The notes below the pieces were generated by a model. It was given only the letters and a program-made list of their open reading frames with translations, had not been told where the DNA came from and made no database searches. Positions 1-41,314 of a DNA stretch of 41,314 nucleotides are shown here, one piece after another. A program made the translations under genes and the position numbers. Positions within the stretch are counted from its first letter, which is position 1, and every line of letters starts with the position of its first letter. The DNA is from Basidiobolus meristosporus CBS 931.73 (taxonomy: Eukaryota; Fungi; Basidiobolomycota). The stretch is taken from the NCBI GenBank assembly GCA_002104905.1, contig MCFE01000735.1, positions 1 through 41,314 on the forward strand, read 5' to 3'.

Positions 1-744
1 AACATATTCAAGATATTCCAAGGAAGTACTAAATGTAAGAACGCAAACTGGTAGCTACCTCAGCAGAGACACACCTTAGCTTGGTCAAAACTCAGCCAAA
101 TCAAGAGAGCATTGTTCTATTTGAAAGCCACAAACTCCCTTACCAATCTAAAGTTTGGAGACTGATTTATATCATGCTTGCAGCATGTCTGTATATCTCA
201 TATTCAATGGGAGTTGTCAGCCAGCATATTCAGAACTATGGATCTGATCACATTGCAGCTGTTGAGTGGCTTTTTAGACACCTAAAGGGAGCTGTTGATA
301 TCTGCTTAGGGTACACCTATGAGGATTCAGAGCAAGATTTTGAGGGATACTCCAATGCTAACTGGGGACAAAATTTAGAAGACAGATGATCCACCACAGA
401 GGCAGAGTATATGGCAGCCTGTGAAGCTACCAAAGAAGCAATGTGGATAAGAAAGCTTTTTAAAGACTTAGGCTTATGTCAAGAAATACTTTTACTATAT
501 TTTAAGATAATCAAAGATGTATACAATTAGGTAGAAATCCAACTTTTCATGCTAGAACCAAGCACATAGAGATTAGACATAATTGCATATGTAAAGCTAT
601 AGAGAATAACTTAGCTAACTAAGTTTACTGTCCTACAGGTGAAATGATTGCAGACTTATTTATCAAACCATTAGCTAGAGACAAGTTTGAATATCTTAGG
701 TCTAAATTAGGACTAGTGAGTATGAGCATTTAGTTGAGTGGGAG
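1..744 (+). mobile_element. Degenerate Ty1/copia internal 3' remnant (end of RT plus RNase H), with polypurine tract at 736-744
   Basis: Translations give FEGYSNANWGQNLEDR*STT..EAEYMAACEATKEAMWIRKLFKDLG and HARTKHIEIR, which are copia RNase H motifs with stops and deletions. GAGTGGGAG lies immediately before the LTR TG. Confidence 0.9.
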
Positions 745-1093
745 TGTGGTAAAGATTTGTAATTCCACCCAAATATCCACCTCACTTAGTCACTAAGATC
801 ATTACCTTCAAATCCTAGAGAATACTGACCAAATTCCTTGTTGGGGTTTACTAAAAATATTTTCACAAAAATATCGGGTACCCAGAGCATGAAAATTTGA
901 TAAGTTGCCCAAGCAGCACCAAGCTTTGCACATATGTTCCTAGGACCTTCCTAAGCCTACTCCACATGTCTGTTATGCCAAGACCAGGTAAGAGTATAAA
1001 AACTACTTTTACATTCAATAATACATTAAGTGAAAACCACACACTCTACTTGTTCTCCCAATCACTTCCAATATCTCCAATACTCTTACAACA
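745..1093 (+). mobile_element. 3' LTR of the copia family (about 349 bp, TG...CA)
   Basis: Starts TGTGGTAAA right after the PPT and ends CTTACAACA. Colinear with the LTRs at 29282-29630 and 31171-31519. Confidence 0.9.
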
Positions 1094-2122
1094 AAGGGGA
1101 GGTAGAGAAATGAAATGCAATTTGGTAAATTGGTGTAGTTACATTATAGAGGCAAAGCAATAGGTGGATATGGAGCTATCATCAAGCTGCAAGAAGTCCT
1201 CTTTAAGGCTGCCAAAACACCATCAAGTTTTTCATCATAAAAGGCAATTTGATGTGTAGGCTAGCTTGGCACTATCAAAATGCTGTTAGCCACCAGAAGG
1301 CTGTTATAAGGCTATATATTAAAACATGATCAAGTGTTTTCACTAAATTAGGCAGTCCAGACAGCAAAACACTGTTAAGATCCCTTCATAAATCCATTGA
1401 GATGGCTGATCTGGATTGGATCCACCTACAGGATCAAGTTATTTTTCATGGTTCAGTCAGCCCATTTCAGAACATTTTCTCATTTCACCTGGATATGATA
1501 GCTACATCAGCCACTTGGGTATTAGGCTAGCAGATGATTATGATAATCCTGCTTCTGAGGGTGGTATTTGGGCAAGATCCATATGCACATACCTCCCAAA
1601 GAAAAACTCTATCTTTGGCAGTAGTATAACTCTGGCTAGTTGATCTTATTCTACACAGAGAAAGTGCAGAGTCCAGAGAGACTTAAGTGGTTAGTCAATG
1701 AATTGTAATAAGTAACACAGAGGGCTACATATATGTATACATGCTCCACCAACATCAGGAGATAGTTGTTTACACCTCATATCACAGAATCCAACTTTTG
1801 CCCTGGGGCAAGATTTCATGACTTGGAACAACCCGGGCAGCCATTGTATTACAAGGAGAGCTGGGGCTTGCTGGTGATTTGGGGATTCATATTTGTTTGT
1901 GGGTAGGCTTTTCATCACCCACTACACCGCGGACCAACTTCAGGGCCATTATCAATTAGACAGGGATGCTTGGGGAGTAGGGAATTCAGAGTGATGCGAA
2001 TATAATGGCCGGCACATCACACTGGCAAGTTTGTTAAACAAGGCATAGCGATTCTACAGAAAAGCATCGACTTGGCGAAAGCATGTGGCCGATGAGAAGG
2101 TTTATTGTCGTGGTCGGGGGGA

Positions 2123-3212
2123 CTAAGATTTGGCCTCAAGGTCGTAGCTAAGTTGGTCCAGTTGGAACTCGTCGATGACCGATTGCTGGAGGAGGGGAAG
2201 GAAAGCACGGGTTAGATGAGGTGGATGATGCCAGTGGAGGAGGAGCCGCCTACCTCGGTGTGATCCCATAGGGAGAATCCCTTCCCGTCGGAGCGGCTGG
2301 GAAGGCGACCGAGCTCCTTTCCGTTTCGGATCAGGACCACGGTGGGTAATTCGAGGGTAGTGCTGGACGTACTCACGTCGTAGGTGGCGGCCACTTCGGG
2401 GTACTTCTCAACATCGATTTTGCCTGGGGGTCGCAAGTAGGATTAGTCTTGGCCGGAATGAATCTCCTCACCAGGCCAACGCTTACCAAACTTCAATCCA
2501 TCACTCGTGTAACTAAGAGGTTGGGTTAGTACGACCATCCTGGGGGAGGGGAGCTAACAATCACGCTTACGCTAAAGATAATTTGGCAAAAGGGACCTCG
2601 AAGTACTGACATTTGGGTGACCAGGGCACTCCTAGCAACACCACCCAAGCCAGCTCCTTACCATCCCCCTTCAGGGTATCTTCTATCCCCTGGGCCAATT
2701 CCTCGCTGCTCAACTCCACGATCTTGCTGGGGCCTTGATAAGATGGCTGGGGGAAGAGGATGAACAATGCTTGGACGGGTGAGTAACCAAGGCCCAGGTG
2801 GCTTTCGGGGGGTCGAACCTGGACTTACCTGTCCACACGCCAAGATAGCATAGGATCAGCTTCCACGCCCCGTAAAAGTACAACAGAAGTAGCCCCCCTA
2901 CTTTGGCGTAGAGGAAGCCTACGGAGAGAAACTCCTCCGCCGAGCCGGTTTTACGAAACTTCAGGAGGATGAAAAAGCCGACGCCCAGATAGATGCGTTG
3001 CTCCGTCTTCCGAGCAGGTGGGGAGAAACGGTGAGCACGAGACTCTGTCTGAAGGTTACCAAAGGGCCTACCGTGGTCTGCGCTTCGCTTGGTTCCGAAA
3101 ATAGCAGGGCGCTACATAGCGCAGGTACGAGCCGGATCACAAACGGCGCCAAGGAAAGGAGGAGATTACTGATGTAATGGGGTCTAAACAACCGTTGTAC
3201 CAACTCGGACAT
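2123..3212 (-). CDS. TMX2: Thioredoxin-related transmembrane protein 2-like (spliced, about 6 exons)
   Basis: Spliced reading: MSELVQRLFRPHY..., membrane segment LYAKVGGLLLLYFYGAW..., FPQPSYQGPSKI, WVVLLGVPWSPKC (SxxC), LKFGKIDVEKYPEVAATYDVSTSSTTLELPTVVLIRNGKELGRLP. GT-AG introns carry CTAAC/CTAAT branch sites. Stop at 2123-2125 and AATAAA at 2101-2106 (minus). Confidence 0.85.
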
Positions 3213-3443
3213 GGTCGTAGCGGTATGATGTTCAATGGTGGGGCCTTGCACATGTCATGCGTTTTGGCTGGATCCATTCGTGAATAAGGGATGGTTAACT
3301 CTTGTTTAGCAGGACCATGGATTTAGTCAATTGGCTAAGGGTAGAGATCAGCCGCATGATTCAACCGCTATTCAAAAGTGCGTGGAACGGCTATATTCCT
3401 CAACGGCACTCTGATCGCTTTACGTAGTTAATTTAGTTATACG

Positions 3444-6400
3444 ATGTTATCGGCCAAAGCGATCCAAATAGAAAAAGACATAAACACAGCTAGATGTCAG
3501 GCCAACTGGCCGGCCATTCCCGAACTGGCACGACGCTTCAAGAAACACAACCCGGCGGGTGCTGGTGAACTATTCAGTATAAACCATCTCCACCTGAGAT
3601 TGCCCATTTTTGACCCATCCATATCCACCTTTAGCACTCTCAGAAACCATCCTTGCGGAGAGCGCGCTCTCTCAAGCCGCCGATCGACGCCCAAACCTAC
3701 CGTCCGAAGCATTCGACCAGGACGACGCCCAAACCCTCATTTTACCACAGAACCTCTCGGAGGCGGAGGTCACCGCGCCACGGGAGCAACTGAAAGGTGC
3801 CCTGAACGGCTCCAGCGGGGATATGAAGCAGGTTTGTTCGCGCTTTCCATCTCATGATGTTTCCGGCGAGAGGCCCCTTCTCTTTGGACAACTCGGCTGA
3901 CAGGATTTTGGGAAAGGACACCACAATCGTGCTCGCGCGAACCTTCTTCGAGGCCGGCTCGTTCAGCGAATGTCTAGACACTCTCAACGCCCTCCCGGAC
4001 CAGTTCGAGAAAACCCCTATTGTCGGGTACTACGTTAACCTACACGTCCAACGCCTAGTGATGAAGGGTAAGAAAGGCTTCTGTGGTATCATGATCGGCC
4101 GGCCATTGATGTATCTTCCTAGGCATCTCGTTGGAGCAGGTCGGCAGAACAGAGGAGGCCCTTGGCGTATTGAATACCCTACGCGAAGTGGTCGGTAAAG
4201 GCGACTTGGAAAACGCACCGCCACTGAATTATTGGGTTGAGGAAGGCCTCTACAGAGCGCCCTTTTTGCACTTGAGAGTCGGGTATGGGAACCGCCACCA
4301 TCAGCATCGTTGTCCATCGGCTCACCCTTGCCTTCATCCAGTCAACTTGAACAAGCGTTCGAGGCATTCAGACTCTATTACTCGCAATCCATCAAGTGGC
4401 CACCCGCCTTCAAGGTGTACAAACGACTCCAGATCCTCAAACAATTCATCGCGCATCTCTCCCAGGCGTATCGCAAGGGGGACTACGTCCCGCCCAACAT
4501 CCCTACCTCAGCATCCGCCAAGTATGTAGCGATCAGTTGATTGGATCAGTCTCCTCATCCAGATAGCTCACCACCATACCCCCAAGCAACCTATCCACAG
4601 TGTACACCCCGCAAACGTTCCGTCAAGAGATCTCGGCCGTCCACTCGGCGTACGAGACGCTTCTTTACTCGGTAACAAGCTTTCCCAAGGCAGGCCAGGT
4701 CAACCAAAAGGTCTTAGACATGGTGGAACAAGTGGTCAAGGACTGGGAGACCATGAACGGCGGCAACACCTCGCACACCCGACAGCTTGTTGACGTAAGA
4801 CACCCTCCCCACACGAACCTTAAGCATTCCCAGGATTGACTGACGTCGATTTAGATTTTGTATCGGGCAACGCTGTACACATTCAACTCGCCTTGCATTC
4901 TTCGGCATCTGGTGAAGAGCCTCTATGACTTGGGCGAGTACACTGAGGCGGAGATGGCCATCCACTCCTACATCGAACTCACCGAGAAGACGGCGTTCGA
5001 AGTCGAATGTCGTATGAAGAACTCTGCCTTCTCTGAAGAGACCCTGTACGAAGGGCTTGAGGTAGAGAATGTGGTCGACAGGATCGAAGTGTTAGTAATA
5101 GGAGCCGCATTGAAAGCGAAGGAACTTCAAAAGGTTCTCCCCGGTAACCAATCACCATCAGTCAGCCTCGCAATAGCTAATGTTTGTTCTTGCTCGAGTA
5201 GCCACAAGAGAGCATGCCCCTTGTCGAAAAGCTGCTGCTGCTCGCCACCTTCCCCGATGTCCCCAACGCCCTGAAGGCGAAGGCCTGGCAGACCGCTGGC
5301 TTGGTGTACGGCCTGGTCACAAATGAAGGTAACCTTCGGTCGCCATGGAGTCTACTACTCGCCGAGGCCTTACGACTAACCGCACCTTGGTTACAGCTCT
5401 GGATCCCTCCGAACGACCTCGCTTCCATAAGAAGGCGCTAGATGCGCTAATGACCGCGATCAGCTTCGCGGCGGACGACCCAATGACCCATTATCTCCTC
5501 GCACTTCAACACGCGGAAGGTCGAGAGATCGGCCCGGCCATTGAAACTATCAAGCAAGCCCTTGAACTCGACCCAGGCCATCTCCCGTCATGGCACCTTC
5601 TGACTTTGCTGCTATCCTCGCAAAAAGAGTACCAGGCGGCGTTGAAGATATGCGAGGTGGGGCTCAGTGAATCGGAGTGGGATCTCAGCGAAGGGGTTAC
5701 CGAATACCCACCCAGCTTCTCGGCGAACCGCACCGAAGGTGAGGATTACTGGGCGCTCAAGCTTACTCAAGCGGCCCTTATGGAGGTTCTGTTCGGGACG
5801 GAACAGTCGTTGCATCAATATGGCACCCTTTTTTACCTCTACGGAAAGATCTTCGGCGAGACATCGGCCACCGGAAGCACCAGTGACTTCGGAAGCTCGT
5901 CGAGCCTGCGCAAGAAAGAACTTGACGACCTGAGCTTGCAAACGGATCCCAACGTCAGCTATCTAACGGTGAACAGCGCCCAAGATAGGCGGATCCGGTC
6001 GAACTCGTTATCCACGAGACTTGGTAGAGGTGAGTAAGTCGACAACCGTGCCCAATCCAACACGAATCGGACTAACCATGAGCTAACCAACCCCCAGGGT
6101 CGGTCAAATCCGCGGTGCACTTGCACAAAGGATCTAGCTCCTCCGTTCGTCTCAACGCCTCCTCACCTATCCCCGATAAACCCTCGGGTATGCTCGCCAA
6201 ACCTACGGAGAAGTCTATCCTCAGAAGGGAAAAGGCCATCCATTCACTCACGGAACTATGGCTTATCTCCGCCTCGGCATTTCGTCGAGCCGCCAAGTAC
6301 GATGACGTCCGACAAGCATTGGACGAGGCGGAGAGCACCGACTCCAGCTCGCCCGATGTTTGGTGCCAGGTAGATTGAGACCCCCTCCTCCCACATGCGA

Positions 6401-6818
6401 GAATCCAACGTCAACTAACCCACCCCTTTGCGTCTCCAGTTCGGCCAGCTGTTCTTCGATCAGAAAGACAGCGAGTTGGCAGTAGTGAATTTCCAAAAAG
6501 CACTGGCGCTGGATATCCACCACGTGCCCAGTATCGTTCAGCTTGCACGCACCTACATCCAAATGGAGAAGATCGAAACCGCCGAGGGGTTGCTTGCGAG
6601 TGTCACCAAGGGCAAGGGATGGGACTGTGCCGAAGCTTGGTAGGTCCATGGCGGTACCAGATGAAATGGAGCCAATGCTGACTTTACTCCACAGGTTTTA
6701 CCTAGGTATGGTGCTCAAGTCAACCGGACGCGCCGCCAAAGCTAAGGAATGCTTCTGGTACGCCCACGATCTTGAAGAGACACGACCTGTCAGAGCGTAC
6801 AACGTTCTAAGAAGGTAG
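3444..6818 (+). CDS. YPP1: YPP1/TTC7-like TPR scaffold of the PI4-kinase (Stt4/PI4KA) complex, multi-exon
   Basis: N-terminus IEKDINTARCQANWPAIPELARRFKKHN. TPR helices include HYLLALQHAEGREIGPAIETIKQALELDPGHLPSWHLLTLLLS. C-terminus CAEAW/FYLGMVLKSTGRAAKAKECFWYAHDLEETRPVR. Many short GT-AG introns. Confidence 0.85.
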
Positions 6819-6875
6819 TTCAGGGCTACGGAGAAATACCGGACCCCACCCACAAAAGAATGGATATCCATGACT

Positions 6876-6896
6876 ACCACCACCACCACCACCACC
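6876..6896 (+). repeat. (ACC)n/(CAC)n microsatellite downstream of YPP1
   Basis: accaccaccaccaccaccacc is visible directly. Confidence 0.85.
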
Positions 6897-7772
6897 TCCA
6901 CTACCATAGCCCTCGTCACAGCCACCCCCGCCCCCACCTCCACTACCATAACCGTAAACGTAACCAACCCGTACCTTGATCATAGAATTTGGGTGATAAC
7001 CAGTTAAGGAATTGTTGGGACAACTGCTGGATGTTTGGATGGGCGCTTAACACTGATCATCCTTATATTGTTTATCCATCTATCCCAACACATCGAAGCG
7101 TATAAAGCCTATTATGCATATCTAAACCGCGGGTTCCTTAATGTGATTTTCCATTACACCAGATAGGCGAGCGGTCACCCGTGTGCTGGATGAATACCTG
7201 ATTTGTGGAAGCGGTGGCAATCACGCGAAGTTGATCAAAAGACCCGCATACCATCCAGATACCGAATCGGCATTGTAATCACTCAGGGACCACATGTAGA
7301 TCCATGACCACCCAAAATGGTGGAGTGCATCACTGAACCCTTGTGGCGTGTGGTCAGCTTCATTTGACAGATATTATCTATCACGTAGCACCACCGAGCA
7401 AATAAAAATACCCCAAATTTACCATGGCTACCGGCCAATGGATTGGTCGGAGATGGTGGATTTCTAAGCAGCGTCGAAATTACCATCGATAGGTAAGATA
7501 GAACCATTTTGGTGAACATGAAAAGAATGTTCAGTACCGGATAAGGTTACTGATTTTACGGATTACGGGGATTACGGGGATTATCGGAGGGCTACTAGGA
7601 TTGCCATTTCCGCAAAGGGACACCCATCCACTGAGTCATTTTGCTTCATCCTATATATGGCTTGCCAGGCCGGATTTGGGAGATTCGCAACAAATAGACT
7701 AAGCACCATATTCTTAACCAGATCCACCAAGAAAATTGCTTTACCAAGTACAAAAAAACCCCCCGGTTCCCG

Positions 7773-7780
7773 TATAAATA
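7773..7780 (+). promoter_or_regulatory. TATA box of the 54-aa micro-ORF
   Basis: TATAAATA about 70 bp upstream of ATG 7848, followed by a pyrimidine-rich leader. Confidence 0.6.
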
Positions 7781-7847
7781 CGCAGCGCGGGGAAGCTTTT
7801 CTCAACACCCATCTGGTACCAACTCCATCTGCACCTTAGCCATCCAA

Positions 7848-8012
7848 ATGTTCGCCACACAAGCTATTCGCTCCACTGTCACTCGTTTCGCCTCCGAAGC
7901 CCCCAAGTTCGTCGTCATCGGGGCTGGTATCGCCGGACTAAGCTGGTACGGAAGCAAGATCGTTAGCGGTCAAGAGGTCTTCTACCTTAACTTCAAGAAG
8001 CAAACCGCCTAA
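7848..8012 (+). CDS. 54-aa small protein with a mitochondrial presequence-like N-terminus and one predicted TM helix (absent from the ORF track)
   Basis: MFATQAIRSTVTRFASEAPKFVVIGAGIAGLSWYGSKIVSGQEVFYLNFKKQTA*. Good start context (CCAAATG), strongly C-ending codons and an upstream TATA box. Confidence 0.7.
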   Translation: MFATQAIRSTVTRFASEAPKFVVIGAGIAGLSWYGSKIVSGQEVFYLNFKKQTA

Positions 8013-8732
8013 GCGGCTCCCTCATCATTCCTTGATTCTCGTCGGGATACCAAGCCTACCTGAGAGGGTCGAGAGGCTGTACATATCACTTAGAAGTCAC
8101 CAACCAAACAACTACTTACCAAATAATAAACTAATGTTGGGCCATTTACCTTATCAACGCCATATACTTTGTTCATATGATATATTCGCATCCCACATGG
8201 AATTCAGTTTAAGGTCGGACTTGTGGTCACGAGAGATGCGGGGTATGTGGCAGTAGCAATATTAAAGACCTCAGTGGATTTACCATGATTGGTAACGCGT
8301 GCGTAGATACCGCGTCAAAAGATTCTGAGGGGTGACCTGGAATGAGGTGTACCGGCTCGATCTATTCCAGGATACAGGTTATGCTGAGTTTTGTTTAGGT
8401 GATTAAGTGGGCATCAATATCCATCTGAACATTGATTGATGAATGCTACCGGCAAGAGCCTGATTGGACAGAATGACCTAGCTACGGCAGTAAGCAAGTA
8501 ACATCGACGTAATTCATGGGCTGCCGGAAGGCGGATTTGGATGATTGACATGGTCCCTTAATATTAACAAATGTCCCTCTAGATTTTAGTAAATACCTGA
8601 TCCTATGAAAGGTTTCAACGCTATCCCATAGAAAATCACATAGCCTTGACTGTCAGACAACTACTGAAATCTACCTACCTTCCACTCGACATTTTCCACA
8701 ACTCAGTCTGCTTTCCGAGAAAGTTCATCCAA

Positions 8733-11700
8733 ATGAGCTTGTTGACACGAGGCCCGAGAGTCAGAGGCTTCTGGCTACTGGTGCTGGCAGTATACTCGCT
8801 GATCGCCGGTACTGGGGCTGGTGATGTAACGGTTCGAAACACTGGCCTTACAAATTTACCAACCAAACTATTCTATTTCGAGGATTCGGGGGTAAGATAC
8901 GGCGTTACCGAGGCCCGCTGTACGTACGTAGCCCCGAAGTAAGCTAACCAAACCTTTCCGCCCAATAACAGGTGATATTGTACCTGGACACTACCTCCAG
9001 AACAGTCCTTCGTTCCGACAACGAAGGCGGCACTTGGTCCAAAGTATCCAACGTACCCGACAGCATCGCAACAGATATGTACAGTCATCCATATGACAAA
9101 CAGACGGTACAGTACTCTCTTCGTCGCGCAGCTCACACCTTCGCCACCCACTCATCCTTTTCACGCTTTCCCTACACCACAGGCCATAATCCTAACTGAA
9201 GACACCACCCATTACATTACGCATGATAGAGGAAGCACATGGACCTCATTTAAAACCCCGCTTCAGCCCTCCTTGAGTGGGCAGATTTTGAGTTTCCACG
9301 CCGAGAGGGGAGGGTACATCCTCTTTACCGGCTCCCGGTGTGAAGACGATGGATACCATCGCAAACAGCTATGTACGGACGAGGTAAGGATGTCTGGCAC
9401 CCAAAGGCACCCGAGCGGATAGAGGCTAACTGGAGGGTTGTTCAGACTTACTATACTAGAGATGCTTTCGCCACGGAGCCATCGCTCCTGAAGAAGAATG
9501 TGGAGAAATGTATCTGGGGGAGATCTACGCCATACTTTCAAAACGTTCCCGAGCAGCTGACGCTGTGTTTGGAGTACCTCGAGGGTTCCACCAGTACCTT
9601 AAGATTGGTCCAAAGCGAAGATTATTTCCGCAGCTTCACGGTGGTTCAGTTCAACGAGGAGGCGAGGGACATGGGTAGCGTGGTCGGCCTGTCCATCGTG
9701 GATAAGTTTCTCGTAGCCGCACTGGTAGATGCGAACCATCCTTCTCGTCGACGACCATGTGTTAACCTTCATCTCCTTACAGAAACACAAGAACTCCGAG
9801 GACATGAGTTTGTTTATTACCCAGGACGCGGTAGAGTGGGATATGGTAAGGGACCCGGACGTGGGAATCCAGGTGGATCCCATCCAACTAATCAACGCTT
9901 CTTTAGGCAAATCTTCCTATTCCGGATGGACTAAAACAGAACGTAAGTGGATGCTCCCCGCATCTCCATCTTGCTTCATGCATCCTTACTTATTACTGCA
10001 TCCAGGCCTACACCCTGCTGGAATCCTCCTCACATACACTTGTGATCGATGTTGTCACCTCGTCCAGCGCCAAGTTCGGCAACATGTTCGTCTCGAACTC
10101 GAACGGTAGCTTCTACACCAACTCGCTGGAGTACACCAACCGCAACGATAGAGGTATTGTTGACTACGAAAGGGTTCAAGGGGTGGAAGGCATTGTTCTA
10201 TCCAACATTGTAACCAATTGGAAGGCGGTCGATAGAAGCCAAGGGTACGCCGAGAAGGCCATCCAATCCAAGATCTCCTTTGATAACGGTAAGTCTAAGG
10301 CATCCTTCCTGGCCTGTTGCTCGAGGGTTCTGAACGAAATTCCTTCCAGGCGGCCATTGGCGCTACTTGAAACCCCCGAAGAGTGACTCTGAAGGGAACA
10401 GCTACCGGTGCAGTGGCGACGATATTGTGAGTACTTCATGGATAGGTTGATCGATCCTCGATGAGGCGTAGCTAACCAGCCATATCACAGCCAGGAAATT
10501 GTAACCTCCACCTCCACTCAGTCTCCAGACCTCACAACTACGGTAAAGTGTATTCCTCAGTAGGCGCGCCCGGGATCTTAATGGGTGTTGGAAATGTGGG
10601 CAAGGCTCTGCTGGCGTATGAGCAGGGGGACACTTTCTTGAGTGACGACGGTGGATTGACTTGGAGAGAGGTGGCCAAGGGCGCACACAAGTATGAGATG
10701 GGCGACACCGGCTCTCTGCTTGTCATGGTTGACGACGAGGCCTTCACCGACAAGGTGCTGTACAGCTCCAACCGGGGGAAGACATGGTAAGTGGTCGGAT
10801 AGCGAGAGTTTATTGGGGAATAGTGACCAACATCCATCGTACAGGAAAGAGCAAAGCCTGGGTGTCAGCGTTCGGGCGAAAATGCTAACCACCGACCCGG
10901 AGTCCACCACGTCCAGCTTTCTTCTAATCGCCACCGTCGCCAAAGACCAAGCCTCTGACTTTCCCCACGTCCTGTTCCAGCTTGACTTCGACAACCTCCT
11001 CGAACGGAAATGTGTGTTCGACGAGGACTCCGGAAACGGGGATTTCGAGAAATGGATCGCTCGGAATCTCGAGGACGGGCCTGACTGTATCATGGGCCAC
11101 ACCACCGCCTTCTGGAGAAGAAAGGCTGAGGCCCAATGCTACGTGGGGGAGAAATACAAGGATCCAGTGGTGATCGCCGAGAGTTGTCCATGCGAGGAGG
11201 AGGATTTCGAGTGCGACTACAACTTTGTTCGGGACGCTGAGGGGCGTTGTATCCAAGCGGGCTCAGAAAAGATCCCCCGAGGCCAGTGCAAGAACGCGGG
11301 TGACACATACCTGGCCTCATCCGGGTATCGAAAGATTCCTGGCAACACATGCGACCCGGAAAAGGGAAAGCGACTGGATGAGCCTGTAGAGAAGGAATGC
11401 CCCTCAAGCGGAAACTCTCCCGCTCCCGATTCCCCCAGCGGAGCAATCAGCCACCGCTCCACTGTACTCACCTCCCTGGTCGACGGGTACTTCTACTTCT
11501 CTGACTCTCCCGTAGTGCTGATCCGCACCAGAAATGGAGAAATCTGGAGAAGTCCAGATGAAGGTGCAAATTGGAAGCAGGTGCTAAAGGATAGCCCGGC
11601 GGTGATGTTGCTCATCATGCATGAGTGGGATAACCACCGCGCCTATTTCTTCACTGAAGACGGCAAGATGTTGGCCACCACGGACCGTGGGGAGACATTT

Positions 11701-14700
11701 AGCGAGGTTTCTCTTCCGTTAGCACCCAATACACTAGGGTTATCCCTTCTCGATTTCCATCCGGATGAACCAGACTGGCTGCTCTTCATCGGGAGCAATG
11801 AATGCCCGAACTGTCACAGCGAGGTGTTCTTCACCAAAAACCATGGTCGAGACTGGTCAGCGATCGAAACCTTCGCCCACAAATGTATCTTCGGGAAAAG
11901 CCCCAAGTTCGCCAACGTCCCCCAGGAAAGTATCTTCTGCTCCTCATTCAAGAACAAAGACCCCAAGGCGGACCAGATGGTGATGGAGCGCAACGGAGAT
12001 CCATTGCAACTCATTTTCATCGATGGAAAGAGGCGAAAGGTGATGCTAGAGCCCATGCTGGAGTATGCCATGCTGGAGGAATTCCTCTTGGTCGCCACCG
12101 AGGGGGATCAAGGGTTGACTCTGCAGGTGTCCACCGATGGAGAGAGCTTCTCCGAGACGGTCTTCCCTCCGAACACCCGTGTGAATAAGAATGCGTTTAC
12201 CGTTTTGCAGTCGAGCACAGGCTCCGTATTCCTCGATGTCTTCCAATCGACCGTACGGGACGCGGAATATGGAACGCTGTACGTCTCGAACTCCGACGGG
12301 AAGTACTACAGCCAGGTTCTGAAGAACACCAACCGAAACAACAATGGGGTGGTCGATTTCGAAAAGATGAAGGGGGTCGACGGAATCATCTTGGCCAACG
12401 AGGTGGCCAACGCCGAAAAGCTAGGCAGTCACTTCGAGCCTCAAAAGAAGATCCGCACCGTCATTTCTCGCGATGACGGAAGAACTTGGAAGCCCTTACA
12501 GCCGCCCAAGGTGGATGCCTCCAACAACCCAATCACGTGCAATGACCCGGATGAGTGCCAATTGCACCTCCACAGCAAGACCGACATCCTCTCCGAGTCG
12601 ATCTTCAGTGTGCCCTCGGCCGCTGGGTTGATGATGGGAGTGGGCAATGTTGGACCGTACCTGCTGCCTTACGAACAAGGAAACACCTACATCACACGTG
12701 ATGCCGGCCTGACCTGGAAAGAGATCCGACGTGGGGAGAGTCTTTACGAATTTGGGGATTCCGGAGGGCTTTTGGTGGTGGTGGATGACGAAAAGGAGAC
12801 CGATAAGCTGATGTACAGCTGGAATTACGGCCAATCCTGGGAAACCTACACCTTCTCCGACGAGGCGATCCGCGTATCCTCCATCACTACCGAGCCCAAG
12901 TCGACCAGCTTGAAATTCTTGATCTTCGGGATCACCGCCACTACGGCGCAAAGATTCGCCCAGCAGATCATCATCTCCGTGGACTTCTCAACCCTGGAGC
13001 CCCGTAAATGCGTCCTGGACGAGTCCAGCTCGAGTAAGAATGACTTCGAGCTCTGGAACCCCGGAGGGGAAGCCAAGTGCTTGCTTGGCCAGGAGACCGA
13101 GCATTGGCGCCGGAAGGAAGACCGTCTATGCTATCTTGGGGATGTGTACGGCGAACCCAAGGTCCAGCAAAGCAGCTGTGAGTGCACCGAACTAGACTAC
13201 CAGTGTGACTACAATTTCTGGCGGAATAGCGAGGGGAAGTGTGAGCTGTATGGGACCGATCCTGACAGGCCGCATAATTGCCCTGCTGGAGAGACATACG
13301 AGGGCAGCTCCGGCTACACGAAGATCCCAACCAGCAAGTGCAAGGGCGGGCTTCAGAAGGACACCAAGGTCACCAGGAAATGCAGCGAGTTGTCCCAAGT
13401 CCGCTCCGTCGTCCATCAATTCGACAGCGAGGTGGTGGATTACCAATACTTCAAGAAGTCGGATCACATACTGATGCTGACCAAGGACCAGAAGGCGTGG
13501 CTTAGTTATGATGAAGGGTACTCATGGGAGGAGTTGATCAAAGACGCCGACGTTGGCATTAGTGATATCTACATGCACCCCTACTCCGAGGATGTGGTAA
13601 GTAACACCGGCAACAACTCGTGAAGCTCGTCTAACCCCCTTTTCGTAGGCTTTCTTCATTACCGGTGGAAAGAAACACTACTACACTGCCGATGAAGGCC
13701 GCACGGTGAGTTACCTCCAAGTCCCCGCACCCCCCAACGGCAAGGCATTCCCTGTTCTCAGCTTCCACCCACGCCATCCGGATTGGCTCATTTACATGGG
13801 AGAGCGCGACTGCGATTCGCTCATTTCGCTTCATTGCCGCTCAGAGGCATATTACAGTCTCAACGGGGGCACCACCTGGACATCTCTCCGTGCGGATGTG
13901 AGAGTATGCCAGTGGGCGACCACCGATAAATTCACCAAGGCGCCGGAGACTCGCATCTTCTGTGAGCAGTACCCCGAGGGAACCAACCACCGGGCCTCAT
14001 CGCAAACATTGGCCACCCTCGTCAGAACTGACGACTACTTCAAGAACACGCAAGTGGCCGTCCAGAACACCGTAGGATATGCGATCTTCGAGGAGTTCAT
14101 GGTCGTGTCCCAGGTCAACTCTGCCGAGACCGGGATGCTGCTTCATGTGAGTGTTGATGGAGAGAACTTTGCCTTGGCCCAGTTCCCCGGGGACAGCTCG
14201 AGCATTCATCCTGCTTACACCATTCTGGAATCCAACACCCACTCCGTGTTCCTTCATGCCAGCGACAATGCCCAGTCCAAGGCTGAGTACGGGACCATTT
14301 TCAATTCGAACGCGAATGGCACCTACTTCACCACCTCCATCGACCACGTCAACCGTGACGAGAGGGGCCTGGTGGATTTCGAGAAGATGGCCGGGATCGA
14401 TGGCGTTGCCATGGTGAACCAAGTCATCAACCCGAACTCCGGGGAGAAGAAGAAGACCCGTTCTTTGATCACCCATGACAACGGTCGCAGCTGGAACCTG
14501 CTCACACCCCCCGAGACCGACTTCCACGGCTCCAAATACAAGTGTCAGGGAGACGAATGTTCCTTGCACATCCACAGCTACACTGAACGCCAGGACCCCC
14601 AAAATCTCTTCAGCTCTTCCTCTGCTGTCGGCTTGATGATGGCTGTGGGCAATGTCGGGGACCATCTAACCGATTATACCGACGGAGACACTTTCCTCTC

Positions 14701-15694
14701 TCGGGACGCTGGTAAGACATGGAAGGAGATCCGCAAGGAGGCCCATATGTACGAGTTTGGTGATCACGGGGCTATCCTCATGCTTGCTAATGATGAAGAA
14801 CCAACGGATCACATTTCCTACTCTCTGGACGAAGGCAAGTCCTTCGTAGACTACCGGTTCACCGAGGCGAACCGCAAGATCCGACTCAGCACCATAGCCA
14901 TCGAGCCGCAATCCACCAGCCGGAAATTCCTGCTCTTCGGGAAGACGGACAACTACTTCTCGAAACAGGTGGTGGTGCAGGTCGACTTCAACGGGTTGAA
15001 CATGGATAAATGCAACCTCGAGACCGGCAAGGGCGGGGACTTCGAGTTGTGGGACCCTGCGGACGGGAAGTGCCTATTCGGACGAGAGGTCAACTACTAC
15101 CGTAGGTTACCCGACAAGATGTGCTTCGTCGGCGACAAGTTCAAGAACCCCCAGGTGACCGTACGGAATTGCACCTGCACCGAAGCCGACTTCGAGTGTG
15201 ACTACAACTTCATACGCACCAACGGCAAGTGCGTTTTGGCGGAAGGGGCGCGCCCCCTCGCCACCAGCTGTTCGGGCGGTGCCAAATATTACCAAGTGTC
15301 CAGTGGCTATCGTAAAATGCCTATATCTAGTTGCGAAGGGGGGGAAAACCTAGCCCGGCCATTGGAGTACCGCTGCCCTAATTCGGGGCTCAGCGGCGGT
15401 GCCATCGCCGCCTTGGTCCTGGTCCCACTGTTGGTGGTGTTATGTGTTGGTTTTATTCTATTGAGAAGATACAGGACACTCCCAACCATCCGTGTCCCTG
15501 CTGGCATCGGCAGACTCTTCACCCAGCTCCCACTCCGCCTACCCCACCTCCCCATCCCAGCCTTTATCTCGAGACTATTTTCGGGGCTTCCTTTCCTTGG
15601 CCACCGCCGCTCTGGCTACACACAGGTCCAAAGCGAGGAGCCGTTCGATGTGCTTCTGGATGACTACGACTCGGATGACGACATGGATGTTTAA
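8733..15694 (+). CDS. VPS10: Vacuolar sorting receptor Vps10/sortilin family with three tandem Vps10p domains, one TM helix and a cytosolic tail
   Basis: Signal peptide [26 protein letters not shown]. The hallmark N..RN/D..G.VD(F/Y)E...G..G occurs three times (about 10130, 12330, 14345), each followed by a Cys-rich 10CC module. [24 protein letters not shown]. Tail has YTQV and the acidic dileucine [12 protein letters not shown]. Confidence 0.92.
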
Positions 15695-16045
15695 CCAACG
15701 ACGTCCAGTCCATCGAAGTCACCGATTATTTATTCGTTTAGTAAGCAATCATCACAAATCAGTGTGGGGGGTGGGTTAGGGTGGCCATATCGCTTTGTAA
15801 TTCTAAATTGTTCAAATAAATCGATTCACACACAGCCACAGTCACAGCCATAGCCATGGCAATGGCAATGGTCGTACTCAGAGTGAATGCACTCAAAAGA
15901 AAAAAAATCTGAAAAAAAGAAGGTTGCGGAAAAAAAGGTGGATTGGTAATCAGCGGATATGCTCATTGCTAATCACTCTCTACGCAACATTAACCCACCT
16001 TACCTATAAATCACACCTCTTTGTCTTGGACGCCAATACTTCACA

Positions 16046-17467
16046 ATGGATATGGATCACAACGAGGTATGTCCCAAGCTCGAGCTTCGAACACGGTACC
16101 TTCCTTTACTCACGAGTTCCCCTCCTTAGAACCCCTACCCGGAAACGGTCGAGGAGCAGCAAGAGGAGTACGTCGATATAAACGAGGTCAGCCAGGTGGT
16201 TGACACCAACGAGCAAGACGCACAACCCATCGAGGACGACGAAGGTATGTGCTTCGGACGTAGTTGCGACCGTGCCGATTCCCCTTCTCTAACTCGTCCC
16301 ATTTAGCTGACACAGAGATGGCAGTCGACGGAGGTGAGGGTAGTAGCATGCAGGAGGAGATCGATTTCGTGGACGATTCGGTCCAAGGTTTCTTCACACA
16401 CAAAGGTAAGAGGATTCCCCATTCCGCCTAGTGTTCGCCTTCTCACTTCTCGGCTGACCTTTGCCCTCCCACCTTCTCTTATAGAGCCCGTATATTGCGT
16501 GGCCTTCCACCCAACTGAGCATCACGTTGTCATGACTGGTGGTGGTGACGACAAGGCATATGTCTGGCGTATCGATACCGGCGAGCAGGTGTACGAGTTC
16601 GCCGGCCATTCCGATTCAGTTACCTCGGCTAAATTCAGCGCTGATGGCAAATACGCAGCCACTGGAGGTATGGATGGAAGAGTCAAGATTTGGAACATCG
16701 GGGATGGTAGCCTGTTGAACACCCTGGAGGGACCTGATGAGGTGGTTTGGATCGACTGGCATCCAGTCGGTCCAGTGATCATTGCCGGTGCCTCCGATGG
16801 TACCGTATGGATGTGGCACGGGGTTACTGGTGCTTGCATGAATGTTTTCGCCGGCCATAATGGGCCGGTCACCTGCGGTCAATTCACTCATGATGGCAAG
16901 AAGATCGTCACCGCCTCTGAGGATTGCTCACTGATCGTGTGGGACCCCAAAACCGCCACCGCGATTGTCAAGGTCACCGGCGACGATGCTCGCTTCCATC
17001 AGGACCCTATCTCTTGCCTTGCTATCAACAAGGATGATACACTGATCATTACCGGGTCGGCGGATAGCACCGCGCGATTGATCAACTTGCAAAGCGGCAA
17101 CATCCTGGGCTCGTTGGAGAACCACGAGGAGGCAGTCGAGGCGGTGGGATTCTGCGATACCCTTCCCATTGTAGCCACTGGCTCCATCGATGGCAAGATC
17201 AGCATCTGGGATGTTACCACCATGAGACTTCGTGGGCATTGCCAGCACGACGACACCGTCATTCAATTGAAATGGCACAAGAACAGCCATATGTTCACCA
17301 CCTGCTCTGCCGATCGCACCGTGCGTGTCTGGGATGCCCGTACCGGAAACTGCGAGCACAAGTTCCAAGGTCACGAAGACAGCGTGCTTGCGTTCGACTT
17401 GTCTTACGACGGTCACGTAACGGTGACCGGTTCAGACGACGGTGTGGCATTAGTATTCAACTGGTAG
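16046..17467 (+). CDS. SQT1: WD40 ribosome-assembly chaperone Sqt1/AAMP-like (4 exons)
   Basis: Spliced acidic N-terminus MDMDHNENPYPETVEEQQEEYVDINEV..., then DFVDDSVQGFFTHKEPVYCVAFHP and about 8 WD repeats (GH..SV, WHPVGPVIIAGASDGTVWMW). Inferred first introns are 16067-16129 and two more. Confidence 0.85.
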
Positions 17468-17707
17468 ACACCTTCGCACATCCCCATCATCCCCGCCATT
17501 TAATAAAATTAGACATGATTATTTAATAATGCACACCATTGGTTACTAATGATATAGCACTTGGTGGTATACTGGATCAATGATGCGGTCCATAAATGGA
17601 CTTTAACGCTGGCACAGATCCTGTTCCATTTGCCAGGCAGAATACATAAATTTATTGATGATGATATTGACAGATGAGTGGTGAACGAATTGGCAATGAA
17701 TGAGCCA

Positions 17708-18310
17708 TTAGTACCCGCAGCGCTGCTTGACCTGTTGGACATCGGTCACGTTGGAAAACAGGTCGGCGTAACTTTCGGCGTATTGGTCGTACACCTTGAC
17801 CCAGTTCTGGACACATTCGGTGCACAGTTTGTCATCGGGCACATCAGCCAGATCCGCGTCCATGTTATCTTGCAGATCCTTTCCTTCCACCAAGAGGCAG
17901 TATTCTTGCTGGGAATCTTGGGTGCACTCGAACGCGATCAGCGGTTCGTAGTTCTCTAGCACGTATGAGATCACCTTGGTTACCCCTTGTGATGGATCTT
18001 GGGAGCATCCAGTTTGAATCTTGCTCACAAGCCCGTCAGTCACCGACTTGTCGCAACGTGGTGCTGCACACATGGTGTTGATGAGTGGGGAGATTTGGTC
18101 AGTGTTGCCTGGATCGTAGTTCGTCCAATCGATGGAGGTGGCTTGTGACCAGATCTGACTGAGAGGTAAACAAGGCTCATTGTCCGTCACAATCGAGAGC
18201 AATACTTGTTTGCAAGTGGCTGATAGCTGGCCGAGCGCATTATCCACAGGCGCGGCGTTGGCAAGCAAAAGGGCAGAGGCTATCACAGCAGACACAAGGG
18301 AGAATTTCAT
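17708..18310 (-). CDS. Secreted cysteine-rich protein of unknown function (200 aa, intronless)
   Basis: Signal peptide MKFSLVSAVIASALLLANA. About 10 spaced Cys, including a C-terminal KLCTECV...QRCGY. Codon usage matches the host genes. Confidence 0.85.
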   Translation of the reverse strand: MKFSLVSAVIASALLLANAAPVDNALGQLSATCKQVLLSIVTDNEPCLPLSQIWSQATSIDWTNYDPGNTDQISPLINTMCAAPRCDKSVTDGLVSKIQTGCSQDPSQGVTKVISYVLENYEPLIAFECTQDSQQEYCLLVEGKDLQDNMDADLADVPDDKLCTECVQNWVKVYDQYAESYADLFSNVTDVQQVKQRCGY

Positions 18311-19300
18311 GGCGGTGGTGTTTGTTGGGATTTTGCAACGGCGGAATCCTCGGATTTATAGACATGGCTGGCTGGGCTGAGCATCTCTGACTTGGTGTGC
18401 CAAGAAATAGGCTTTGCTACGAACCAAGAATCGTCGGCTTGGCTAGGAGAAATAAATATTAGCGCATTTCTCAATATCATCGCTTAAATTGCATTGCTCA
18501 GTTGGCAGCAGATGATCTCATAGGGTTTGACTTTTGGGTCATGCAACTGTACCCCATTAGGGTGAATACAACCGGTCGGCCCTGAATGCTTAACTGATGT
18601 TTATTCCAGGGAGTTTCTCATTTGACTCGCCATGTGTCTTACTGTTTGTTACGAGCCAGTCGACATTGTGAAAAAGGGATCCGGTAAGGGCGAATTCTTT
18701 CTCTTAATGATGCTTGTCACACCATGAGCATGTATTCAGCACACTTCCTCTTAAGTACGCATTGATTCGAGGAACTTCGGCCATCACCGGGAGTATTTCG
18801 GCTCGGTCGAGTCGGATCCCCACTGACGAGCAAGATTCTCGCGGAATGTTCGTCTAATGCCAGCAAGAGTTGTGCGCGTCCAGAAATCAAGCCTCAGCAA
18901 TGGTCGCAAGGTGATACTGCATGGACGTGGGAATGCTTCAATTGGTGTTTGCAGCTCGCATTCCATTTCAACCATCACAAGCCTCGACGTTCGATCTGCG
19001 ATAGTGAGAAGTTCGTATCCTTTTCAGCATTCACTTTGTTGGTGTAACGATATCGTGTCGCCAATTTTTATCTGATCCAATGTGTGATTGTGAACGAGTT
19101 ATCAGATGGGTTTTTGCCGACATATGCTAGCTTAGGGAATAAGCAACCGTCGGGATAATTGGTACAAATTGGGATTCGGCCTCCCGCAGGGTGGTTGGAT
19201 TCAATCCTCCCAGGCCCCTCGATGATCTTCTTTGTAACTGAACTCGGTTGAAAGAGGAAATCGAAAAACTACTGCTGGGGAAGCTACAGCTTGTGGTGCA

Positions 19301-19307
19301 TATATAA
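19301..19307 (+). promoter_or_regulatory. TATA box of the subtilisin gene
   Basis: TATATAA about 45 bp upstream of ATG 19348. Confidence 0.55.
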
Positions 19308-19347
19308 CCGCCTCACCACTCCCTCACAAACCACACTTGAGATTACA

Positions 19348-21988
19348 ATGAAGTTCCAAAGCTTACTTGTACTTTCAGCCGCAGTTCTGATCCACCATGT
19401 CCAAGGGAGGGAGACTTTGCAGAAGAGGGCGGTCCCAGAGGCCCATGAGAATAGCACCAAGGTTCTTCCAAATGCCTTCATTGTAGAGTTTGTAGATGGG
19501 ACTCTTCCTGGGCTGGAGCATCCAAAATTCCGTGCCGCTTTAGCTGACATGGGAATTCCATTTAAAGAGCGTACTCAGTTCTCCGACTTCATGAATGCCT
19601 TGTCGATCCATGTCGACTCGCAACACATTAAGGCCCTTTCCTCTTTGCCCAACGTGAAGACGGTCTGGCCTGTGGTAAGTGAAGGCCTTTGTTTCCCTGT
19701 TTACTGGTGACTTCCCTAACATGCATTCTTGTCAGGTCAATCACAAGAGAGACTTGAACAAGCGTCTAAAGCAGGCCAAGAATCGAACCGAGAAGCACAT
19801 AGAATCGCTTCCTTCAAAGTTGATTTCATCCCCTCACTTGTTGACCGGTGTAGACAAAGTACATAAGTTACTCAAGAATACAGGATCCGGCATCCGAGTG
19901 GGTGTGATCGATACCGGTATCGACTACACCCACCCCGCGCTTGGCGGGTGTTTCAAAGGAAAAAACTGTCGCGTGCAGTACGGCTACGATTTCGTCGGCG
20001 ATGGGTACGACGACTCCCCAGAGTCACTCGCCCCTGATGCCGATCCAAAAGACTGTGACGGCCATGGTACTCATGTTGCAGGCATCATCGGTGCCAAGGA
20101 TAAGAACTTTGTCGGAGTCGCCCCCGATGTTATCTTTGGTGCCTATAAAGTGTTTGGGTGCGATTCCAACTACCCAGAGGACATGGTCATCAAAGCAATT
20201 GAAATGGCCGTCAAGGATAAGATGCATGTGATCAACCTCTCGATGGGCTCATCCTCCCCTTTCCCTGACGACCCGCTAACAAGAGCTCTCAACAAGGCCG
20301 TGGACAAGGGGGTGGTAGTTACGGTGGCCGTTGGAAATAGCGGAAGCGGGGGCCTTTGGACTTCCGGAACGCCATCTACTGCCAAGAAGGTGACTAGTGT
20401 GGGGTCAGTTGACAACCTACAATATCCTGGCCAAGCCTTTCAAGTCAATGGGTTTATTAACCACACCAAGGCCGTTCAGTATGTTGCCGGCTGGGATGGC
20501 AGAAAGCCAGTGAAACTGAGCAAGGTTCCACTAGCAGCCACGGTCAGCAATCCCTGCGAGCCATTTGTCGACCAAGACTACAAAGGAAAGATCGTATTGC
20601 TCAACCCGCAATACCACAACTTCTGTAGTCACGGGCAGCAGGCACTCTATGCTCAGCAGGCAGGAGCTGTGGGTGCTATGGCCTATTACGCCAACCTATA
20701 TATCCCTGGTTCGAACTTCCCTGGACTCAAAATCCCCTTGGTGGGAATAGACGATAGCACTGCAGCAGTGCTTAATGAGCAAGTAATGGCCGGAGCAAAC
20801 CTAACTGTTTCTTTTGGCCACGCGCAGAGGCTCTACAAGACTCCAAACGGCGGGAAGCTCTCTGATTTTTCATCTTGGGGCCCAGATTTCCAATTGAACT
20901 TTAAACCTGATCTGGTTGCTCCAGGAGGCACTATCTACTCCACTTACCCTGTCGATCAAGGATCGTATGTCCACATGGATGGCACATCCATGTCTTCTCC
21001 ATACGTGGCTGGCTCCGCTGCGTTGTACGTGAAAGCGAAAGGAAAGGTCCAGGCCTCATCTGTACTTGACGTGCTTCAAAACACAGCCAAGCCGCTCATT
21101 GATGGCAACAGGACAGTGCTAGACACTACGGTAAGACAAGGAGCTGGTTTGATCGATGTCTACGATGCCATCAGAACCAAATTTACCATTCTGCCCGCGA
21201 AGTTGGCTTTGAACGATACCGTGCATTTGAAGCCAGTTCATGTCCTTAAGGTGAGGAATAGGGACCACAAATTGGTAACCTTCCGGATCTCTCATCTTCC
21301 CGCCCTTACTGTTAATGGCTACGACAACAAGCAAAAGCTGTTGACTCGTTCAGGAACAACATTCCTCACCTCGGCGGCCAGGGTTCGGTTCGATAAGACC
21401 AGAATCACCATCCCACCAGGTGGAACCGCCTCAATTAGCGCACGTTTTGCCCCGCCCAAGGTCAACAAAAACGACCTCCATCTTTACAGCGGGTTTATCA
21501 AATTCACGCCCACCAACAAGAGAAGTCCAACACTGAATGTCCCATACCTTGGGGCCAGTGGGGATTTCGGCAGCCGATATGTTGTCAAGAAGGGTACCGT
21601 CGGAAATGAGCCATTCATGTTCAGTGAAGGGACCAGGGAGGAGCAGACCAAGTACACTTTCAAAGATAAGGATCACCCGATTATTTATCTGTTCAACAAC
21701 CATCCCACCGCCCTCGTTTCGGGTACCTTGCTCAGATCCGGAAAAGTGATCGGTAGCTTCGTTGAAGCCAGTCATATCCCTCGCGAAGTTGGCTTCGACT
21801 ATTCGTTCGTCAGGTTTGATGGCACTGTGACCAAGACTTTCCATGGCGTCCAAAAGGTGGTCAACGTTCCCAATGGATCCAAGTATCGTCTTAAGCTAGA
21901 GTTCCTCCGACCATTCGGAAACCCAAAATCCAAGAAAGACTACGATGTTTGGGTGTCGGACGAATTCCAGATCAGGAGAGCCAAATAG
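19348..21988 (+). CDS. Secreted S8A subtilisin-like protease (I9 propeptide, PA insert, Fn3-like C-terminus), with one intron at 19675-19735
   Basis: Signal MKFQSLLVLSAAVLIHHVQG and an LQKR site. Catalytic triad motifs VGVIDTG, DGHGTHVAG and GTSMSSPYVAG. SDFSSWGP...KPDLVAPGG. PA region with GAVGAM. Confidence 0.95.
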
Positions 21989-23120
21989 TGTGCTCTATTC
22001 TAAAGTTTCCTCTAATAAAGCTGATTCCTTGAAAAGTTTATCTCAATATAATCTGATGTATTTATCTGATCATTTGCATTTACCTCAATATTATCATCAA
22101 CTGCATGCAATTTGCTTAACTGCAAATGAATAGGTGAGGTTTTAGCATGTGAGCTGCAGGATATATAGTCAGGTACCAACAAGAACTCTAATTGTATGTT
22201 GCATTGCTCTTTGAAAATACTCTCAGATTGTTTTGCATACCAAATACCCTTCCTGGTAAATTTGCTTGTAGTCATTGGTTAGAATCATCAACAGTACTTA
22301 CCTGTTCCAAGTAATAAGAATTACATTTTGTACAAAATTGCTTTGCGGTTGCTGTCTACATGCTTTATGCTGAATGGGTGCAAGTGGGGATTGAGTTTTA
22401 AATGCCATCACTTGGTGTGCAGAAGGTTCAACACTATGCATGGTAAAGTTCCATAAGTATATTGCATGTTGCCTTTATATCCCATTTGATTATGTGGCAA
22501 AGCCAATAAATCACTATGGAGAAGCTACTTGCTCAACTTTCACAAAGCATTCTTGTGACATACAGTGACTATCTTATATAGCAACAGCCAGAATCCAACA
22601 AAATGGAGCATGCTGACTTGGTGAGAGATTTTTATTGCTGAAATCAAAACACTACATATACAAATATAAATAGTTGCTACTTCTCTATACATAGTGCAGT
22701 TGGTCTGCTATAGTAGTTAATAGATGAATGAGCTTATGCCAATTTCATTTATGAAGAAATCTCCAAAATCAAATCTGGTGGAGATATATCTGCTCCTTGT
22801 GGAGTTGATTATAGAGCTGAGTATTTTCAAAGCATATATTGTTGTCAGCATTGCAGATAGGGCTTCAACAAAGGTCTGCAAAGGCATTCAAGTGCAAGTA
22901 CTGTGTGGGATCTTGTGCTTGAAGATTTCAGGGAGCACCAGAGGTGATAGGGCAAAGAAGAGCTGCATATTGTAATCCTAAGCTTAAGCACAGCATATCA
23001 GCCGTATGGGAATGCTGTAGCTCTACTGTCATAGTATCATAGGAAGGGTCCCAGCAGGTGGTGTGCAGAGTCTAGAATCTTTCCAAAGACATTCAAAATT
23101 CTCATAAACTGGATATTCAG

Positions 23121-23470
23121 TGTTGTACTTTTACATTATACCTAAATGTTCACCTAACTTGGTCACTTGGATCATAGCTTACAAACCTTACAGAATTCTG
23201 GCCAAATTCCTTGTTAGGATTCACTTGAAATATCTTCACCATTGTATTAGGTCCTCAGAGCATGAGATATCAATAAGTTATCCAAGCAGCCCCAAACTAT
23301 TCAAGTATGCTCTTGGGACCTTCCTGGACATTTTCAATGTGTTTTTTTGGCCCAGGCCATGTAGCAATATAAATACAACTCTTCCATTTGACAAATCATT
23401 AAGTGAGAGTCACAAAATCTACAAGTTCTCCTAATCACTTCCAATGTCTTTGTACATAAAAACAGCAACA
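23121..23470 (+). mobile_element. Diverged LTR of the same copia family, followed by a decayed PBS
   Basis: TGTTGTA...CAGCAACA, colinear with the other LTRs. Followed by GGTAGTTACCCAAGAAGCTG, compared with GGTTATGAGCCCCAAGCTG after the younger 5' LTRs. Confidence 0.8.
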
Positions 23471-23499
23471 GGTAGTTACCCAAGAAGCTGGGGCTATTT

Positions 23500-26400
23500 A
23501 TATACAAGAGGTGCATTTAGACTCTTACAAGGTCTTTGTATAATAGTAATAATAAAGCACAGCGGATTGAGACAGGGTAACTTATCACAATGCAATATAC
23601 TGAATTGTGGTTGAAGGTAATCAAGATGTCAAGCGCATCCATTTTCAAGGTGAAAGCAATGGTAGGGTTGAAGACAATAATAGAGGAGCTTGTACATGTG
23701 AGTCTGCTGATAGATGAATCAGACAGAGGAAGATTCGTGAACCTCGGCCCATATATAGTTTGCAATAAGCAAAGAAAACCCTTCCAAGAATGTATGCATC
23801 ACTTATTACTGAGAAACTGAGCTTTTCTAATGACAATTTCTACCACCACCCTGATAGCCAGTTCGTTTCCGAAACTTAGCGCAATCGTAATAAATACAAA
23901 AATATCACTGATAAAAGGTTTATTCTGCATTACATCTCTCATCAATACAATGAATATATTGACTATTCATCTACAGTCCGGTGTTCAGATATAATCTTAC
24001 ATGAACAAGAAGTCCAGTAGGCATAGCATACGTTTCGGAGAATAGTGAGCACCGGAGGGTTGACGGTGTTGCGGAGACCCTGTAGGCGGAACAATCGGCT
24101 TAACAGTGAGGCTTTTGGAGAGTGGAAAGTAGTACGACGTTTGTCAATTGACAGCCCTCCTTTTATACTGTTTCTTTGGCAATGAGCCATCCATCCCTTA
24201 CGCGTCACACCATGTGGTGCAGAATCATTATACCGGGTTGTGGTTGATAGCTTTTTGGACATTTCCATCATCGTTATCTTCCCCTGTTAGAACCATAAGC
24301 GAGATGGTATTGATCATGTCACATCAAGTCTGGAGAATATACTCTGGCCCGCAGTCTGATACAAGATTATGGCATATATGGATAGATAGTGACCCGGTAC
24401 AACAATTAAGTCAGACAGATATTTCCCGGCCGAATTCCGTTGCTTTGGATCAATATAAAACAGTGTAGTTTGTTACTATCAATACATGGAAATCATACAT
24501 GGAAATCATACATATTGGTCTGATAATCGGTTCTAATAATCAACGGAGAGCAGTGGTAGATTGGTGATAGAACACAACGCTGTAGAACATCCATCTATTT
24601 GAATATGCTGGATATGCTATATTTGGTATATCAGGACTACAACAAAATAACCGACTTGAAGCCCAAATAAGATATGGTCATAGCTGATATTGCGTATGAA
24701 AACCCCGATATTTTTGAAGCTTGAAGTGAGAAATGCTTTATGGCATATCTGGTCATACATATCCGGTACAACAAATACATAATCATCCCTGGAAAGCGGT
24801 TTATTCCGTATTACATCAATACAATGGAAATGCTGACTTCTCATCCACAGCCCGGCGTTCAGATATAATCTGACATGCACAGGAAACTCGGTAGGCGTTG
24901 CAATCAATATGGAGATTGGTGAGCACCAGATGATTGACGGTGTGACGGGGACCCTGAAGGCGGAAGATTCGGCTTAAAGGTGAGGCTTTTGGATAGTGGA
25001 AAGTAGTACAACGTTTGTAAATTATAACTTATTCTTCGGTGCTGATTTATCCACTCCTCCCGGTGCGGAATCATTATTCCTGGGGTGCTTCAGAGTCAGT
25101 TGCTTCACTCCAAGCTTCTTGAGTGATTTCCATTTTCGTAACCTTCCTTTATGGACAGGTTCTGCGTATTGATTCCAGATTGGGTTACCTCGATTTCAGG
25201 ATAATACAACTGAGTCCACAAACGGATGAATGTTTGCAAGTACTATTCGACATGAGATTATACTGATGGACATAGTATACTGATGGGAACATAGCGCTAT
25301 ACTGATGGGAACATAGCGCACCTAAGTAACGGTACAGTCGGGAGCTAGTAAATAGCAAAACATATGGTCAAGCCTCCATATCAAATCCAGTGCCTTTAGA
25401 TTGATACCGAACATTTTTAAAACCAGAACTCATTAATAATGATTAAAACCAGACATATATAGATTAAGGAGAATTGAGGTCAGGCTTACTCTAAGTAGAT
25501 AGGTGAGCGAAACCAACGCGGTGGAAATGTCCAGCTGTTCGGATATCAAGATTACCACCAAACTCCTGATTTGTGCATATCAATCACCAAAATGGGAATC
25601 TATGGAATGTGCGGTCCGTAATTTGATGATGGACCTGGAATATCGCCTCCAAAAATATGACGTCAAAAAGGAAGGGCCAATGTTCTTAAACCTTGGAGGG
25701 AGACTTCGATCATTCCACATGTAGTTGTTTGGATCAAATCGATGGCAATTTAATGTTGTTCAGAGTTCACCAGCACACTGACCCACGAGTGATATGAAAC
25801 TGAGCATTCTCCATATTCTACAAACGAATTCTTCCAATGCATAATCTTATTGCTCCCTACTTGTACTCAAATCAACGCATCTGCTCTTTCTCGAATCTTG
25901 GCTCATATACCCTTGGCCAAGCACTCCCAAGTTACTTAACCCGACAAATGTATAATTATCACTGATAAACGTTTTATTCCGTCTTGACGAATCAATACAA
26001 TGGATATATTGACTTCTCGACTACAGTCCTGGGTTCAGTTATAATCTGACATGATTTGGAAGTCAAGTGAGCATAGTAACTGCTTCGGAGAATGGTGAGC
26101 ACCAGACGTGAGGCTGAAGAGCGGAGACCTTGTAGGCGGAATATGCGGCTTAACGGTGAGGCTTTTGGAGAGTGGAAAGTAGTACAATGTTTGTCAAGCG
26201 ACGGTCCTCATTTTATAGTGAATCTTTGGCAACAAATTGTCCTCTCCTCTCACGTGGTGTGGAATCTTTGTGGTCGACAGCTTTCCGTATTCCATTTCAA
26301 TTCTCACTATCTTACCTTTTTGTGTCATATGGACTCCTGATTGTGTTACATTGGTTTGGGGAGAATGCACCTTTACTTACCAACCACTGCAAGTATTCTG

Positions 26401-27350
26401 TTTGATTCATTCTTTCTAGTACAAGATTATACCGATTCCCCATTTATGGAAGATCAGTGGACTTAGGTAATAGTCAATCCCGGCTCTGGTTTTGGGAAGA
26501 AAAGGCGAAATATCAGTGAAAGAATCTTGACAGAACATTTCGGGGAGTGTGACCCGTTACTATTGATCCCTTTATTAGATAACATTTAGCCTCACACAAC
26601 GGTACTGATGGTAACTTTTTTGTAGGATTTTGTGATTGGCGAAGGACACCAATCTCATTTGGTATAACGAGGCTACCACCGAGGTATCTGATTTGTAGAG
26701 ATTACCATGTAAACAACTAAGATAGGGAATTTATGGTATGTGCACCAAGTTGTGATGGGCCCACTTTTTGTCCTCCCAAAATAAGATTCGGTCATAGTCC
26801 ATGTTGTGTATCAAACACCTAGGCACTGGTCAGTTCCATGGAGAATAATGGAGGTAATATCGGTGATACTTGCCAAATTCCGTTGCTCTAGATATTTCAA
26901 AGATTGGTCAATGCTTTCATGGAACAAGATTTTCCGTTACATTACTCAGCTACCAATAGCTAAATAAAAATGACAGTGTCTGTGGATTGGCGAAAGAAAC
27001 CAGTGCTGTCCAAGAAGTCGGGTGTGGGAAATCAAAGTAATCATCAAGATGGAGATTAATGGTGTGTTGAGAGGCACGGGTTCACGGGGTTACTCTCATA
27101 ATTGAGGTATCAAGATCCCTCGAATGCACAAAACAAGGACAGAACATTCCTGGAGTGACATTAACGGCTGCCTTGAAAAAATGCGTTATCAATTGTGAGG
27201 ATAGCAATGACCGCATTGAGATACTACCAAACTTACTCTTGAGAACCTCCATCCTACCCTCCATCCCGTATGCTATTGAGCCTAGATCGCGTATACCTAA
27301 AATGTCTTATCTAGCCTAAGCAGGGTTTCTATAGTATCTAGCATAAGCGG
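23500..27350 (-). pseudogene. Cluster of at least three degenerate paralogous segments of an unidentified gene or repeat family
   Basis: A shared block GTGAGGCTTTTGGA.AGTGGAAAGTAGTAC occurs near 24110, 24980 and 26155. Minus-strand translations share HVRL(Y)LN.GL(W)..SQ..HCID, FKNIG and YD(R/H)ILF, with many stops and frameshifts. It retains CpG, unlike the flanking TEs. Confidence 0.5.
25259..25320 (+). repeat. Short tandem duplication of a 22-bp unit, TATACTGATGGGAACATAGCGC x2 plus a partial copy
   Basis: Read directly from the sequence. Confidence 0.8.
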
Positions 27351-28015
27351 TGAAGCTTGGTGATAATGGTAATATCTGTTGCTTGGATATGATGTATAAT
27401 GCTGATGACTGCTACGGATATGCGAAGCTGTGTTGACACGTTGTTGCAACCTTATCACTTCTTATCCACACACAGATAAACCTAAGGAACAGTCTTCAGT
27501 GGGAAGCAAATGTTGAAGTGTCATGATTTTTATGGCTACAGTGTTATATTGCAACAAAATATTGCAATTTGGTTCTTTAATAGTGCATTACATTCATTGA
27601 TGCCGTGATTTTGATGTATTACGGTTCTTTTTCATATGTGTATATATACGGAATCTTTGTCCCTGTTGTTGTTTAGGGTTATTAGCCATTTCAAATCATG
27701 TCTGCATTTCAAATCAATTGCCGCAATTTCGGACTTCCATTTTGGCTACGGTATTCAGACCAGCTACGAGTAGCCAGAAGTGCATGTGTTATAGTGGACA
27801 TGGCATGAGTGATGGTCCTGATATTGTATTAATAAAGCAGAAATAATTGCTGTTATTTCCATAGTCAGTAACAAGCTTTAGAGCATAGTCATTAAATATA
27901 GCAAGATTTTAGGAAATACTGGAGGTGACTGAGTTAACCGGAAGAATTATGTAACATTCACTTGCTTTATTAAGCTCAAATACAGTACATATACCTGGCG
28001 GGAAACTTTATAAAC

Positions 28016-28493
28016 TGTTTGAAGAGTTTTGGAGATATTGGAAGCAATTGTAAGAACAAGCAAGTTATGTTGTTTTCATTCAATGATTTATTGAATGTAA
28101 AAGTAGTATTTATACTTTATTTAGTCTTGGCAAAAAACATGTAAAATACGCTTAGGAAGACCCCAAGAATATGTGTGCAAAGTTTGGGGCTGTTTGGACA
28201 ACTTTAAGAAAAGCCATGTTCTGGATGCCTGATGCTTTATTGAAAATATTTTAAGTAAATCCCAACAAGAGTTTTGGTCAGTATTCTCTAAGACTTGCAG
28301 GTAATGATCTAAGTGAGTAGGTAAGATGAATACATAGGTGCAATTACAAATTTCAAAAACACTCCCACTCAACCAAATATTCACATGAACTAAATCTAAT
28401 TGTCATATGTGATTTTCAAACTTCTTGATAGCTAATTGTTTAGTAAATATGGCTGTAATAGCTTCATCTGTAGGATAGTAAGCTAAGTTAACT
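28016..28493 (-). mobile_element. Copia 3' end (RNase H tail, PPT, 3' LTR 28016-28361), inverted
   Basis: The reverse complement reads GGTTGAGTGGGAG-TGTTTTTGAAATTTGTAATTGCACC...CTCTTCAAACA and matches about 610-1093. Confidence 0.8.
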
Positions 28494-28881
28494 ATATTGA
28501 AAGAGCTTTGGAAATACTGGGAGTGATTGGGAGAACAAGTTGATTTTGTGGCTTAATCCTATGTTTTGTAGGTAGTGATTTAAGTACTAAGTTAGGTTAA
28601 TATTCATGTGGAATTACAAATTTTCTCAACACTCCTACTCAACTAAATATGCATATTAGCTAATCCTATTTATGTTATACAATAATCATATTTGTCACTA
28701 GCTAGTTACTTAGTAAATATGTCAGCAATCATTTTGTCTGTAAGAGAGTAGACTAAGCTAACTAAGTTGTTTTCTATGACTTTATGCGTGATAAGGTGTT
28801 TAGTATCTATGTGCTTAATTCTAGCCTGAAAAGATGGATTTCTACCTAATTCTAAACATCCCTGACTATCTTGAACAAATG
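28494..28881 (-). mobile_element. Second copia 3' end with an internally deleted LTR (about 28494-28631), inverted
   Basis: The reverse complement has the RNase H tail, PPT AGTTGAGTAGGAG, the LTR start TGTTGAGAAAATTTGTAATTCCAC and the LTR end. About 200 bp of the LTR middle is missing. Confidence 0.75.
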
Positions 28882-28962
28882 TGTTGTAAAAACTTGTAAT
28901 TCCACCTAAATATTAACCCAATGTAGTCACTAAAGTTATTACCTGCAAATCTTGGAGCACAC
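28882..28962 (+). mobile_element. Truncated copia LTR (first 80 bp or so only)
   Basis: TGTTGTAAAAACTTGTAATTCCACCTAAATATT... matches the LTR start, then breaks off at degenerate telomere-like repeats. Confidence 0.75.
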
Positions 28963-28977
28963 CTTGGGTCAGGGTTA

Positions 28978-29281
28978 CAGGGGAGACAGTGATCAGCAGG
29001 TGAAAACTTTATTTCAATTGAAACAAAGAATCTAGAACCACTGTTGTAGCTCTGATATCAGAGTGTGTGGCTAAGGGGAATTTGAAGGTAAGTTAATGAG
29101 GAGAGATGATAGTTCTTCAGTCCTCAAGACACCATTTAGTTGGAAGAGGGTAGCAAGAGAGGTAAGAATGATTAGTGAGCATCATAAATAAGGGGAATAT
29201 GATAAGGATTGATATTCATTATATTGGGAGTGTGCTATTTCAGATATTACTGTCAAAGGGCAGTGAAGTACTTCAGGTAGG
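28978..29281 (-). mobile_element. Old 3'-end relic of the telomeric LINE family, interrupted by a copia insertion
   Basis: Aligns by eye with 36508-36813 (GGGGAGACAG...GGTGAAA.CTTTATTTCA.TTGAAACAAAGAA...TACTTCAGGTAGG), in the same orientation as the distal array. Confidence 0.85.
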
Positions 29282-31170
29282 TGTTGTAAAAATTTGTATT
29301 TCCACCTAAATATTCACCTAACTTAGTCACTTAGATCATTACCCTCAAATCCTAGAGAATACTGACCAAATTCCTTGTTGGGATTTACTTAAAATATTTT
29401 CACCAAAATACCAGGTACCCAGAACATGAAAATTCTCAAAGTTGTCCAAACAGCCCCAGACTTTGCATACATGTTCTTTGGACCTTCCTTAACCTATTCT
29501 ATGTTTTTGTAATGCCAAGACCAGGTAAAAGCATAAGTACTACTTTTACATTCAATAAATCATTGAGTGAAAACCACAAAATCTACTTGTTCTCCCAATC
29601 ACTTCCAATATCTCCAAGACTCTTACAACAGGTTATGAGCCCCAAGCTGTCACTCTCTGCAATGTCTACTACTGCTATTACTGGAATTTTTCCCTCTGCT
29701 GAAAAGTTGGATGGATCTAACTACCAAGTGTGGAATGTGAAGATGAAGATGCTGCTACAAGAAAGAGGCCTTTGTGATATTGTCATGGGAGAAGAATGCC
29801 CTCCTAAAAATGTGGGAGAGGAAGCCTTAAAGTAGCAGAAGAAAGAACAAAGTGCCTTTAACTGCAATTGCCTTAATGTTAAGGACAAATTGCTAATTCA
29901 ATGCTCAAGAGCAAAAATGGCAAAGAATGCCTGGAAAGCATTAGAAGATACCTACAAGTCATGTTCAGCTGCCAAGAAGATGTATCTGGGACAAAAATTC
30001 TTTACTACAAAGATGCTGCCAGGAGAAGAAATGAAAAATCTAATTAACAGAATTACCCTGCTGGTAGATGAAATGGAATTGGTGGGCATACCAACTACTG
30101 ATGAGGATGTGATAGTTACCATCCTGAATATCCTGACAGACAAGTTTCAGGGCCTTGTATCAGCCCTAGAGTCTAGAACTGAAGATTTGACATTAAACTA
30201 TGTATATAGAAGGCTCCTGGATGAAGAATTAAGGAAATCAAGCACCAATAAGAAGGATGAAGAAAATGCTTTAATAAGCAATGATAACCAACAAAGGAGG
30301 TACCCAAGACCCTACAAAGGCAACAGCAACCTATTTTGCAACTACTGCAAAAGGAAAGGACACACATCAGACCGGTGCTTCAAAAAAAGATAGTCAGTGG
30401 AAAAAGTATGAATATGGAAATGTGGCAACAACTGAAGATAGACTATTCATATCTGCACTTAATATGACCACAAACAAGGATTATCAGACATGGTATATTG
30501 ACTCTGGAGCATTTCAACACTTTACACACCAAAAAGAACTTTTTACCCAGTATCAAGAAATTCCAATTAAGAAGGTTTTCATGGATGACAATAGGACACT
30601 TGATGCAGTAGGAGAAGGAACTATCCACGTATGCCTAGGATGCAGTGAAGGAAGCCATACACAGACCTTTAAAGAAGGACTCTATGTACCAGAAATAGTC
30701 AAGAACCTACTATTTGTAAGCAAGGCCACAGCAGAAGGACTCAGTTTCAGCTTTGACAATTCCGGATGCAAGATCACAAATCAAAATGGTGCACATATTG
30801 CTTTGGGTATCAGAGATCAGAATCCTTACAAGTTGACTTATATTCCATCATATTTGGAAGCAAATATAAGTAACTAAAATGAAGAAACCCCAATGCTTTA
30901 GCACAGGAGATTTGGGCACATCAATTTTGATTATTTGCGCAAAATGATCAAAGATCAGCGAATATCTGGAGTAAAAATTGATCCCCCAGCTAATTTGGAG
31001 CACTGTGAAGCCTGCATATATGGGAAACAATCCAGACAACCAATCACAAGCTCTGGGTTAATCAAAACTAAGAGAAAATTAGATCAAATTCACTCAGATC
31101 TGTGTGGACCCATGCAAAAATTATACTTAGGCGGGGAGAAATATTTGATTACCTTTATTGATGATAATAC
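29282..31170 (+). mobile_element. Ty1/copia element 1: 5' LTR 29282-29630, PBS, gag, protease and start of integrase; inactivated and interrupted
   Basis: EKLDGSNYQVW (gag), CNYCKRKGHTSDRC knuckle, WYIDSGA (protease), HRRFGH...CEACIYGK, IHSDLCGP...FIDD. Stop at 29833 and a frameshift near 30385. Confidence 0.93.
29631..29642 (+). promoter_or_regulatory. Primer-binding site complementary to the tRNAiMet anticodon stem-loop (half-tRNA type)
   Basis: GGTTATGAGCCC immediately after the LTR ...ACAACA. It is the reverse complement of GGGCUCAUAACC in the yeast initiator tRNA anticodon arm. Confidence 0.85.
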
Positions 31171-33402
31171 TGTAGTAAAAATTCATATTTCCACCTAAAT
31201 ATTCACCTAACTTAGTCACTTAGATCATCACCTTCAAATCCTTGAGAATACTGACCAAATTCCTTGTCGGCATTTACTTAGAATATTTTCACCAAAATGC
31301 CAGGTACCCAGAACATGAAAATTCTCAAAGTTGTCCAAACAGCCCCAAAATTTGCACACATGTTCTTGGGATCTTTCTTAACCTATTCTATGTGTTTGTA
31401 ATGCCAAGACCAGGTAAAAGCATAAATACTACTTTCACATTCAATAAATCATTGAGTGAAAACCACATAATCTACTTGTTCTCCCAATCACTTCCAATAT
31501 CTCCAAGACTCTTACAACAGGTTATGAGCCCCAAGCTGTCACTCTCTGCAATGTCTACTACTGCTATTACTGGAATTTTTCCCTCTGCTGAAAAGTTAGA
31601 TGGCTCTAACTACCAAGTGTGGAAGGTGAAGATGAAGATGCTGCTACAAGAAATAGGCCTTTGGGATATTGTCATGGGAGAAGAATGCCCTCCTAAAAAC
31701 GTGGGAGAGGAAGCCTTAAAGTACCAGAAGAAAGAACAAAGTGCCTTTAACTGCATTTGCCTTAATGTCAAGGACAAATTGCTAATTCAATGCTCAAGAG
31801 CAAAAACGGCAAAGAATGCCTGGAAGGCATTAGAAGACACCTACAAATCATGTTCAGCTGCTACAAAAATGTATCTGAGACAAAAATTCTTTACTACAAA
31901 GATGCTGCCAGGAGAAGTAATGAAAAATCTAATTAACAGAATTACCCTGCTGGTAGATGAGATGGAATCTGTGGGCATACCAACTACTGATGAGGATGTG
32001 ATAGTTACCATCCTGAATAGCCTGACAGACAAGTCTCAGGGCCTTGTATCAGCCCTAGAGTCCAGAACTCAAGATTTGACCTTAAATTACGTATATGGAA
32101 GGCTCCTGGATGAAGAATTAAGAAAATCAAGCGCCAATAAGAAGGAAGAAGAAAATGCTTTAATAAGCAATGATAACCAGCAAAGGAGGTACCCAAGACC
32201 CTACAAAGGCAACAGCAACCTATTTTGCAACTACTGCAAAAGGAAAGGACACACATCAGACCAGTGTTTCAAAAAGAGAGATTATCAGCAAAAGAAGCCT
32301 GAATATGGAAATGCTGCAACAACTGAAGATAGACTATTCATATCTGCACTAAATATGACCACAAACAAGGATTCTCAGATGTGATATATTTACTCTGGAG
32401 CTTCTCAACACTTTACACACCAAAATGAACTTTTTACCCAATATCAAGAAAATCCAATTAAGAAGGTTTTCATGGGTGACAATAGAACACTTGATGCAGT
32501 GGGAGAAGGAACTATTCAAGTAAACCTTAGAGGCAGTGAAGGAAGCCATACACTGACCTTTAAAGAAGTACTCTATGTACCAGAAATAGCCAAGAACCTA
32601 CTCTCTGTAAGCAAGGCCACAGCAGAAGGACTCAGTTTCAGTTTTGACAATTCTGGATGCAGGATCACTGATCAAAATGGTGCTCATATTGCTTTGGGCA
32701 TCAGAGATCAAAATCTATACAAGTTGACTTATATTCCATCATATCTGGAAGCCAATTTAAGTAACTTAAATGCAGAAACACCAATGCTTTGGCACAGGAG
32801 ATTTGGACACATCAATTTTGATTATTTGCGAAAAATGATCCAAGATCAGCAAATTTCTGGAGTGAAAATTGATCCCCCAGCTAATTAGGAGCACTGTGAA
32901 GCCTGCATATATGGGAAACAAGCCAGACAACCGTTCAAGAGCTCTGGGTTAATCAAAACTAAGAAAAAATTAGATCTAATTCACTCAGATCTGTGTGGAC
33001 CTATGCAAAATTTATCCTTAGGCAGGATGAAGTATTTAATCACTTTTATTGATGATTATACAAGATACACATGGGTCTACTTCATGGAGAGAAAGGAAGA
33101 AGCTCTGTCTAAGTTCAGGGAGTTTAAAGCCATGGTGGAGAGAGAAACCGGTGAAAAAATCAAGAAAATACACTCTGACAATGGTGGAGAATATACCTCA
33201 AAACTCTTCATCCACTTCTGCAAAATTCATGGGATAAAGCAAGAGACTACTGTACCATACTCCCCACAGCAAAATGGAGTAGCAGAACAAGCTAACAGAT
33301 CAATAATTGATATGGCAAGATCTATGATCCGTGATCAAAAATTATCCTGTGATTTTTGGGCGGAATCAGTTGCCACTGCTGTATATCTTAAAAATAGGAG
33401 TT
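31171..33402 (+). mobile_element. Ty1/copia element 2 (same family) nested in element 1: 5' LTR 31171-31519, PBS 31520-31531, gag-PR-IN, 3'-truncated
   Basis: Gag is open through the knuckle. Stop at 32382 in the protease region. Integrase core FIDDYTRYTWVYF...IHSDNGGEY...PQQNGVAEQANR, and homology ends after YLKNRS. Confidence 0.93.
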
Positions 33403-34985
33403 ATAACAGAATACTTTGTGATTCTTATCTATTCAATATTGCTATTAGCAATCATAGTGGTGTCTATACTTAATTCTCTAAATTCTTTTGTGTGATAGCT
33501 TATGGTGCTTGTAATGCCAGTTTGGCTTGCACAATGAGTTGCAGAATTTTTGCAGTAAAATTAGTAGCACTCACAAATAATTCAGCTTGTAATATACCTA
33601 CAAATAGCTATGGACTTGTTGATAAAATGCTGCATAGTAATTTTATTTCTTTTCAGCAGCAAAGCCCATTATATTTGCACTCTCACATGAAACATCATAG
33701 TTGTCTACAGTTGTAATTACTGCACAATCAATCCTGCTCAATGTGTTTTAATATGTTAAGTTTCTTGAAAGAAAATATACAGATACAGTTATATTAACAT
33801 CCAGCCAAGAATACCATCAACCATGATTGATTCTTATTCTCAATATATGCATGCATTATGGTGGTGTAGAGGTACTCCAGGGAGAAGCTACACAACTCAA
33901 GATGTGTGAGATGTCTGTTGGGTTCAATAACCTCTGGGTCTAAACTGCTGCTTTCTTTGTCAATATGTAACTATGGTAAAAGCTCCTGCTTCTCTAGCTT
34001 CCTTGGTGCTCCAAGTGTCTCCAAAGGCCTCTGTGTGTCTTGTGCATAACCCTGAAAAGCTCCTTGATGGCAGGTCTGAGGTGTAACTGTAGAAGGCAGG
34101 TGCAGTGGTCAACTGCTAATCAATAAGGGAGAAGTATTTCTGATAGATGGGATGATTTATTGATAGGGTTTGACTTCCCTTAAATACTTTTCCAGATTGC
34201 CAAGTGATTACTAATGACAAGGTTCTAGAAAATTCCAGGCATCAGAGGAATTCTTGATGACATCACTATGAGCTAAAAATACTTCAAGGAGGTTGTGGAA
34301 GGTTCTAAAAGGCACAGCACATCCAACCAATCAGGGATCAGTAGTCTGAGACCTGTGTAGCATAGAGATACCATACATGGTACTAATATGGTGGGGATGG
34401 TAACACAGACTTAGGTCATGTGTCATGGGTACTGACACAGGTACTTGCCTAATGTGGATACATATACTAATCAGAAAGCTGAGCAACATCTGGGATAACT
34501 AATGCTATCAATTAATTAGGGTAAACATCATATGGGGATAATACAAATAATATGGGCAATATAAGAATGGGATAATACTGATAAGATAAAATATGGATAA
34601 GTGTATCATGATAGCTATATGAATAAACTTGTATGTAGGAGGTATGTTTACCCTACCACAGCATTCAATCAGGTTTCCTATATATATGAGGCAAATACCT
34701 GTATTTTGGTGACAGAGTCCTGGCCTGGCAAGACCTTGGCATGGTGGATGTTGAATACATGATACATGGATAGCTGGGTAGAATATGCTTCCCACCAACT
34801 CTCATGATTTGAGTCCAGCAGGAGGTGCAGTGGTATTCTAGTGTGGTTGTAAGGCTTAGCATGGTAAATGAGCAGTTCAAACAAAAGCACCCCCAGCTCA
34901 CTCCACAAAAACTATTCAAATACAAGGTGTCACTGTTGAATGGCAGCCCAAATATGTTAATTGAGTGACAACATTCTTGGTTACC

Positions 34986-35358
34986 TTAGGGGGAGGAAAG
35001 TCACCAAGTAGTGAAATCCTTATTTACTTATGACAAGTATCTAAAGAAGCCAAGTTAATCTGAAGTTATTCCTAGAAAGCTAGGTCTGAGAGATATCTTC
35101 CTGGTAAGCCAGGTCTGAGAGTTGAGAAGCTGAGTGGTACTATATTTCCTAGTTAGCTAGGTCTGAGAGAGGTTTCCTGGAAAGCCTGGCTTGAGAAGTG
35201 AGAATCTGAATATATCTGAGCTAACTTATACTGGTTTGCGGTAGCTGAATTGTGACCGGAATGGCCAGTAGACTGGGGGAACTGAGATGAATTTCTGGGC
35301 AATCACTGGCAATATTTACTGGGCAAATCTGGCCAATTAGCATTTCAAGGATTTCAGC
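34986..35358 (-). mobile_element. Putative non-autonomous (SINE-like) member of the telomeric array: LINE-type 3' tail with a non-coding repetitive body
   Basis: TTAGGGGGAGGAAAGTCACCAAGTAGTGAAATCCTTATTT...AAAGAAGCCA matches the tail at 35359. The body has no ORF2 homology and contains four copies of a roughly 29-bp motif, TTCCT(A/G)G..AGC(T/C)(A/T)GG(T)CT. Confidence 0.6.
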
Positions 35359-36135
35359 TTAGGGGGGAGGGAAAGTCACCAAGTTGGTGAAATCTTTATT
35401 TGAGTTAAGAACTGATCTAAGTACAAATAAAGAAGCCAATCAAGAGGTCTAGAACCTCTCTAATAAGTAGTCTAATTTATGTTTTGTTTCATCTCTGATG
35501 TTTGTTTCAATAAAGTAAAGATCATCAGGGGTAAATATAAAATTCAAGGGTTTTGGGGGAAGTACAAATTGTAGATGTTTCTGATCAATATAATCCAAGT
35601 CTGGAACACAGCCTGGGATTAGGTGTAGTAGGAAAGGTGTGTGAACTTGTAAGTAGCTCTGCCACATAGATCTTAGATGGTCCTGAGCCAGTAGTCTTGG
35701 CTTCTCAGCTTTTTGAAGTTTTGAAGTAAGCTCTGTTACTACAGCAGAGCCAACCAGGGTGTGCCAGCAAGAAGATTTCAGGGAGGAGTTAGATTTAAGC
35801 CATTGTTTGATGGAGGGGTTGTGTGATTTCTGAAGTTTGACTAGGAAGGAAGCACAGAGATAGACCATTTGGATTTGGCATGGGTAGAACCAAAAGGCTC
35901 CATTAGTTGCATGGATATAGGGAGATACTGGAAGATAAGGTACCAAGGATTTGATACACTGATGGAGAAATTTATCCAGGTGGTGAAGCTCACTGGAGGT
36001 TAGGGGTATAATGTGGAGACCAAATTCAAGTACTGGCAGTACATACTGCTTCAGAAGTATAGGGATCTTTGGAATTGGAGTGTCTGGAGTGACTACTACC
36101 AGAAGCTTTTTGAGAGCCTGTTGGGCAAGATGGGC
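35359..36135 (-). mobile_element. 5'-truncated copy of a divergent subfamily of the telomeric LINE (ORF2 C-terminus open, stop at 35449)
   Basis: LKQYVLPVLEFGL...LDKF...CIKSLVP.LP..PY.HA..GAF...SCW.T..G...EKP.L...L..W..YLQ.HTPF aligns with the C-terminus of ORF2 at 36569-39322. The 3' end is TTAGGGGGG. Confidence 0.88.
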
Positions 36136-36503
36136 TAGGGGGAGACAGTCACCAACAGGTGAAATCTTTATTTCAGTAGAAATAAAGAAGCCAGCGCTAC
36201 TGTTGTAGCTTTGATACAAGAGTGTGTAGCTGAGGGGAATTTGTAGGTAAGTTCATAAAAGTGATGATAGCTCTTCAGTGCTCAAGACACTGTTCAGTGG
36301 GAAGGGGGGTAGCAAGAGAGGTAAGAATGACTTGTGAACAACATTAATGAGGGGAATGTGATAAGGATTGATATTCATCATAAACGGAATGTGCTGCTGC
36401 AGATATTGCTGCCAAAGTGCTGTCAAGTACTTCAGGTAGGCCAGCTTGGGTATTTCTGACTGCAGAATATAGTAAACAAACTTCTTGACTTCAGGATCTC
36501 CAA
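36136..36503 (-). mobile_element. 5'-truncated (about 370 bp) copy closely related to the full-length telomeric LINE
   Basis: Near-identical to 36506-36872. The 3' end TAGGGGGAGACAGTCACC joins the previous element, and the copy ends at ...GGATCTCCAA. Confidence 0.92.
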
Positions 36504-36568
36504 GTTAGGGGGGGAGACAGTCACCAACAGGTGAAATCTTTATTTCAGTTGAAACAAAGAAGCCAGCG

Positions 36569-39337
36569 CTACTGTTGTAGCTTTGATACAAGAGTGTGTA
36601 GCTGAGGGGAGTTTGTAGGTACGTTAATAAGAAGTGATGATAGTTCTTCAGTGCTCAAGACACTGTTCAGTGGGAAGGGGGGTAGCAAGAGAGGTAAGAA
36701 TGACTTGTGAACAACATTAATGAGGGGAATGTGATAAGGATTGATATTCATCATAAAGGGAGTGTGCTGCTGCAGATATTGCTGCCAAAGGTCTGTCAAG
36801 TACTTCAGGTAGGCCAGCTTGGGTTTTTCTGACTGCAGAATAAATTCTGCAAACTTCTTGACTTCAGGATCTCCAAGTATAGTTCTCCAGCAGGAGCCAG
36901 GTGTTGTGTGGTGTGTTCTCTTCCAGGCCTTAATCAGTGGGTTGTTGCAGTGGTGAAGTCTGAGATATAATCTGGTTCTAAGGTAGAGAAGTCTGATCTT
37001 ATAGGGCATAAACCCAAAAGCACCAAGAATAGCATGTCTGTAGGGGCATTCAGGCAAATGAGGCACCAAGGAGGTAATGCACCATACTGCAAACTTGTCA
37101 AGCTTAGTGCAGTCTCTAGAAGTAAGAGAGAGAAGTGGTAAGCCAAATTCCAGTACAGGGAAGACAAACTGCTTGAGTAGAAGAAGGCAGCTGGGAGCTG
37201 AAGTTGTAGGAGGAGTAACAGCCAGTAGCTTGTGGAGTGCCTGTCTTGCCAGGATAATTCTCTTCTTCAGGTGTGCTCCAGAGTCTAGTCCAGTAGGAAG
37301 GAAAGGAAAGCCAAGATATGTAGCAGAAACCTGAGCAGGTAGAGTGGAGTTCTCTAAGGTGATGGGAGAGCCCAAAGGTACTGTCTTTGCAATGGAAAGC
37401 TGGAGATTATTCTTCTGCAGATACTGGTGGATGGTCTGGGAGTCTTGTTGCACATTGGAGGAGGATATTCTGATGTCATCAGCAAAGAGAGTAACCAGGC
37501 AGTCAGCTGAGAGTCTTGGGAAATCATTCAGGAAGATGGCAAACAGTATAGGACCAAGCACAGAGCCTTGAACCACTCCATTAGGAACTGAGAACACAGC
37601 TGATTGCTCACTTGGGTGCAGAATTCTTGCTTGTGGATCCAGAAACAGGGACCTGACAAGGAGGGTGAGAGAGGTACTGGAGAAGCATTGCAACTTGGAC
37701 CAAAGCAGATTTCTGTCAACTGAATCAAAGGCCTTAGTAATATCAAACAGAACTGAGGGATACTTGCACTGGAGAGAGTGATCTTGGCTAAGTATGACTG
37801 CATATTCCAAGGAGAGGCCAGGAACAAAGCCAAACTGTGCAGGATGAAACTTGAGGGAGTCAGAGTAGAGCTCCTGAGCAAGCAGAAGCTCAAACACCTT
37901 TCTGCAGGTGGGCAGCAGAGATATTGGCCTGTAGGAGCTAGGATCCAGGTGCTTTCCTTTACCCTTGTACAGTGGCAGAACATTTGCAAAGGACCATTCC
38001 TCAGGAGTAGAAAGCTGGGCTGAGCATTGCTGAAACAGTGGAAGCAGAAGTGCAGACATGGCCTTGGTACTAGTCTTCAGAAGCTCATAGGAGATTGTGT
38101 CCACACCTGGAGCAGTAGAGTTGGGAAGCCTCTTGAGCACATTATGGATTCTCCTTTGATCAAGTGCAAGTGGGATGGGCAGAGTCTTGAAGTCAGGATG
38201 AAAGCCAGGAGTTGAGTACTGCTTTGTAGAGAAGAAGATGTTAGCCAGCTGTTCTGTTGAAGGTAACTTCCTGGAAGAGGGCCTCATTGCCCTGTAGAGT
38301 CTTGATACTGTTCTTGTTATAGAGTTGGAAGATTGCAGAGGCAAGGAACTCATAATATGATCCCAGAGCTGAGTATGCAGAGTGTGGTGAATTGCCTTGG
38401 AGTGGTGTATTGCTATCAGGAGGAGTTTCTCTGTTTTTGGGTTAGGGAAACTCAGGTAGCTTTGTTGCAGGGCTGAAACAATGGATTCCCATTTTCTTGA
38501 GGTAACAGCAGTAGTCTTGCATGGCAGTGAGAGGGAGGCAGACACCAGAATCAGATGCTTCACAAAGAGCCAGGCATAGTTGAGATCATCTGGCAGAGAA
38601 AGTAGCAAACTGGCAAGCTTCAAGTAGTTCCCAAAGTCTTTCTTCTGATTCTTGGTAGCTTTGTGGGTGAGCACAGTAAGTTTTGGCAGCTTCTTCTTCA
38701 CAACTGGTTGCATAGAAAGGGACCAGGCTGGGTGGTCAGAGGCTCTCAAGGATCCTAGCTCAGCTCCAGAGAATTGCTTAACTTCATCCACAAAGTAGAG
38801 GGCAGCAGCAGAAGGGCAGATCCAGTCAACACATCTTTTCTCAGATTGAGCACCTAGTGCTAGCAGATGGCTTTCTCTCAGGAAGTTCAGTAGGAATGTA
38901 GACCTTGGCTTCATTCTTGCAGTCAGAGTAGTCTTGTTCTCAGGATGGGGAATGTTGAGATCTCCAAGCAAGATAATAGGTGTTGATATAGATTGCTGGT
39001 ATTGCTGAACTTTCTGGCATATAACTTGCACTTCCTGAAGGGCAAGACTTGGAGGCAGATAGCAGAGCACCAGACTGATAGTTGGCAACTGGAGAGCAGC
39101 ACAGTAAGGGGAGTAAAGAGGAACACAGAGCTGAGGAGTATTAATGGTAGAAGAGATGAAGCAGATAGAGGAGGTATTCTTTGTTCTAGGAGTAGAAAAG
39201 CAATATAGATTAGTCAAAAGTATAGAGGGTAGCTGAACATCAATCAAACACAGGAGGGAAAATCTTGAAAGAAGTCTCTCTAGAGTTGGTCTTGATGGCT
39301 GTATGCTGTTGCAGTTAAGCAACAGAACTTCAGGTAG
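36569..39337 (-). CDS. LINE ORF2: AP-endonuclease plus reverse transcriptase (922 codons after the ORF1 stop; no ATG before residue 137 of the track translation)
   Basis: APE motifs LLLNCN, LCYLPP, LLGDLN, RCVDWI and SDH. RT motifs APGVDTI, YRPISLL, QFGF, FDITKAFDSV, GVVQGSVLGPILF, FADD and YLG. No RNase H or C-terminal CCHC was seen. Confidence 0.93.
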   Translation of the reverse strand, partial: LPEVLLLNCNSIQPSRPTLERLLSRFSLLCLIDVQLPSILLTNLYCFSTPRTKNTSSICFISSTINTPQLCVPLYSPYCAALQLPTISLVLCYLPPSLALQEVQVICQKVQQYQQSISTPIILLGDLNIPHPENKTTLTARMKPRSTFLLNFLRESHLLALGAQSEKRCVDWICPSAAALYFVDEVKQFSGAELGSLRASDHPAWSLSMQPVVKKKLPKLTVLTHKATKNQKKDFGNYLKLASLLLSLPDDLNYAWLFVKHLILVSASLSLPCKTTAVTSRKWESIVSALQQSYLSFPNPKTEKLLLIAIHHSKAIHHTLHTQLWDHIMSSLPLQSSNSITRTVSRLYRAMRPSSRKLPSTEQLANIFFSTKQYSTPGFHPDFKTLPIPLALDQRRIHNVLKRLPNSTAPGVDTISYELLKTSTKAMSALLLPLFQQCSAQLSTPEEWSFANVLPLYKGKGKHLDPSSYRPISLLPTCRKVFELLLAQELYSDSLKFHPAQFGFVPGLSLEYAVILSQDHSLQCKYPSVLFDITKAFDSVDRNLLWSKLQCFSSTSLTLLVRSLFLDPQARILHPSEQSAVFSVPNGVVQGSVLGPILFAIFLNDFPRLSADCLVTLFADDIRISSSNVQQDSQTIHQYLQKNNLQLSIAKTVPLGSPITLENSTLPAQVSATYLGFPFLPTGLDSGAHLKKRIILARQALHKLLAVTPPTTSAPSCLLLLKQFVFPVLEFGLPLLSLTSRDCTKLDKFAVWCITSLVPHLPECPYRHAILGAFGFMPYKIRLLYLRTRLYLRLHHCNNPLIKAWKRTHHTTPGSCWRTILGDPEVKKFAEFILQSEKPKLAYLKYLTDLWQQYLQQHTPFMMNINPYHIPLINVVHKSFLPLLLPPFPLNSVLSTEELSSLLINVPTNSPQLHTLVSKLQQ

Positions 39338-40846
39338 TCAGGCAGAGGTTGTAGCTTCTTCAGAGGCAGCATTGACAATGTGACCTGCAGAGTCCCAGAG
39401 CTCTTCAAATGGTGCATCACTTAAGTCAGCAAGGAGGGAAATGGCATGGTTCTTGAGGAAGTATGCCACATCATAGGAGGGGGCTTGTCTCTTGATGGCA
39501 GCAAAGAAAGACAGAATGGCAACATGGGCTGGAGGCTTGTTGAACAGTAGAGAGTCAGAGGATTCAGATTCTTCAGGCACTATCTTGAAGTCAGTTTTCA
39601 GCCAGTTAAGGTTCTTCTCCACAAAGGCAACAAATGGGTCAGCAATGTTTTGGTCTAGGATAACCTCCAGAATCTTCCCTTTTCTCCAGGCCAGGTTGAC
39701 AATTCTTGAGTGCTGAATATTGCATGCCTTGAGTGCTTTCCTGATGTTGGAAATGGGAGTCCAGGGAACTTGCTTCAAGTACACCACAGTCCAGGTAGAA
39801 GCTGGTGGTAGGTTTGCTGGGGGCTTGTAAGTCCTTCTGTGTGGCAATGGAGCTGCAGTAGTCAGATTGGAGTCCACATTCTCAGTAGAGGGTTTTCTTG
39901 ATGTGTCTTGCTGAATGGTACTGGAGCTGGATGTGTTGATAATTCTTGCTAGAACCTTGCCTGCATAAGTCTGAGGTATAGCTGAGGTGACTGTAGAGGT
40001 GGTGGCAGCTGGTGCAGGTGGAGAGGCAGAAACTGAAGCAGGAACTGAGGTCACCTGGGAGAAGGCAGTAGAAGCAGGTTTTCTGGGAGGAACAGAGTTC
40101 ACTATCCAGTTGTTCTGTAAAACACTGGAGTAGCTTTTCTGTGGAACAGGATCTTGCTCTTGAACAGGAACAGAAGCAGCAGGCTGGGGCTGAGCAGTAG
40201 TGGTAAGGCAGTGGCACTCCAAGGAAGCTTTTTGCAAGGCATCTCTGGCAGTTTTCAGGGCAGTATTGGCTTCATTCTTAAGCTTCTTGCATTGGGCATC
40301 CAGTCTCTTGTTTTCAATAGTCAGGGCAGTATTGGCAGCCTCTAAATCAGCAATTCTCTTCTCAATTGCAAGGAATCTCTGAAGAAATGCATCAGTAGAA
40401 GTGCTGGCATCTGGGAGCGCAGTGGCAGGAATAGAGTCCATTGACAGTGGGCTTCTTGGAGGCAAGGAAAGTGGACTGGCAGATTCAGGCACAAAAGGAG
40501 ATATCCTGGCAGGAGGAGAAGGAGTATCCAAGGCAGTAACAGAGGCAATTCTTGTTGGTGAAGCAGCAGCAGGGGAGGCAAGCCTGTTCAGAAACTGGGC
40601 AGGAGAGAGTGCTTGAGGAGAGGGAGTCTTCAGCTTGCCAAGCATGTCTTCCATCAGAGTGATACCAATATTCCTGGTGCATTTGCAGAGAAAAGTAAGC
40701 TTCCTGAGTCTGCCAGCTCTTCCATTCCTTCTGATAGTTCCTTTGTTTCCACAGTTGGGGCAAGAAATCTTCTTGATAGACTTGTCAAAGCAATCAAGAA
40801 CCTTCCTTTCAGGTGTAGTGGGCTCCTGTTGAGGTTTTGGTGGCAT
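39338..40846 (-). CDS. LINE ORF1 (502 aa from ATG 40846): N-terminal Cys4 zinc-ribbon-like motif, coiled coil, Pro/Ser/Thr linkers and a C-terminal alpha/beta domain
   Basis: CPNCGNKGTIRRNG...FLCKC; heptad-rich FLQRFLAIEKRIADLEAANTALTIENKRL; WTVVYLKQVPWTPISNIRKAL. It lies directly upstream of ORF2. Confidence 0.85.
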   Translation of the reverse strand: MPPKPQQEPTTPERKVLDCFDKSIKKISCPNCGNKGTIRRNGRAGRLRKLTFLCKCTRNIGITLMEDMLGKLKTPSPQALSPAQFLNRLASPAAASPTRIASVTALDTPSPPARISPFVPESASPLSLPPRSPLSMDSIPATALPDASTSTDAFLQRFLAIEKRIADLEAANTALTIENKRLDAQCKKLKNEANTALKTARDALQKASLECHCLTTTAQPQPAASVPVQEQDPVPQKSYSSVLQNNWIVNSVPPRKPASTAFSQVTSVPASVSASPPAPAATTSTVTSAIPQTYAGKVLARIINTSSSSTIQQDTSRKPSTENVDSNLTTAAPLPHRRTYKPPANLPPASTWTVVYLKQVPWTPISNIRKALKACNIQHSRIVNLAWRKGKILEVILDQNIADPFVAFVEKNLNWLKTDFKIVPEESESSDSLLFNKPPAHVAILSFFAAIKRQAPSYDVAYFLKNHAISLLADLSDAPFEELWDSAGHIVNAASEEATTSA

Positions 40847-40915
40847 ATCCAGAGTTTCAGCTTCAAATTTCAATTTTTGAGATTTTTGGGTGATTTTTGA
40901 TGGGCGGGATCAAAA

Positions 40916-40929
40916 TTAGGGTTAGGGTT
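40916..40929 (+). repeat. Internal telomeric tract TTAGGGTTAGGGTT in the LINE 5' region
   Basis: Read directly; about 140 bp proximal to the terminal array. Confidence 0.9.
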
Positions 40930-41070
40930 GCGCGCTGTGACTGCTTTTTACGATCGCAAGGTCAGAACCTAGGAAAAAATAAAAATAGTTAGTAAAGGTG
41001 ATTTAATGGATGGATGGATGGATTCGGAGTCAGATTCAATCAAAAAATCAAATCGTTGACTAATTTAAGA

Positions 41071-41314
41071 GGTTAGGGTTAGGGTTAGGGTTAGGGTTAG
41101 GGTTAGGGTTAGGTTAGGGTTAGGGTTAGGGTTAGGGTTAGGGTTAGGGTTAGGGTTAGGGTTAGGGTTAGGGTTAGGGTTAGGGTTAGGGTTAGGGTTA
41201 GGGTTAGGGTTAGGGTTAGGGTTAGGGTTAGGGTTAGGGTTAGGGTTAGGGTTAGGGTTAGGGTTAGGGTTAGGGTTAGGGTTAGGGTTAGGGTTAGGGT
41301 TAGGGTTAGGTTAG
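41071..41314 (+). repeat. Telomere, (TTAGGG)n, about 40 units, G-strand running towards the window end
   Basis: Direct repeat array to the last base, with one TTAGG variant near 41109-41113. Confidence 0.99.

Follow-up and report, generated by a model that had tools for sequence, protein, structure and literature searches.

A one-way stack of predicted APE-type LINEs and a non-coding passenger with telomere-complementary tails at a chromosome end of the fungus Basidiobolus meristosporus

The last ~6 kb of the chromosome end described here consist of a one-way stack of non-LTR retroelements, in which 3' ends face the centromere and 5' ends point to a terminal (TTAGGG)n tract of 243 bp. The stretch of DNA analyzed (41,314 nucleotides from Basidiobolus meristosporus CBS 931.73; hereafter, the window) contains at least two LINE families, with more at other loci, as well as a non-coding passenger. 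The LINE families and the passenger have a 3' module of ~65–75 nt in common, the tail of which complements the telomeric G strand. We infer, with a probability of roughly 80%, that a community of non-LTR retroelements specific to telomeres has extended the chromosome end outward, with pairing of the tail priming reverse transcription on the G-strand end.

Architecture of the chromosome end

The stack comprises four pieces: a SINE-like fragment, a LINE family B fragment, a 3' piece of LINE family A, and an intact 4.57-kb family A LINE. These are listed below with the terminal tract and an internal relic of family A.

28971..29281, minus strand: relic of the LINE family A 3' end (matches 40 family A copies at 85% identity, all on the same strand)
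34986..35358, minus strand: SINE-like element, 5'-truncated, comprising the 3' 373 bp of ~527 bp (TTA + G5 + tail at 34986)
35359..36134, minus strand: LINE family B, 5'-truncated, comprising the ORF2 end and 3' tail (protein match to family A ORF2)
36135..36504, minus strand: LINE family A 3' piece, 369 bp, 5'-truncated (95.4% identity to positions 7–375 of the full copy)
36505..41071, minus strand: LINE family A, full length, 4567 bp (29 other near-full copies at 98.3–99.9% identity)
41072..41314, plus strand: terminal telomere tract (G strand running 5' to 3' to the contig end; 38 perfect TTAGGG units and three variant units)

The original prediction described four minus-strand elements arranged head to tail, with telomere-type 3' junctions, and these were confirmed, all on one strand: TTAGGGGG at 34986, TTAGGGGGG at 35359, CTAGGGGG at 36135, and GTTAGGGGGGG at 36504. 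The shared polarity of the array stood, whereas its attribution to a single LINE family did not, given the SINE-like piece and the family B piece beside two pieces of family A. On the plus strand, each of the four junctions is followed by a common module of ~40 nt (a G-run, AGxxAGTCACC, a loop, and GGTGAAATCTTTATTT), which represents the conserved 3' end when read on the minus strand. This pattern is not due to chance, because 83 junctions in 30 other loci of the genome carry the module too, in every case on the strand that continues into the telomeric G strand.

The SINE-like copy has a median identity of 96% to 18 copies, and reads of the source sample run beyond 35358 into the remainder of the element. 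The family B fragment aligns with the C-terminus of family A ORF2 (42% amino acid identity over 211 aa, E 4e-43), and in other copies of family B the reads extend past 36130–36133. The family A piece at 36135..36504 is truncated rather than interrupted, because its missing 5' part is absent distal to the next element. In the full-length family A copy both ORFs are open, and its 5' end directly adjoins the terminal tract, as had been predicted for the distal copy. The relic has the same orientation as the stack and lies ~12 kb proximal to the current chromosome end, with a decayed GGGTTAcAGGGGAGACAG tail still visible. From the inside outward, identity to other copies thus forms an age gradient of 85%, then 96%, 96%, and 96%, and then 99%, with copies in the window becoming younger toward the tip. 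The presence of telomerase-type repeats alongside the elements was borne out by the TTAGGG tract that caps the stack, and a fungal host by a VPS10 gene in the window that matches early-diverging fungi best.

Coding capacity of LINE family A

Family A shows variable 5' truncation and a constant 3' end (fragments of 369, 716, 830, 942, and 1095 bp, among others), and its gene content places it among APE-type non-LTR retrotransposons (LINEs). The full-length copy in the window has the following features upstream of its 3' UTR.

40847..41071, minus strand: 5' UTR (5' end identical in most copies)
39341..40846, minus strand: ORF1, 502 aa from the first AUG (AF2 model and conservation)
39338..39340, minus strand: in-frame UGA then CUA between ORF1 and ORF2, candidate read-through stop
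36569..39337, minus strand: ORF2, with APE-like endonuclease, linker, reverse transcriptase (RT), and C-terminal domain (Pfam RVT_1, E 2.6e-25)
38708..39337, minus strand: APE-fold endonuclease, compact, ~205 aa (AF2 pLDDT 91.3)
37304..37942, minus strand: RT core (Pfam RVT_1 at residues 461–673)

The 5' UTR includes an internal TTAGGGTTAGGGTT (40916–40929, plus strand) and holds most of the element's few CpGs. A 101-bp terminal monomer of the 5' UTR (40971–41071) is present one to three times in tandem in L004, L009, L015, and L029. No G-quadruplex motifs were found on either strand of the family A element, despite a GC skew of +0.24.

ORF1 encodes, in order, a zinc-ribbon-like N-terminus (CxxC...CxC), a coiled coil, an RRM-like domain, and a helical C-terminus. 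In the AF2 model, for which mean pLDDT across the whole protein is 56, a helix spans residues 152–209 (pLDDT ~86) and a beta-alpha-beta-beta-alpha domain spans residues 350–420. The top structural match of ORF1 is a Prp24 RRM, with a Z score of 7.4 that is weak and in the grey zone of the method, and the RRM-like designation is accordingly tentative. Conservation across four lineages is strong in the C-terminal 165 aa. The clusters matched by ORF1 in an Atlas search were all unnamed, and came from Mucoromycota and Zoopagomycota.

ORF1 and ORF2 share one frame, with a single stop between them, in every copy in which both are open; the same arrangement occurs in four lineages that have 48–63% ORF2 identity. 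In these four lineages the stop context is invariably GCx-TGA-CT(A/C), and the APE domain begins 5–7 codons downstream. ORF2 has no AUG before residue ~137. Both ORFs are full length in ~22 of the 30 family A copies.

The N-terminus of family A ORF2 is predicted to be an endonuclease of the APE/ExoIII fold. In a Foldseek search of the modeled domain, the best PDB match was the TRAS1 endonuclease (1wdu; E 4e-11, TM 0.68), which leads the next matches, L1-EN and APE1, by a narrow margin only. A PDB sequence search with ORF2 did not retrieve an endonuclease, whereas the fold search did; the Pfam match to Exo_endo_phos_2 (E 5e-4) is below the cut-off. The domain retains the endonuclease motifs (N, Y, GDxN, H, D, and SDH), with Y93, G125, D126, N128, D171, S200, and H202 invariant; in each of the four lineages Asp occupies the position of the catalytic Glu, and the domain has one surface loop shortened by ~10 aa. 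With the RVT_1 domain following this fold, the APE-type assignment made in the original prediction was upheld. The closest PDB sequence match of ORF2 is human L1 ORF2p (E 6e-13), across residues 350–602, which overlap the RT core. An exhaustive protein search with ORF2 returned fragments of the same family, and then RT-only matches at ~30–36% identity; the best distant matches were unnamed proteins or came from Tribolium, Artemia, a pseudoscorpion, two fishes, Parasitella (Mucorales), and aphids. The Pfam layout of these distant relatives is APE plus RT, with a Myb domain in one, a layout that does not define a clade. The automatic names "jockey" and "BS" attached to ORF2 matches were rejected as evidence of clade, being labels rather than the outcome of a test.

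A shared 3' module and its passenger

The 3' UTR of family A holds the module that is common to all element types in the stack.

36505..36568, minus strand: family A 3' UTR module (RNA: hairpin 1, hairpin 2, single-stranded tail)

In the RNA, hairpin 1 is formed by CUUCUUUGUUUC/GAAAUAAAGA and hairpin 2 by UCACC/GGUGA, followed by single-stranded CUGUCU-C7-UAA; the folding z-score of the module is -3.2. Conservation of the module extends across 10 lineages: 97% of cells are paired, and the closing pair covaries (AU/GC/CG/UG). The sense strand ends in ...C5-7TAA in all lineages, often with CCCTAA thereafter, and contigs from other samples in which ORF2 is just 63% identical have the same tail module, also followed by CCCTAA. 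The AAUAAA in the tail may be a poly(A) signal that places cleavage at C7UA, or a structural part of the conserved hairpin 1.

The SINE-like passenger is ~527 bp and non-coding, with a full copy at L024:5878-6404. A tRNA was not found in the head of the full copy by ARAGORN or Rfam; the sole tRNA-like sign is a B-box-like GGTTCAAATCC, judged by eye.

Junctions at other chromosome ends

The genome contains at least 32 near-full copies of family A that are 98–100% identical. Junction statistics were taken from a subset of the genome, namely 30 other family A loci with 83 junctions, in which contig ends were inferred from short flanks and terminal tracts. Sixteen of these loci stop in a TTAGGG tract of 150–240 bp, and the remaining loci continue into further same-sense elements. 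At all 83 junctions the elements lie on the strand that continues into the telomeric G strand, and poly(A) is absent from every one. Telomere-phase letters are present at all junctions; 73 of the 83 start with TTA and a G-run, which ranges from 4 to 10 in length. Specialization for TTAGGG ends, as originally proposed, is therefore in agreement with these loci; the part of the proposal concerning all genomic copies was addressed for the 30 loci, in which the single polarity and the lack of poly(A) held and 16 are terminal. Non-element sequence is present distal to the stack in three loci.

An ordinary LINE without target specificity could also become abundant near chromosome ends, simply through better survival where genes are few, in subtelomeres: subtelomeres gather repeats in many fungi, and the window itself has other repeat families, in both orientations, between 22 and 35 kb. 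We consider this explanation very improbable, given a single polarity at 83/83 junctions, tails that lack poly(A) and complement the telomere, head-to-tail stacking, and outermost 5' ends that lie under the terminal tract.

The repeats between elements are short. Fewer than 12 telomere-phase letters are present upstream in 75 of the 83 junctions, and interior tracts never exceed four units. Most flanks upstream of the junctions are unique, and otherwise they consist of other elements truncated at various points. Unitigs of the source sample, in which depth is not a copy number, show dozens of places where the interior of one element meets the 3' start of another across a linker of 0–13 letters (such as TA, TAG, GGGTTA, and TAGGGTTA); the flanks before 36504–36509 are diverse, and end in GGGTTA. 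Such very short linkers suggest that elements were added at deprotected ends.

These data also bear on a TRAS-like route, by which the APE endonuclease would nick the G strand in double-stranded repeats (for example, after TTA), with target-primed insertion within the tract and without use of chromosome ends. The retention of active-site motifs and of the APE fold across lineages at 48–63% identity is in keeping with such a route, as are the TTA|G start of 73/83 junctions, the identical polarity of TRAS1, and the (narrowly) best structural match to its endonuclease. However, random nicks in a tract of 35–40 units predict long proximal repeats, in contrast to the <2 units observed at 75/83 junctions and the lack of any tract >4 units; further, many elements are joined straight to the truncated bodies of older elements. 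We view this TRAS-like route as unlikely.

Alternatively, a single event might copy several RNAs, with the RT jumping from the 5' end or middle of one to the tail of the next, and the resulting stacks might spread by break-induced replication or unequal exchange. At no fewer than four loci (L002, L005, L008, and L009), a full-length LINE and a SINE-like element are connected by one and the same short linker (AAAGAG-GGTTA-G-run), and several LINE copies follow an identical SINE 5' flank; the three ~96% fragments of the window might share one age, and the tandem 101-bp 5' monomers suggest template jumps. Yet junction flanks are mostly unique, and the elements of the window fall into three or more age classes (85%, 96%, and 99%). 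Multi-template copying would still need a first priming on the G-strand end, and thus modifies, rather than replaces, outward growth by tail-primed copying; as an explanation of the stacks in its own right we judge it improbable.

Proposed mechanism of outward growth

In outward growth by tail-primed copying, the LINE RNA would be translated to ORF1p and, by read-through of UGA-CUA, to an ORF1–ORF2 fusion that carries the APE-fold endonuclease and the RT. The RT would recognize the hairpin module, and therefore passengers with the same tail would be copied too. The C-run/UAA tail would anneal to the 3' end of the G strand (...TTA or ...TTAGGG-3'), and by this base pairing the end would prime reverse transcription; such copying would therefore yield copies that lack poly(A) and have their 5' end always toward the chromosome tip. 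Telomerase would afterwards add plain TTAGGG repeats. The primer would usually be a critically short or uncapped end, rather than a random nick in a normal tract, because interior linkers, almost always of <2 units, contrast with terminal tracts of 150–240 bp.

Certain features sit less easily with end-priming. Conservation of the endonuclease under selection argues that nicking matters, and is explained no less well by a route that depends on the endonuclease than by end-priming. The Asp in place of the catalytic Glu and the non-element sequence distal to three of the stacks also count on this side. Full-length inner elements that have only a GGTTA linker are hard to explain, as this would entail erosion of a 240-bp tract exactly to the 5' end. 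Some joints may have been made by template switching between RNAs, or by recombination.

As a tentative extension, which we regard as possible rather than probable, the LINE/SINE community might be a facultative partner in telomere maintenance rather than simply a parasite: it would heal and extend short or broken ends, and telomerase would re-cap them, with the tail mimicking the telomerase template. If true, this back-up role would represent a living intermediate between telomeres maintained by telomerase only and those maintained by retrotransposons only.

Comparison with known systems

Telomere-specific retrotransposons are known in insects, Giardia, Chlorella, rotifers, and a few higher fungi. 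TRAS1 and SART1 of Bombyx mori (R1 clade) likewise combine an APE endonuclease with an RT, are specific for the host telomere repeat, and occur beside telomerase-type repeats. The polarity match to TRAS and to HeT-A/TART that had been anticipated was found: the TRAS sense strand is collinear with the C strand, as here. However, TRAS and SART have a poly(A) end and lie within long repeat runs, in contrast to the C5-7UAA end, without poly(A), and the linkers of <2 units in Basidiobolus. The R1 clade is characterized by CCHC knuckles within ORF1 and, downstream of the RT, a Cys-rich motif, whereas ORF1 here has CxxC...CxC only, and one Cys is conserved in the ORF2 C-terminus. The hosts of TRAS and SART are insects rather than fungi, and their likeness to the Basidiobolus elements is one of features; the nearest ORF2 matches are at ~30% identity and confined to the RT.

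HeT-A, TART, and TAHRE of Drosophila (Jockey clade) form the same one-way head-to-tail stacks at chromosome ends, with proximal 3' ends and with inner copies that are truncated and older. As here, autonomous and non-autonomous partners coexist, and TART and TAHRE keep the APE domain. Unlike the Basidiobolus ends, in which TTAGGG caps the stacks and the tail mimics the telomere repeat, Drosophila lacks telomerase repeats and its elements attach by oligo(A); the Drosophila ORF1 is a CCHC gag, rather than a coiled coil with an RRM-like domain.

For the Athena and Coprina elements, a 3' telomere complement can reportedly pair with the G-overhang and prime reverse transcription, in species that have telomerase, fungi included (Gladyshev and Arkhipova 2007). 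These endonuclease-deficient Penelope-like elements share the telomere-complementary 3' end, whereas family A is a two-ORF LINE with an APE domain and an L1-like RT match. The eel UnaL2/UnaSINE1 pair, of the stringent L2 group, lacks poly(A) and has a 3' stem-loop and short repeat recognized by the RT, a tail that SINEs borrow. The tail logic is similar, as a likeness of features, except that in Basidiobolus the terminal repeat is the telomere complement, and hence targeting is end-specific.

Fungal LINE-like telomeric elements reported so far have restriction-like endonucleases (PMC12857005, PMC10088271), and the expectation that they use a different chemistry was thereby substantiated. MoTeR, FoTeR, and Cnl1 (CRE clade) are confined to telomeres, reside in TTAGGG repeats, and have variable 5' tandem repeats, and their REL endonuclease (CCHC...RHD...E) is C-terminal to the RT (PMC12857005). 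Family A ORF2 has no REL motif or Pfam match, and its predicted endonuclease is an N-terminal APE. A literature search found no paper that describes an APE-type telomeric LINE in fungi, or this system.

Features that are separate elsewhere are combined here: an APE LINE (shared with TRAS and TART), a tail complementary to the telomere (as in endonuclease-deficient Penelope-like elements), putative stringent hairpin recognition with a passenger that shares the tail, and Drosophila-style stacks under TTAGGG caps. Having both telomerase and elements at the same ends offers a route to ask how the two compete for, or share, chromosome ends, and bears on how the telomere state of Drosophila may have evolved.

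Structure of the telomeric stack

The window comprises the entire contig end, and its plus strand terminates in a telomere tract, inward of which lie the following features (L024 is a locus of the same genome, fetched for comparison):

41072–41314, plus: terminal telomere tract, 38 perfect TTAGGG units, G strand outward
36505–41071, minus: family A LINE, full-length copy, both ORFs present
41071–40847, minus: its 5′ UTR, where most of the few CpGs lie, together with a telomere-like internal 14-mer and a terminal monomer of 101 bp
40846–39341, minus: ORF1 (502 aa), with CxxC...CxC N-terminus, coiled coil and conserved C-terminal domain
39340–39338, minus: lone in-frame TGA between the ORFs, CTA directly after
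39337–36569, minus: ORF2, endonuclease and RT, followed by a 64-nt 3′ UTR (minus)
36135–36504, minus: family A, 369-bp 3′ piece, 95% identity
35359–36134, minus: family B LINE, 3′ 776 bp, ORF 42% identical to the end of family A ORF2
34986–35358, minus: SINE-like element, 3′ 373 bp of a ~527-bp non-coding element (full copy at L024:5878–6404)
28971–29281, same orientation as the stack: family A, decayed 3′ piece, 85% identity

Junction motifs are located at 34986, 35359, 36135, and 36504, exactly where the original prediction had placed them, and the outermost copy, with intact ORFs, does adjoin the terminal (TTAGGG)n. The four pieces do not represent a single LINE family, as had been proposed; they comprise the non-coding element, family B, and two family A pieces. 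On the plus strand, each junction is followed by a G-run, AGxxAGTCACC, a short loop, and GGTGAAATCTTTATTT; read on the minus strand, this module is a conserved 3′ end, ...AAATAAAGATTTCACC-loop-GGTGA-CTGTCT-C5-7-TAA. Source-sample reads run beyond 35358 into the missing part of the SINE-like element. Identity to the rest of the respective family, from the inside to the outside of the window, is 85%, 96%, 96%, 96%, and 99%.

Between the fossil piece (28971–29281) and the present stack, the region 29600–33500 contains duplicated plus-strand ORFs whose gag signature (LDGSNYQVWNVKMKMLL) is of the copia type, accompanied by subtelomeric repeats (390–1096, 23119–23450, and 28012–28957) common to other contig ends in both orientations.

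Coding capacity of family A

The 101-bp monomer of the 5′ UTR (40971–41071) is repeated in tandem in other copies (one to three times, with two or three units and some of them incomplete; L004:6067–6265, L015:6067–6264, and L029:6072–6271). It may act as a promoter unit or protect the element from erosion of the chromosome end. In the predicted structure of ORF1, the coiled coil is long (residues 152–209; pLDDT ~86), and the conserved C-terminal domain models as beta-alpha-beta-beta-alpha plus helices; its top structural match, a Prp24 RRM (Z 7.4), is only suggestive of an RRM-like domain.

In every copy in which ORF1 and ORF2 are both open, they lie in the same frame and are separated by a single stop, and the first AUG of ORF2 lies at about residue 137, past several catalytic motifs. 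The GCx-TGA-CT(A/C) context recurs in three more lineages, found in other samples (ORF2 48–63% identical), where the endonuclease likewise begins 5–7 codons after the TGA. Given the lack of an early AUG, the common frame with a single stop, and the conservation of the stop context across lineages, we infer that ORF2 would be made as a read-through ORF1–ORF2 fusion.

Observed/expected CpG is 0.04 in the intact LINE (36504–41068) vs. 0.86 in the genes of the window; GpC is normal (1.16), and by eye the few CpGs are concentrated in the 5′ UTR. GC skew in the same interval is +0.24 on the G-strand-continuous strand, and no G-quadruplex motif was found there.

For the endonuclease, Pfam gave a weak match to Exo_endo_phos_2 under the cut-off (E 5e-4), and a PDB sequence search with ORF2 did not match this domain. 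In an alignment with ~900-aa arthropod APE-RT elements, Y93, G125, D126, N128, D171, S200, and H202 are invariant and D201 nearly so; the N-terminal Asn is retained in the lineages covering that position, the catalytic Glu position is Asp in all four lineages, and a surface segment of ~10 residues is absent. An AlphaFold model built on this alignment (mean pLDDT 91.3) has an APE/ExoIII fold according to Foldseek, with the TRAS1 endonuclease as top match (1wdu; E 4e-11, TM 0.68), followed by L1 endonuclease and APE1 (E 2e-10 to 3e-9), a margin too small to argue for kinship with TRAS. Fold and invariant motifs agree with the APE-type endonuclease originally proposed: the predicted domain is APE-type and under selection.

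Shared tail and non-coding element

Alignment of the tails of 10 distinct lineages (LINE families, the non-coding element, and relatives from other samples) identified TGGCTTCTTTRTTT...AAATAAAGATTTCACC-loop-GGTGA...C-run-TAA in all 10. The RNA folds into two hairpins, with loops of 3 to ~30 nt, and then a single-stranded C-rich tail; 97% of alignment cells pair, vs. 41–55% with partner columns slid. Because the stems are otherwise largely invariant, covariation support is limited to one base pair, the one that closes hairpin 1, which is AU, GC, CG, or UG across lineages. The C5-7UAA at the end of the tail is complementary to TTAGGG. Stringent LINE/SINE pairs work via a common structured tail plus a passenger element, and the tail common to LINE and passenger resembles that arrangement. 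The full non-coding element (L024:5878–6404) has a B-box-like GGTTCAAATCC ~60 nt from its 5′ end, and neither ARAGORN nor Rfam detected a tRNA in its head; a Pol III/tRNA origin is an unconfirmed candidate.

Locus L016 and L007:6069–6120 carry a tail variant, TTAGG-AGAAGGTGAGAA-GTCATCA-ATG-TGATGAA-TCTAT, following the 5′ end of a full-length LINE, which suggests that further, more divergent families belong to the same community.

Copies and junctions across the genome

A genome search returned 44 matches, including at least 32 near-full family A copies at 98–100% identity. (All 44 are listed on the "+" of contigs, unexpected for random contig orientation and probably a reporting convention.) Among 30 fetched loci, ~22 copies retain two full-length ORFs; 16 loci stop in a 150–240-bp TTAGGG tract within ~1.3 kb of the element 5′ end, and most others continue into further same-sense elements. 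All 83 tail junctions counted in these loci lie on the G-strand-continuous strand. TTA precedes 73 of them (CTA, GTA, GGA, or TAA the remainder), and the G-run is 4 to 10 long. The one-way polarity, specialization for TTAGGG ends, and telomerase-type repeats of the original prediction are supported.

The telomere-phase stretch upstream of the junction is <12 nt in 75/83 cases, and interior tracts have at most 4 units vs. 25–40 in terminal tracts. The sequence upstream of a junction is mostly unique, or else belongs to another element, broken at differing internal points. Source-sample unitigs confirm this pattern independently of the assembly: in dozens of joints, an interior position of one element is connected to the 3′ start of a different one, the linkers including TA, TAG, G, GGGTTA, and TAGGGTTA, and ~20 differing flanks, ending in GGGTTA, precede 36504–36509. 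Copies, junctions, joints, and age gradient fit serial outward addition and argue against both passive accumulation and assembly collapse as the source of the pattern.

Distal to three stacks lies the same non-LINE sequence (L024:6630–6850, L025:6770–6990, and L022:~40–110), with G5/C5 hairpins and a head-to-head telomere-like motif (TTAGGGTTAGAATTCCTCCTCCTAACCC), and then unique AT-rich DNA; it may represent a different type of element, or an old end that was internalized or fused.

Proposed mechanism of addition

We assign telomere-end addition, as a general model, a probability of roughly 80%. Continuity of the antisense cDNA strand with the telomeric G strand implies a G-strand 3′-OH as primer. 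A ...GGG-3′ or ...TTA-3′ primer could pair in several registers with the C5-7UAA template, or the RT could slip; a variable G-run is expected from either. TTA occurs even where the upstream sequence is non-telomeric, so that at least this triplet must derive either from a UAA in the RNA template or from a very short addition by telomerase.

Within this model, priming at critically short or uncapped chromosome ends is favored, because linkers are short relative to the long terminal tracts; a known analogue is the endonuclease-independent L1 insertion at dysfunctional telomeres that Morrish et al. reportedly described in 2007. We give such end-priming about an even chance; a TRAS-like nick inside the telomere tract is an unlikely route. 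The conserved endonuclease fits simple end-priming poorly. Several full-length inner elements joined to the next by GGTTA only are also a poor fit: erosion halting exactly at a 5′ end is improbable, and some joints probably arose when the RT, having reached the end of its RNA, switched to the tail of a second one, or by inter-end recombination.

Host, relatives, and comparison with known telomeric retroelements

The VPS10-type gene in the window has its best matches in Glomeromycotina, Mucorales, and chytrids (42–44%), and the Atlas clusters closest to ORF1 belong to Mucoromycota and Zoopagomycota, which together identify the host as an early-diverging fungus. Outside the family, ORF2 relatives (~30–36% identity, RT only) belong to arthropods, fishes, and a Mucorales fungus. 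Contigs of other public samples (L033–L037), from unrelated sequencing runs, encode related LINE lineages (ORF2 63% identical) with the same tail, then CCCTAA, then the 5′ end of the next element; one 2022 run (X5) contains ~98% identical pieces. The tail and related LINEs in unrelated runs indicate that the system is not limited to strain CBS 931.73.

The observation underlying the original prediction is confirmed and its interpretation supported: the LINE/SINE community is real, telomere-specific, and probably active. It is of a variant type, in which a LINE of the APE class has a tail complementary to the telomere repeat and a candidate read-through mode of expression, and its fungal host has chromosome ends capped by telomerase-type repeats. 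No description of the system was found in the literature searched on Basidiobolus telomeres, retrotransposons, transposable elements, and LINEs; coverage was incomplete, and this is absence of evidence only. A 2023 survey gives SART/TRAS, GilM/GilT, Zepp1, MoTeR1, Tx1-1_ACar, Athena, and the Drosophila elements as known telomeric retroelements, with MoTeR as the sole fungal LINE-like case (PMC10088271). The 2025 FoTeR paper assigns the fungal telomeric elements to the CRE clade and gives them a restriction-like endonuclease (PMC12857005), as the original prediction did for MoTeR and Cnl1, whereas the endonuclease of the family A LINE is predicted to be APE-type.

What the first reader, a model, noticed from the sequence alone, without database searches (positions are those of the whole stretch)
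39314..39346. ORF1 and ORF2 are in frame and separated only by TGA-CTA, a leaky stop context
Seen (minus strand): ...ACC TCT GCC TGA CTA CCT GAA GTT CTG TTG CTT AAC TGC AAC. The ORF1 stop (39338-39340) is followed directly, in frame, by LPEVLLLNCN, the first beta-strand and Asn of the AP-endonuclease. The first ORF2 ATG is about 140 codons later, after the GDLN motif, so ATG initiation would lose most of the endonuclease. Known: UGA-CUA promotes readthrough in alphaviruses, in some animal genes, and in fungal genes that make peroxisomal isoforms (for example PGK in Ustilago maydis). Inference: the EN-RT is made as an ORF1-ORF2 fusion of about 1425 aa by programmed readthrough, a gag-pol-like strategy unusual for LINEs. 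Caveat: in this CpG-purged element, TGA could instead be a CGA-to-TGA lesion in a single-ORF element. Initiation at the nearby CTG/TTG is also possible.
Basis: partly seen in the sequence, partly recalled or inferred. Interest (0 to 1): 0.85.

Follow-up and report, generated by a model that had tools for sequence, protein, structure and literature searches.

The report
Leaky stop joins LINE genes
A jumping gene at the tip of a Basidiobolus (early-diverging fungus) chromosome keeps its cutting-and-copying enzyme directly behind a single UGA stop in a known leaky context; nine diverged relatives keep the same arrangement, so the enzyme is most likely made fused to the first protein when ribosomes read through the stop.

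Summary
On the minus strand, ORF1 (502 aa) ends in TGA (39340-39338). CTA follows, then ORF2 (922 aa, endonuclease plus reverse transcriptase) in the same frame with no spacer.

The TGA is not a private lesion:
- Nine lineages from other assemblies (38-72% aa identity around the junction, synonymous sites near saturation) all have ORF1-TGA-CTN-ORF2 in frame.
- TGACT is the only run of invariant columns in a 120-column alignment.
- The ORF2 ends that could be read use TAG or TAA, never TGA.
- The first ORF2 Met wanders from codon 2 to codon 142, yet the segment before it is under purifying selection.
- That segment models as the first strands of an AP-endonuclease fold; the best structural match is the TRAS1 endonuclease.

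UGA followed by CU is the minimal motif shown experimentally to drive readthrough in Ustilago maydis and HeLa cells (PMC4207609).

A covarying hairpin 12 nt downstream occurs in only one subclade. I found no intron, no SECIS and no single-ORF relative.

Best reading: programmed UGA readthrough makes a 1425-aa ORF1-ORF2 fusion (about 0.68). The main rival is AUG-independent reinitiation. No RNA or protein data were available.

The scan reached the same reading earlier on other pieces of this genome.

The parts
40847..41072 (-). 5' UTR of the element. It abuts the (CCCTAA)n telomere tract and holds an internal CCCTAACCCTAA at 40927-40916.
   Evidence: The 5' ends of L002 and L014 begin with the same CCTCTT... 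string.
39341..40846 (-). ORF1, 502 aa. It has an N-terminal Cys4 motif, a coiled coil, a conserved C-terminal domain, and a variable tail of 12-17 aa. The tail ends in Ser followed by Ala in 7 of 9 lineages (Ile or Asn in the other two; L001 has Thr-Ala).
   Evidence: dN/dS is 0.12-0.28 between lineages.
39338..39340 (-). The in-frame TGA that separates ORF1 from ORF2. It is the proposed readthrough codon.
   Evidence: It is TGA in all nine lineages and the only in-frame stop in 1425 codons.
39335..39337 (-). The CTA codon after the stop. Its C and T (positions +4 and +5) are invariant in the family; the third base varies (A, C or T).
   Evidence: Alignment A4, invariant columns 31-35. The UGA-CU core motif is described in PMC4207609.
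39303..39328 (-). A hairpin that begins 9 nt after the stop as a 10-pair stem; its 7-bp core (CUGUUGC / GCAACAG, 6-nt loop) begins 12 nt after the stop. It may be an accessory stimulator and occurs in one subclade only.
   Evidence: RNAalifold predicts it as the only consensus structure. In seven sequences 81% of cells pair and 4 of 10 pairs show compensatory changes. It is absent in L008, L011 and L013, and pairing drops to 72% with all ten sequences.
38663..39337 (-). AP-type endonuclease domain (ORF2 residues about 1-225). It carries N8, D33, GDLN 125-128 and SDH 200-202.
   Evidence: AF2 model with pLDDT 76.3 and pTM 0.75. Foldseek top hit is 1wdu, the TRAS1 endonuclease, at E 5.7e-10, followed by APE1 and L1 EN.
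37304..37942 (-). Reverse transcriptase domain (ORF2 residues 466-678).
   Evidence: Pfam RVT_1, E 2.6e-25.
36572..39337 (-). ORF2, 922 aa. Its first Met is at codon 142.
36569..36571 (-). ORF2 terminator, TAG. It contrasts with the TGA at the junction.
   Evidence: ORF2 ends are TAG in the window copy, L001, L003, L006 and L008, and TAA in L002.
36505..36568 (-). 3' UTR. It holds AATAAA, a short hairpin and a C-run followed by TAA, and has no poly(A).
   Evidence: The same module sits at the 3' ends of L002-L005, L007, L009 and L010.

Best explanation
This is an intact APE-type LINE at a chromosome end whose two genes form one reading frame interrupted by a single UGA in the context UGA-CU(A). 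Most ribosomes terminate there and make ORF1p, the nucleic-acid-binding 'gag-like' protein. A minority decode the UGA with a near-cognate tRNA and continue, making a 1425-aa ORF1-endonuclease-RT fusion. That sets a fixed high ORF1p to enzyme ratio, as gag-pol readthrough does in gammaretroviruses. Shown here: the anatomy, its conservation, the selection on the downstream segment, and the match to a tested motif. Inferred: that readthrough occurs, how efficient it is, and that the fusion is the active enzyme.
For: (1) All nine lineages have ORF1-TGA-CTN-ORF2 in the same frame with no spacer, at 38-72% aa identity around the junction and pS 0.57-0.87. (2) TGACT is the only run of invariant columns in 120 aligned columns. 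As a neutral control, 2 of 32 invariant two-fold amino-acid columns and 0 of 33 four-fold columns keep one codon in all nine lineages, and 5 of 17 invariant Leu columns are all CTN; together that is roughly 0.02 for an unconstrained stop plus Leu. (3) Every ORF2 end that could be read is TAG or TAA, never TGA. (4) No start is conserved: the first ORF2 Met falls at codon 142, 2, 139, 103, 71, 5, 116, 59 or 59, and L008 has no near-cognate start in its first eight codons. (5) The segment before the first ATG is under purifying selection, dN/dS 0.12-0.40 where it could be computed. It holds strand 1 and the catalytic N, D and GDLN of a confirmed AP-endonuclease fold. (6) In U. maydis, UGA plus CU is sufficient for efficient readthrough. 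It depends on UGA and on the first two downstream bases, and it also works in HeLa cells (PMC4207609). These are exactly the invariant letters here. (7) A 15-nt indel in the variable ORF1 tail of L008 preserves the frame. (8) No protein of about 1425 aa appeared among the close relatives.
Against: There is no expression, ribosome or peptide evidence, and no RNA run was on record. LINEs are known to translate ORF2 without readthrough: SART1 by UAAUG coupling and human L1 by AUG-independent reinitiation (PMC5972666; PMC5009743). The invariant C and U could partly reflect a conserved Leu, since 77% of Leu codons in the family are CTN. The downstream hairpin is not universal. The conservation statistic is modest and the nine lineages are not fully independent. 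ORF1-ORF2 fusion proteins are not the usual LINE design.
Confidence: 0.68

Rival explanations
1. ORF2 is made as a separate protein. Ribosomes terminate at the UGA and reinitiate, or initiate internally, at a non-AUG codon within the next few codons, as proposed for human L1 and shown with UAAUG for SART1. The UGA and its context are kept because they favour ribosome retention.
For: LINE precedents exist. CTG or TTG lies 4-5 codons after the stop in the window copy, L002 and L003, and an ATG lies at codon 2 in L001 and codon 5 in L009. A downstream hairpin is present in one subclade, and SART1 coupling also needs downstream structure.
Against: No start or near-cognate codon is conserved, and L008 has none in its first eight codons. 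Reinitiation does not require a shared frame, a zero spacer or UGA specifically, yet all three are invariant in nine lineages. The invariant letters match a tested readthrough motif, not a stop-start overlap.
Confidence: 0.24
2. The TGA is a decay lesion, for example CGA to TGA in a CpG-depleted element, in a family that otherwise has a single ORF; this copy would be dead.
For: CpG observed/expected in the element is 0.04. One relative, L009, does carry a premature TAG inside ORF2.
Against: The same TGA sits at the same position in nine lineages with saturated synonymous divergence. The window copy has no CGN codon among 59 Arg codons and no other in-frame stop. No fused relative turned up. 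Contigs of the source sample listed no variant at 39338-39340, although that list was truncated.
Confidence: 0.01
3. The stop is bypassed by another route: UGA decoded as selenocysteine, or a small intron or RNA edit that removes the stop from some transcripts.
For: [quoted passage not shown] GCCTGACT contains a CTRAC-like branch-point string.
Against: Rfam gave no SECIS hit across 34900-41100 even at E up to 1, and the 3' UTR is only 64 nt. The window copy has no consensus-like GT donor within 500 nt upstream, and no conserved in-frame donor/acceptor pair exists in six lineages.
Confidence: 0.03

Closest known systems
[quoted passage not shown] 2014, PMC4207609)
   Same: The core signal is the same: UGA followed by C and U, with a free or A-preferring third base. 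It works in a fungus and needs no long downstream element.
   Different: There it appends a peroxisomal targeting signal of a few residues to a host enzyme. Here it would append a 922-aa endonuclease-RT to a retrotransposon's ORF1 protein. It has not been tested here.
Gag-pol readthrough of gammaretroviruses (MLV) and of some LTR retrotransposons (my own knowledge, not checked here)
   Same: A structural protein and the polymerase share one frame separated by one stop. The logic is a fixed low ratio of fusion to structural protein.
   Different: MLV uses UAG plus a pseudoknot 8 nt downstream and cleaves the fusion with a protease. This is a non-LTR element with UGA-CU, a hairpin at most and only in one subclade, and no protease.
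SART1 and TRAS1, telomere-repeat-specific LINEs of Bombyx mori
   Same: Both are APE-type LINEs tied to telomeres. The TRAS1 endonuclease (1wdu) is the best structural match to this endonuclease domain. Both families have two ORFs.
   Different: SART1 makes ORF2 by UAAUG stop-start coupling with a downstream structure. Here no overlapping AUG exists and the ORFs share a frame. Sequence identity to the TRAS1 endonuclease is only 16%.
Human L1, whose ORF2 is translated by unconventional AUG-independent reinitiation
   Same: Both are bicistronic LINE RNAs in which an ORF2 AUG is dispensable or lacking.
   Different: L1 has a 63-nt spacer between the ORFs. This family has no spacer, a shared frame and an invariant UGA-CU.
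HeT-A and TART telomere retrotransposons of Drosophila
   Same: Both form head-to-tail stacks at chromosome ends with the 5' ends facing the tip.
   Different: TART pol lies in the +1 frame after a 37-nt spacer, and how it is expressed is unknown. This fungus keeps TTAGGG caps.

Membership tests
Programmed stop-codon readthrough, short UGA-CU(A) class | The stop codon is UGA. | tested here: met
   TGA in 9 of 9 lineages.
Programmed stop-codon readthrough, short UGA-CU(A) class | C at +4 and U at +5. | tested here: met
   Invariant columns 34-35 of A4. The +6 base is A in 5 lineages, C in 2 and T in 2.
Programmed stop-codon readthrough, short UGA-CU(A) class | The in-frame downstream sequence is coding, under purifying selection, and has no start of its own. 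| tested here: met
   dN/dS 0.12-0.40 before the first ATG. The first Met position is not conserved. The endonuclease fold starts at residue 3.
Programmed stop-codon readthrough, short UGA-CU(A) class | A readthrough product can be measured. | not testable with these tools
   No RNA, ribosome or proteome data were available; no RNA run was on record.
APE-type non-LTR retrotransposon (LINE) | An AP-endonuclease domain lies N-terminal to a reverse transcriptase in ORF2. | tested here: met
   Foldseek matches to TRAS1 EN, APE1 and L1 EN at E about 1e-9. RVT_1 at E 2.6e-25.
APE-type non-LTR retrotransposon (LINE) | The genome holds 5'-truncated copies, and the element has no LTRs. | tested here: met
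   Truncated copies lie at 36138-36505, about 35359-36137 and 28980-29281. Contig depth rises about 12-fold from the 5' to the 3' end.
Termination-reinitiation by stop-start overlap (SART1, calicivirus and influenza B type) | An AUG overlaps or abuts the stop (UAAUG or AUGA). | tested here: not met
   No lineage has an overlapping AUG. Only L001 (codon 2) and L009 (codon 5) have a nearby ATG.
Termination-reinitiation by stop-start overlap (SART1, calicivirus and influenza B type) | A conserved flanking RNA structure or rRNA-complementary motif is present. | tested here: inconclusive
   The hairpin is present in one subclade only. Upstream motifs were not examined.
Selenocysteine recoding | A SECIS element lies in the 3' UTR. 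| tested here: not met
   No Rfam hit at E up to 1. The 3' UTR is 64 nt.
Selenocysteine recoding | The host has the selenocysteine machinery. | not tested
   [quoted passage not shown] The primary paper was not held.
Retroviral UAG-pseudoknot gag-pol readthrough (MLV type) | A UAG is followed by an 8-nt spacer and a pseudoknot. | tested here: not met
   The stop is UGA. At most a simple hairpin follows, after 9-12 nt, and it is not universal.

The most novel reading that the evidence does not exclude
Readthrough is the family's obligate way of making its enzyme, and it ties the endonuclease-RT physically to ORF1p (Cys4 motif plus coiled coil). The fusion co-assembles with free ORF1p multimers on its own RNA and is carried to chromosome ends. 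A recoding event would then set both the dose and the targeting of a telomere-extending LINE in a fungus that also has telomerase. Because leakiness in the UGA-C context has been proposed to respond to oxygen (PMC4207609), end-healing by the element could respond to the cell's state.
Probability: 0.15. Interest if true: 0.85.

Novelty: new variant of a known kind. Interest (0 to 1): 0.62.

Why it matters
How LINEs translate ORF2 is a long-standing open question. Human L1 uses an undefined AUG-independent route, and for TART the route is unknown. A LINE family with a clean, conserved, minimal readthrough signal in a culturable fungus would be the first gag-pol-style LINE that a simple reporter could test directly. 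It would also extend the UGA-CU motif from short host-protein extensions to the expression of a whole polymerase. It would give a handle on the ORF1p to ORF2p ratio in an element that builds chromosome ends.

Tried and rejected
- **Lesion hypothesis:** rejected by nine-lineage conservation and the absence of CGN codons.
- **Intron spanning the stop:** the window copy has no consensus-like donor within 500 nt, and six lineages share no conserved in-frame donor/acceptor pair.
- **Selenocysteine:** no SECIS.
- **2A-type skipping:** no NPGP-like motif in the ORF1 tail.
- **Universal downstream stimulatory hairpin:** rejected. It covaries in the window/L001/L002/L003 subclade, is weak in L009, is absent in L008, L011 and L013, and L012 has a different structure.
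- **Extra synonymous constraint just after the stop:** none, 0.38-0.43 against a background of 0.44.
- **PDB sequence search with a profile of the endonuclease region:** 0 hits. The fold had to be shown by modelling.
- **Reads:** no RNA run was found. Contigs of the source sample listed no variant at the stop, but 45 variant rows were not shown, so this is weak. Runs of the second strain barely cover the junction.
- **Exhaustive profile search for more distant members:** beyond the family's own fragments and gene models, it returned only generic RTs.
- **Literature:** five searches for a LINE readthrough precedent returned none. The Mariotti 2019 selenocysteine paper is not held.
- **ORF1-only element in this window as a natural control:** none present.
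Full report
**Observation**

On the minus strand the window reads ...ACC TCT GCC TGA CTA CCT GAA GTT CTG TTG CTT AAC TGC AAC..., with the stop at 39340-39338.
- Translating 36569-40999 in that frame gives one open frame interrupted once.
- ORF1 runs from the ATG at 40846 to 39341 (502 aa). ORF2 runs from 39337 to 36572 (922 aa) and ends in TAG.
- The junction TGA is the only in-frame stop in 1425 codons.
- Pfam finds RVT_1 (E 2.6e-25) and a weak Exo_endo_phos_2 match in ORF2. In ORF1 it finds only a coiled-coil-like match.
- The first ORF2 Met is codon 142, after the invariant G125-D126-x-N128 motif.

**Does the endonuclease begin at the stop?**

A profile of the first 260 residues found nothing in the PDB by sequence, so I modelled it.
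- AlphaFold2 with the six-sequence alignment gave pLDDT 76.3 and pTM 0.75. Strand 1 is at residues 3-12, with pLDDT 88 over the first 20 residues.
- Foldseek against the PDB returned the TRAS1 endonuclease (1wdu, E 5.7e-10) first, then APE1, ExoA and the L1 endonuclease.
- N8, D33, GDLN and S200-D201-H202 are invariant in the six lineages aligned.

Initiation at the first ATG would therefore remove strand 1 and three catalytic positions.

**Context**

The window ends in (TTAGGG)n from about 41070.
- The element's 5' end faces the telomere tract.
- Its 3' end has AATAAA, a short hairpin and a C-run followed by TAA instead of poly(A). It is followed head-to-tail by two 5'-truncated copies.
- Earlier scan notes name the genome as Basidiobolus meristosporus. 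An NCBI contig of B. ranarum encodes a 55%-identical ORF1, which is consistent with that.

**Relatives**

A word-indexed search with ORF2 found five close proteins (48-80% identity). A search with ORF1 found four more distant ones (35-55%), one of them on the B. ranarum contig. All the others sit on unnamed ENA or Logan contigs. I fetched the contigs.
- They give eight lineages besides the window copy: L001, L002, L003 (with L004-L007), L008, L009, L011, L012 and L013.
- Amino-acid identity over the last 250 ORF1 and first 255 ORF2 codons is 38-72%.
- Pairwise pS is 0.57-0.87, close to saturation.
- Several contigs carry the same 3' module and CCCTAA repeats, and L003 is itself a stack of elements, so at least some contigs are genomic DNA of the same kind of element.

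**The junction in the relatives**

Every lineage has ORF1, then TGA, then CTN, then ORF2, in the same frame with no spacer. The codons on either side of the stop are:

| Lineage | Codons before the stop | Codon after the stop |
|---|---|---|
| window | TCT GCC | CTA |
| L001 | ACT GCC | CTA |
| L002 | TCT GCC | CTC |
| L003 | TCT GCC | CTC |
| L008 | TCA GCA | CTA |
| L009 | TCT GCC | CTT |
| L011 | TCT ATC | CTA |
| L012 | TCC AAC | CTA |
| L013 | TCT GCT | CTT |

- In a gap-free alignment of 120 columns, TGACT is the only run of invariant columns.
- For a matched neutral expectation I took columns where all nine lineages share an amino acid. Only 2 of 32 two-fold-degenerate columns and 0 of 33 four-fold columns keep one codon in all nine.
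- Of 17 invariant Leu columns, 5 are CTN throughout.
- A stop free to drift to TAA by one transition, followed by a free Leu codon, would look like this with a probability of roughly 0.02. This is a rough figure, because the lineages share ancestry.
- The ORF2 terminators that could be read are TAG (window copy, L001, L003, L006, L008) and TAA (L002), never TGA.
- The ORF1 tail before the stop varies in sequence and has a 15-nt indel in L008 that keeps the frame.
- No protein of about 1425 aa appeared among the close hits, whose length range reached 1613 aa, or among the family members in the exhaustive profile search.

**Start codons**

The first ORF2 Met lies at codon 142, 2, 139, 103, 71, 5, 116, 59 and 59 in the nine lineages.
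- Near-cognate CTG or TTG codons lie 4-5 codons after the stop in some lineages.
- L008 (CTA CAT ACC TTT CTC CTA CTC AAC) has none.
- The segment between the stop and the window's first ATG has dN/dS of 0.12-0.40 where dS could be computed. ORF1 is similar at 0.12-0.28, and the rest of ORF2 at 0.08-0.20.

**Match to a tested signal**

Stiebler et al. (PMC4207609) showed that in Ustilago maydis the three nucleotides CUA after UGA suffice for efficient readthrough.
- UAG or UAA reduces it.
- The first two downstream nucleotides mainly set the efficiency.
- The same motif works in HeLa cells, where A at the third position helps further.

The invariant letters of this family are exactly UGA, C and U, and the third letter is free.

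**Downstream structure**

RNAalifold on seven sequences predicts one consensus element. It is a stem at alignment columns 42-52 and 59-69, which corresponds to about 39328-39303 in the window for the 10 pairs counted below, with a core CUGUUGC/GCAACAG and a 6-nt loop.
- For 10 named pairs, 81% of cells pair and 4 pairs show compensatory changes at synonymous sites.
- No shuffle of 500 reached the observed covariation score, and slid registers pair at most 56%.
- The stem is weak in L009 and absent in L008, L011 and L013. L012 folds differently.
- With all ten sequences, pairing drops to 72%.

I read the hairpin as a possible accessory of one subclade, not part of the conserved signal. This fits a motif that needs no structure. 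Synonymous conservation right after the stop is at background level.

**Other routes excluded or weakened**

- *Lesion.* CpG observed/expected is 0.04, but all 59 Arg codons are AGA or AGG and there is no other in-frame stop. With the conservation above, this removes the CGA-to-TGA idea.
- *Splicing.* No consensus-like donor lies within 500 nt upstream in the window copy, and no conserved in-frame donor/acceptor pair exists.
- *Selenocysteine.* No SECIS at E up to 1, and the 3' UTR is 64 nt. Reviews place most selenoprotein-using fungi in Harpellales. I could not read the primary paper.
- *Reads.* Contigs of the source sample cover the junction and list no variant at 39338-39340. The table omitted 45 rows, and no RNA run was available.

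**What remains open**

Termination followed by AUG-independent reinitiation, as proposed for human L1 and, with UAAUG, shown for SART1, cannot be excluded by sequence alone.
- Against it stand the shared frame, the zero spacer, the UGA-specific conservation and the lack of any conserved start.
- I put readthrough at about 0.68, separate initiation at about 0.24, and everything else at a few percent.

**Novelty**

Five full-text searches found no report of a LINE that expresses ORF2 by stop-codon readthrough, and none on Basidiobolus telomeric elements. From memory only, in-frame stops between ORF1 and ORF2 were noted in plant L1-type LINEs such as Ta11, and readthrough is classical for MLV gag-pol. 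So this is a new variant of a known kind.

The scan reached the same reading earlier on other pieces of this genome (s1-222134, s1-231405 and several first-reader notes). I tested the claim independently here.

Noticed in passing
window 41070-41314: The window ends in about 40 units of TTAGGG. The LINE's 5' end abuts them, so the element is the terminal unit of a chromosome end and is capped by ordinary telomere repeats.
   Followed up: partly
window 36138-36505, about 35359-36137, and 28980-29281: A head-to-tail stack lies behind the full-length copy. First comes a 368-nt 3' fragment of the same lineage (95% identical). Next is a 5'-truncated copy of a different lineage (42% aa identity to ORF2 residues 696-906). 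Each ends in a C-run followed by TA(A). A further 3'-end fragment lies about 7 kb further in. Contig joints in the source run carry GGGTTA-type fillers between units.
   Followed up: partly
window 38438-38449 (minus strand); wider peak about 38414-38473: Synonymous codon identity among the five lineages that reach this region (L009's ORF2 ends earlier) peaks at 0.94 against a background of 0.44. The peak centres on an invariant TTC CCT AAC CCA (FPNP), which contains CCCTAACCC, 1.5 units of the telomere C-strand. It could be an internal telomere seed or an RNA element inside ORF2. It is unexplained.
   Followed up: partly
window 40916-40927 (minus strand): The 5' UTR contains an internal CCCTAACCCTAA. 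B. ranarum contig L014 has the same string at 147-158.
   Followed up: no
window 36505-41069: CpG depletion is extreme (observed/expected 0.04, against 0.86 in the gene-rich part of the window) in an element with fully intact ORFs. All 59 Arg codons are AGR, and the coding strand is C-rich and G-poor (1234 C against 761 G). This looks like adaptation to, or the filtered outcome of, CpG-directed mutation rather than decay.
   Followed up: partly
L009:2217-2219: The closest relative (80% ORF2 identity, ENA contig) has a premature TAG after ORF2 codon 255, so that copy is probably dead. It still keeps TGA-CTT at the junction.
   Followed up: no
window 36500-41000: Summed contig depth in the source sample rises about 12-fold from the 5' end to the 3' end of the element. 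That is the signature of many 5'-truncated copies in the genome.
   Followed up: no
ORF2 residues 1-225 (window 38663-39337): The best structural match of the endonuclease model is the endonuclease of TRAS1, the telomere-repeat-specific LINE of Bombyx. The nearest non-family sequence hits of ORF2 include aphid and other insect elements, at roughly 22-39% identity over the aligned part. The clade placement of this fungal family was not resolved.
   Followed up: no
window 35481-35543 (+): A sub-threshold Rfam hit to mir-35_2 (27.5 bits against a gathering score of 41), most likely chance.
   Followed up: no
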